DNA from: Eledone cirrhosa
Lineage: Eukaryota
Direction: 5' to 3'
NCBI GenBank assembly: GCA_964016885.1
Contig: OZ024743.1
Span: forward strand, 170,314,001-170,378,000
Length of the DNA: 64,000 bases
Both the position numbers and the translations under genes were made by a program. This document shows, piece by piece, positions 1 through 64,000 of this stretch. Positions within the stretch are counted from its first letter, which is position 1. The number at the start of each line of letters is the position of its first letter. Below the pieces are notes generated by a model. That model made no database searches and was not told the origin of the DNA. It saw nothing but the letters and a program-made list of their open reading frames with translations.

Positions 1-743
1 TCAAAACGAAATACCAGGCGAAGCGACAACGTACAACGTATAAGTCCATCGATACTGTAATGAATCAAGACGAAATTATCAATTATCCAATTGAATTCTT
101 GAATTCACTTGATTTGCCAGGCATGCCACCGCACATTTTAACATTGAAAATTGGCGTGCCTATCATCCTTCTCCGAAACATCAATCCACCACAACTTTGC
201 AACGGTACCAGACTTTCAGTGAAAAAGACGATGAACAATATCATCGAGGCTACAATTTTAAATGGAAAATTTAAAGGAGAAGATGTACTCTTGCCACGCA
301 TCCCAATCATTCCAACAGATACGCCATTCGATTTCAAACGTTTGCAGTTTCCGGTGCGACTCGCCTTTGCAATGACTATCAACAAAGCACAAGGACAATC
401 GCTACAAGTGTGTGGACTAAATTTAAAAAATCCATGCTTCTCACATGGACAGCTGTATGTGGCTTGCTCACGCGTCGATAAACCTTCTGATTTATTCGTG
501 TACGCACCAGAAGGAAAAACAAAAAACATTGTGTATCCAAAAGCACTTCAGTACAACAAATTAAATGTTCTTATAACGAATTTTCTTTAAATTCGTCAGT
601 CATTCAGTCATTTAAAGATAAATGTTAAAATCTAAAAAATAGAAACTAAATTACAGAAGTTTTTAAATAACGATTAAAATATTAATATTATTTTTTTCTA
701 AATAAGCTTTTTAACACTGAGCGAAGCCGGGTAGCTCCGCTAG
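1..743 (+). mobile_element. 3' end of an autonomous-type Helitron (helicase C-terminus, GC-rich subterminal hairpin, CTAG end)
   Basis: The PIF1-like ORF is followed by GAGCGAAGCCGGGTAGCTCCG-CTAG (CTAG 740-743) then T, the canonical Helitron CTRR|T terminus. Confidence 0.85.
60..590 (+). CDS. Helitron Rep/Hel PIF1-family helicase, C-terminal fragment
   Basis: Motifs [40 protein letters not shown] and [13 protein letters not shown] are typical of Helitron PIF1 helicases; the gene start lies outside the window. Confidence 0.9.
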
Positions 744-2299
<1,556 letters not shown>

Positions 2300-2481
2300 A
2301 TACAATAACAGCGATAGTTTAAAGCTAAACTCTGACTGGTAGCCATCTCACTCAACAAACATTAGGTCATATTTAAATACAAACCCAATTTAAGTGTTTG
2401 GGGCGCTAACAATATGTATAATGTGGAAAAACCAGTTGTATTATTTTATGAGATATAATTAAATTTAAAGTATATCTCTCT

Positions 2482-2606
2482 TTCCAAACAATTGTTTCAT
2501 TATAAGTTTTCTACAAGTTGGGAGAATATTTCCAGTTTATGTAGAAGCCTAATATATATTCATGTAAAAATATATTTAGGTGGGCGCTTATAAATCATCA
2601 GTGGAA
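2482..2606 (-). ncRNA. Type I hammerhead ribozyme with 96-nt branched stem II, within a non-coding PLE-like tail (about 2299-3080)
   Basis: Minus strand reads TTCCA-CTGATGA-T.TTATAAG...CTTATAA.T-GAAAC-AATT-GTT-TGGAA. Stem I is TTCCA/TGGAA, stem III is the palindrome ACAATTGT, and the site is GUU. Confidence 0.8.
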
Positions 2607-3081
2607 GCCCGTTAAACTTTGATATAAGAAAAGAATTTCTTACCGCTGTCAAAAATCGTGTCTGTGAAGTTGCTCCCTCACGCCTCGAATGACCGCCAAA
2701 TTTGAAATTCCAGCAGTTTTTGACTGAGGAAGTATCATAGCGACACGAAGCGGGAAGGGGAGACAAACTACAATCCACGAAATGAGGAAAAAAAATAATA
2801 TACACGCGGGTTAATTAGTTTTTTTGAAAACATTATCAATCCAACGTGTTAAGAACTCAATTGAAAATTAAAAAAAATAAATATATGCTTGTATAAATTA
2901 CACACGCATATAGATATTTTCTTAGGCTAAAACAGAAGTTGTACCCGAATAAGAACCGCATCTAATAACCGCAGTAAATACAGAAAGTTATGCTTTAAAG
3001 GGCAAATGGGAATGTAAATCTCCGGCCGAATTAAGAGTAAAATATAAAACTCACGCGGGTTAATTAGTTATTTCAAAGCCA

Positions 3082-3116
<35 letters not shown>

Positions 3117-3222
3117 TGTATATATATAAAACTCACCTCCTACATTAACTTGTCCTTAACGGTTGAGCGCTTACTCTCATATTGGATACCTTTTGATGGT
3201 CCTTCACCTCTTCTTCTACAAC

Positions 3223-5624
3223 ATGGATTATTACAACATAACCAATTCAACTAAAGACATTCCTATACCTGGTAAATCTGAATTCACCAAACTTCTTATT
3301 GAAAAAACTGACTCCTTCGTAAGAAGACTTAGATGGACAGCCTATTTCTATGACCAGCGCCTAAAGGGGAACTTTCATACCAAAGAACACAACTTCCTCG
3401 ATCATCTTTTTAATTCTAGACGTAATCCTCCTTCCAACAAAAATCTAGTACAATTCGAGGAAGAATTAACTAAAATAATAAAAAATCTTAAATTCAAGAG
3501 ATACCCTTACAAAGGACAAGAGCACCTTGTAAATCTCAAGAACACAATCTCTAACCTAAATTCCTCAAAAAATGTTTTAGTCCACTCTGACAAAACCAAT
3601 AACCTATATGGTATTTCCAAGGATAATTATAACAACCTTATCCTAAAGGAACTTAGGAAAAAGTATCGTAAAACCAACCATGAAAATTTAGAATGCATAA
3701 ACCTTGAAGCCTATGAGATTATGTCAAAACTTGGCATTGAAAAAAAGACCGAACCATTCCTCCCAAGAACTCCGAGGATAAATCTCAAGGATCACAAAAA
3801 CAATTTTCGCACTGAACTACCTGCTAGATTAATCGCCCCCTCTAAATCTGATCTGGGGGTTGTTAGTAAAGCCATCTTGGATAGAATTATCCCACAGGTT
3901 AGTTCTAATTGCTCTTCTTTGAACCTAAATTTATGGTTTGGTACTTCTGAAGTGATTGGCTGGTTCAACAAATTGGATAATAAAAACAAACTAAAATGTA
4001 TTCAATTTGATATTGCCAGCTACTATTCCTCCATTTCGCCTTCACTTCTCAATAATGCTCTATCTTTCGCACTTAAATATTCTGACATCACCACAGATGA
4101 ACTTCACACCATCCTCACCGCACGTAAAACCATCCTAGAGTTCAACAACGAATATTGGACCAGAGCCGATACCTCTAACAACTTCGACATCACAATGGGA
4201 GCATCCGATTCATCCCAATTGACTGATTTAATTGGTATCTTCATTTTGAACTCTTTGAGTCGGAAAATTCCTCAACTTCGCGGTGGAATTTATCGTGACG
4301 ATGGACTCTTTACTATCCTAAATTGCAATATAGTTAACCTTAATATTATTAAGAACAATATACGTAATCTCTTTAACCAACATAACCTAAAAATTGAATT
4401 TGATAATAGTATCAAACTAGCTAATTTCTTGGATGTATCTCTTAATCTTGACACTGGCCTATATTACCCTTACCATAAAAACAATGAGAACCTTAATTAT
4501 GTTAACTTTAAATCTAACCATCCTACCAATATCAAGAATGCTATAGTTAATAATATTGGAAATAGAATATCTAACATATCTTCTAATAAAAACATCTTTG
4601 ATGCTAACGCCAATTACTATAATAACGCACTTTCTAAAGCCGGCTATCCAGATAAAATCAAATATAGTAAAGAAACAAATTCTAGAAAAACTTACAGTAG
4701 AATAATTAATCATGACCATTCCAATAATTTCAATAAAAGACCTAGATACAAAAACATAATCTGGTATAATGCTCCTTTCTCCATCTCTATTAATAACAAT
4801 ATTCCTAAATTATTTTTTAGGCCTTAAATAAATGCTTCCCTCCCTCACATATCTATAGTAAAATATTTAACAAACACACCATCAAATTTTCGTATTCTAC
4901 ATCCTCCAATATTTCCAACATCATCTCTAAACACAACAATAAAATACTAAATACTAAATCTCTTCCTTCCAATATTGAATTTCATAATAACAGTAATAGT
5001 ACTCCCGACGTCATTGTAAACCCTAGGCTAACTTCTGTAAACCCAAATACAACGTCAAACACAACTTCGCTAAATGTTCATAATCCAACTCTAAATCAAG
5101 AAACTATTATTCCTATTATTCCTATCGCAAACAACTTCTCCAATCCAATTCCTTCTATAGATAACACTAGATCACTCATTAATAATCTCTCTAATTGCAA
5201 CTGCCGCATTAAAAATAAATGTCCTCTCAACAACCATTGTCTCGATAAAAACTTAATTTATGAATGTAAAATTATAACTAGCACCAATTCTTTCACCTAT
5301 TTTGGCTCCACTTCCACCTCTTTTAAAGCTCGTCTCTATAATCATCATTCATCTTTCAAATACAAACTTAAAAGAACTAACACTGCTCTCTCAGAACTCA
5401 TATGGTCCTTAAAAGACAAAAACATTAAATATACCATCTTTTGGAAGAAGATTTCTTCTGCATCCTCATACTTGAACAGCTCTCTATCTAAAATCTGTAA
5501 TCTCTGCCTAAATGAAAAATTTACCATTATCTCTAACCTAGATTCTATAATAAATAGACGCACAGATTTGTTTTCTATCTGCCTGCATAAATTCCATAGA
5601 ACTTTTCACAAAGTATACAGTTAA
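3223..5624 (+). pseudogene. PLE reverse transcriptase / GIY-YIG endonuclease ORF with one frameshift at about 4820
   Basis: HSDKTNNLY, KDHK, RLIAPSKS, QFDIASYYSSI, ITMGA, IYRDDG and FLDVSL. From 4821 a shifted frame is open to TAA 5622-5624 and encodes CNCRIKNKCPL, LIYECK..TYFGST..FKARLYNH, CNLCLNE and CLHK. Confidence 0.88.
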
Positions 5625-6651
5625 TATTCAATTCTTTATCAATTTAGAATCTTTTCTCAAAGGCACATATACATACACCTCTTTAAAATATACCCATCTT
5701 CCTACCATACTTTAAAGGGCTTTATACACTCTATAATACTTGTTTACTCATTACCCTCATTCTATCTTCACCCTGTAAAATCATTCATAACATATACATA
5801 TGTTTTTTTTGACGTTAGAATATTCATCCGCCATCATTATTTTTTTCTCTCTATCATAAATCTTTTTAATCTCAATTTCATCCTTAATTTATTATTTTTT
5901 TCTCCCCATCAACGAACTCATTCTTAATACATATTAACTCTATTCGCATATATTATCAATTCCTCCAATATACAAACTTTAACTTCACATTATTTTTCTC
6001 AAATCCTTCTACACACAAACCTTAATAATTTTTCTCTTCGTTAATTTTGAAATTGCCACAACATACCCTTTTTTGACGTTAGAATATTCATCCACAATTA
6101 TTATTTCTTCTCTCTATCTTCATACATAAATTCCCTTCGTTAATTTTCAAATTCCTTTAATTTATACATTATCTTCCAACGGTTTCTCAACCTCTCTGTG
6201 TAAGGCAATGTATCTTTCTCTCAATTATAAAATCTATCTCTTTCTCTCTATCGCCCATCTCTCCCTCTCCACCTTCACTCTCATCTCCTCCCACTTTTTT
6301 TTCATCCTTTCCACCCCCCTCCCTAAATAAAATACTTTTTCCTCGCACATATCCTCCTTTCGTTGATTTTCAAAAATTTTTTTGGGGTTTATACATTATC
6401 TTCCAACGGTTTTCAACCTCTCTGTGTGGGACAGTATATCTCCTCTCAGTTATAAAAGCTATCTCTTTCTCTCTATCACCCATCTCTCCCTCTCATCTCC
6501 TCCCCTTTTTCATCCTTTCCACCCCCCCCCCCCCTCTCTAAATAAAATATTTTTCCCAATATCACACATCAATCTAAAACCACTTTTCATATGTTGATTT
6601 AAAACTGCACTATCCACAAGTGTTTTTTAGCCTTCATATCATGTTCTCCTG

Positions 6652-6718
6652 TTTTATCTGATGGAAACACAAATATTATTGCATGATGATGTTTATTTTT
6701 GAAATGCGCATAATAAAA
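6652..6718 (+). ncRNA. Type I hammerhead-like motif at PLE 3' end
   Basis: TTTTAT-CTGATGG-(36 nt, AAACA/TGTTT)-GAAA-TGCGCA-TA-ATAAAA; palindromic stem III ATGCGCAT; the core has A9>G. Confidence 0.6.
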
Positions 6719-6757
6719 TACATGGAACTCCTTTAACCATCTTTTGATCTTATATTA

Positions 6758-6811
6758 TGTATATATGTATATATGTATATGTATATATGTATATATATAT
6801 ATGTATATATG

Positions 6812-6843
<32 letters not shown>

Positions 6844-7096
6844 TATATGTATAGATTTATATATATGTATAGATATATATATATATATATGTATATAATA
6901 TATATATATGTATATATGTATATAATATATATATATGTATATATGTATATAATATATATATATGTATATATGTATATAATATATATATATGTATATATGT
7001 ATATAATATATGTATATATGTATATAATATATATATATATGTATATATGTATATAATATATATGTATATATGTATATATATATATATGTATGTATA

Positions 7097-7139
<43 letters not shown>

Positions 7140-7174
7140 ATATATGTATATATATATATATGTATATATATATG

Positions 7175-7206
<32 letters not shown>

Positions 7207-7551
7207 TATGTATATATGTAAATATATATATATATATAGAGAGAGAGAGATTCCACCGAATTTATATTCATAGAAATCTGGGACTTGTTTCTTCTTCATC
7301 ACTTTCTGCTGCTTAAACCATTTTGTCTGTTTACCCTAGCGTCCCCTTTATTTACGTGTCCCAACGACTTTTTTTAGCCGTTGCTCGCACCAACCTGAGG
7401 TATATGGCCTTTAATGCGACGAAATGCCTACGACGGTTGGAAGGCCACTGATGAGGACAAACTTTTTCATATGTAACCCATTTGCAGCGCCGCAGCTCCA
7501 TTATTATCATATGTATATATATATGTATATATATATATATATGTATATATG

Positions 7552-7622
<71 letters not shown>

Positions 7623-7629
7623 GTAAATA

Positions 7630-7665
<36 letters not shown>
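6758..7665. repeat. (TA)n/(TATG)n tracts interrupted by a ~255 bp unique island (7250-7505)
   Basis: Direct reading. Confidence 0.9.
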
Positions 7666-7667
<2 letters not shown>

Positions 7668-7750
7668 AAAGTTTTATTTAAAAATTGTTGGGTTGCAACG
7701 AGTAAATATTTTATAACTGATATAAAGCACTCAACAAGTTTTGGAGTAGA

Positions 7751-8289
<539 letters not shown>

Positions 8290-8291
8290 AC

Positions 8292-8382
<91 letters not shown>

Positions 8383-8438
8383 TACATATATATATATATA
8401 TGTATATATTTATATATATATATATATATGTGTATATT

Positions 8439-8512
<74 letters not shown>

Positions 8513-8513
<1 letters not shown>

Positions 8514-9724
8514 TAGCAGTAAAGCCTGGCGTTGCTCGGGGTCGCTCAGTAGCTGTGTTAAAATTACAATGTTAAGTTTCTTTTTTGGCTTAAAAACTGT
8601 AGTGCAGACTTGCATGTGGTGTTTTTGATTAATATTCCCTCAACCAACAATATGCCTTATGAAGTTAAGAAAACATAACGATAAGACCGTAAAATAACGA
8701 TAAGAAAACATAACGATAAGACCGTAAAATTAATTTAAACGTTTAATAGGGAAAGTTTGCTAACCGTCGTAATAAAAAAATAAATATCAATAACTTACGA
8801 AGTAATGAACTCGCCGAACTTTTAAAGCGTTGTAGCATACAAAGGCAGTACAATGCAAATGAAGCTATTAAACAAACTGGAGATTCCAATTCACTCTACT
8901 AAAGATTTACTTAATCGTCTGCACATTCGCTAATCGTCTGCTCATTCCATAAAAGGGAAATAATCGCCTATATCACCTCTCTGCATGACTGTCTGTCTGC
9001 ACGCCTATATCACCTCTCTGCATGACTGTCTGTCTGCACGCCTATATCACCTCTCTGCACGACTATCTGTCTGCACGCGTATATCACCTGTCTGCACGAC
9101 TGTCTGTCTGCACGCCTAACGAAATTTACAGATACATATATTTTAAATAAACTTATATAATTTTTGCTTTTTTTTACGAAATATTTGCTTGTTTTACGTA
9201 GTCTTTAAATAGACTTGTTTTCAAGTAAAAATATTGTTTTAAAAGGCTTTTAAATGGAAATGAAGCAAAACGGAAGCTTAGTGTTCGAACTGATGAATTT
9301 TGCAGGTCAAAATTTTGCTGGCTCGACAACTGTTCGTGTATTGTGTTAATGTCATTTTAAACGCTGAGAAAGCCAGCGTAATTTTTTTAATTTTTGCCAG
9401 CGTAATTTTTGCACGCAGAAAATGTAAACAGAACGTAAGACGCTACGCTGAATGTAAACAGAACAAAGGGAAATCATTTTTTTAATTTTTGCACGCAGAA
9501 AATGTAAAGGGAAATAACTGATCACTTACGCTCAAAAATCGATACATTATATTCGATTTCGTCAGATAGGGCGGGTCAATTTGAAATATTTTTTTTCCGA
9601 TGTCTTCGCTAGGGCTCAATGTACAAGTATAGCAATTTCGGTGCAATTCCGTGAGAGATTCTAAGAGGAGATGTGTGCCAAAAATCGATAGACAGACAGA
9701 CAACCTCAGTTTTATATATATAGA
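8513..9724 (-). mobile_element. Complete non-autonomous Helitron (about 1.2 kb)
   Basis: Minus strand starts A|TCTATATATATAAAACTGAGG and ends CCCGAGCAACGCCAGG...CTGCTAG|T; inserted in an AT dinucleotide with no TSD. Confidence 0.85.
8965..9118 (+). repeat. 37-bp minisatellite, about 4.2 copies, inside the Helitron
   Basis: Unit CGCCTATATCACCTCTCTGCATGACTGTCTGTCTGCA starts at 8965, 9002, 9039 and 9076. Confidence 0.95.
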
Positions 9725-10289
9725 TATTAGTTTTGCGAGGTTTTTGATATGAAATCGTGTGTCGAAACAAATATTGTTATACTTGGGGGGGGGGGGGGGA
9801 ATATTTGTGTAATATTGCCAGAATTAATAACAGAACACACATTGTTTGGTTGGTTTTCGCCTTTCGCTTCTGTGTCTTTTATATCGGTAATTTAATTTAT
9901 TCGGTCCTCTATGTTGCTATTGACTGACCAACGGTCAAAAATACAGATACAATATAGACACAAACACATATATATAGTCTATCAAAGTTCTTTCGTTGGA
10001 CATCTACAACATCGTCAATGGTACTATTGTTTCCTACCGTTGCATTGTATTTTCTACGCATTCTTTATTTAGTCTGTTTATATATTTATTTATTTGTTTT
10101 GGGGTTTTTTGTCTTCTTTGCGCATGCGTTTGCGTGTGTGTATAGTGTTTTGTTTTATGTATGTTCGTGATTGGGTGACTGTGTATTGGTTAATGTATTC
10201 TATCTTTACTAGTGTGTGTTTATATGTGTTTGTTGTTATTTTGCTTGTGTATGTATTTATTTATTTATCTATTTATTTATTTATTTATT

Positions 10290-12660
10290 TATACTTCTCT
10301 TAGGTCAGTGTTGTTTGTTTGGGGGTTGTTGTTATTCCATTCATTTTTTCTGTTTAGCCTTGGCCTTCTAAGTTCTATTTCACTGGCCTCTCTGATTTGC
10401 CTATCTGCTGGGTCATTTCAACGTTTAGATATTATTCTAATTTCTATGTTGTCTATGTTACCATCGTGTTGTTGTCTGGCATGTTCGTATAGTACTGAAC
10501 CGTTTTTTCGTCCTTTTAGTTCCCCCCAGTGTTGGTCTATCCTTTTACCTATGCGACGAGCTGTCTCGCCTATGTATGTTATTGTCATGTTTCTGCAAGT
10601 ACCCTCTGTACATCTTATGCTATAGACTACGTTTCTAGTTTTACAGTTTATCCGGTGGTTTACTTTATATATGATACATTTCCTATTAGTACAGTGGGTT
10701 TTCTTAAAAGGGTAGGTTTTGCTGATCTGGGAATTTATGGTGGTTCCTGGCTTTTCTACCACCTTAATCTTTAAGTGGGTCTTTCTCAGGGCCTTTCTAC
10801 ACTAGTTAGCTAATTTCCCTCTAGGGGTAGCATCCACAAACATGACACTCTGGTATCTCTGTTTGTCGTACCATGAGGTGGCTTTCCCTATCTTATGTCT
10901 AGCCCTATCTAAGCTATTCCTTGATTTGCTCCTCTATAATGGGCAAATTCCTTTCATGTCCTATGAGGGTCTTATACTTCTCCATGGCTCCTTTGTATAC
11001 TCTGATTCTGTCTCTTTGGTTGTAGCCAGAGAACTGCATGCAATTGATGAAGTGTTGGATGTGTCTTTCCAATTCTGTTGGGTCGCACATGCGGGACAGG
11101 TTCTTCATCACTCGTACCATGTCTGCAATCAGAATATTAAACTTAGCACTACTGGACATTGCTGAGTTTTTGAGTATCAGGTATTTGGAGGCCATGGGTT
11201 TAGCATAGTGTGAGTAGAGAATTTTGGCCCTCTCGTCTAAAGTGTTAATCCAGAGTTCCGTGTCTAATACAGGTAATCTATAGGGTGTTTGGAAGGGTAG
11301 TCGATAGTTACAGTTATTCTCTGGTATATGGAATTAGCGATCTGCTGGATGCTTTCCATTGTGCTACGTTCTAAATAAATCTTGTTAGTGCTCTCTTGTG
11401 GGGATGTTCTTATTACTATATTGATATCGCCTATGTAACGAGAGTACATGATGAGGTCTATGGAGCTCTCATCAAGGAGATCTTTAAGTCTCCTTTCCCA
11501 CCATACCATAAAAAGTTTGGCAACGTCACCAGCTATGCTGACGCCAATGGCTGTTCCCTCATTTTGGGTGTAGATCTTCTCGTTGAACTTGAATATGTGA
11601 CCCTGTAGGGTAGTTTTGATACTAGCCCCTATTTCATGGGCGACCATTTTTCTTACCTGATCATTGTTTTGGGGGGTCCGTATAGCTTTGGTCCACCCAA
11701 TCCACCTTCCCATGGGAGTCTTTTTAGCCATTGAGGTTATGGTGGGGGGGTCTACTGGGGCAGAAACGTCTAAGGTCATGGCTGTCTAGGTAGTCAGTGT
11801 CATAGGTAAGTCTAAGTAGGAGGCCCAGTTCGTCTGTGTCAACGTCGCAGAATTCCACCTCACTCTCAATGATCATCTCCACACATTTTTCCACAGCAAA
11901 ATCTATGTTAATGGATGGGTAGAGTGATACCACATCCATGCTGCCTATTATGCAGTTGGATAGGTTCCTGTTTTTGTTGAACTCACCGATTCTGCTGTGG
12001 AGGTCCTCTGTACTGTCACATACATCTGGGGACATCTTGATTATGGGGTGTATAACCATTGAGAAGAAGTAGGAGATCCTGTAGTTGCTAGCTATATTTG
12101 CTCCGCATACGGGTCTTGTTGGTGGTCCTGTTGTCGGGTCGTCGACTGTCTTGTGGTCTTTGCAGAACCCATATATGGGTGGTATGCCATTGTTAGATGC
12201 CTGCAAGTTGTTGGCAGTGTGTCTGCTTGGCTTTAGGATGTCGGTCCACATCATCATGTGAGGGTTGGGGATTTTCTCTCTCCCACCATGTATTTGCTGT
12301 GCGATTTCGGTCGTGTTGGTGATGTGGGGTTGCATAGCCTTGATGTAGTTCGGCATGCTGTCTATTGACATCCTACCAGACTTATCCGTGGGTAGACATA
12401 TTACCTCACCATCCCTTGTGCGCTGCTTGAGGCTAACCAAGCCTTCTACAGGTTTCCTCCCAAGGTGTTGGACCTCTGGTCTACTCTGTCTCTTAGTATA
12501 CCGGTCTACTATTTGTCTAATCTTATTTCTAGCTCTGGTGAACTGTGCCTCTGTCTCGTCATCTATTTGTTGTGGTATGCAAACTCTTTTATTAAAGGGT
12601 AACCTCGTAGGATAGATATTACCCATCTTATATGTTTTGTCAGCTGGGTTGAAGAATAGT
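10290..12660 (-). mobile_element. Degenerate Penelope-like element of a second clade (Neptune/Nematis-like), frameshifted RT + GIY-YIG
   Basis: ORF pieces 11724-12626 (LPTDKSG, GSMDVVSLYPSI), 11264-11779 (GTAIGVSIAG, YSRYIGD), 10914-11195 and 10418-10762 (NVVYSIRC..TYIGETARRIGKRIDQH). The clade name is inference. Confidence 0.82.
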
Positions 12661-12877
12661 TTCTCTAAGGTGTTGTCATTATATCTATCGTCATAGTTGT
12701 GTGTGTTGCTATTATTGTTATTATGGTGGTTGTTGTTGTTCCTATCATTAGCATTATTATTATTGTTATGATTGCTAGATGTATTGTTGCTGTGATAATA
12801 ATGCTAATGATAGGAACAACAACAACCACCATAATAACAATAATAGCAACACACACAACTATGTGTGTATATATATA

Positions 12878-12912
<35 letters not shown>

Positions 12913-13022
12913 GTGTTTGTGTGTTTGTGTATTTATGTGTATGTATGGATATGTGGATATATATGTGTGTATGTATGTATATGTATATGTATGTGTATTT
13001 GTACGTGTATGTATATATGTAT

Positions 13023-13053
<31 letters not shown>

Positions 13054-13181
13054 CATATATGTGTGTGTGTGTGTGTGCATGTGTGTTTATTTCTCCTTTC
13101 ATTCTTCCTTTTCCAGCCTCACTTTCATATAGATTATATTTTTGTTTTTAAAATCCAATGTCAATAAATACACGAGGATTT

Positions 13182-13238
13182 TTTTATTCTGATGATTGAA
13201 AGCAAAATTTGCTTTCAAGAAACCACTGGTAAATGAAA
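13182..13238 (+). ncRNA. Type I hammerhead ribozyme with canonical core
   Basis: TTTTATT-CTGATGA-TTGAAAGCAAA/TTTGCTTTCAA-GAAAC-CACTG-GTA-AATGAAA; GUA site and near-palindromic stem III. Confidence 0.88.
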
Positions 13239-13299
13239 TAATTATCTTATGGTGTTTATTACATAACTATATATATATATATGCATATAATCTGGTACT

Positions 13300-14860
13300 G
13301 GGGATTTAAAAATCACCCTACAGACGTCGCTAACGCAAGTCAATTTCCTGTACATTACCCTCAACCTCGAAAATGATCTGTACTACCCATACAGGAAACC
13401 AAACGACAACCTGCACTACATCCACCGCCACTCTAACCATCCTGGAAACATCACCAACAACCTGGTTAAAAACATCTCCCTCCACATATCTTGTTTGTCC
13501 GCTAATGAGCAGATATTCGATGAACATGCGCCTTATTACAACCAGGCTCGCAAGCGAAGCGGCTTTTGGGAGGAAATCTCCTTTTACCCAGCTTCCCAGC
13601 AGGTGACGCCACCGCTCACACCACATAACGTGGTTCGACCCTCCCCACAATGCCGCGGTTGCAACACCAATCGGGAAAATCTTCTTCAGGCTCCTCGAAA
13701 AACACTTCCCACCACAACACTGCGACCACAATATAATCAACAAAAACACTATCAAACTCTCCTGCAGCACCACACTCAACTTCGCACAAAACATCGCCTC
13801 TTCAAACAACAAGAAACTCAACTACTATGGAAGAAACAACTTAGACAATAGTGGAGAGCTGACCAGGAAGTGTAACTGCCCTGATAGATCTACGTGCACC
13901 CTCAACAACAGATGCCGAGAATGTAATGTGATCTACCAATACAATGTGACTTTAAGACCCGGCTCTACCAACACCGACATACGTTCAGAAACCCAGCCCG
14001 GCGACATGCCACTACACTTTCGGGCCACATCTGGGACCTCCAAGATAATAACATCACATACCATCTAAGTTGGAGCTTAATTTCCAGGGCTAACTCCTAC
14101 ACGGGAGGACGCCATCCGTCTAACTTATGCTCGGAGGAAACAATACAAATGCTGTTTCCGAAGGACCAACTCCCAAACTAAAAAGACGAATTTGTAACTG
14201 CATGTAAACACCGATTGCGTAGGACTTACCCTGCCCTCAAACCCCCTCATGACACAGGTGGGTAGACAATGGCTATAACATCCTTCTTTTCCCCACTTGC
14301 TGAACAAGATAGGGGAAACCCTAGCATACATAGGTAGATGTACTTCTTTTCCTTTTTCCCTTTATCTCTTCTTCTCACTTCTTTCCACTCCCTCTCCTCT
14401 TCATTTTCCTTTTTCCTCTTTCGTTTACCCTGAGGCAGCCCATCTGGCTTTTGTAGCCTTAGTACCCCCACCCCAGAAAATTCTATATAGCATTGGTCAA
14501 AAACTCAATACCAGCTAAAAATATAGCAGCTGCTTTAATTTTTTAATTTCAATTTATTAACTTTTTTAATTTTATAACTTCCCACTCCAGAATTCTTTTT
14601 TTGCTTGCTTTCTAGCTAGCCTAATTTCTTCCACACTCCTTAGAATTTGCTGTATAGAATTCACTTTCAACACTTGACTGGCTCCACCCATTCCCTCATT
14701 GTTCTACAGGCAAGTTCAGCCACCCACCACCATGAAAAATTTAATTGTGTTTACAAGAAATTTTGACCAATCTTTTTGGCAACTACTTTTGGCCAGTTAA
14801 AAGTACCTCTTCTATTATACAGTGGTGGCCATGACTGGACTCCGAAACATTGTCTACATT
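13300..14860 (+). mobile_element. Degenerate 5'-truncated Hydra-like PLE (same family as 43931-46190)
   Basis: Encodes VNFLYITLNLENDLYYPYRKPNDNLHYIHRHSNHP and CNCPDRSTC with frameshifts; the DNA aligns by eye to 43931-44960. Confidence 0.82.
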
Positions 14861-14925
14861 AAATATATATATATATATATGAAATAAGCGTAGTTAAGAT
14901 GGGGTTATTTCACCATAATTGCTTT

Positions 14926-14988
14926 ATTGCATGATATATATTTCTGTTACATGGTTATGCATGTGACTTCATCAGATGCTTATGCAAT
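14926..14988 (-). ncRNA. Type I hammerhead ribozyme in an orphan PLE tail next to (TA)n
   Basis: Minus strand reads GCAT-CTGATGA-AGTCACATG...CATGTAACA-GAAA-TATATA-TC-ATGC; palindromic stem III and AUC site. Confidence 0.8.
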
Positions 14989-15711
14989 CATTGGGATATG
15001 TCGCTGGTCATGTATTACCGTCCAGTTGGGATGCCAGAAGACATATGAATCTCTTTTCTTATTAAGTTCTAGTAGTATATATATCAGCCTTCTGATTGGT
15101 TGAATTTGTGGTCTCTGGCAAATTTACTGCGAGATCTCAGCTTGTGGTTTATTACTTCTTCCATAGTCTATAGTTCTCGCTATCATCTCCTTTGCCAGGC
15201 AACACTGGCAAAGAGGACAGGAGAGCCAAGAAAGTGCTGTTTGCTCTGATGGTGGTGGTATCACGGCTATTATGGTCAATGCCAACAACAATAACACCAT
15301 TTACAATAATGAAGACAATGGTGATGCTAGAAATAATGCTTCTACAGATACCTACATTATATATCAAACAATAGATAAATATATAATATACAATATATTA
15401 CATGTAGTAACAGTGATATTAAATGTATTATTACATTTGGTTAACTACAGATGTAAATAACGATAATGATTATTCCAATAATTAGAAAAATATTGATAAT
15501 TATATACTACCGATAATACCAATAGCTATAATAATAATTATTGTCATGTTGGTAATGATGGTACATGGGTATATAATGGATATTAACAGCCAGGGATTAA
15601 AGTTAGTATATAAACAGAGAATTATGAAAGAAAAAAATAATAATAATCAATACTCAAAGTACAGTAGGAGTACTATCAACCAGCTATGGGATAATGAATA
15701 AATGTTTATTA

Positions 15712-15826
15712 ATAATTGTTTCTACTATTGGCACAAGGCCAGCAATCACCCAGTACATTACTGGTACTTTATTTTATCGACCCCGTAAGGATGAAAGGCA
15801 AAGTTAACCTCGGCGAGATTTGAACA
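15712..15826 (-). mobile_element. Partial tRNA-derived SINE (family of 35372-35560)
   Basis: Reverse complement contains GTTCAAATCTCGCCGAGGTTAACTTTGCCTTTCATCCTTACGGGGTCGATAAAATAAAGTACCAG. Confidence 0.85.
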
Positions 15827-15881
15827 CAATAATGACACTGATAAAGAGATGACAATGATAACATTAATGACGACCATACCA

Positions 15882-16095
15882 TTGAAGAAGTGCCAGGAAA
15901 TGCCAGTGGAAGGAAGTCACAGTTGAGGTAGACTAAGAAAGACCTGGGCAGAGGTTGTGAGAGCTGACCTCAAATCACTGAAACTCACAGCGACAATGAC
16001 AGACAATCGCGACATGTGGAGAGATGCCATGCTGAGAAGGACCTGTCCAATCCATGCAAGCGTGGAAAAGCGGACGTAAAAATGATGATGATGAT
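15882..16095 (+). mobile_element. 3' fragment of RTE LINE family C
   Basis: [29 protein letters not shown] and tail AAAAGCGGACGTAAAAA(TGA)n; matches 34438-34660 in reverse. Confidence 0.8.
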
Positions 16096-16321
16096 GTTAT
16101 ATTCTCCTTTATAAAAAAATATTGAGTTTTGAAAGCCTTGTGACAATATAATCATTTTTAATTATTGGAAGCCCAAACAATTTATATAAAGAATTAAACA
16201 TATTGGTTTATCCATAAATTTTTTAGTCTTAATAGACTCTTATCAATGAATATATGACAGGGAAAATAATATACTATTTCATAAATGAATAACATATTAA
16301 AGTAAAAGCTTTAGAATATAA

Positions 16322-17206
16322 CTAGCAGAATGGCCCGGTGTTGCTCGGGATTTGCTCTAGGGTTCTTATATATTTGATATATATTTATCCTTATCGAGCC
16401 TCGTGAAATAAATACATTTGTTTATATTTTGTTATTGTGTATGCAAAAATATCTGTACACGAATATATAATTATATATATATATATTAAAATAACATATT
16501 AAAGTTTCAGCAAAGAATCGCTGCTTTCACCCTTAACGGGATCTTCTGAAACTAAAATTAAAAAATCAATCTGTGAACGCAGATGTAAATATTTCGTAAA
16601 ACGTTGCAACCGAAGGAAAACAGGAAGACGATACTAGGCCATTAAAAAATTGGGTTTTCTTTGCTCACGGTATGAAGAAGAGACTGACTAATACATAGTT
16701 ACAATTTCAAGGAAATCAGTCTGACGTAACAACTAAAAAAATCCCTAAAAACCTGAAAAAACGCAGCTTTTCAACTAATGCGGGCCCTAGGGGACCAAAA
16801 AGTTGAATTTTTTAATGTGCATAACTCTCCCTGAAACATAAGTAATACACATGTAAAGTTTGAAAAAAAGTCGGTTGGGTACTTCTCGAGTTTTAGGGAT
16901 TCAAAGTCACACACATACACAGACATCCTCAGGGAAGTGACGTAATGCAGACAGCCAGACATACAGACAGATATTATAAGGGCGCGACGTTATATGTATG
17001 TATCTATCTAAAAAGAGAAAGACTAAGAGAGAGAGAAAAAGATCGCTAAATCACCTAATGCGGTCCCTAGGGCATTGAAAATTTGAAATTTTTTTCCTCA
17101 GAACACTCAATAGGACCATAAGTATTACATGTGTAAAGTTTGAAAACAATCGGTTGGGTGGTTGTACAGACAGACAAACAGACATTCTCTGATTTAGTAA
17201 TATAGA
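16322..17206 (-). mobile_element. Complete non-autonomous Helitron (about 885 bp) containing PLE-terminal fragments
   Basis: Minus strand starts A|TCTATATTACTAAA and ends CCCGAGCAACACCGGG..CTGCTAG|T; internal duplication about 16775-16880 vs 17055-17160. Confidence 0.8.
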
Positions 17207-17822
17207 TGAAGAACCAACAAACTCTGTATAGATTCCATTTTTCATGAAACCAAGAAATATTTTAGAGGACTTGTTTGGTTCATATGAACCGAGGTTGGAA
17301 ACCACTGCTCTATTTTATTTAGTGTTTTACAAGCTCTCTATCTCTCTATCTCTCTCTCTCACGCCTTCTGTACCTACAAAGAAGCACTGGAGCTGATACT
17401 AATCTGCTACTCAATGACAAATAACAGCTTGTATATTAAGAAGTAGGTAAGCAGCATTATTGTAGGTTATTGTGTTGAAATGGTGTGATAATGTTTGCAT
17501 AATGAATATTATTATATTCAATGTTGCGTGATAAATATGACAGCACTCCATTGGTTGATATCTTGGTCGGATAGAGAAGGGTAGGTCATAGAAACAACTA
17601 GAATGGCAAGTGTGATATCATCTTCATCATCATCATCATCAATATTGCTAACACCACTACCACCACTGTCATCAATACTACTCTCTCATATGTGTTTCAC
17701 TTTTCTCATATCTATCTCACCCAGACATACAGACGTACACTCTCCTATATATATCATCATCATCATCATCATCATCATCATCTTCGTTTAACGTCCATTT
17801 TCCATGGTAGCATGGGTTAGTC

Positions 17823-17862
<40 letters not shown>

Positions 17863-17866
17863 TATG

Positions 17867-18348
17867 TATATGTACGTATGGGTTTACCAAACATTTATTA
17901 TAATGTTCGGTTTGTTTGTAAACAAACAGCCCGAACTAAGCCGTACAGTGTTCAGCAACCATCGTTGCCCTTTTGTTCAACACTGACAAAGGAACGATGA
18001 ACTAGTTCCTAGCTTATTAGCTGTCATCAGCACCGTATACCTTCCTGTCAATCGATTGAACGTTTGAAAGTATATACTTTCCTTATGCATATTAACGGCT
18101 GAGCAGTCTAATTTGCATATCGATTGAGTTAGTCGGCCGGGCGTACCGAAAACGATAAATGGAAAAAATGAAATTTCATTTCTCACTCTTAGTACGGCTG
18201 ATATATAAATATAAGTATTTATACATACATACATATATGTATACAGATGTACAGTAGTATGCATATAGATTCATACATGCACACATATATATATATGTAC
18301 GTATGCGTTTACCGAACATTTATTATAATGTTCGGTTTGTTTGTAAAC
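17867..18348 (-). mobile_element. Retrozyme-like element, subfamily 2 (425-bp unit plus 57-bp terminal redundancy)
   Basis: Direct repeats 17867-17923 and 18292-18348; octamer (ATTTGCAT at 18111-18118); minus-strand hammerhead 17994-18036 ACGGTG-CTGATGA-CAGCTAATAAGCTA-GGAAC-TA-GTT-CATCGT. Confidence 0.78.
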
Positions 18349-18539
18349 TAATAAATATAACCAAATCATATCTGTCCTTCCCATCAAATGAACCTATACT
18401 AACGTCAGGGGAGCTGCTCAAGTCCTTTTACTCATTCAGTGCTTGCAGCGGCAGGAGATTTTAGACAAACTCTCCCAGCTATTCCAAAAGTCAAAAATCT
18501 TGAATACCAGTTCACAAGTGTCTCAGTAAAAGGGCTGTA

Positions 18540-19145
18540 TTGGCCCTGAAAAATGTGATTGTAAAATCGATAAATCAAGATCTGTTAAAAAGAATTCCAA
18601 AGGTTTCAAATCTTTATCGATCTGTTGACACTGTGGTGGAACAGTCGGAAGCTGTCAATTACCCAACAGAGTTCCTCAACTCTTTTGAACCATCAAGAAT
18701 ACCTCCACATGTCCTTCACCTTAAAGAAGGAGCACCCATCATGTTATTGAGGAATTTGGACCAGCCAAGGTTATGCAATGGCACTCAATTGGTTGTGAAA
18801 AATATGTATCCACACAAGATTTAAACTACCATTTCAACAGGATATGGTAGGGGAAAGGATATGTTTGTTCCGAGAATTCCTCTTATCCCCACTGATGTCC
18901 CATTTCAATTTAAACAGCTCCAATTTCCAGTGAGTCTTAGTTTTGTCATGACCATCAACAAATCATATGGACAAACATTTGCAGTTGCCGGTTTACACCT
19001 TGAAGAGCCCTGCTTCACCCATGGTCGCCTTTACATTGGATGTCTTCATCAGGGGGAGACATGGTCTGATATGGAATTAAAAGAAATTTGAAATAAAGGC
19101 ATACTATAGTGATTATTGCCCAGCAATGACGGGCTACTCAGCTAG
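18540..19145 (+). mobile_element. Degenerate Helitron 3' end (PIF1 helicase pseudogene, hairpin, CTAG)
   Basis: ORFs 18540-18824 (LKEGAPIMLLRNL..LCNGTQL) and 18861-19091 (QFPVSLSFVMTINKSYGQT); GCCC-n9-GGGC at 19118-19134; CTAG at 19142-19145 then T. Confidence 0.85.
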
Positions 19146-19398
19146 TATATATATTGCAAGGGGCAAATAATGGGTTGGTGCTAAGGACATCAGGCTTTGA
19201 AATATTGCCTCAAAAAGATGGTGAGTACGAAGCTCTTCTTGGGCCATGCAAGGCTAAAGTCTGCTTCAGCAGGGAAAATAGCCTCAAAATGTTTGCTGCT
19301 GGAAATATATATATACATATGTAGATAGATAGCTACAAACATATACATGTGTGTTTATATATATATAAGCAGGGAAAAGCGGACGTAAAATGATGATA

Positions 19399-21840
19399 TC
19401 ATCATCATCATCATCATCATCACCGTTTTACGTCCGTTATTCCACGCTAGCATGGGTTAGACGGGTTGTCCTGTTGTGGGCAGTGTCTGGTCGGCTGACC
19501 ATGCCTTGCTCATACAGGAACTGATCTGGCTTGATTTCTACAGCTGGATGCCCTTCCTAACACCAACCTCATTTACAGTGAGTGCTGGGTGCTTTTTCGT
19601 GGCGCCTACACGTCCACTTTACAGTGTGGGCTGGGTACTTTTTTGCCGTGGCACCTCCACGACCACCTTGCGGTGGGGGGTGTGGGGGCATATTGTCTAT
19701 TTGCTTCAGCTTGTACCCATGGGAGGTCGGGTACCCTGTATTACTGCGTGACGCCAGAAGTCACGTTCGTGTGTCATTGTCTTTGAGAGGTGTAATTGGG
19801 TAAGGTCGGCTTTTATCACCTCATCCCAGGTCATCTTGGGTCTCCCCACTCCGCGGTTTCCATCAACTTCTAGTGCTCTGCACCTTTTTATGCAGCTGTC
19901 ATCCTTCATACGCATCACGTGTCCATACCAGCGCAACCGCCTCTCCTGCACACAGCATTTGATTCCTCTTATGCTCAGTCTCTCTCTCAATTCATTTATG
20001 CTTTGTCGTTCACGTATATTACTGTTACACATCCATCGGAGCATGCAGGCTTCGTTTCTCTCTAATCTACGTAAGTCTTCCACCTTCAGCGCCCAGGTCT
20101 CACTACCATGCAACATCGCTGTTCGGATACACGCATCATACAGTCTGCCTTTCATTCTGAGGGAGAAGCCTTTTGCAGCTAGCAGTGGTAGTAGTTCCCT
20201 AAACTTCTTCCATCCCGTTCTTACCCTAGTTATTGTACTTTCTGAACACCCACCTCCGTTGCTAATTCGGTCACCTAGGTAGCAGAAGCTGTCTACTGTT
20301 TCTACAGGGCCCTCCCAGAGATTGGTGGTACTTGTTTCCTGTGGCTGTTTGCTGCTTGCTGTCTCAGCACAGCTGCTGCATGTGAATCCTACATTCTTAA
20401 TTAAGCTTCCTGAAATTCCGCTACATCTCTTGTGGACCCATTGTTTGCATTTGGGGCAGAGAATGGAGTTCCTACCTACACCTTTCCTACATACTGAGCA
20501 AGGCCATTTCCCTGAGAGGATCTGGGTTCTGTTTTCTCGTCTACTTACAAGGACCTTAGTCTTTGTCATGTTGACTTTGAGACCCTTTCTTTCTAGTCCC
20601 TGCTTCCAGGTTTGGAATTTATTCTCTAGTTCTACCATAGATTCAGCTATGAGTGCGAGATCATCAGCATACAGGAGTTCCCATGGGCATCCGGTCTTAA
20701 ACTCCTCCGTTATTGCCTGCTGGACTATGATGAACAGGAGAGGGCTAAGAACAGAGCCCTGGTGGACCCCAACCTGTACGCTAAATTCCTCGCTATACTC
20801 ATTGCTAATCCTAACTTTGCTGACTGCTCCCCTATACATGGCTTGTACCGCTTTCACAAGCCATTCATCTACTCCTAGTTTTCTAAGAGCCCACCAGATT
20901 ACAGCACGTGGAACTCTGTCAAAGGCTTTCTCAAGGTCGACAAATGCCAAGTAGAGTGGCTTACTTTTAGCTAAGTACTTTTCCTGTAATTGCCTCACAA
21001 GGAAGAGGGCATCAGTGGTGCCTCTTCCTGGTACAAACCCAAATTGCATCTCGTCTATTTTCACCCGGTCCCTAATCAGCTGTGCTATAACTCTTTCTGT
21101 TACTTTCATGACCTGGTCCATCAACTTCATACCTCTATAGTTTCCTCTATCTAGTGCATCGCCTTTACCTTTGTAGCAGTTGACAATGATGCTACTGCAC
21201 CAATCTTTTGGTATGACACCTTCTAGTATTACCTGGTTAACAATACGTGTGGTTATAGTGTGACCTACAGACCCAGATGCCTTTAGCATCTCGGCAGCTA
21301 TACCCAATGGACCGGTTGCCTTCCCCATCTTCATATCTTTGATTGCCTTACTTACTATGCTGCTGCTGACTTGTACTGCTGACCCCTCTATAGGGTCTAC
21401 TTGGGGTAGGGTCTCTTCTTCCCATGCATTCTCCTCATTTAGTAATCTATCATAATGACTCTTCCATGCATCTTTCTTCTCAGCACTTGTGAGGGCAAGC
21501 TCACCTTTATCATTCCGGATACACTTCTCTCCAGTGACATCACAACTATCTCTGACACACTGCCTCGCAATCTTGAATACCTCCTGTTTCTGGTCCTCAC
21601 GTTTTAAAACATGCTTGAATTTTCTATCCTCTGCTTCCCTCCTAGCTAAGTATACTTGTCGCCTAGCTTCCCTCTTGGTCTCTATGTAATGTACCCTGCT
21701 CTCCCCGTTCTTCCATTCTTTCCATGCCTGTCTCTTGGCCTTAACTGCTCCATCTACCTTATTGTTCCACCACCAAGTCACTCTCCTCCTGCTTGAGGTC
21801 TTACTCCAGCCACAGACCTCATCCGTCGCCTCTAGTAAAT
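19399..21840 (-). mobile_element. 5'-truncated RTE-clade LINE, family A, (GAT)n tail
   Basis: Uninterrupted RT ORF, 3' UTR, and (CAT)n on the plus strand at 19399-19422; the 5' end abuts a TA tract. Confidence 0.92.
19706..21781 (-). CDS. RTE LINE reverse transcriptase with internal PHD finger (endonuclease lost by truncation)
   Basis: NYRGMKLM, QFGFVPGRGTTDA, AFVDLEKAFDRV, GVHQGSVLSPLLF, LLYADD, FCYLG and the RTE-type C-terminus [18 protein letters not shown]; C4HC3 at 20369-20500. Confidence 0.92.
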   Translation of the reverse strand: MTWWWNNKVDGAVKAKRQAWKEWKNGESRVHYIETKREARRQVYLARREAEDRKFKHVLKREDQKQEVFKIARQCVRDSCDVTGEKCIRNDKGELALTSAEKKDAWKSHYDRLLNEENAWEEETLPQVDPIEGSAVQVSSSIVSKAIKDMKMGKATGPLGIAAEMLKASGSVGHTITTRIVNQVILEGVIPKDWCSSIIVNCYKGKGDALDRGNYRGMKLMDQVMKVTERVIAQLIRDRVKIDEMQFGFVPGRGTTDALFLVRQLQEKYLAKSKPLYLAFVDLEKAFDRVPRAVIWWALRKLGVDEWLVKAVQAMYRGAVSKVRISNEYSEEFSVQVGVHQGSVLSPLLFIIVQQAITEEFKTGCPWELLYADDLALIAESMVELENKFQTWKQGLERKGLKVNMTKTKVLVSRRENRTQILSGKWPCSVCRKGVGRNSILCPKCKQWVHKRCSGISGSLIKNVGFTCSSCAETASSKQPQETSTTNLWEGPVETVDSFCYLGDRISNGGGCSESTITRVRTGWKKFRELLPLLAAKGFSLRMKGRLYDACIRTAMLHGSETWALKVEDLRRLERNEACMLRWMCNSNIRERQSINELRERLSIRGIKCCVQERRLRWYGHVMRMKDDSCIKRCRALEVDGNRGVGRPKMTWDEVIKADLTQLHLSKTMTHERDFWRHAVIQGTRPPMGTS

Positions 21841-22334
21841 TATTATATATATATTATTATTTTTCTTATATATATGTATGTATTTAACTGTAACACGTTG
21901 AAATCTATTATATAAGATTATAATCGTTATCATTTACCTAAAGTATACTGTATCACTAATACTTAATATATATCTATATATACCTCTCTGTATCTCTCTA
22001 TACATAATTTTTAGATAACTTCTAAATTTTTAGATTATTATTTATTTTGAACTGTGAATAATTCATGCATTTACACCCTTTTATATATAGGTATCTATTT
22101 AACTTTAACATGCTTGAATCTATTATTCTATATTCGTTATCATTTACCTAAAATATACTGGCTCATTAATATATCTCTATATACATAATCGTTATTTAAA
22201 TATTTCTAACAATAAGTACTTCATAAGCTTTACATACCGAAAATGTTGACATTTTTATAGGTAATCTTCATTAAAGATTACATTTAGGAAAATATTCAAC
22301 AGTGTAAATTTTCCTTTCGCTGGCCAGGTAAATC

Positions 22335-23075
22335 CAGTCTGCGTAGATCCCCTGCACACAAGGCCCTTGTCTCACTTCTATGTAACATCGCTGTTCGTAT
22401 GCAGGCATCATACAGCCTGCCTTTTATTTTTAGAGAGAAACCTTTAGCGGCCAATAGTGGTATAAGCTCTCTGAACTTTTTCCATCCTGTTCGGACTCTA
22501 GCTACAGTACTTTCGGAGCACCCTCCACCACTGCTGATTTTATCACCCAGGTAACGGAAGGTGACCACTATTTCTATAGAACCATCTGGGCAATAGAATG
22601 AGCTAGTATTCTGTGGGCATATGCTGCTACTTATTGCACCAGAGCACCGGCCACATATAAAATCTACATTCTTAGTTAGCTTACCTGTGATCCCACTACA
22701 TCTTTTATGCACCCATACTTTGCATTTGGGACATAAAATGGAGTTTCTGCCTACTCCTTTCCTACACACTGAGCATGGCCATTTCCCAGATGAGACCAGT
22801 GCCCTAGTCTCCTTCCTACATATTAGGACGTTAGTCTTAGGCAAGTTAACTTTAAGGCCTTTTGATTCTAGGCCATGCTTCCATGTTTGGAATTTCTTCT
22901 CTAGTTCAGCCATTGATTCGGCTATGAGCATTAGATCATCTGCGTATAGAAGTTCCCAAGGGGCAGCCGGTCTTGAACTCCTCCGTTATAGCTTGGAGGG
23001 CAATAATAAATACGAGGGGTCTAAGGAAGGACGGAGCCCTGATGATAACCAACTTTTACACTAAACTCTTCACTA
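22335..23075 (-). mobile_element. Internal fragment of RTE family B (degenerate RT with PHD finger)
   Basis: ORF 22296-22931 with GKWPCSVC..CPKC..WVHKRC..CGRC and FRYLG. Confidence 0.88.
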
Positions 23076-23199
23076 TATATATATATATATATACATCATA
23101 TATATATATAATATATATATATATACATCATATATATATATAATATATATATATATATACATATATATACATATATATATATAATATATAATATATATA

Positions 23200-23422
23200 T
23201 CATCATTTCATTTTACGTCCGCTTTTTCCCTGCTTGCAAGGGTGGGACGGGAACTGATTTTGGCTTCATTTCTACAGCTGGATGCCCTTCCTAACACCAA
23301 CCTCATTTACAGTGAGTGCTGGGTGCTTTTTTGCAGTGGAATGATAGGGACCCCAATCCCTTATCATCTCATTTCTACAGCTGAGTAAACTGGAGCAATG
23401 TGAAATAAAGTGTCTTGCTCAA
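23200..23422 (-). mobile_element. 3' part of SINE with RTE-derived tail (family of 48566-48838)
   Basis: Reverse match to 48655-48835, plus the RTE-C-like terminus TTTTACGTCCGCTTTTTCCCTGCTTGCAAGGG. Confidence 0.8.
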
Positions 23423-23864
23423 GTATTATGAGGGTTGTAGTGGTAAAGTATTTTTTATGTATGATAAAGAAGCTTGTGTGCAGAGAAATATTATAAATGA
23501 GAAGCAAAATAATGTTATGGTTTTTGTATACACCACCATTTTCACAATCCAGGAAACATAATATATAGATTATATGTTTGATGTATTAAGTTAGATTATT
23601 ACAGCTTGTTGCGGCTCAAGCTGTAATAATCTGAGCCGCAACAAGCTGTAATAATCTAACTTAATACATCAAACATCCAATACTGAATCATCGTGAATTA
23701 TGTGAAGGACATATAAACTATATATTACGTTTCCTGGATTGTGAAAATGGTGGTGTATACAAAAACCATAACATTATTTTGCTTCTCATTTATAATATTT
23801 CTCTGCACACAAGCTTCTTTATCATACATAAAAAATACTTTACCACTACAACCCCCATAATACT
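23422..23864. repeat. Long imperfect foldback (about 200-bp arms)
   Basis: 23422-23618 is the reverse complement of 23632-23864, except for a ~36-nt segment present only in the right arm. Confidence 0.9.
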
Positions 23865-24190
23865 CTTGATTACCCGCTTAAAGTGCTTGTATTGCATATA
23901 ACACCTTGCCGCACAATAATCTTATATAAATAAGACACACGTGCATGCCCCACGTGTAACTATTGCATGTACTAACTACTTCAAACTATCCTCTTGCATT
24001 ATCTTCGTAAACTGCCGATGTTGTATTTTAACTTTAATTTTGTTTTAATATGATTTTAATTTTTGAATTTAAATCGCCATGCAAAAATATTATAATGGAT
24101 GTCACCCCACTGTACATCGATATATACATATGTTTCTCTATGTCTTTTGTGTTGGAAAGGAGGTCATGTATGTAAACAATCATTGAAAAA

Positions 24191-24240
24191 TTGCTCCGAA
24201 GACTCCAAACCTCGGTTTGGACGAAACAATTGGAAGCTAA
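24191..24240 (+). ncRNA. Hammerhead-like motif (probably inactivated)
   Basis: TTGCT-CCGAAGA-CTCCAAACC/GGTTTGGAC-GAAAC-AATT-GGA-AGCTA; GGA replaces the GUH triplet; shares its core with 26090-26209. Confidence 0.65.
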
Positions 24241-24572
24241 TAAATGGTTTGAACAGAACTTTGATTCATGTGATTTCTATATAACTGCTCTGTAGAACAA
24301 CTGATGTTATTACATTGAGCTATTTATCTTACTGGTAATGAGGTAGTAATAAATTACTGTCTTTCACTGTTTAGGGTTTAAAATATATATAATTATAAAA
24401 AGTTTTAAGTATATACATAACCATAAATAGTATCCTTAATACTATATATACATATATATATATAATATATATATATACATTATATATATATATTATATAT
24501 ATATACATTATATATATATATTATATATATATAATATATATATATATATTATATATATATAATATATATATA

Positions 24573-25250
24573 TCATCATCATCAACATTTAACGTCCGTG
24601 TTCCACGCTTGCATGGGTTTGGACGGGGGTATTCCCACTTGAGGCAAGAGTGATTGTCTTCCTCGCATAGGACTGTCTGGCAGGTTTTCTACAGTTGGAT
24701 GCCCTTCCTAACACCAACCACATTTACAGTGTGGGTCTGGGAGGTTTTTACCGTGTTGCCTACACGGCCACATTACAGCGTGGACTGTGTGTTTTTTTGT
24801 CGTGACACCTACACGATCTCATTTGTTTCGGCCTGGATGGCGCGGCACCAACATAACTTTACATAGAACGGGGTGGTGTGGATGGGGTGGGGGTGGTGGG
24901 ACGGGGTGTATTTTGTTAGAGATGCCTACTGGCTGTAGTAGGTTTTACTATGTATTTAGGTAAGGCGGGTCTTCTCTGTTACTGAGTACCGCCAAAGGTC
25001 TCGGTCCAGTGACATTGTCTTGGAGAGGTGTAAGTGTGTGAGGTCGGAGTTTATCAGCTCGTCCCAGGTTTTTCTAGGTCTGCCTATTCCGTGGCTACCG
25101 TCTATCTTTATTGCCCTGCACTTTGTTATACAGCTATCAACTTTCATGCGCATCACGTGTCCATACCAACGTAGCCTTCTCTCGAGTAAACAACATCTGA
25201 TCCCTCCTATTTCTAATTTTTAATTTCTAATTTCTAATTTTTTCCTTAGT
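24573..25250 (-). mobile_element. 3' fragment of RTE family B
   Basis: [23 protein letters not shown], 3' UTR and (CAT)n at 24573. Confidence 0.9.
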
Positions 25251-25300
25251 TCATATTGTATATATATATGTATATATATAATATATAGTATATATATAAT

Positions 25301-25556
25301 ATGATGGCAGCAGCTGAGAAGGAATAAGTTTGTGGGTTGATGAGGTACTTACAGACATTTGTGTGGTATAGACTTGTGAAGGCTAGAGTATACTTAATGA
25401 GTATATTTCTGTGGGTAGTAGGTATCCTAATTTAAAGCTATGTTGTGTTGGTTCGATTCACGGAGGTTTGAATCTTATGAATTTAGTGGCAATTCTATGT
25501 CTGCAGAAGTACCTCATCAACCCACAAACTTATTCCTTCTCAGCTGCTGCCATCAT
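25301..25556. repeat. 50-bp perfect inverted repeat enclosing an inverted PLE C-terminal coding remnant
   Basis: Arms 25301-25350 and 25507-25556; minus strand 25458-25505 encodes CRHRIATKFIRFKPP*, in register with the PLE terminus [15 protein letters not shown]. Confidence 0.85.
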
Positions 25557-25717
25557 TTGATCCTAAATCCTAGTTTTTCTCAAATCACTACTACAATGTA
25601 ACTTTACCTTCCTTTTGCCATAATTACAATTAGCACGCTTATCTCTTTGCATGTATGTATATTTTTGTACGAGTGTATATTGATGTGTATGTATGTGTCT
25701 ATGTACACATGCATGTG

Positions 25718-25783
<66 letters not shown>

Positions 25784-26089
25784 AATATATGCGTATATTA
25801 CTTCTTTAACCTCTGTATTAACTCAACAACTATTAGCTTTGACTTATAATTTAAAATTGATACACACATCGATCTCTGTACATGCCAAACTTTTACTTTT
25901 GCCTCATGACAGCTAGTTTTACACGCCGACATCTTAGATACACTATACCCCCACCTAAGTAATGTCAGGTCTCCTCAATTAATTTATTAATAGCATTGTT
26001 GTAATTGTTGTTATTGTTCTAACTGAATGCCATTACTACTTCATATAGTAGCCTGTATATTCTTTTCTTGCCTGTGTATTCTCTTCATT

Positions 26090-26209
26090 CTCGCATGCTC
26101 CGAAGAACTGACTGGTTATAATTGTGTATTGGCGATCGAGTAACATGAAAATAAGCGAATAGCGATGTCTAGACCTACCAGTTCAGAGAAACAATTGTCA
26201 GCTATGAGA
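26090..26209 (+). ncRNA. Type I hammerhead ribozyme with 81-nt stem II
   Basis: CATGCT-CCGAAGA-ACTGACTGGT...ACCAGTTCAGA-GAAAC-AATT-GTC-AGCTATG; GUC site and palindromic stem III. Confidence 0.78.
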
Positions 26210-26536
26210 TTAAAACCCTTTTTTGTATAGCAAACCATGTCAACCTTCTTTCCTGATTTATTATTACTCCAACTGTTTACAACATAGGAATTACAGCATA
26301 CCTGCAGCATCACTGTGAAAACGCCTTGTTGAGTCACACCAAGCCAAGCGTTGATATCATCCACTACCTGAATACCTATAACTGGACTATACCTAAGTGG
26401 ACTGCATTTAACTATTATTTGTTACCCCGTATATATATTATATTATATATATATATGTATATATATATATATGTATATATGTATATATATGTATATATAT
26501 ATAGGTATATATATATATATATGTATATAATATAGG

Positions 26537-26567
<31 letters not shown>

Positions 26568-26580
26568 GTATATATATATG

Positions 26581-26669
<89 letters not shown>

Positions 26670-26741
26670 GTGTATAATATATATATATGTATATATATGT
26701 ATATATATATATGTATATATATATATATGTAGATATATATG

Positions 26742-26774
<33 letters not shown>

Positions 26775-26836
26775 GTATATATATGTATATATATATATAT
26801 TATATATATATGTATATATATATATATATGTATATA

Positions 26837-26887
<51 letters not shown>

Positions 26888-26898
26888 GTATATATATA

Positions 26899-27034
<136 letters not shown>

Positions 27035-27035
27035 G

Positions 27036-27085
<50 letters not shown>

Positions 27086-27122
27086 GTATATATATATATG
27101 TATATATATATATGTATATATA

Positions 27123-27729
27123 TACACCTACATATGTATACGTGTGTGTATTCATATACACACTAGTATTTCAGTATGCATATGTAGATGTACATTTTTG
27201 ACTTAATTGTTTAAGCGTCAGTCATACAAAAGTGAGTTACAAACGAAACGAAATTTAATTTCGTTTCGTATTGTTTTATCGTCTCCGCTGAACCGGTGCG
27301 TACTCACACTCTATGCAAATAGTCTGCCCACTACTAATTTTCATAGAAAAAGCATATAACGATATGTGCTTTTACAATTCTCCAGAAAGGCCGGTAGATA
27401 GGTAAATATTGCTGATGAGTTGTAACAACAACGAAACTAGTTCAATATTCCTTGTCTGGCTTTCTGGAGAATAGGGGAAGATGTTCCCCCAAAAACCAGT
27501 ATGACTCTAAAAACCGGTTGTCTGTGTGTTTACATAGAGAATAGCTGGGCCGCTCACTGTAAAGCGACCAGTGAAAGACTTGGTACACCTACATATGTAT
27601 ACGTGTGTGTATTCATATACACACTAGTATTTCAGTATGCATATGTAGATGTACATTTTTGACTTAATTGTTTAAGCGTCAGTCATACAAAAGTGAGTTA
27701 CAAACGAACGAAATTTAATTTCGTTTCGT
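27123..27729 (+). mobile_element. Retrozyme-like element, subfamily 1 (461-bp unit plus ~147-bp direct repeats)
   Basis: Direct repeats 27123-27269 and 27584-27729, octamer at 27313-27320, minimal hammerhead, no ORF, (TA)n on both sides. Confidence 0.85.
27405..27449 (+). ncRNA. Minimal type I hammerhead ribozyme with intact core
   Basis: AATATTG-CTGATGA-GTTGT-AACA-ACAAC-GAAAC-TA-GTT-CAATATT; stem I extends to ATTCTCCAGAAAG (27377-27389) / CTTTCTGGAGAAT (27460-27472). Confidence 0.92.
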
Positions 27730-27739
27730 TATTTGTTTT

Positions 27740-27915
<176 letters not shown>

Positions 27916-27951
27916 TATAGTATATATAGATGTATGTATATATATATATGT

Positions 27952-27986
<35 letters not shown>

Positions 27987-28002
27987 TATATATATATATA
28001 TA

Positions 28003-28263
28003 GTAATAATAATAAAATTGAAGACTAAAATCCAAAGAGGGCTCGATAAGGAAAATATATTTCAAATATATAAGAACCGTAGAGCAAATATTTATTAAAA
28101 TAACAGATTAAAGTTTAAGCAACGAATCGCTGCTTTCACCCTTAACGGATCTTCTGAAACTAACAAAGTCAATCTGTGAACGCAGAACTGGATATTTCAA
28201 AAAACGTTGCAACCGGAGGAAGACAGGAAGACGATAATTTGGTTCGTGGAAACGTTTGCTGGC
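28003..28263 (-). mobile_element. PLE terminal-repeat fragment with variant hammerhead (28112-28161)
   Basis: Minus strand reads AGTTT-CAGAAGA-TCCGTTAAGGGT-GAAA-GCAGCG-ATT-CGTTGC-TT-AAACT; other copies at 47779-47933 and inside the Helitron at 16485-16632. Confidence 0.7.
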
Positions 28264-28455
28264 ATATATATGTATATATGTATATATATATGTATATATA
28301 TATGTATATATATGTATATATATATGTATATATATGTATATATATATGTATATATATATGTATATATATATGTATATATATATATGTATATATATTATGT
28401 ATATATATATATGTATATATATATATGTATATATATATGTATATATATATGTATA

Positions 28456-28492
<37 letters not shown>

Positions 28493-28697
28493 GTATATAT
28501 ATTGTATATTATATATAATATATATAATATATATGTATATGTATATATATGTATATATATATATGTATATATATATGTATATATATGTATATATATATAT
28601 GTATATATATGTATATATATATATATGTATATGTATATATATGTATATATATATATATATGTATAATATATATATATATGTATATATATATTATATG

Positions 28698-28730
<33 letters not shown>

Positions 28731-28797
28731 GTATATATATATATGTATATATATATGTATATATATATATATGTATATATATATATGTATATATATG

Positions 28798-28828
<31 letters not shown>

Positions 28829-28867
28829 GTATGTATATATATATATGTATATATATGTATATATATG

Positions 28868-28899
<32 letters not shown>

Positions 28900-28941
28900 T
28901 ATGTATGTATATATATATATGTATATATATGTATATATATG

Positions 28942-28991
<50 letters not shown>

Positions 28992-29004
28992 TATATGTAT
29001 GTAG

Positions 29005-30933
29005 ATAAATCTACCACACTTCAACCTGAAAGATCATAAATCTAACTTTAACTCTAATCATTCTATAAGGCTTATATGCCCTTCCAAATCTGATATTGGA
29101 ATAATTAGTAAAGAAAATTTAGATAGAGTCATCCCACAACTAAGAAAACATGTTAATTTACTACTCTGGGAAAACACATCCCAGGTAATTAACTGGTTTA
29201 ATAATATTAGAAATAAATCCTCTGCTTCATTTCTACAATTTGATATAGATAATTATTATTATTCTATATCACCTATACTCCTGAACAAAGCCTTGATATT
29301 TGCTAAAAATAGATCTAACTTAACTTTGGATGACATTAATATTATTACACATGCTAGACTAACACTATTGGAATTTCAGAATGAATACTGGACCAGAAAC
29401 ACATATAGTAATCTATTCGATATTACTATGGGCTCAAGCGATTCTGCCCAAATTACTGATCTTGTGGGCCTCTTTCTTCTTTTTAACATAAATGCTTCTT
29501 TTCCCCACCTTAAAGGTGGTTTATATCGTGACGACTGTCTTCTTCTTTCCAATAACCTTAACCTCTCAGAGATAGAAAAAAATAAAAAGCTTATTAGAAC
29601 TTTCCTCAAAGACTATTATAGTCTAGATATTACATTTGAAAACACAAGTAAAGTAGTTAATTTCCTAGATATAACATTAGACTTATCTACGGGTATCTAC
29701 CAACCCTACCATAAACCCAACCAAAATTTACACTACATACACTCACAATCTAATCACCCTAAATCTATCCTTAAAAACCTTGCATATAATATATCACTTA
29801 GAATTTCTAACCTTTCGTCTAACCAAGATGTATTTGATAAAAATGCGACCTTTTATAACGAAGCTCTAGCTAGAAGTGGCCACAAAAATAGATTAGTATA
29901 TATACCTTCTACCAATAACACTACAAACATACAACCTAATATTACCAACAAACACCAAATGAAACATACACACTTAAATGCCACTCACACTATACCCCAA
30001 AACACCAACATAAAACCAAATTTCTCTAACTCTTCTAATATACAGTATAGTAACTCTCAAAAAACTACTCATCCTACAACTCTAATAAATGTTAATAATA
30101 AAACTCCTAATAAACAAGCTAAATCAATAAATCTAACTAAAAATGTGTGTGGTGAGGTCATTAACAATAATTCTCTTAATAAACATCAGGATGCATCCTA
30201 TAAAAACAATAAACAACATCGAAACCGTAATAGACGAGTTACTTGGTACAATGCTCCATTTAATTTACAAATTAAGGATAATATACCTAAAAAATTCTTT
30301 AATATCCTAGAGAAAAACTTCCCGCCAAACCACAAATACCATCAAATCTTAAATAGATCAACGGTTAAATTCTCCTACTCAACAACCAAAAACATAAAAC
30401 AAAATATAAGTGCCTATAATGCATATAAATGTAAAAAAACCATGCGTATACCACCAGTACATCAAACTAACCATAATATCTCCTCAGATACAGGATTCAC
30501 GAAAAGTTGTAACTGTAGAAACAAGGCAAACTGTCCATTAAAAGGAAATTGCCTTGTTAATAACATAGTATATAAATGTAAAGTGAACACTAAGGACTCA
30601 ATTTATTCATATATAGGAGCTACCTCTAACAAATTTAAGGTAAGATTTAATACCCACAAACATAGTTTTAAAAATGCCGCACTAGCTAATACAACATCTC
30701 TAGCTGAAATAATAAATAGTTATAGAAAGAGGAATATAGAATATGACCTGACCTGGAGTGTGCTCAAAAGGGCCACCCCTTATCAAAATAGTAGAAAGGA
30801 ATGTAGATTATGTTCCCAAGAACTTTTTGAAATAATGAAATCTAAGGATATCCTATTAAATAAGCGACAGGAATTAATAATACCGTGTAATCATAAACTG
30901 AGAAAAACCTTTAAATATTATAAACCTAATTAA
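29005..30933 (+). CDS. 5'-truncated but uninterrupted Hydra-like PLE RT/GIY-YIG ORF
   Basis: The frame is open upstream of the called 29293 start ([28 protein letters not shown]). It continues through [44 protein letters not shown] and CNHK. The 3' region runs to about 32490. Confidence 0.9.
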
Positions 30934-31140
30934 TATACACTTTAGAAATTAATTTATAAATTATTTTTAATTTAGTTAACCTATAATTAATATTCTACTA
31001 CTGATGAACTACATAACTCTGCTTTAAAAATTATAAACCTAATTAATATACACTTTAGAAATTAATATATAAACTATTTTTAATTTAGTCAACCTATAAT
31101 TAATATTCTACTACTGATGAACTACATAATTTTGCTTTCC
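30918..31140 (+). repeat. 113-bp tandem duplication spanning the PLE stop codon
   Basis: TTATAAACCTAATTAATATACAC starts at 30918 and 31031. Confidence 0.9.
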
Positions 31141-31338
31141 TTCTTACAAATATCATTTCCTAAAACTGATACCATTAAGTAAACATATATAATGCTTTAA
31201 CTTCAGGTTATGTTCCTTGAAAACTATATATATTTACTATTTCTCACTATTAAATTTAATCCCCCCCCCCAATAATTATATGTGTATATATGTGTGTATA
31301 TGTAAGTGTATGTGTATGTATATATGCATGTATATGTC

Positions 31339-31373
<35 letters not shown>

Positions 31374-31503
31374 ATGTATATGTATATGTATATATATATA
31401 TGTGTGTATGTGTGTGTCTGTATGTATATGTATATGTATATATATATATGTGTGTATGTGTGTGTCTATGTGTATATATATGTATATATGTATATATATA
31501 TAA

Positions 31504-31555
<52 letters not shown>

Positions 31556-31588
31556 ATGTGTATATATATATGTATATATATGTATAAG

Positions 31589-31627
<39 letters not shown>

Positions 31628-32311
31628 ATGTGTATATATATATGTATATATATGTATAAGTATATATATATATATATATTTTTATAATCTTTTAATTTCC
31701 CCTCATCTTTAACAGCACTTTTCAACTGCATCTAACTCTTATTTATCATATCTATATGTATTAGTATAATTTTATCAATATAAATATACCCATCAATTAA
31801 ATTAAATTATATTCTTTTCATAGATGTATTTTTTTCACTAACATTCTTATCTTAAAACTTTAGTCACCTTTGATATTTGTATTGGCATTACTATTTTATA
31901 ACAGCAACTGCTTGTATACCTTTTACTGACCACCTGACCTATTTTCACCCCTAAAATAAGCTTCAATTACTACTATTTTACCATTTGGCCAATTATTAAC
32001 TTTCTATTGGTTAATTCTAAACCTCTTACCAAACAGACAGAATATATTAGATCTTTGTTGGTTTTATTCAATGAAAAAATAAAATTATTTCTGAGGTCAG
32101 CATAAGACCTATTTCTTCCCTAAAATAATCCTTCATTCATAATATTCTTTTCCATCCAAAACTGAAATCTACCTTCCTCTACCCATAATTTAACGTTCTT
32201 CTACTACTATATTACTATCCTGACCCTCACTATCTCTCAATTGGTCAATTCAAAACCTGTTCCCAAACAGACCTATTGTATTGAATCTTTGTTTTTTTCA
32301 ATAAACAAATA

Positions 32312-32453
32312 TCATTATTTCTGAAGCCAGAATATATATGTGTAGGTATGTATATTCCCTCTGATAGTTTGTATAAATATTGTACATAGATCTATAGAAT
32401 ATGCATACCAACTCTAACACATATATATCCTAGAAACGATCGTAAAATGATGA
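32312..32453 (+). ncRNA. Hammerhead-like motif with 105-nt stem II at PLE 3' end
   Basis: TCATTATTT-CTGAAGC-(ATATATATGTGT/ACACATATATAT; GGTATGTATATTC/GAATATGCATACC)-GAAAC-GATC-GTA-AAATGATGA; the core has A9>C. Confidence 0.72.
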
Positions 32454-32537
32454 ATTTATTTAATATAAGGAACTGTTTTTTTGTTTATTCATTAGTTTAT
32501 TAATTTATATGTATATATATGTATATGTATATATATG

Positions 32538-32757
<220 letters not shown>

Positions 32758-32780
32758 TATATGTATATATATATATATAT

Positions 32781-32858
<78 letters not shown>

Positions 32859-32927
32859 GTATATATATATGTATATATATATATATGTATATATATATAT
32901 GTATATATATATGTATATATATATATG

Positions 32928-32976
<49 letters not shown>

Positions 32977-33231
32977 GTATATATATATATCTATATATAT
33001 ATATATACGTGGGAAAGTAAAACATGTTTTAACATGTTTTAACGGTCTATTCTCCGATTTTTTACTTTCCCACGTGCTTACGCTCTGCTAACTCTCTAGC
33101 CCACTAAATATTAACACTTCGAATATTTAATACTGCCGGCACTAGTATCGATCAACTTTGGCATACGCTACTTGGCAAATAACTATATGTATCACCTATC
33201 CCTCCTTTTTCTCTCTTTCTCGATACATAAA

Positions 33232-33297
<66 letters not shown>

Positions 33298-33326
33298 GTG
33301 TATATATAAGTACATATGTATATATA

Positions 33327-33751
33327 TCATCATCATCATCATCATCACCGTTTTACGTCCGTTCTTCCACGCTAGCATGGGTTAGACGGGTTGTCCTGTT
33401 GTGGGCAGTGTCTGGTCGGCTGACCATGCCTTGCTCATACAGGAACTGATCTGGCTTGATTTCTACAGCTGGATGCCCTTCCTAACACCAACCTCATTTA
33501 CAGTGAGTGCTGGGTGCTTTTTCGTGGCGCCTACACGTCCACTTTACAGTGTGGGCTGGGTGCTTTTTTGCCGTGGCACCTCCACGACCACCTTGCGGTG
33601 GGGGGGGGGGGGCATATTGTTTATATGCTTCAGCATGTACCCATGGGAGGTCGGGTACCCTGTATTACTGCGTGACGCCAGAAGTCACGGTCGTGTGTCA
33701 TTGACTTTGAGAGGTGTAGTTGGGTAAGGTCGGCTTTTATCACCTCATCCC
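33327..33751 (-). mobile_element. 3' fragment of RTE family A
   Basis: Near-identical to 19402-19828, with a (CAT)n tail. Confidence 0.92.
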
Positions 33752-34086
33752 TTGATATTATATAAATATATATATATATTTATATAATATCAAGTAAGAA
33801 TATTTTCGAAACAGCGAGTTGGTTTGAAAATGTAAGCCATCGCCGTACTTTGACTAAAGAAACTAAAGAAATTATTCAGCCTGACAGTGGGGCCAAGAAC
33901 CCTCGGAGAAATGGAAAAAGATGAGTATTGACGTACATGGGAGTCAATACTCATTTTTTTCCACTTCTCCGAGGGCACCCAACCCCACTATCATGCATAT
34001 ATATTTATGTGTATATATATATATATGTATATATATATATGTATATATATATATATGTATATATATATATACATATATATATATAC

Positions 34087-34117
<31 letters not shown>

Positions 34118-34183
34118 CACATAAATATATATACATATATACATATATATATACATATATACTTATATATACACATATATATG

Positions 34184-34270
<87 letters not shown>

Positions 34271-34437
34271 GTATATATATATGTATATATATATATATTA
34301 TATATATATATATATTATATATATGTATATATATATATATTATATATATATATATTATATATTATATATATATATATATTATATATTATATATATATATA
34401 TTATATATATATATATTATATATATATATATATTATA

Positions 34438-35327
34438 TCATCATCATCATCATCATCATCATCATTTTACGTCCGCTTTTCCCTGCTTGCAAGGGTGGGA
34501 CGGGTCTTATTCAGCACAGCATCTCTCCACTCGTCACGGTCCCTCGTCATCTCCACCGTGAGCTTCAATGATCTGAGGTCTGTTCTCACCACCTCTGCCC
34601 ATGTTTTTCGTGGTCTACCTCTACTACGTCTTCCTTCAACTGGCATTTCCTGGCACTTCTTCACCCATCGGTCATCCTCCATGCGCATCACATGTCCATA
34701 CCACCTCAGTCTCCTCTCCCGTACACTACATTCTATCCCTCTCAGACACAGTTTCTCTCTCAACACATTTATGCTGGGTCGTTCACGCACATTTACACTG
34801 CACATCCAACGGAGCATGCTTGCCTCATTTCTCTCCAGCCGTCGAATATCTTCTGCGGTAGCTGCCCATGTCTCACTACCATGCAGCATCGCGCTCCTCA
34901 CACAGGCATCATACAACCGGCCTTTCGTACGCAGGGAGAAACCCTTCTTCGTCAACAGAGGAAGCAGCTCCTAAACTTCTTCCAACCCGTCCTTATTCTA
35001 GATACTATGGCCTCGGAACACCCTCCTCCCATGCTAATCTGATCTCCTAGGTACCGGAAGCTATCCACCACTTCTATAGCGCCCTCATCGCATTTGAAAA
35101 ATGTGTCTATCAGTGCGACTTCTACTGTCTAATTTCCCTGTACATCTACTGCATACATATTTCTCCCTACCTGTTAGTTTGCCTGCTATCCCGCTACATC
35201 TCTTGTGTACCCAGGACCTACATTGTGTGCATTTTATAGAATTTATGCCAGTTCCTTTTCTGCATATCGAACATGGCCATTTCCCTGACGGAATCAGGGT
35301 TTTGTCCTCTTTTCTACTCATCAACAC
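34438..35327 (-). mobile_element. 5'-truncated RTE family C with PHD finger
   Basis: GKWPCSIC..CTQC..WVHKRC..CSRC (35085-35327), [18 protein letters not shown] (34467-34955), and a (CAT)n tail right after the stop. Confidence 0.9.
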
Positions 35328-35371
35328 TATATATATATATATAATATTATATTATATATATATATATATAA

Positions 35372-35559
35372 GGGCGGTGGATTGGCAGTATCGGTAGAGG
35401 GTTGGACGCCATGCTTTCCAACATAGTTACGTCCCTTTACCATCTGAGTTCAAATCCCACCGAGGTTGACTTTGCCTTTCATCCTTACGGGGGTCGATAA
35501 AATAAAGTACCAGTAATGCACTGGTAATTGCTGGCCTTGTGCCTAAAGTAGAAACAATT

Positions 35560-35560
<1 letters not shown>
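35372..35560 (+). mobile_element. tRNA-derived SINE with Nin/Deu-like central domain
   Basis: A-box TGGCAGTATCGG, B-box GAGTTCAAATCC, core GCCTTTCATCCTTACGGGGGTCGATAAAATAAAGTACC, ending GAAACAATTA(TA)n. The domain name is from recollection of the consensus. Confidence 0.8.
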
Positions 35561-39437
<3,877 letters not shown>

Positions 39438-40918
39438 TCATCATCATCATCATCATCAACGTTTAACGTCCGTGTTCCACGCTTGCATGGGTTTGGACGG
39501 GGGTAGTCCCACTTGAGGCAAGAGTGATTGTCTTGCTCGCATAGGACTGTCTGGCAGGTTTTCTACAGTTGGATGCCCTTCCTAACACTAACCACATTTA
39601 CAGTGTGGGTCTGGGAGGTTTTTACCGTGTTGCCTACACGGCCACATTACAGCGTGGACTGTGTGTTTTTTTGTCGTGACACCTACACGATCTCATTTGT
39701 TTCGGCCTCGATGGCGCGGCACCAACATAACTTTACATAGAACGGGGTGGTGTGGATGGGGTAGGGGGGGGGGGGGGTGTATTTTGTTAGGGATGCCTAC
39801 TGGCTGGAGTAGGTTTTACTATATATTTAGGTAAGGCGGGTCTTCTCTGTTACTGAGTACCGCCAAAGGTCTCGGTCCAGTGACATTGTCTTGGAGAGGT
39901 GTAAGTGTGTGATGTCGGAGTTTATCAGCTCGTCCCAGGTTTTTCTAGGTCTGCCTATTCCGTGACTACCGTCTATCTTTATTGCCCTGCACTTTGTTAT
40001 ACAGCTATCGACTTTCATGCGCATCACGTGTCCATACCAACGTAGCCTTCTCTCGAGTAAACAACATCTGATCCCTCTTATCTCTAATTTTTTCCTTAGT
40101 TCGTTTATGCTTTGCCGTTCACGTATATTACTGTTACACATCCAGCGGAGCATGCAAGCTTCGTTCCTCTCTAGTCTGCGTATATCCTCTGCACACAATG
40201 CCCAGGTCTCACTGCCATGCAGCATTGCTGTTCGTATGCAGGCATCGTACAACCTGCCTTTCATTTTTAGTGAGAACCCTTTAGCAGCTAATAGTGGTAT
40301 AAGCTCTCTGAACTTTTTCCAACCAGTTCTGACTCTAGCTACAGTACTTTCAGAGCACCCTCCCCCACTGCTGATTTTATCGCCCAGGTAACGGAAGCTG
40401 TCCACTATTTCTATAGAACCCTCTGCGCAATTGAAAGAGCTAGGGCAATTGAAAGAGCTAGCAGCTTGTGGGCACTTGCTGCTACTTATTGCACCAGAGC
40501 ACCAGCCACATGTAAAATCTATGTTCTTAGTTAGCTTACCTGTGATCCCACTACATCTTTTATGCACCCATACTTTGCATTTAGGACATAAAATGGAGTT
40601 TCTACCTACGCCTTTCCTACACACCGAGCACGACCATTTCCCAGAAGGGACCGCCGCCTTGTTTTCTTTCCTACAAACTAGTACTTTGGTCTTAGCCAGG
40701 TTAATTTTAAGTCCTTTTGACTCTAGGCCGTGCTTCCATGTTTGGAATTTCTTCTCTAGCTCGGCCATTGATTCCGCTATGAGTGTCAGGTCGTCTGCGT
40801 ATAGGAGTTCCCATGGGCAGCCTGTCTTGAACTCCTCTGTTATAGCCTGAAGGGCAATAATAAATAGTAGTGGGCTGAGAACAGAGCCCTGATGGACGCC
40901 AACTTTTACGCTAAACTC
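39438..40918 (-). mobile_element. 5'-truncated RTE family B with PHD finger
   Basis: ORF 39827-40768 preceded by GVHQGSVLSPLLF and LLYADD; (CAT)n tail. Confidence 0.92.
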
Positions 40919-40926
40919 TATATATA

Positions 40927-40967
<41 letters not shown>

Positions 40968-42215
40968 GTATATATATATATGTATATATATATATTATAT
41001 ATATATATGTATATATATATATGTATATATATATATATTATATATATATATTATATATATATATGTATATATATATGTATATATATATATATTATATATA
41101 CGTATATATATATATATTATATATATGTATATAAATGTATATATATTTATATTATGTATATATTATATATATATATATATTATATATATATTATATATAT
41201 ATTATATATATATATGTATATATATATATGTATATATATATATTATATATATATATTATATATATATATGTATATATATATGTATATATATATATATTAT
41301 ATATACGTATATATATATATATTATATATATGTATATAAATGTATATATATTTATATTATATATATATTATATATATATATATATTATATATATATTATA
41401 TATATATTATATATATATATGTATATATATATGTATATATATATATATTATATATATGTATATATATGTATATATATTTATATTATATATATATTATATA
41501 TATATATATTATATATATATATTATATATATATTATATATATATATATATTATATATATATTATATATATAAATTATATATTTTATATATTATATATATA
41601 TATGATATATATAAATTATATATTATATATACATATTATATATGTAAATTATATATATATATATATTATATATATATATTATATATATATAAATTATATA
41701 TTATATATATATATATTATATATGTAAATTATATATATATATTATATATATATATCATATATATATAATATATATATATATTATATATATATATTATATA
41801 TATATATATTATATATATATATTATATATATATATTATATATATATATTATATATATATTATATATATATATATTATATATATATATTATATATATTATA
41901 TATATATATTATATATATATATTATTTATATATATATTATATATATATATTATATATATATATTATATATATATTATAGATATATATATTATATATATAT
42001 ATTATATATATTATATATATATATTATATATATATATTATTTATATATATATTATATATATATATTATATATATTATATATATATATTATATATATATTA
42101 TATATATATATTATATATATTATATATATATATATTATATATATATATATTATATATATATATTATATATATATATATTATATATTATATATATATATAT
42201 ATATATATTATATAT

Positions 42216-42249
<34 letters not shown>

Positions 42250-42460
42250 ATTATATATATATATTATATATATATTATATATATATATTATATATATATT
42301 ATATATATATATATATATATTATATAATATATATATATATATTATATATATATATTATATATATATTATATATATATATATATATAATATATATATATAT
42401 AATATATATATTTATAATATATATATATAATATATATATATAATATATATATATAAATAT
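40919..42460. repeat. (TA)n tract
   Basis: Direct reading. Confidence 0.97.
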
Positions 42461-43135
42461 AACTAAGGAAAAAATTAGAGATAAGAGGGATCAGATGTTG
42501 TTTACTCGAGAGAAGGCTACGTTGGTATGGACACGTGATGCGCATGAAAGTCGATAGCTGTATAACAAAATGCAGGGCAATAAAGATAGACGGTAGTCAC
42601 GGAATAGGCAGACCTAGAAAAACCTGGGACGAGCTGATAAACTCCGACATCACACACTTACACCTCTCCAAGACAATGTCACTGGACCGAGACCTTTGGC
42701 GGTACTCGGTAACAGAGAAGACCCGCCTTACCTAGATATATAGTAAAACCTACTCCAGCCAGTGGGCATCTCTAACAAAATACACCCCGTCCCACCACCA
42801 CCACCTCCACCCCATCCACACCACCCCCGTTCTATGTAAAGTTATGTTGGTGCCGCGCCATCGAGGCCGAAACAAATGAGATCGTGTAGGTGTCACGACA
42901 AAAAAACACACAGTCCACGCTGTAATGTGGCCGTGTAGGCAACACGGTAAAAACCTCCCAGACCCACACTGTAAATGTGGTTGGTATTAGGAAGGGCATC
43001 CAACTGTAGAAAACCTGCCAGACAGTCCTATGCGAGCAAGACAATCACTCTTGCCTCAAGTGGGACTACCCCCGTCCAAACCCATGCAAGCGTGGAACAC
43101 GGACGTTAAACGTTGATGATGATGATGATGATGAT
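42461..43135 (+). mobile_element. 3' fragment of RTE family B
   Basis: Reverse complement of 39438-40100 at high identity; (GAT)n tail. Confidence 0.92.
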
Positions 43136-43264
43136 ATATATATAATATATATATATACTATATGTATATAATATATATATATAATATATATATATATTTA
43201 TAATTTACATATATAATATATATATAATTTACATATATATATATTTATATATATATATATTTAT

Positions 43265-43309
<45 letters not shown>

Positions 43310-43800
43310 ATATATATATATATATATAAATATATATATATATAAATATGTATATATATAGATATATATGTATTATATATATATATATGTATTATATATA
43401 TATGTATTATATATATATATATGTATTATATATAAATATATATATATATAAATATGTATATATATATATGTATTATATATATATATATGTATTATATATA
43501 TATATATGTATTATATATATATGTATTATATATATATGTATTATATATATATGTATTATATATATGTATTATATATATATGTATTATATATATATATATG
43601 TATTATATATATATATGTATTATATATATGTATTATATATATATGTATCATATATATATGTATTATATATATATGTATTATATATATATGTATTATATAT
43701 ATATGTATTATATATATATATATATTATATATATATGTACTATATATATATTATATATATATGTATTATATATATGTATTATATATATATGTATTATATA

Positions 43801-43876
43801 TACTCTTTTACTCTTTTCCCTGATTCAGCCATCCGGCTGAGGCCATGCTGGGGCACCGCCCTTGTTGCTACACATT
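43801..43876 (-). mobile_element. Short SINE-like 3' end fragment
   Basis: Minus strand GGGCGGTGCCCCAGCATGGCC...GAAAAGAGTAAAAGAGTA has a short tandem tail; the family is recognised only tentatively. Confidence 0.45.
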
Positions 43877-43930
43877 TATATATATATTATATATATTATA
43901 TATATATATATATATATAAATATAGGAAAC

Positions 43931-46190
43931 ATACAGGAAACCTAATGACAATCTGCACTACATCCACCGCCGATCAAACCATCCTAGGAACATCACAAAC
44001 AACCTGGTCAAAAACATCTCCCTCCGCATATCCCGTTTGTCAGCTAATGAGCGGATATTCGATGAACATGCGCCTTATTACAACCAGGCCCTCAAGCGGA
44101 GTGGTTTCCGGGAGGAAATATCCTACTGTCCAGCTCCCATTAGCGGAACCAGCAGGAGACACCGCCGCTCACGCAATGTAACATGGTTCAATCCTCCCCA
44201 CAACGCAGAGGTGACAACTCCCATCGGGAAACTATTCTTTAGGCTCATTGAAAAACACTTCCCATTACAACACCGCTACCACAACATAATTAACAAAAAT
44301 ACCATCAAACTCTCTTACAGCACTACACCAAACTTCGCACAAAACATCGTCTCCTCTAACAACAAAAAACTCAACCCCGATGGCAGAAATAACCTAAATA
44401 GCAGTGGAGAACCGACCAGGAGGTGTAACTGCCCGGATAGATCTATTTGCCCACTCGACAATAGATGCAGAGACCGTAATGTGATTTACCAGTGCAACGT
44501 GAGGACGGATACCTCCAACAAAGCCTATATAGGACTTACCGCATGTGACTTCAAGACCCGGCTATACCAACATAGACATACCTTCCGAAACCCGGCCCGG
44601 CGTCACGCCACTACACTTTCGGGCCACATATGGGACCTCAAGGACAACAACATCACCTATGATCTCACTTGGAGATTACTGTCCAGAGCCAATTCTTACA
44701 CGGGAGGACGCCGTCCGTGCAATTTATGCTCGGAGGAAACTTTACAAATGCTGTTTTCGACGGACCAACTCCTAAACAAGAAAGATGAACTGGTTACTGC
44801 ATGTAAACATAGATTGCGTAGGACTTACCTCGCCCTCAAACCCCATAATGACCCGGGGGGGTAGACTAGGGCTATAACACCCCACTTGCCGATTTTGCAA
44901 TGGGTAACCCCTGCTTGCCAAGGGAGACGTAAGATCTTCTTTGTATTCTTTTATCGCTTCCTTTATTTCCTTCCTTCCCCCCTCTCTCCTTAGTCCTTCT
45001 ACCCCAGCTCTTCTCCTTTGTTGGCGTCTTTTCTCGCCCACCCGAGGCTGCCCTTTGGCCCCTTGTAGCCTTAGTTCCCCCACCCCCTCCCCTAGTCTAG
45101 GATAGATTTGGCGGACTCCGCCCTTTATAGCAGTTGGTTTAGACCCCGGATACTTGTCCCCTTTTTCCGACCGCTCCCACTATTCTCTGTGCCCTCTATA
45201 TTTCTTAGTGGCACTTATGCCTTATTTTTTCGTTTCAGTATTTCTTTCTTCGCTTTTCTTTTGGGCGGGGTGGATTCTGAATTTATTCTTCCGTATTCTA
45301 CCTTTACTTCGTACGAACTTTCATGTAGCTTGTTTTAGATCTTTTAGAGTTAGCATTAGTATATATTTTTCTCGGGACTCAGAATTATTATCTCGTATTA
45401 GTTCACTCTGCTGCACTGGGTGGTTGCTGGAATTGTGCCCGGGATGGAAACCTTTATTGTTTATTTCGTGGTAGTCTCTTTAGTATTTTGGCCTCTTTTG
45501 TTGACCCGTCACCGTATCATTTACGTACTTATACCTCTTAAAAGAGTCCTCGCCTATACCGTCCCACCTAGTTCTTTTACTTATTTCGTTATTTCTTTAT
45601 TTCTTTCTTTACTTCTTTCTTTCTTTATTTATTTATTTATTCTAGCCTAACAATAGCCTGAGACCTAGGTCGTAGAATTTAATTTACTTTACTTTTTTCT
45701 TTACACTCATCTGTTTTTCTTTACACTTATTTGCTTTTCTTCACTCTCAGTATTTTTTCTTTCCTATATTTCTACCCCCCATTGTTCTACCTACCGTTCC
45801 GACTTCCTCCCCCTCCCCCTCCCCTGTATCTTCTTTGACCTCATGCCCAGCTGTAGCTGGCACTACAAACGCTTGATTGGGGCTACTCCACCCCCTCCCC
45901 TCTTTCTCCTACTGGCAGGTTTAGCCACCATCTCCCCTACTAATTTGCAACCACAGAATTACTACTGATTTTTGACAATCAATTTGACCATATATGGAAT
46001 TACCCCTTGAGAAGATCGGCTATTTAAATACCAGGATAAATTTTCATTTAGTCCAGAATTAGCCGTCGAAACGGCTTGAGCTCAGCTGTCGGGGTCTTAC
46101 TGGTTCCTATTACCCACTCTACTACCTCAAGTATTGAGTACTTTGGTGCGTTATGGTCCACCTGGTTCCTTACCACATTTCCTTTGTTAT
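43931..46190 (+). mobile_element. 5'-truncated Hydra-like PLE: thumb, GIY-YIG (ORF to 44864), long 3' region
   Basis: YRKPNDNLHYIHRRSNHP, CNCPDRSICPL, VIYQC..AYIGLT..FKTRLYQH, CNLCSEE and CKHR; hammerhead near the 3' end. Confidence 0.88.
46002..46095 (+). ncRNA. Variant type I hammerhead at PLE 3' end
   Basis: ACCCC-TTGAGAAGA-TCGGCTA...TAGCCGTC-GAAAC-GGCT-TGAGCTC-AGCT-GTC-GGGGT; all three stems pair but the 5' core is non-canonical. Confidence 0.65.
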
Positions 46191-46315
46191 ATATTATATA
46201 TATATAATATATCATATATATTATATATATATATATTATATATATTATATATATATATATTATATTATATATATTATATTATATATATTATATATATATA
46301 TTATATTATAAATAT

Positions 46316-46346
<31 letters not shown>

Positions 46347-46387
46347 ATATATATATATTATATAATATATATATAATACATATATAT

Positions 46388-46435
<48 letters not shown>

Positions 46436-46705
46436 CATATATATTATATAATATATATATATATATAATATATATATATAATATATATATATATAATATA
46501 TATATATTATATAATATATATATATAATATATATGTATTATATATATATATATTATATAATATATATGTATTATATATATATATATATATATATTATATA
46601 ATATATATGTATTATATATATATATATATACATTATATAATATATATATATTATATATATATATAAATATATATATATTATATATATATATATATATATT
46701 ATACC

Positions 46706-47703
46706 AGAGAGCTTATACCACTATTAGCCGCTAGAGGGTTCTCCCTAAAAATGAAAGGCAGGTTATATGATGCCTGCATACGAACAGCAATGCTGCATGA
46801 CAGTGAGACCTGGGCATTGTGTGCAGAGGACATACGCAGACTAGAGAGGAATGAAGCTTGCATGCTCCGCTGGATGTGCAATAGTAATACACGTGAACGG
46901 CTAAGCATAAACGAACTAAGGAAAAAATTAGAAATAAGAGGGATCAGATGGCGTTTACTCGAGAGAAGGCTACGTTGGTACGGTCACGTGATGCGCATGA
47001 AAGACGACAGCTGTATAACAAAGTGCAGGGCAATAAAGATAGACGGTAGCCACGGAGTAGGCAGACCCAGAAAAACCTGGGACGACATGATAAATTCCGA
47101 CCTCACACGCTTACACCTCTCCAAGACAATGTCACTGGACCGAGACCTTTGGCGGTACTCAGTAATAGAGAAAACCCGCCTTACCTACATACAAAGTAAA
47201 AACCTACTACAGTCAGTAGGCATCTCTATCAAAACACACCCCCGTCCCACCACCTCCACCCCATCCACACCGCCCCGCCCCTTTCAATGTAAAGTTATCT
47301 TGGTACCACAACATCCAGGCCGAAACAAATGAGATCGTGTAGGTGTCACGACAAAAAAACACACAGTCCACGCTGTAAATGTGGCCGTGTAGGCAACACG
47401 GTAAAAACCTCCCAGCCCCACACTGTAAATGTGGATGGTGTTAGGAAGGGCATCCAGCTGTAGAAAACCCGCCAGACAGTCCACGCTGTAATGTGGCCGT
47501 GTAGGCAACATGGTAAAAACCTCCCAGCCCCACACTGTAAATGTGGTTGGTGTTAGGAAGGGCATCCAGCTGTAGAAAACCCGCCAGACAGTCCTATGCG
47601 AGCAAGACAACCACTCTTGCCTCAAGTGGGAAAACCCCCGTCCAAACCCATGCAAGCGTGGAACACGGACGCTAAACCTGATGATGATGATGATGATGAT
47701 GAT
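46706..47703 (+). mobile_element. 3' fragment of RTE family B with ~113-bp tandem duplication in the 3' UTR
   Basis: ORF 46751-47332; CAGTCCACGCTGTAA repeats at 47365 and 47478; (GAT)n tail. Confidence 0.9.
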
Positions 47704-47933
47704 ATTATATATATATATTATATATATATATATATAAATATATATATATTATATATATATATATGTATTATATATATAGTAATAATAATTAAATTGAAGA
47801 CTAAAATCCAAAGAGGGCTCGATAAGGAAAATATATATCAAATATATAAGAACCGTAGAGCAAATATTTATTAAAATAACAGATTAAAGTTTAAGCAAAG
47901 AATCGCTGCTTTCACCCTTAATGGGATCTTCTG

Positions 47934-47977
<44 letters not shown>

Positions 47978-48039
47978 TATATATATTTTATATATATATT
48001 ATATATATATATATTATATATATATATATTATATATATA

Positions 48040-48083
<44 letters not shown>

Positions 48084-48088
48084 ATATA

Positions 48089-48179
<91 letters not shown>

Positions 48180-48211
48180 ATTATATATATATATATATTA
48201 TATATATATAT

Positions 48212-48268
<57 letters not shown>

Positions 48269-48565
48269 ATATATTATATATATATATATATATTATATAT
48301 ATATATTATATATATTATATATATATATATATTATATATATTTATATTATATATATATATTATATATATATATATTATATATATATTATATATATATATA
48401 TTATATATATATATTATATATATATATATATTATATATATATATTATATATATATATATATTATATATATATATTATATATATATATATATATTATATAT
48501 ATATATATATTATATATATATATATGCCTCCATATATATTATATATATATATATATAATATATAT

Positions 48566-48838
48566 GGAGGCACATGGCTTAGTGGTTAGAGCATTGGCCT
48601 TGCAATCAAAAGGTTGTGAGTTCAATTCTCAGACCGGGTGATGTGTTGTTTCCTTGAGCAAGGCACTTTATTTCACATTGCTCCAGTTTACTCAGCTGTA
48701 GAAATGAGATGATAGGGACTGGGGTCCCTATCATTCCACTGTAAAGTGGTCGTGGAGGTGCCACGGCAAAAAAGCACCCAGCACTCACTGTAAATGAGGT
48801 TGGTGTTAGGAAGGGCATCCAGCTGTAGAAATCAAGCC
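48566..48838 (+). mobile_element. tRNA-derived SINE with RTE-A-derived 3' region
   Basis: A-box TGGCTTAGTGG, B-box GAGTTCAATTC, core CCTTGAGCAAGGCACTT; 48775-48838 is the reverse complement of the RTE-A 3' UTR (about 19528-19592). Confidence 0.85.
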
Positions 48839-48935
48839 CATCAACGGGGCAAAAGTTCCAAAAGGGGGGAAACAGGCCAACTTTCTCCGCTTGGCCTGTT
48901 TCCCCCCTTTTGGAACTTTTTCCCCGTTGATGGGC
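48836..48935. repeat. 45-bp inverted repeat with 10-nt loop
   Basis: 48836-48880 pairs with 48891-48935 with one mismatch. Confidence 0.92.
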
Positions 48936-49112
48936 GTGAGCCCGAAATATTGGGATTAAATCTCTACTACGGTAACCCTTCTACCTTTGTTTTGTTTTCA
49001 TCTTTGTCTCTCTCAATTTTCACTTTCACCTGTTTTTCCTATCTATATTTCACTTCCTACCTCGAGATTTCCCTTTGCATTGTTGTGGCTTTCTTAAATA
49101 CGTATATATATA

Positions 49113-50778
49113 TAGGAGAAGTACCTAGCTAAAGGTAAACCCCTCTACTTAGCTTTTGTCGACTTGGAGAAAGCCTTCGACAGAGTCCCCCGTTCCATTA
49201 TCTGGTGGGCCCTTAGAAAACTAGGTGTCGACGAATGGCTTGTGAGAGCTGTACAAGCCATGTATAAAGAAACAGTCAGCAAGGTTAGAATTAACAACGA
49301 ATATAGTGAAGAGTTTAGCATAAAAGTTGGCGTCCATCAGGGCTCTGTTCTCAGCCCCCTACTATTTATTATTGCCCTTCAGGCTATAACAGAGGAGTTC
49401 AAGACCGGCTGCCCATGGGAACTCCTATACGCAGACGACCTGACACTCATAGCTGAATCAATGGCCGAGCTAGAGAAGAAATTCCAAACATGGAAGCACG
49501 GCCTAGAATCAAAAGGTCTTAAAATTAACCTGGCTAAGACTAAAGTTCTAGTTTGTAGGAAAGAAAATAAGGCGCCGGTCCCTTCCGGGAAATGGCCATG
49601 CTCAGTGTGTAGGAAAGGCGTAGGCAGAAACTCCATTTTATGTCCCAAATGCAAAGTATGGGTGCATAAAAGATGTAGTGGGATCACAGGTAAGCTAACT
49701 AAGAACATAGATTTTACATGTGGGCGGTGCTCTGGTGCAATAAGTAGCAGCAAGTGCCCACAAAATACTAGCTCTTACAACTGCGCAGAGGGCTCTATAG
49801 AAATAGTGGACAGCTTCCGTTACCTGGGTGACAAAATCAGCAGTGGGTGAGGGTGCTCGGAAAGTACAGTAGCTAGAGTCAGAACTGGATGGAAAAAGTT
49901 CAGAGAGCTTATACCACTATTAGCCGCTAAAGGGTTCTCCCTAAAAATGAAAGGCAGGTTGTATGATGCCTGCATACGAACAGCAATGTTGCATGGCAGT
50001 GAGACCTGGGCATTGTGTGTAAAGGATATACGCAGACTAGAGAGGAACGAAGTTTGCATGCTCCACTGGATGTGTAATAGTAATATACGTGAACGGCAAA
50101 GCATAAACGAACTAAGGAAAAAATTAAAATTAGAGGGATCAGATGTTGTTTACTCGAGAGAAGGCTACGTTGGTATGGACACGTGATGCGCATGAAAGTC
50201 GATAGCTGTATAACAAAGTGCAGGGCAATAAAGATAGACGGTAGCCACGGAATAGGCAGACCTAAAAAAACCTGGAACGAGCTGATAAACTCCGACCTCA
50301 CACACTTACACCTCTCCAAGACAATGTCACTGGACCGAGACCTTTGGCGGTACTCAGTAATAGAGAAGACCCGCCTTACCTAAATACATAGTAAAACCTA
50401 CTACAGCCAGTAGGCATCTCTAACAAAATAGAACCCCCGTTCCACCAGCCCCACCCCATCCACACCAACCCCTCCTATGTAAAGTTATGTTGGTGCCACA
50501 CCATCCAGGCCGAAACAAATGAGATCGTGTAGGTGTCACGACAAAAAAACACACAGTCCACGCTGTAATGTGGCCGTGTAGGCAACACGGTAAAAACCTC
50601 CCAGACCCACACTGTAAATGTGGTTGGTGTTAAGAAGGGCATCCAACTGTAGAAAACCTGCCAGACAGTCCTATGCGAGGAAGACAATCACTCTTGCCTC
50701 AAGTGGGAATACCCCCGTCCAAACCCATGCAAGCGTGGAACACGGACGTTAAACGTTGATGATGATGATGATGATGAT
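49113..50778 (+). mobile_element. 5'-truncated RTE family B, frameshifted RT with PHD finger
   Basis: ORFs 49164-49850, 49947-50186 and 50183-50383; (GAT)n tail. Confidence 0.92.
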
Positions 50779-50927
50779 TATATATATATATATATTATAT
50801 ACATATATGTATATTATATATATATATATATTATATATATATATATTATATTTATATATATATATATTATATATATATATATTATATTTATATATATATT
50901 ATAAATTATATATATATATATATATTA

Positions 50928-50961
<34 letters not shown>

Positions 50962-51024
50962 CATATATATTATATATATACATATATATTATATATATAC
51001 ATATATATATTTATATATTACATA

Positions 51025-51063
<39 letters not shown>

Positions 51064-51539
51064 TATTATATATATACATATATATTATATATATACATAT
51101 ATATTATATATATACATATATATTATATATATACATATATATTATATATATACATATATAAAATTTATATATTACATATATATATATTATATATATATTA
51201 TATATATTTATATATATATACATATATATTAAACAAATAACGAAACGAAATTAACTTAATTGTTACATATATATTATATATATACATATATATACATATA
51301 TATTATATATATATATATTATATATATATTTATATATTACATATATATATATTATATATATATTATATATATACATATATATTATATATATACATATATA
51401 TTATATATATACATATATATTATATATATACATATATATATTTATATATTACATATCATATATATATATTATATATATTATATATATATTATACGTATAT
51501 AATATATATATGATATAAATATATATATATTATATACAT

Positions 51540-54157
51540 ATCATCATCATCACTGTTTTATGTCTGTTCTTCCACGCTAGCATGGGTTAGACGGGTTGTC
51601 CTGTTGTGGGCAGTGTCTGGTCGGCTGACCATGCCTTGCTCATACAGGAACTGATTTGGCTTTATTTCTACAGCTGGATGCCCTTCCTAACACCAACCTC
51701 ATTTACAGTGAGTGCTGGGTGCTTTTTCGTGGCGCCTACACGTCCACTTTACAGTGTGGGCTGGGTGCTTTTTTGCCGTGGCATCTCCACGACCACCTTG
51801 CAGTGGGAGGGTGTGGGGGCATATTGTCTATATGCTTCAGCTTGTACCCATGGGAGGTCGGGTACTCTGTATTACTGCGTGACGCCAGTGGTCACGGTCG
51901 TGTGTCATCGCCTTTGAGAGGTGTAATTGGGTAAGGTCGGCTTTTATCACCTCATCCCAGGTCATCTTGGGTCTCCCCACTCCGCGGTTTCCATCAACTT
52001 CTAGTGTTCTGGACCTTTTTATGCAGCTGTCATCCTTCATACGCATCACATGTCCATACCAATGCATCCACCTCTCCACCTTCAGCGCCCAGGTCTCACT
52101 ACCATGTAACATTGCTGTTCGGCTACACGCATCATACAGTCTGCCTTTCATTTTGAGGGAGAAGCCTTTTGCAGCTAGCAGTGGTAGTAGTTCCCTGAAC
52201 TTCTTCCATCCCGTTCTTACCCTAATTATTGTACTTTCTGAACACCCACCTCCGCTACTAATTCGGTCACCTAGGTAGCAGAAGCTGTCTACTGTCTCTA
52301 CAGAGCCCTCCCAGAGATTGGTGGTACTTGTTTCCTGTGGTTGTTTGCTGTTTGCTGTCTCAGTACAGCTGCTGCATGTGAAGCCTACATTCTTAATTAA
52401 GCTTCCTGAGATCCCGCTACATCTCTTGTGTACCCATTGTTTGCATTTGGGGCAGAGAATGGAGTTCCTACCTACACCTTTCCTACATACTGAGCAAGGC
52501 CATTTCCCTGAGGGGATCTGGGTTCTGTTTTCTCGTCTACTTACAAGGACCTTAGTCTTTGTCATGTTGACTTTGAGACCCTTTCTTTCTAGTCCCTGCT
52601 TCCAAGTTTGGAATTTCTTCTCTAGTTCTACCATAGATTCAGCTATAAGTGCGAGGTCATCAGCATACAGGAGTTCCCATGGACATCCGGTCTTAAACTC
52701 CTCCGTTATTGCCTGCAGGACTATGATGAACAGGAGAGGGCTAAGGACAGAGCCCTGGTGAACCCCAACCTGTACGCTAAATTCCTCGCTATACTCATTG
52801 CTAATCCTAACTTTGCTGACTGCTACCCTATACATGGCTTGTACAGCTTTCACAAGCCATTCATCTACTCCTAGTTTTCTAAGAGCCCACCAGATTACAG
52901 CACGTGGAACTCTGTCAAAGGCTTTCTTGAGATTGACGAATGCCAGGTAGAGTGGCTTAATTTTAGCTAGGTACTTTTCCTATAACTGCCTCACAAGGAA
53001 GAGGGCATCAGTGGTGCCTCTTCCTGGTACAAACCCAAATTGCATCTCATCTAGTTTCACCCGGTCCCTAATCAACTGTGCTATAACTCTTTCTGTTACT
53101 TTCATGACCTGGTCCATCAGCTTTATACCTCTATAGTTTCTTCTATCGAGTGCATCACCTTTACCTTTGTAGCAGTTGACAATGATGCTACTGCACCAAT
53201 CTTTTCGTATGACACCTTCTAGTATTACCTGGTTAACAATACGTGTGGTTATAGTGTGACCTACAGACCCAGATGCCTTTAGCATCTCGGCAGCTATACC
53301 CAATGGACCGGTTGCCTTCCCCATCTTCATATCTTTGATTGCCTTACTTACTATGCTGCTGCTGACTTGTACTGCTGACCCCTCTATAGGGTCTACTTGG
53401 GGTAGGGTCTCTTCTTCCCATGCATTCTCCTCATTTAGTAATCTATCATAATGACTCTTCCATGCATCTTTCTTCTCAGCACTTGTGAGGGCAAGCTCAC
53501 CTTTATCATTCCAGATACACTTCTCTCCAATGACATCACATTTCTCTCTGACACACTGCCTCGCAATCTTGAACACCTCCTGTTTCTGGTCCTCACGTTG
53601 CAAAACATGCTTGAATTTTCTATCCTCTGCTTCCTTCCTAGCTAAGTATACTTGTCGCCTAGCTTCCCTCTTGGTCTCTATGTAATGTACCCTGCTCCCC
53701 CCGTTCTTCCATTCTTTCCATGCCTGTCTCTTGGCCTTAACTGCCTCATCTACCTTATTGTTCCACCACCAAGTCACTCTAATCCTGCTTGTGGTCTTAC
53801 TCCAGCCACAGACCTCATCTGTCGCCTCTAGTAAGTTATTTTTTAGGAACTCCCAGTGCTCTTCTACATTGAATGTCTCTATCTGTTCTTCTTTACTCTC
53901 ATAGGCGTTGAGTAAAATATCTTTAAATCTGTTACTGGCTGAGGGGTCTTTCAGCTTCCAGATCTTTCTTCTCCAGGTTGGCCTCTGTTTCCAGGTTCGT
54001 CTAGTTCTGACTGTGAGGTCGCTGACAACTAAGCTATGTTGGGAGGTACATTCCTCACTAGGGAAGGCTTTTGTGTTTACGACCGTCCTTCTGTCACGTC
54101 CTCTGACGAGGATAAAATCTATCTGACTAGAATGCTCCCCTGATCTATAGGTGATCA
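51540..54157 (-). mobile_element. 5'-truncated RTE family A (AP-endonuclease C-terminus plus disrupted RT)
   Basis: LITYRSGEHSSQIDFIL..SQH at about 54030-54157; ORFs 52980-53777 (premature stop) and 51837-52853 (small deletion near 52075). Confidence 0.92.
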
Positions 54158-54218
54158 GTATATTATATATATATTATATATATATATTATATACATATAT
54201 TATATATATATTATATAC

Positions 54219-56140
54219 ATCATCATCATCATCGTTTAACGTCCATCTTCCACGCTTGCATGGGTTTGGACGAGAGTTTTGCCACTTGAGGCAAGATTGG
54301 TTTTCCTGCTCATATAGGACTGTCTGGCGGGTTTTCTACGGCTGGATGCCCTTCCTAACACCAACCACGTTTACAGTGTGGACTGCGAGGTTTTTACCAT
54401 GTTACCTACATGGTCACATTACAGCGTGGACTGTGTGTTTTTTTGTCGTGACACCTACACGTCTGGCGGGTTTTCTACAGCTGGGTGCCCTTCCCAACAC
54501 CAACCATGTTTACAGTGTGGACTGGGAGGTTTTTACCGTGTTACCTACACGGCCACATAACAGCGTGGACTGTATGTTTTTTTGTCGTGACACCTACACA
54601 ACCTCATTTGTTTCGGACTGGATGTTATGGTACCAACATAACTTCACATTTAAGGGGGTGGTGTGGATGTGGTGGGGGTAGTGGGACGGGGGTATATTTT
54701 GTTTGAGGTGCCTACTGACTGTAGGTTTCGCTTCGTACTTAGGCAAGGCGGGTCTTCTGTATGACTGTGTAGTGCCAAAGATCTCGGTCCAGTGACATTG
54801 TCTTGGAGAGGTGTAAGTGTGTGAGGTCGGAATTTATCAAGTCGTCCCAGGTTTTTCTGGGTCTGCCTACTCCGTGGCTACTGTCTATTTTTATCGCCCT
54901 GCACTTTTTTATACAGCTGTTGTCTTTCATGCGCATCACGTGACCATACCAACGTAGTCTTCTCTCGAGTAAACAACATCTGATCCCTCTTATTCCTAAT
55001 TTCTCCCTTAGTTTGTTTATGCTTTGCTGTTCACGTATATTACTATTACACATTTCATCTAGATCAATTTGTTCTCTGATTAGTCGCGCTATTACTTTTT
55101 CTGTGACCTTCATGACCTGGTCGATTAATTTAATGCCTCTATAGTTACCCCTATCTAGGGCATCTCCTTTACCCTTGTAGCAGTTAATGATGATGCTGCT
55201 ACGCCAGTCCTTCGGAACGGCCCCATTCAGTATGACTTGGTGTACTATCCGGGTGACCATAGTGTGTCCCACCGTTCCAGATGCTTTCAGCATTTCAGCA
55301 ACTATTTCCGAAGGCCCGGCCGCCTTGCCTGTCTTCATGTCTTTGATCGCCTTACTTATTATACTACCTTCAGCTTGCACTGCTGGTCCCTCTATTGGGT
55401 CAATGTGGGGGAGACTGTCTTTCTCCCAATTATTCTCCTCATTTAGTAGCCTTTCGTAGTGACACTTCCAAGCTACCTTATTATCAGCGTCAGTGATGGC
55501 AAATACACCACCATCATTAAGGACACACTTCTCCCGGACAATATCACAGTTTTCCTTGACACATTGCCTAGCAATCCTGAACACCTCACGTTTTTGGTCC
55601 TCGTATTGTAGAACATGCTTGAACTTTCTTTCCTCTGCTTACCTTCTTGCGAAGTACACTTGTCTCCTAGCTTCCCTCCTGACCACTTGATAGTCTTCTC
55701 TACTTCCCTTATCCCGCCATACTTTCCAAGCCAGCTTTTTGGCCTTAATTGACTCCTCCACCTTACTGTTCCACCACCACGTTACTCTCCTCCTGCCTAT
55801 AGGCCTGCTCCAACCACAGACTTCATCTGCCGCCTTCAGCAGGTTAGCTTTCAGGAATTCCCACTGTTCCTCTATATTGTACGACTCTAATTGCTCTTCC
55901 TTACTGTCGAAAGCATCAAGTAATATGCTTTTATATTTATTACTAGCTGTTGGGTCCTTTAGCTTCCATATTTTTCTGCTGGGGATAGTCCTCCTCTGTT
56001 GTCGAGTACGTCTTGTCCTGACTATGAGGTCGCTGACTATGAGTCTATGTTGGGAGGTGCATTCTTCATGGGGGAGGGATGGTAAGGATATAATCTATCT
56101 GACTGGCGTGTTCCCCTGATCTATAGGTGATCAAGTGATG
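54219..56140 (-). mobile_element. RTE family B-related copy with the RT core deleted
   Basis: ORF 54739-55584 joins IDLDEM directly to CNSNIRE; endonuclease remnant HLITYRSG near 56115-56140. Confidence 0.88.
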
Positions 56141-56298
56141 GTTGGTGTTAGGAAGGGCATCCAGCCGTAGAAAACCCGCCAGACAGTCCTATATACGGGC
56201 AGCACAACCACTCTTGCCTCAAGTGGGAAAACCCCCGTCCAAACCCATGCAAGCGTGGAAGATGGACGTTAAACGATGATGATGATGATGATGATGAT
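56141..56298 (+). mobile_element. Inverted RTE-B 3' end with (GAT)n tail
   Basis: Reverse complement match to 54219-54366. Confidence 0.85.
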
Positions 56299-56360
56299 TA
56301 TATATATATATATATTATATATATATTATATATATATATATTATATATTATATACTATAT

Positions 56361-56764
56361 AGGCAGTATTGGTAGAAGATCGGACGCCCTGCTTTGATGC
56401 ATAGAGTTACAGCCCTTGCCATTCTGAGTTCAAATCCTGCCCAGGTTAACTCTGCCTTTCATCCTTACGGGGTCGATAAAATAAAGTACCAGTAATACAC
56501 TGGGTAATTGCTGGCCTTGTGCCAAAAGTAGAAACAATTATATATATATTATATATGGATTGGCAGTATCGATAGACAGTCGGACACCATGCTTTGAAGC
56601 ATAGAGTTACGTTCCTTTATGATCTGAGATCAAATCCCGCCGAGGTTAACTTTGCCTTTCATCCTTACGAGGTCGATAAAATAAAGTACCAGTAATGTAC
56701 TGGGTATTTGCTGGCCTTGTGCCTAAAATAGAAACAATTATATATATATATAATATATATATAT

Positions 56765-56795
<31 letters not shown>

Positions 56796-57216
56796 ATATA
56801 TATTATATATATTATATATATATTATATATATATATTATATATATATTATATATATTTATTATATATATATTATATAATAGAGGGTGGTGAATTGGCAGT
56901 ATCGTAAGAGGGTTGGACGCCATGCTTTCTAGCATAGTTACGTCCCTTTACAGTCTCAGTTCAAATTCCGCCGAGGTTAACTTTGCTTTTCATCCTTACA
57001 GGGTCAATAAAATAAAGTACCAGTAATGTACTGGGTAATTGCTGGCCTTGTGCCTAAAGTAGAAACAATTATATATATATTATATATATTATATATATTC
57101 TGAGTTCAAATCCCGCCGAGGTTAACTTTGCCTTTCATCCTTACGGGGTCGATAAAATAAAGTACCAGTAATACACTGGATAATTGCTGCCCTTGTGCCT
57201 AATGTAGAAACAATTA
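56361..57216 (+). mobile_element. Four head-to-tail copies of the tRNA-derived SINE separated by (TA)n
   Basis: Copies at about 56361-56540, 56557-56740, 56881-57070 and 57098-57216, each with TTCATCCTTAC..GTC.ATAAAATAAAGTACCAG and a GAAACAATTA end. Confidence 0.88.
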
Positions 57217-57356
57217 TATATATATTATATATATATATTATATATTTATTATATATATATTATATATATTATATATATATATTATATATATATATTATAT
57301 ATATATTATATATATTATATATATTATATATATATTTATATATATATTATATATAT

Positions 57357-57851
57357 GGAAAACATGAAACGAAATTTCATTTCTCACTCTTAGTATGGCT
57401 GTTACTTAAATATAAGTATGTATACGTACATACATATATGTATACAGACGTACAGTAGTATGTATATATATATAAATACATACATGCACACATATATATA
57501 TGTACGTATGGATTCACCGAACATTTATTATAATGCTCGGTGTGTTTGTAAACAAAATCCCGAATTAAGCCGTAGTGTCTAGCAACCATCGTTGCTCATT
57601 TGTTCAACCCTGACAAATGAACGCTGTACTAGTTTCAAGTTTATTAACTATCATCAACAATATATACCTTCCTGCCAGATGGTTGAACGTCTGAAAGTAT
57701 AAACTTTCCTTATGCATATTAACGGCTGAGCAGCCTAATTTGCATATCGAGTGAGTTAATCGGCCGGGGTACCGAAAACGATAAACGGAAAAAATGAAAC
57801 GAAATTTCATTTCTCACAGAAATGAAATTTCGTTTCATTTTTTCCGTTTAT
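57357..57851 (-). mobile_element. Retrozyme-like element, subfamily 2 (430-bp unit) with terminal 34-bp foldback
   Basis: Homologous to 17867-18348; ATTTGCAT at 57738-57745; minus-strand hammerhead 57621-57663 TTGATGA-TAGTTAATAAACTT-GAAAC-TA-GTA; repeat ATGAAACGAAATTTCATTTCTCAC at 57364 and 57794. Confidence 0.78.
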
Positions 57852-58687
57852 ACATGCACACATACACATACATGTTTTACTAAGTGTGTATGCATCTCAG
57901 GACAATTAATAATCTGTGTATGGGCTAAGCTGCTGTATTTATAAAGTATTGCTAAACAATAAAAGAAAAAAAAGCTGTTGATTAAGATAGTGTTTGCTTT
58001 GATACCATTGAAGTGAAGATTTTGGTCTGCTTGTAAGAAATATGAAGAACTTATTACAGTTTCTATTCTGATTAACCCTGGGTTGCTGCTCCCACATGTC
58101 TCTGCATGTTACACGATACATTTACTATGCTTGTATCCAATACCCCATCAACTAAAGCAGGGAATTCACAAATATTACCGTGTTGGATTAAATGGCCTTA
58201 CAGAATTTGTTCCCACACTTTGCGTCTTGAGTTCAAATCCTGTTGTATTCAAGTTTGCTTTTTATTCTTTCGGGATTGATAAATAAATTACTTGTCCAAG
58301 GCCATGGATTGGTGGAATTGTTAGATTGTTGAACAGATTACTTTGTGTATTTTGAGTTCAAATCCCACCTCCTGTCACTGGAAAATAAATGACATGAGGC
58401 TCCTGTTATTAAGGTTGCATCTCATAGGAAACCAACTAAACTTACATATGTGTGAGACGTAACAGCAACAACAACAACAATGGTGGTGGTGATGATGGTG
58501 GCAGTGGTGGTAACTTACAAGAACTGGCTCAGGGCTCAAGGAGGACCCTGCCCCTATCCTTCTGACTGTTCTTCCTTAGGAAATATTCCCTCTTAAACTC
58601 TCCAAGATACAGGAGGGAGATATCCATGCTTTCAGAACTTCAAAATATATGGTTGATGAGGCAAAGAGGGGTTTGTTCCACACTTCT

Positions 58688-59070
58688 ATGTATGTGTAAT
58701 GTATGTGTGCATAGCATATGTATGTGGTGTATGTATGCGTGGTTTGTATGTGGTGTATGTATACATAGTTTGTATATGGTGTATGTATGCGGGTTTGTAT
58801 GTGGTGTATTTATAACATATGTATATATGTGTTTTGTGTATGTATGTGTAGTGTGAATGTGATATATCTATATGTTTTCTGTATGTGGTTTATGAATGTA
58901 TGGTGTGCATGTATGTATGGCATGTGTATGTGGTGTACATATATGATGTATGACTGGTGTATGTGGTGTACATATGTGATGTATGTCTGTGGTGTATGTG
59001 GTGTATATATGTAGTGTATGTATGTTCTGTGTGCAAGTGGTGTGTATGTATGAGGGGCATGTATGTGTTT
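58688..59070. repeat. TG-rich low-complexity repeat (a similar tract lies at 60030-60335)
   Basis: Direct reading. Confidence 0.9.
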
Positions 59071-60340
59071 AATTTACTACTTTTCTTTTTTATAGGTTCA
59101 GCAATATGTAGCTGGGTCCCTCATTGGCTCTACTATGTAGACTTTAGGATGGAAAATTGACAGAGTTGTTAGAACTTAGAATAAGATGCCTTGTAATATT
59201 TGTTCTGACTCTATGCTCTGCGTTCGAAACCCATTAGGATCCTCTTTGGCTTTTATCCTTTCATGGTTAATAAAATAAAGTATAATCGAGGTAGTGTTTT
59301 AGTGGAATCATTAGCACATTGCAGTATCTGTTCCAACTCATCGTGTTCTGAGTTCAAACCGCATGGTCTTCTACTTGGGTGGTAGACTTAATCTGTTACC
59401 CAGAGTCCAATCTGTTGTCAGCATTCAGGCCAGGTCCCTATTTTCTTACCACCATTCTCAGAAGCCCTGAAAAGGTCATGAGCATTTCCCTTCTCTCCAT
59501 AACTAAACAGTTAAATCTCAATATCTCTACAAACAGGTTTGTTAATTAAATTGTTTAATTGCAGTATTATAATAAATACTTTAATTTTTAATGTAACACA
59601 GTTTTGTAGTATCTTTAGTTTTTAATGTGGTGCTATTTTGTAGGTCCTAAGAACATCTTGCTATTTCATGAAGTATAAGACATTAAGATTTAAACAAATC
59701 ACAAATTACTAAATCAATGGTGTGGTGATGCTATTATGTTAGGCATAATTTGAACTAGCTCTGTGACCTGAAAAATTATTTGAATTATCATCTGAGGGGG
59801 TTAAGTTAGTGGAAAAGGAAATCATATTCTATTGTCTTATCTCTCATCCCCAAACTGCATGTAATTGAGATTGAGGATCCAATTCACCACAAGTAGTGAG
59901 TGGATTTCAAAAGATAGCTGACAGGTTTTCTATTTTATAACTAAGTAAATTCTGAAAAGGTGTATCATGTTATATAAAATAGGTACTTGCCCTAAATTCA
60001 ATATGTTGATTTAAAACAGGAGTGGTATTATTTGTTTGTTTATATGTGTGTGTATGTGTACATGTCTGTATGTGTGTATATATATGTGCGTGTGTCTATA
60101 TGTGTATGTTTGTATATATATATATGTGTGTGTATATGTGTACATGTCTGTATGTGTGTATATATATGTGTGTGTCTATATGTGTATGTGTTTATATATA
60201 TATATGTGTGTGTGTATATATATATGTGTGTGTGTGTGTGTGTATATATGTGTGTGTGTGTATGTATATATATATGTGTGTGTGTGTATATATATATTTA
60301 TGTGTGTTTATATATTTATGTATATATATATACTTATATG

Positions 60341-61591
60341 TGAGGATGGGCTAAAAAGTTCATAGGCTAACTATGAAGGTGTGATGTTAGAGCTGTGAAA
60401 TCTTACCTACATTAATTACAACTCTTCTTATTAATAACTGTATTGCTTCCTTCCAGGTAAACTGACATCTGACTGTTCAAAGAAAACCTCAAAAGGTACT
60501 ATTAGAGACTTCTCTTGAATATTGACAAAATTTGGCATCGTGATGTTATCAAGTACCTGCAGAAAAAGGGTTTAGCTCCCAAGGTCATTCATGCTAACAT
60601 AGTTTCTACATTAAGTAATGACACTCCAGCTTTAGCAACAGTGCAAAAGTGGGCAACTGAATTTAAGAGGGGAAGGGAGAGTCTTGAAGATGACAAAAGA
60701 TCTGGATGTCCTGCAACTGCCATCATCGAGGAAAACATTGAGTGTGTTCACCACATGGTGATGGATGACATGTGATAAATCAAATAGCCAATGCTATTAG
60801 CATATCCTGTGAGAAAGTTGAGAAAATTCTACACAATGAACTTGGCATGATGAAGGTTTCTGCTCAGTGGGTCACATGTCTTCTGATAACAGATCAAAAG
60901 AGCATCATGAGAAAATCTGACATTGATTGAGGCTGATCCAGCTGGTTTCCTGAATAGATGTTGGGTTCATCACTTTGAGCCAGTGACTCAGAGACAATCC
61001 ATGCAGTGGAAACCCCCCCCCCCTCACCTGCTCCAAGAAGGCAAAGGTTGTTTCATCTGCTGGGAAGGCGATGGCCTCAGATTTTAGGGATGCAAAAGGC
61101 ATTGTGTTTATTGTCTACCTTGAAAAGGACCACACCATCAATAGAGAGTACTGTACCAACTTGCTGAGGCTGTTATGAAAGGCTGTCAAGACCAAACACC
61201 CAGGAAAACTGATGAAAAGGGTCTTATTTCATCAGGGCAATGCTCCAACACACAAGTCCTTGGTTTCAATGACTGCTGTGCATGATTGTGGCTTTGAACT
61301 AACTGATCACCCTCCCTATTCTCCTTATTTGGCCCCATTTGACTATCATTTGTTCTCCAACAAGAAAAAACTTTGGCTGGGAACCAGTATAGCATTAATG
61401 ATGACATCATATCTGCTATTGATGACTTTTGACCAACAGGATGAAAGCTTCTTCACCAATGGGATACAAGCATTGCAACACCGAAGGAAGAAGTGTGGGC
61501 TGCAGGGGAGACTGTGTTGAAAAATAAACCTCATTTGATCACATTTCATGAGAGTATCTTACTCAGCCTATGAACTTTTCAGCTGACACTC

Positions 61592-61592
<1 letters not shown>
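60341..61592 (+). mobile_element. Full-length decayed Tc1/mariner (mariner-type) transposon
   Basis: Imperfect ~28-bp TIRs (TGAGGATGGGCTAAAAAGTTCATAGGCT / AGCCTATGAACTTTTCAGCTGACACTCA|TA); transposase remnants VIKYLQKKG..FKRGRESLEDDKRSG and HPPYSPYLAPFDYHLF with stops. Confidence 0.9.
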
Positions 61593-61631
<39 letters not shown>

Positions 61632-64000
61632 AAAAGATAGGATAGTGAAGTCAGCTTGAATTCTTTTGATCATAGCTCTGCTGGATTTTGGCTGACCCAG
61701 GGCTAAACAACAGTAGTGTCAAAAACAACAGCAATAACAGTAACAATGTGAAAATGTTTCTAAATTTTGAACTTTATGGCAAGAGTTCAGTTTAATATAA
61801 ACCAAAAATAAACAATAAGTGGATATTCTCCCCTATCCCTACCAACTTCACCAAATTTGACAATACTTTAGTTTATTGGTACCAAAAAAATATATAAATT
61901 TATTGTTGAACAGAAATACATGCATTGATGAAATTATTTTTAGAACATGGATTTAAAATAATAAATAGGAAAATCGAAAAAAAAAAAAAAAAAAAAAATA
62001 TTAAATAATGAAAATGTGAAGGAGGAAGGGATTGGCAAACTTTATGCTCCAGACTAGATTGTATAGCTCAACTGTATCCTGCAGACAAAATGGTGAAAGC
62101 ATTGTTGCAGAGAACAGCCAGTAACATTCACTGCATCACCCATTTTCCTCTCATATGGATCCTTCATCAAGTGGGATGCAGTTCTCCCAATTTTGTGGTG
62201 GAAAATGGCAGTCTGGGGTGACCAGCATGAAAAGGAAGCAATCAGTCAAGCCCTGGTATTTGGATATCTTCCACTCCTCAATTGATGATTTAAAATAAAA
62301 CAGTTACATATGCCAAAATTATATATATATATATATATACACACACACAAACACACAAGATATATAGAGCCTTATGATTGTTATTCTGAATTTCATTTAT
62401 GTAATTTTTTTATGTTACATATAACTACGACTTTTTAAATTTATTCTTCATTATAAACACTAAAGCTAAATGAGAAACAGAAAGGTCAGAAATGTTTTGG
62501 CAGGGTGAGCTAATTGAGGGTTTCTGGTGTTGTCGCTTCCCATCCTAATTGTTGAGGGTTGGGGATTTTGGACAATTGCATCAATGCTCTATACAATGTT
62601 GTATGTCCATGATTCTCATCATGGAAAAAAGTGATGCCAGTGAATCCTGAATTCTCATCTAACCATTACTCTGAAACCGAATATAGGGTTTAGTCAAATA
62701 AATCAGCCCTTTTCCCTCAGTAGTCAAATGGCATCTTTTGTGTGTAAAATACAAGTCAGAATCTATGTAGAAGCTTATTAAATAGATTAATGTCCTCAAC
62801 TATCAGAAAACACAAACCTATAAATCCACTACATGGTCACTCGATCATCTAGAAAGAGCAGTCACAAACTCCACTATAGTTTTAAAGGTTTACTCATTAT
62901 AGATACAGACATGGTTGACTTGTGAATAAGTTTTCTTCACAGTGAGGTTCCAGGTTCAATCCTACTGTATGGCATCTTGGGCAGGTGTTTTTTTTTTGTT
63001 GTTTTTTTTGTTTTTCTGTCAGCGCTTCAGGTCAACCAAAGCTTTATGAGTGAAATACAGTCTATGAAAACTGTATTGAAGCTCATTGGTTGGACTGTAT
63101 CTGTAATTCAAAGTGCAAGCTTTATCACACAGTATCACATTGATTCTGCCTGAGGATTACATTAAGAATCTTTGGAATACTCAGCCACTTACATGTTAAT
63201 TGAATGAGAACGTTGACTGAACATAATTGAAACCAATGGAAGATCTATTATTTTACTGAGCACAGAAAGATGAATGCGTTTGGAAAAGACAACTCGGAAA
63301 ATTGATTGTTCTAAAACTCATTCTCATAGTCAAGAAATTGAGATTTAATTACTCAAAATTAATTTGCATGTTTAGGAGAAAGTAATCTTTGTTAGCAGGA
63401 AAGGAGACAGCTATTGTTGTTTTTTGATCTTTTGGAGAGAATTTTGAAAGAGATTAGCTTTACTTTCTTTGACCTGCATAAGATGTTGGACACAATTAGG
63501 ATCTATTGTGTGATCTACTATGGAATGTACTCATGAAGTTCAATTTCCCACCATGTTTTCTTCATATGTTGCAGCTGATGGAATGATGGCTAACGTTTTC
63601 TGTGGATAGCCAATCATCTCTGCTGAAGTTGATATAGGTGTTAGGGATGTCTTCTTACTCCCATTTGTTTTTAACATATATCTTGTCTCTGTCACACTAT
63701 TCTCAAGGTATCACTTGAACAATACAATATGTGTGAGATTTTGCCTGCTTTAAAACTTGGACCAGACTGCAGTATGCAGATGTTGTTACTAGTGTATCTC
63801 TTTCTCCATTCAGACAGTTTGCAAAGAACTGCTCTGTCCTTGAATTTGGCCTGTCAATGGGTGACACTCGATCTTCTTTTAATAATAATAATAATAATAA
63901 TCAACCTCTTACCAACATTTCTATTGAAAACCATATCTTGGGCTTCACCTCTTCTTTTGTGTATCTTAGGATCTTTTGTGTTTCAATTATATTGTTTGAT

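What the first reader, a model, noticed from the sequence alone, without database searches (positions are those of the whole stretch)
17867..18348. Second, diverged subfamily keeps the same architecture (also 57357-57851)
On the minus strand both copies read TTTATCG...ACTC..ATGCAAAT-TAG(A/G)CTGCTCA..., collinear with TTTATCG...ACTC..ATGCAAAT-AGTCTGCCCA in the 27-kb element. Next come a GAAAG-TATATA-CTTTC palindrome, a long stem bearing a hammerhead with the same AAC-TA-GT stem III, and a GCAAC-GATG-GTTGC hairpin. Stem sequences differ completely, while the octamer, GATG loop, order and spacing (81 vs 92 nt from octamer to core) persist, which looks like covariation. The two copies begin at different points of the same 425-430 bp unit (circular permutation) and carry different single core mutations (GGAAC; TTGATGA), implying an intact consensus.
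Basis: partly seen in the sequence, partly recalled or inferred. Interest (0 to 1): 0.82.

Follow-up and report, generated by a model that had tools for sequence, protein, structure and literature searches.

The report
Hammerhead retrozyme families sharing promoter-like block
These are two decayed copies of an abundant 425-430-base protein-less repeat whose predicted self-cutting RNA fold and octamer-TATA block are shared with a sister family only 60% alike, so the repeats likely carry their own promoter and are likely pasted into TA repeats by Penelope-type enzymes, a known kind of element (retrozyme).

Summary
Observation largely confirmed. 17867-18351 and 57357-57851 (minus strand) are 1.1-unit copies of a 425-430 bp hammerhead repeat, 86% alike, collinear with the 461 bp family at 27123-27739 (58-61%; z about 11). 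Six of 18 hammerhead pairs covary across the three copies, and public reads add more. The family core is intact: 99% of raw reads have GAAAC where this copy has GGAAC. Corrections: the GATG loop is not conserved (the 27-kb family's majority is GGTG), the stems are not wholly different, and the ends are not freely permuted. Two of three copies, and other copies in public contigs, stop at one point (..TTTAT) abutting (TA)n; one has an inverted 5' piece. These are Penelope-type insertion marks, and Hydra-clade-like Penelope ORFs lie in the window. Best reading: non-LTR retrozymes, likely transcribed from an internal octamer-TATA promoter (precedent: newt satellite 2), cut, circularised and copied by a Penelope RT from a preferred priming site. 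Transcription, cleavage, circles and promoter function are untested: no RNA run was on record and no genome was held. The scan had already reported this system many times on other pieces of this genome.

The parts
17867..18351 (-). Copy A1: about 1.14 units of the 425 bp hammerhead repeat, 60 bp terminal direct repeat, 3' end in the internal TA-rich tract abutting (TA)n
18153..18159 (-). TTTATCG motif of A1, shared with A2 and B; in A2 and B it lies at the recurrent 3' junction (likely priming site)
18111..18118 (-). Octamer ATGCAAAT of A1; invariant in all three copies; also the 5' arm of a predicted hairpin whose 3' arm differs between families
18071..18076 (-). TATA-like box, 34 nt after the octamer in A1 and A2, 32 in the window's B copy (33 with the extra T that many B copies carry)
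17988..18045 (-). Type I hammerhead of A1: core CUGAUGA 18030-18024, helix II with C.A base and AAUA loop, GGAA (private A-to-G at 18008), one-pair helix III with palindromic CUAG loop, predicted cut after 18000
17954..17969 (-). Hairpin with GAUG loop after the hammerhead rod
57357..57817 (-). Copy A2: about 1.07 units of the 430 bp repeat, 31 bp terminal repeat, 3' end at TTTTCC abutting a TA-rich tract
57818..57851 (+). Exact 34 bp inverted copy of the element's 3' hairpin at the 5' end of A2, running 5 nt past the direct end (to TTTAT); Penelope-type inverted 5' piece
   Evidence: Craig et al. passages
57738..57745 (-). Octamer of A2
57615..57672 (-). Type I hammerhead of A2: UUGAUGA (C3U), U.U at the base of helix II, GAAAC, CUAG loop, GUA triplet
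27123..27739 (+). Sister family B: about 1.34 units of 461 bp, 157 bp terminal repeat, inserted in (TA)n on both sides; octamer 27313-27320; intact hammerhead 27397-27454 (Rfam HH9, 38.6 bits, below the gathering score of 52)

Best explanation
These are single-ribozyme, likely dead copies of an abundant family of animal non-LTR retrozymes, homologous to the 27-kb family, which are likely transcribed from their own octamer-TATA promoter, predicted to self-cleave and close into circles, and likely copied by a Penelope-type reverse transcriptase from a preferred priming site into (TA)n. Steps: (1) SHOWN: two families about 60% alike keep the same order of motifs and the same hammerhead fold through compensatory changes; the family majority has an intact core; thousands of distinct contigs carry family A in two organisms' runs. 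(2) INFERRED: the block TTTATCG-ACTC-ATGCAAAT-(34 nt)-TATA is a small-RNA-type promoter that starts transcription just ahead of the ribozyme. (3) INFERRED: in loci with two or more ribozymes, read-through RNA is cut to a monomer, probably helped by dimer formation through the palindromic ACUAGU helix III, and ligated by a host ligase; the monomer holds the promoter, so daughters inherit it. (4) INFERRED: a Hydra-clade Penelope enzyme nicks (TA)n, primes on the UUUAU just after the 3' hairpin, copies through the ribozyme junction and beyond one unit, and stops at variable points, sometimes adding an inverted piece. (5) The three window copies hold one ribozyme each, so none could release a monomer by itself.
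For: Collinearity and z-scores. Covariation in three copies. In reads: pair 18033/17997 is G.U in A1 and U.G in 34.5% and 33.1% of X21 reads, and is A-U or G-C in X4; pair 27420/27431 flips U-A to A-U in 70% and 72% of X21 reads (marginal frequencies, not phased). Core A at 18008 in 99% of X21 reads, X1 depth and X4 depth. 6,879 contigs of X1, 4,006 of X4 and 38,062 of 12.5 million X21 reads laid on A; 688, 75 and 3,194 on B; 0 of X10 on B. Circular-monomer folds z -6.5 to -7.7 against 30 shuffles each. The promoter-like block is the segment best kept in sequence, and X4 contigs match B there (27302-27357) but not in the rod. Recurrent 3' end: A2 and B; 56 X1 and 24 X4 contigs turn loose at 18165-18166 into AT-rich letters; 10 X1 contigs do so at 27269; 6 of the 15 joints shown have one end in 18160-18175 (P about 0.01). 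Inverted 5' piece and (TA)n targets match Penelope-like insertions. Four window ORFs carry the CxCX5C linker of (TA)n-targeting Hydra PLEs.
Against: Nothing here shows transcription, cleavage or circles. The octamer also lies in a predicted hairpin arm in both families, so RNA pairing could share in its conservation. No match to the host's own snRNA promoters could be tested (no genome held). The distance from TATA to core differs (46 vs 59 nt), and B has T4-T5 runs inside the unit that would hinder Pol III. No homology was found between the units and the flanks of the window's PLE ORFs, unlike many Xenopus retrozymes. The family majority has a mismatch at the base of helix II (U.U in 95-96% of X21 reads; C.A in X4) and a one-pair helix III, so monomer cleavage may be weak; 8 of 9 predicted Xenopus elements did not cleave in vitro. 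A1 lacks 5 nt near 18172 relative to A2, which alone can pile up clip points there. Only 24 of 712 and 18 of 138 loose-end rows and 15 of 41 joints on A were shown. A1 ends at another point.
Confidence: 0.65

Rival explanations
1. Same element, but the copied template is a linear read-through RNA ending at the oligo-U after the 3' hairpin; partial tandems arise by re-priming at that end, not by rolling round a circle.
For: One recurrent 3' end at a hairpin plus T-run in both families. Joints in which that end meets variable internal points, some on opposite strands. All three overhangs (60, 31, 157 bp) are shorter than the 270-297 nt from cleavage site to 3' end, so a linear RNA could have templated them.
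Against: The inverted piece of A2 runs 5 nt past the direct end, and junctions fall inside TTTAT, so the template continues beyond the T-run. Seamless unit junctions are common (809 X21 reads clipped at 27274 carry it). Circles are shown for coral, mussel and axolotl retrozymes.
Confidence: 0.25
2. The octamer is kept as an RNA stem or a protein-binding RNA element, not as a DNA promoter; the repeats are transcribed only by read-through from neighbours.
For: ATGCAAATTAG pairs with a downstream arm in both families, and the whole unit folds into matching hairpins.
Against: The octamer arm is invariant while its partner arm differs between families. The spacing to the TATA-like box holds within 2 nt across 60% identity. 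A newt hammerhead satellite has a working snRNA-type promoter (second-hand).
Confidence: 0.25
3. The element is mobilised by the abundant RTE LINEs, not by Penelope-like elements.
For: RTE-type ORFs are frequent in the window; no sequence link to PLE flanks was found.
Against: Partial tandem with fixed 3' end, inverted 5' piece and (TA)n targets are described for PLEs. The RTE-type copies here are bordered by (ATC)n/(GAT)n runs, which the retrozyme ends lack.
Confidence: 0.08
4. The copies are only 5'-truncated ends (pseudo-LTRs) of an autonomous Penelope element.
For: PLE pseudo-LTRs carry hammerheads and form partial tandems.
Against: The sequence upstream of the promoter-like block is the end of the same 425-461 bp unit, with no ORF between. 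The window's PLE-side hammerheads have a different build (long helix II, 40-55 nt from the end).
Confidence: 0.05

Closest known systems
Metazoan non-LTR retrozymes (coral, mussel, axolotl; Cervera and de la Pena 2020, PMC7229834; Li, Clavereau and Pollet 2026, bioRxiv 10.64898/2026.07.22.740005)
   Same: Short non-coding unit with a type I hammerhead, GC 35-38%, high copy number, dispersed monomers, Penelope-like elements in the same genome.
   Different: Units of 425-461 nt (170-400 in the 2020 paper; 51-972 in the 2026 one). An octamer-TATA block inside the unit (the 2020 paper has no occurrence of 'octamer'). A recurrent 3' junction into (TA)n and an inverted 5' piece. No pLTR homology found here. 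RNA not shown.
Axolotl HHR_Amex1 and HHR_Amex2; newt satellite 2
   Same: Amex1: one-pair helix III capped by a palindromic tetraloop, needing dimers. Amex2: U.U mismatch at the base of helix II. Family A has both features. Newt satellite 2 has an internal snRNA promoter (second-hand passage).
   Different: Invertebrate-type host (likely an octopus, inferred). The newt promoter is Pol II type; here a TATA-like box follows the octamer by about 34 nt, more like a compact Pol III type 3 promoter (recalled knowledge). The original newt paper was not held.
Hydra-clade Penelope-like elements (Craig et al. 2021, bioRxiv 10.1101/2021.04.23.441226)
   Same: Partial tandems, inverted 5' copy, insertion into (TA)n, hammerheads.
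   Different: No ORF; different hammerhead build; the 3' end lies 270-297 nt after the cut site rather than 40-55 nt as in the window's PLE-type ends.
Schistosome SM-alpha hammerhead repeats
   Same: Hammerhead repeat with an internal promoter (Pol III; second-hand passage).
   Different: That promoter is tRNA-like (recalled); no A/B-box search was run here.

Membership tests
Type I hammerhead ribozyme | Core CUGANGA, GAAA, UH with helices I-III | tested here: met
   Met for B and for the family A majority. Each A copy has one core change. For C3, A1 has C and none of the 40 of 63 variant rows shown is at 18030.
Type I hammerhead ribozyme | Compensatory changes in the helices | tested here: met
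   6 of 18 pairs in three copies; matching marginal frequencies in reads. No R-scape test on phased copies.
Type I hammerhead ribozyme | Rfam gathering score | tested here: not met
   0 hits in the window at gathering. B scores 38.6 bits, E 3e-8, against HH9, cut-off 52. The A copies were not scanned by E-value.
Type I hammerhead ribozyme | Self-cleavage | not testable with these tools
   Needs in vitro transcription.
Metazoan non-LTR retrozyme | Short, non-coding, low-GC repeated unit with a type I hammerhead | tested here: met
   425-461 bp, GC 35-38%; no stop-free frame of 150 aa or more over A1, A2 or the non-TA part of B; thousands of contigs.
Metazoan non-LTR retrozyme | Two or more complete hammerheads in tandem at the locus (the 2026 paper's test for an active copy) | tested here: not met
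   One hammerhead per locus in all three; they match that paper's monomer class. Multimers elsewhere could not be tested (no genome).
Metazoan non-LTR retrozyme | Expressed as monomeric linear and circular RNA | not testable with these tools
   No RNA holder listed.
Non-autonomous Penelope-like insertion | Partial tandem with variable 5' end, inverted 5' copy, (TA)n target | tested here: met
   Partial tandem 3 of 3, inverted piece 1 of 3, 3' end abutting TA-rich tracts 3 of 3.
Non-autonomous Penelope-like insertion | Sequence homology to a PLE pseudo-LTR | tested here: inconclusive
   None against seven PLE-flank stretches of this window; one z 4.1 hit vanished on retest (114 of 200 shuffles as high). 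Only the window was available.
Autonomous Penelope-like element | RT plus GIY-YIG ORF | tested here: not met
   No ORF in the unit.
snRNA-type promoter (newt satellite 2 layout) | Octamer, and a TATA-like box at fixed spacing | tested here: met
snRNA-type promoter (newt satellite 2 layout) | Proximal sequence element matching the host's snRNA genes | not testable with these tools
   No genome held; no snRNA gene in the window at gathering score; no mollusc paper found. Earlier scan notes claim such a match, unchecked here.
snRNA-type promoter (newt satellite 2 layout) | Promoter activity | not testable with these tools
   Needs a reporter or mapped 5' ends.

The most novel reading that the evidence does not exclude
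These families are self-sufficient RNA circles of the germ line: each circle carries a captured host U6/snRNA-type promoter, a dimer-dependent ribozyme and a dedicated priming signal (3' hairpin plus UUUAUCG) shared with the ends of Hydra-clade Penelope elements, and its RNA is edited by ADAR before being written back to DNA. That would give the first defined cis signals for both transcription and retrotransposition of an animal retrozyme.
Probability: 0.3. Interest if true: 0.72.

Novelty: new variant of a known kind. Interest (0 to 1): 0.45.

Why it matters
Two steps of the animal retrozyme life cycle are guesses in the papers read: what transcribes them and which enzyme copies them. Two families 60% alike separate what is kept as sequence (TTTATCG, octamer, TATA spacing) from what is kept as structure (hammerhead, downstream hairpin), and so name the exact signals to mutate. 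The Penelope-type inverted end and the recurrent junction into (TA)n point to a specific helper clade. The kind of element is known, a promoter-bearing precedent exists in newts, and the scan has already noted this system many times in this genome, so this locus adds support and corrections rather than a new system.

Tried and rejected
Whole-genome table of copy ends: no genome held. Rfam at gathering score: 0 hits. Sequencing-run search: no RNA holder listed; this is no evidence on expression. Run X6 (kind not on record, 59 contigs laid) could not be classed and is not used for expression. Pile-ups of read ends at 18110/18113, 27205/27208 and 27336 fall on AATT and are taken as RAD enzyme sites, not RNA ends. 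Joints 'goes back 461' on B only show the unit junction in other copies, not circles. Viral-contig pattern scan: 7 hits, of which 4 are unrelated phage-type hammerheads with a long helix III and 3 show no hammerhead fold. Two metagenome scans: 0 hits. Pfam named none of the four PLE-like ORFs; the homologue search gave mostly unnamed hits, so the clade rests on motifs. Homology of PLE flanks to the units: rejected after retest. The first pair count used a structure with the helix I bulge one column off; one search is the corrected one, with the same 6 covarying pairs. CAGCC/CAGTC..AGTGAG as a PSE for a start at TTTATCG: set aside because its distance differs (46 vs 56 nt or more, read from the sequence). 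Literature searches returned 0 papers; one search (hammerhead ribozyme plus cephalopod) listed 2 titles, neither on these repeats; one search listed 1 unrelated title. Scan look-ups by sequence and nearby were empty.

Full report
Setting. The window is animal DNA rich in (TA)n, RTE-type LINE ORFs and Penelope-like ORFs. The host is likely an octopus: this is inference, from one 41% hit named Octopus bimaculoides and from earlier scan notes. No whole genome was held, so other copies were seen only through public runs.

Anatomy. A1 (17867-18351, minus) has period 425 and a terminal repeat 57/60 identical. A2 (57357-57817, minus) has period 430 and a repeat 30/31 identical, preceded by an exact 34 bp inverted copy of its 3' hairpin (57818-57851). 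B (27123-27739, plus) has period 461 and a 157 bp repeat. A1 and A2 share 362 of 421 aligned bases; A1 and B 242 of 414; A2 and B 252 of 415. The order in all three is TTTATCG, ACTC, octamer, AG.CTGC.CA, TATA-like box, a rod topped by the hammerhead, a small hairpin, GTTTAC, a hairpin, a TA-rich hairpin, CAG.C.TAC..AGTGAG and a 3' hairpin with a T-run. Against 300 dinucleotide shuffles each, the promoter-like block scores z 8.8 and 9.5, the rod z 5.9 and 7.5, the TA-rich part z 4.0 and 5.4, the 3' hairpin part z 3.4 and 4.4, and the GATG-to-GTTTAC part only z 2.1 and 0.6. The families are therefore homologous along most of the unit.

Ribozyme. All three are type I hammerheads with a one-pair helix III closed by the palindromic loop CUAG. 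B matches Rfam HH9 at E 3e-8 but below the gathering score. On the gap-free 58-column alignment, 6 of 18 pairs change on both sides, 85% of cells pair against 39-53% for slid partners, and 2 of 500 shuffles reach the covariation score. With three sequences and a structure drawn from them this is descriptive, not a significance test. Reads add support. Pair 18033/17997 is G.U in A1, U.G in about a third of X21 reads on each side (34.5% and 33.1%), A-U or G-C in X4, and U-A in B. In B, 27420 and 27431 flip together in 70% and 72% of X21 reads. A1's GGAAC is private: 18,276 of 18,429 X21 reads have A, as do over 99% of X1 and X4 depth. For A2's C3U, A1 has C and no shown row varies there (40 of 63 rows shown). 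The family majority is not a textbook ribozyme, however: the base of helix II is U.U in 95-96% of X21 reads and mostly C.A in X4, and the triplet is GUA in 93% of X21 reads but GUU in X4 and B. The axolotl ribozymes have these same two weak features, one each, and cleave well only as dimers (PMC7229834).

The loop GATG is a private state of the window's B copy: 316 of 316 X21 reads have GGTG, in a stem that also differs by paired changes. Loose-end letters on A show further stems around GATG, GTTG and GTG loops (agreement 0.59-0.94). What is kept is a hairpin with a G-N-U-G-type loop. The GAAAG-TATATA-CTTTC palindrome is exact only in A1; X4 alters four of its positions in 48-65% of depth while ATATA stays. 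The stems share 35 of 58 columns.

Ends. A2 and B stop at the homologous point, after the 3' hairpin and T-run and at the start of TTTAT(CG), and run into TA tracts. A1 stops in the unit's own TA-rich tract, by alternative priming or later slippage (not resolved). In public contigs, 56 of 6,879 X1 contigs and 24 of 4,006 X4 contigs turn loose at 18165-18166, the largest X1 group among the rows shown; 10 of 688 X1 contigs do so at 27269 in B with TA-rich letters; 6 of 15 joints shown have an end in 18160-18175 (P about 0.01). Caveats: only 24 of 712 and 18 of 138 loose-end rows and 15 of 41 joints were shown, 18203-18351 was masked, and A1's 5 nt deletion near 18172 can itself cause clipping. 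So 5' ends vary and one 3' end is preferred. Partial tandems, an inverted 5'-truncated copy and (TA)n targets are the described marks of Penelope-like insertions (Craig et al.). Four window ORFs carry CxCX5C, and one DKT (3160-4827), the motifs of the Hydra clade, all of whose families insert into (TA)n. I found no homology between the units and the window's PLE flanks.

Promoter-like block. It is the segment best kept in sequence. The octamer is invariant in the three copies, and no shown row on A varies within it; the TATA-like box follows at 34, 34 and 32 nt (many B copies carry an extra T after the octamer). X4 contigs match B at 27302-27357 but nowhere in the rod, as expected of a further family or gene sharing only this block. 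Against a promoter: the octamer is also one arm of a predicted hairpin in both families, TATA-to-core distance is 46 against 59 nt, and B holds internal T4-T5 runs. Newt satellite 2 has an internal snRNA promoter and schistosome repeats a Pol III promoter (second-hand, PMC2220036 passages; the newt paper was not held). Earlier scan notes say the block matches the host's U6 or snRNA promoters; I could not check this.

Mechanism. Shown: homology, covariation, intact family core, abundance, end structures. Inferred: internal promoter; cleavage, likely as dimers; ligation to a circle that carries the promoter; priming of a Hydra-type RT at UUUAU on nicked (TA)n; copying past one unit with variable stops. 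The inverted piece of A2 runs 5 nt beyond the direct end, so the template continued past the junction, which fits a circle or a read-through RNA. A linear template is the main rival, since all three overhangs are shorter than the 270-297 nt from cut site to 3' end. Each window copy has one ribozyme and so would not release a monomer.

A side signal. A1 and A2 differ by 24 purine transitions against 11 pyrimidine transitions on the ribozyme strand (P 0.04). On B, about 113 X21 reads from one or two start points carry A-to-G at six places within 27494-27512, none seen in X1, and X21 shows A>G at 20 places against T>C at 2. This looks like an ADAR-edited RNA written into one genomic copy, which would be evidence of an RNA stage. 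It rests on one RAD locus, probably picked out because A-to-G changes made an enzyme site there (enzyme identity recalled). Similar scars were noted for other retroelements of this genome.

Literature seen. PMC7229834: passages and parts 3-4 of 6, supplement not read. Craig et al.: passages and section 11. PMC2220036, PMC10886601, PMC11722881: passages. Searches showed no paper on cephalopod retrozymes or on an octamer in invertebrate ones; subscription papers and unseen supplements may hold such data.

Verdict. A real feature; a variant of metazoan non-LTR retrozymes with a likely internal promoter and Penelope-type ends. The scan reported the same system before on other pieces of this genome. 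Interest 0.45.

Noticed in passing
window 6640-6755, 7990-8105, 13172-13270 (+): Three other type I hammerheads with long helix II, each 40-55 nt before a (TA)n tract; cores intact at 8006 and 13189, one change at 6658. The first closes the PLE at 3160-5624. Likely PLE 3' ends.
   Followed up: partly
window 7665-8105: Inverted-repeat insertion whose hammerhead arm ends in ATTTGTTTAATATCG before (TA)n, resembling the retrozyme junction motif (T-run then TATCG); a possible shared priming signal, not tested for chance.
   Followed up: partly
window 3160-5624, 13291-14068, 29005-30933, 43926-44864 (+): Penelope-like ORFs with CxCX5C linker and GIY-YIG-like motif, fitting the Hydra clade; Pfam names none.
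   Followed up: partly
window 27468-27537, reads of run X21: About 113 reads from one or two starts carry six or more A-to-G changes on the ribozyme strand, absent from X1: a possible ADAR-edited retrozyme copy in genomic DNA.
   Followed up: partly
window 27302-27357, contigs of run X4: Another organism's contigs match the octamer-TATA block of B but continue differently after TATA: a third family or a host small-RNA gene.
   Followed up: no
window 27439 and 27442, reads of run X21: About 35% of reads have a B variant with CUGG loop and GUC triplet, breaking the helix III palindrome.
   Followed up: no
window 30909-31138: 113 bp tandem at the 3' end of a PLE ORF with CTGATGA in each unit but no convincing hammerhead.
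   Followed up: partly
window 47363-47594, 54322-54599, 56337-56763, 56954-57246: Two-copy tandems of 112-200 bp SINE-like units beside RTE fragments.
   Followed up: no
L001, L005, L006, L007: Phage contigs with type I hammerheads with a 9 bp helix III, unrelated to the finding.
   Followed up: partly
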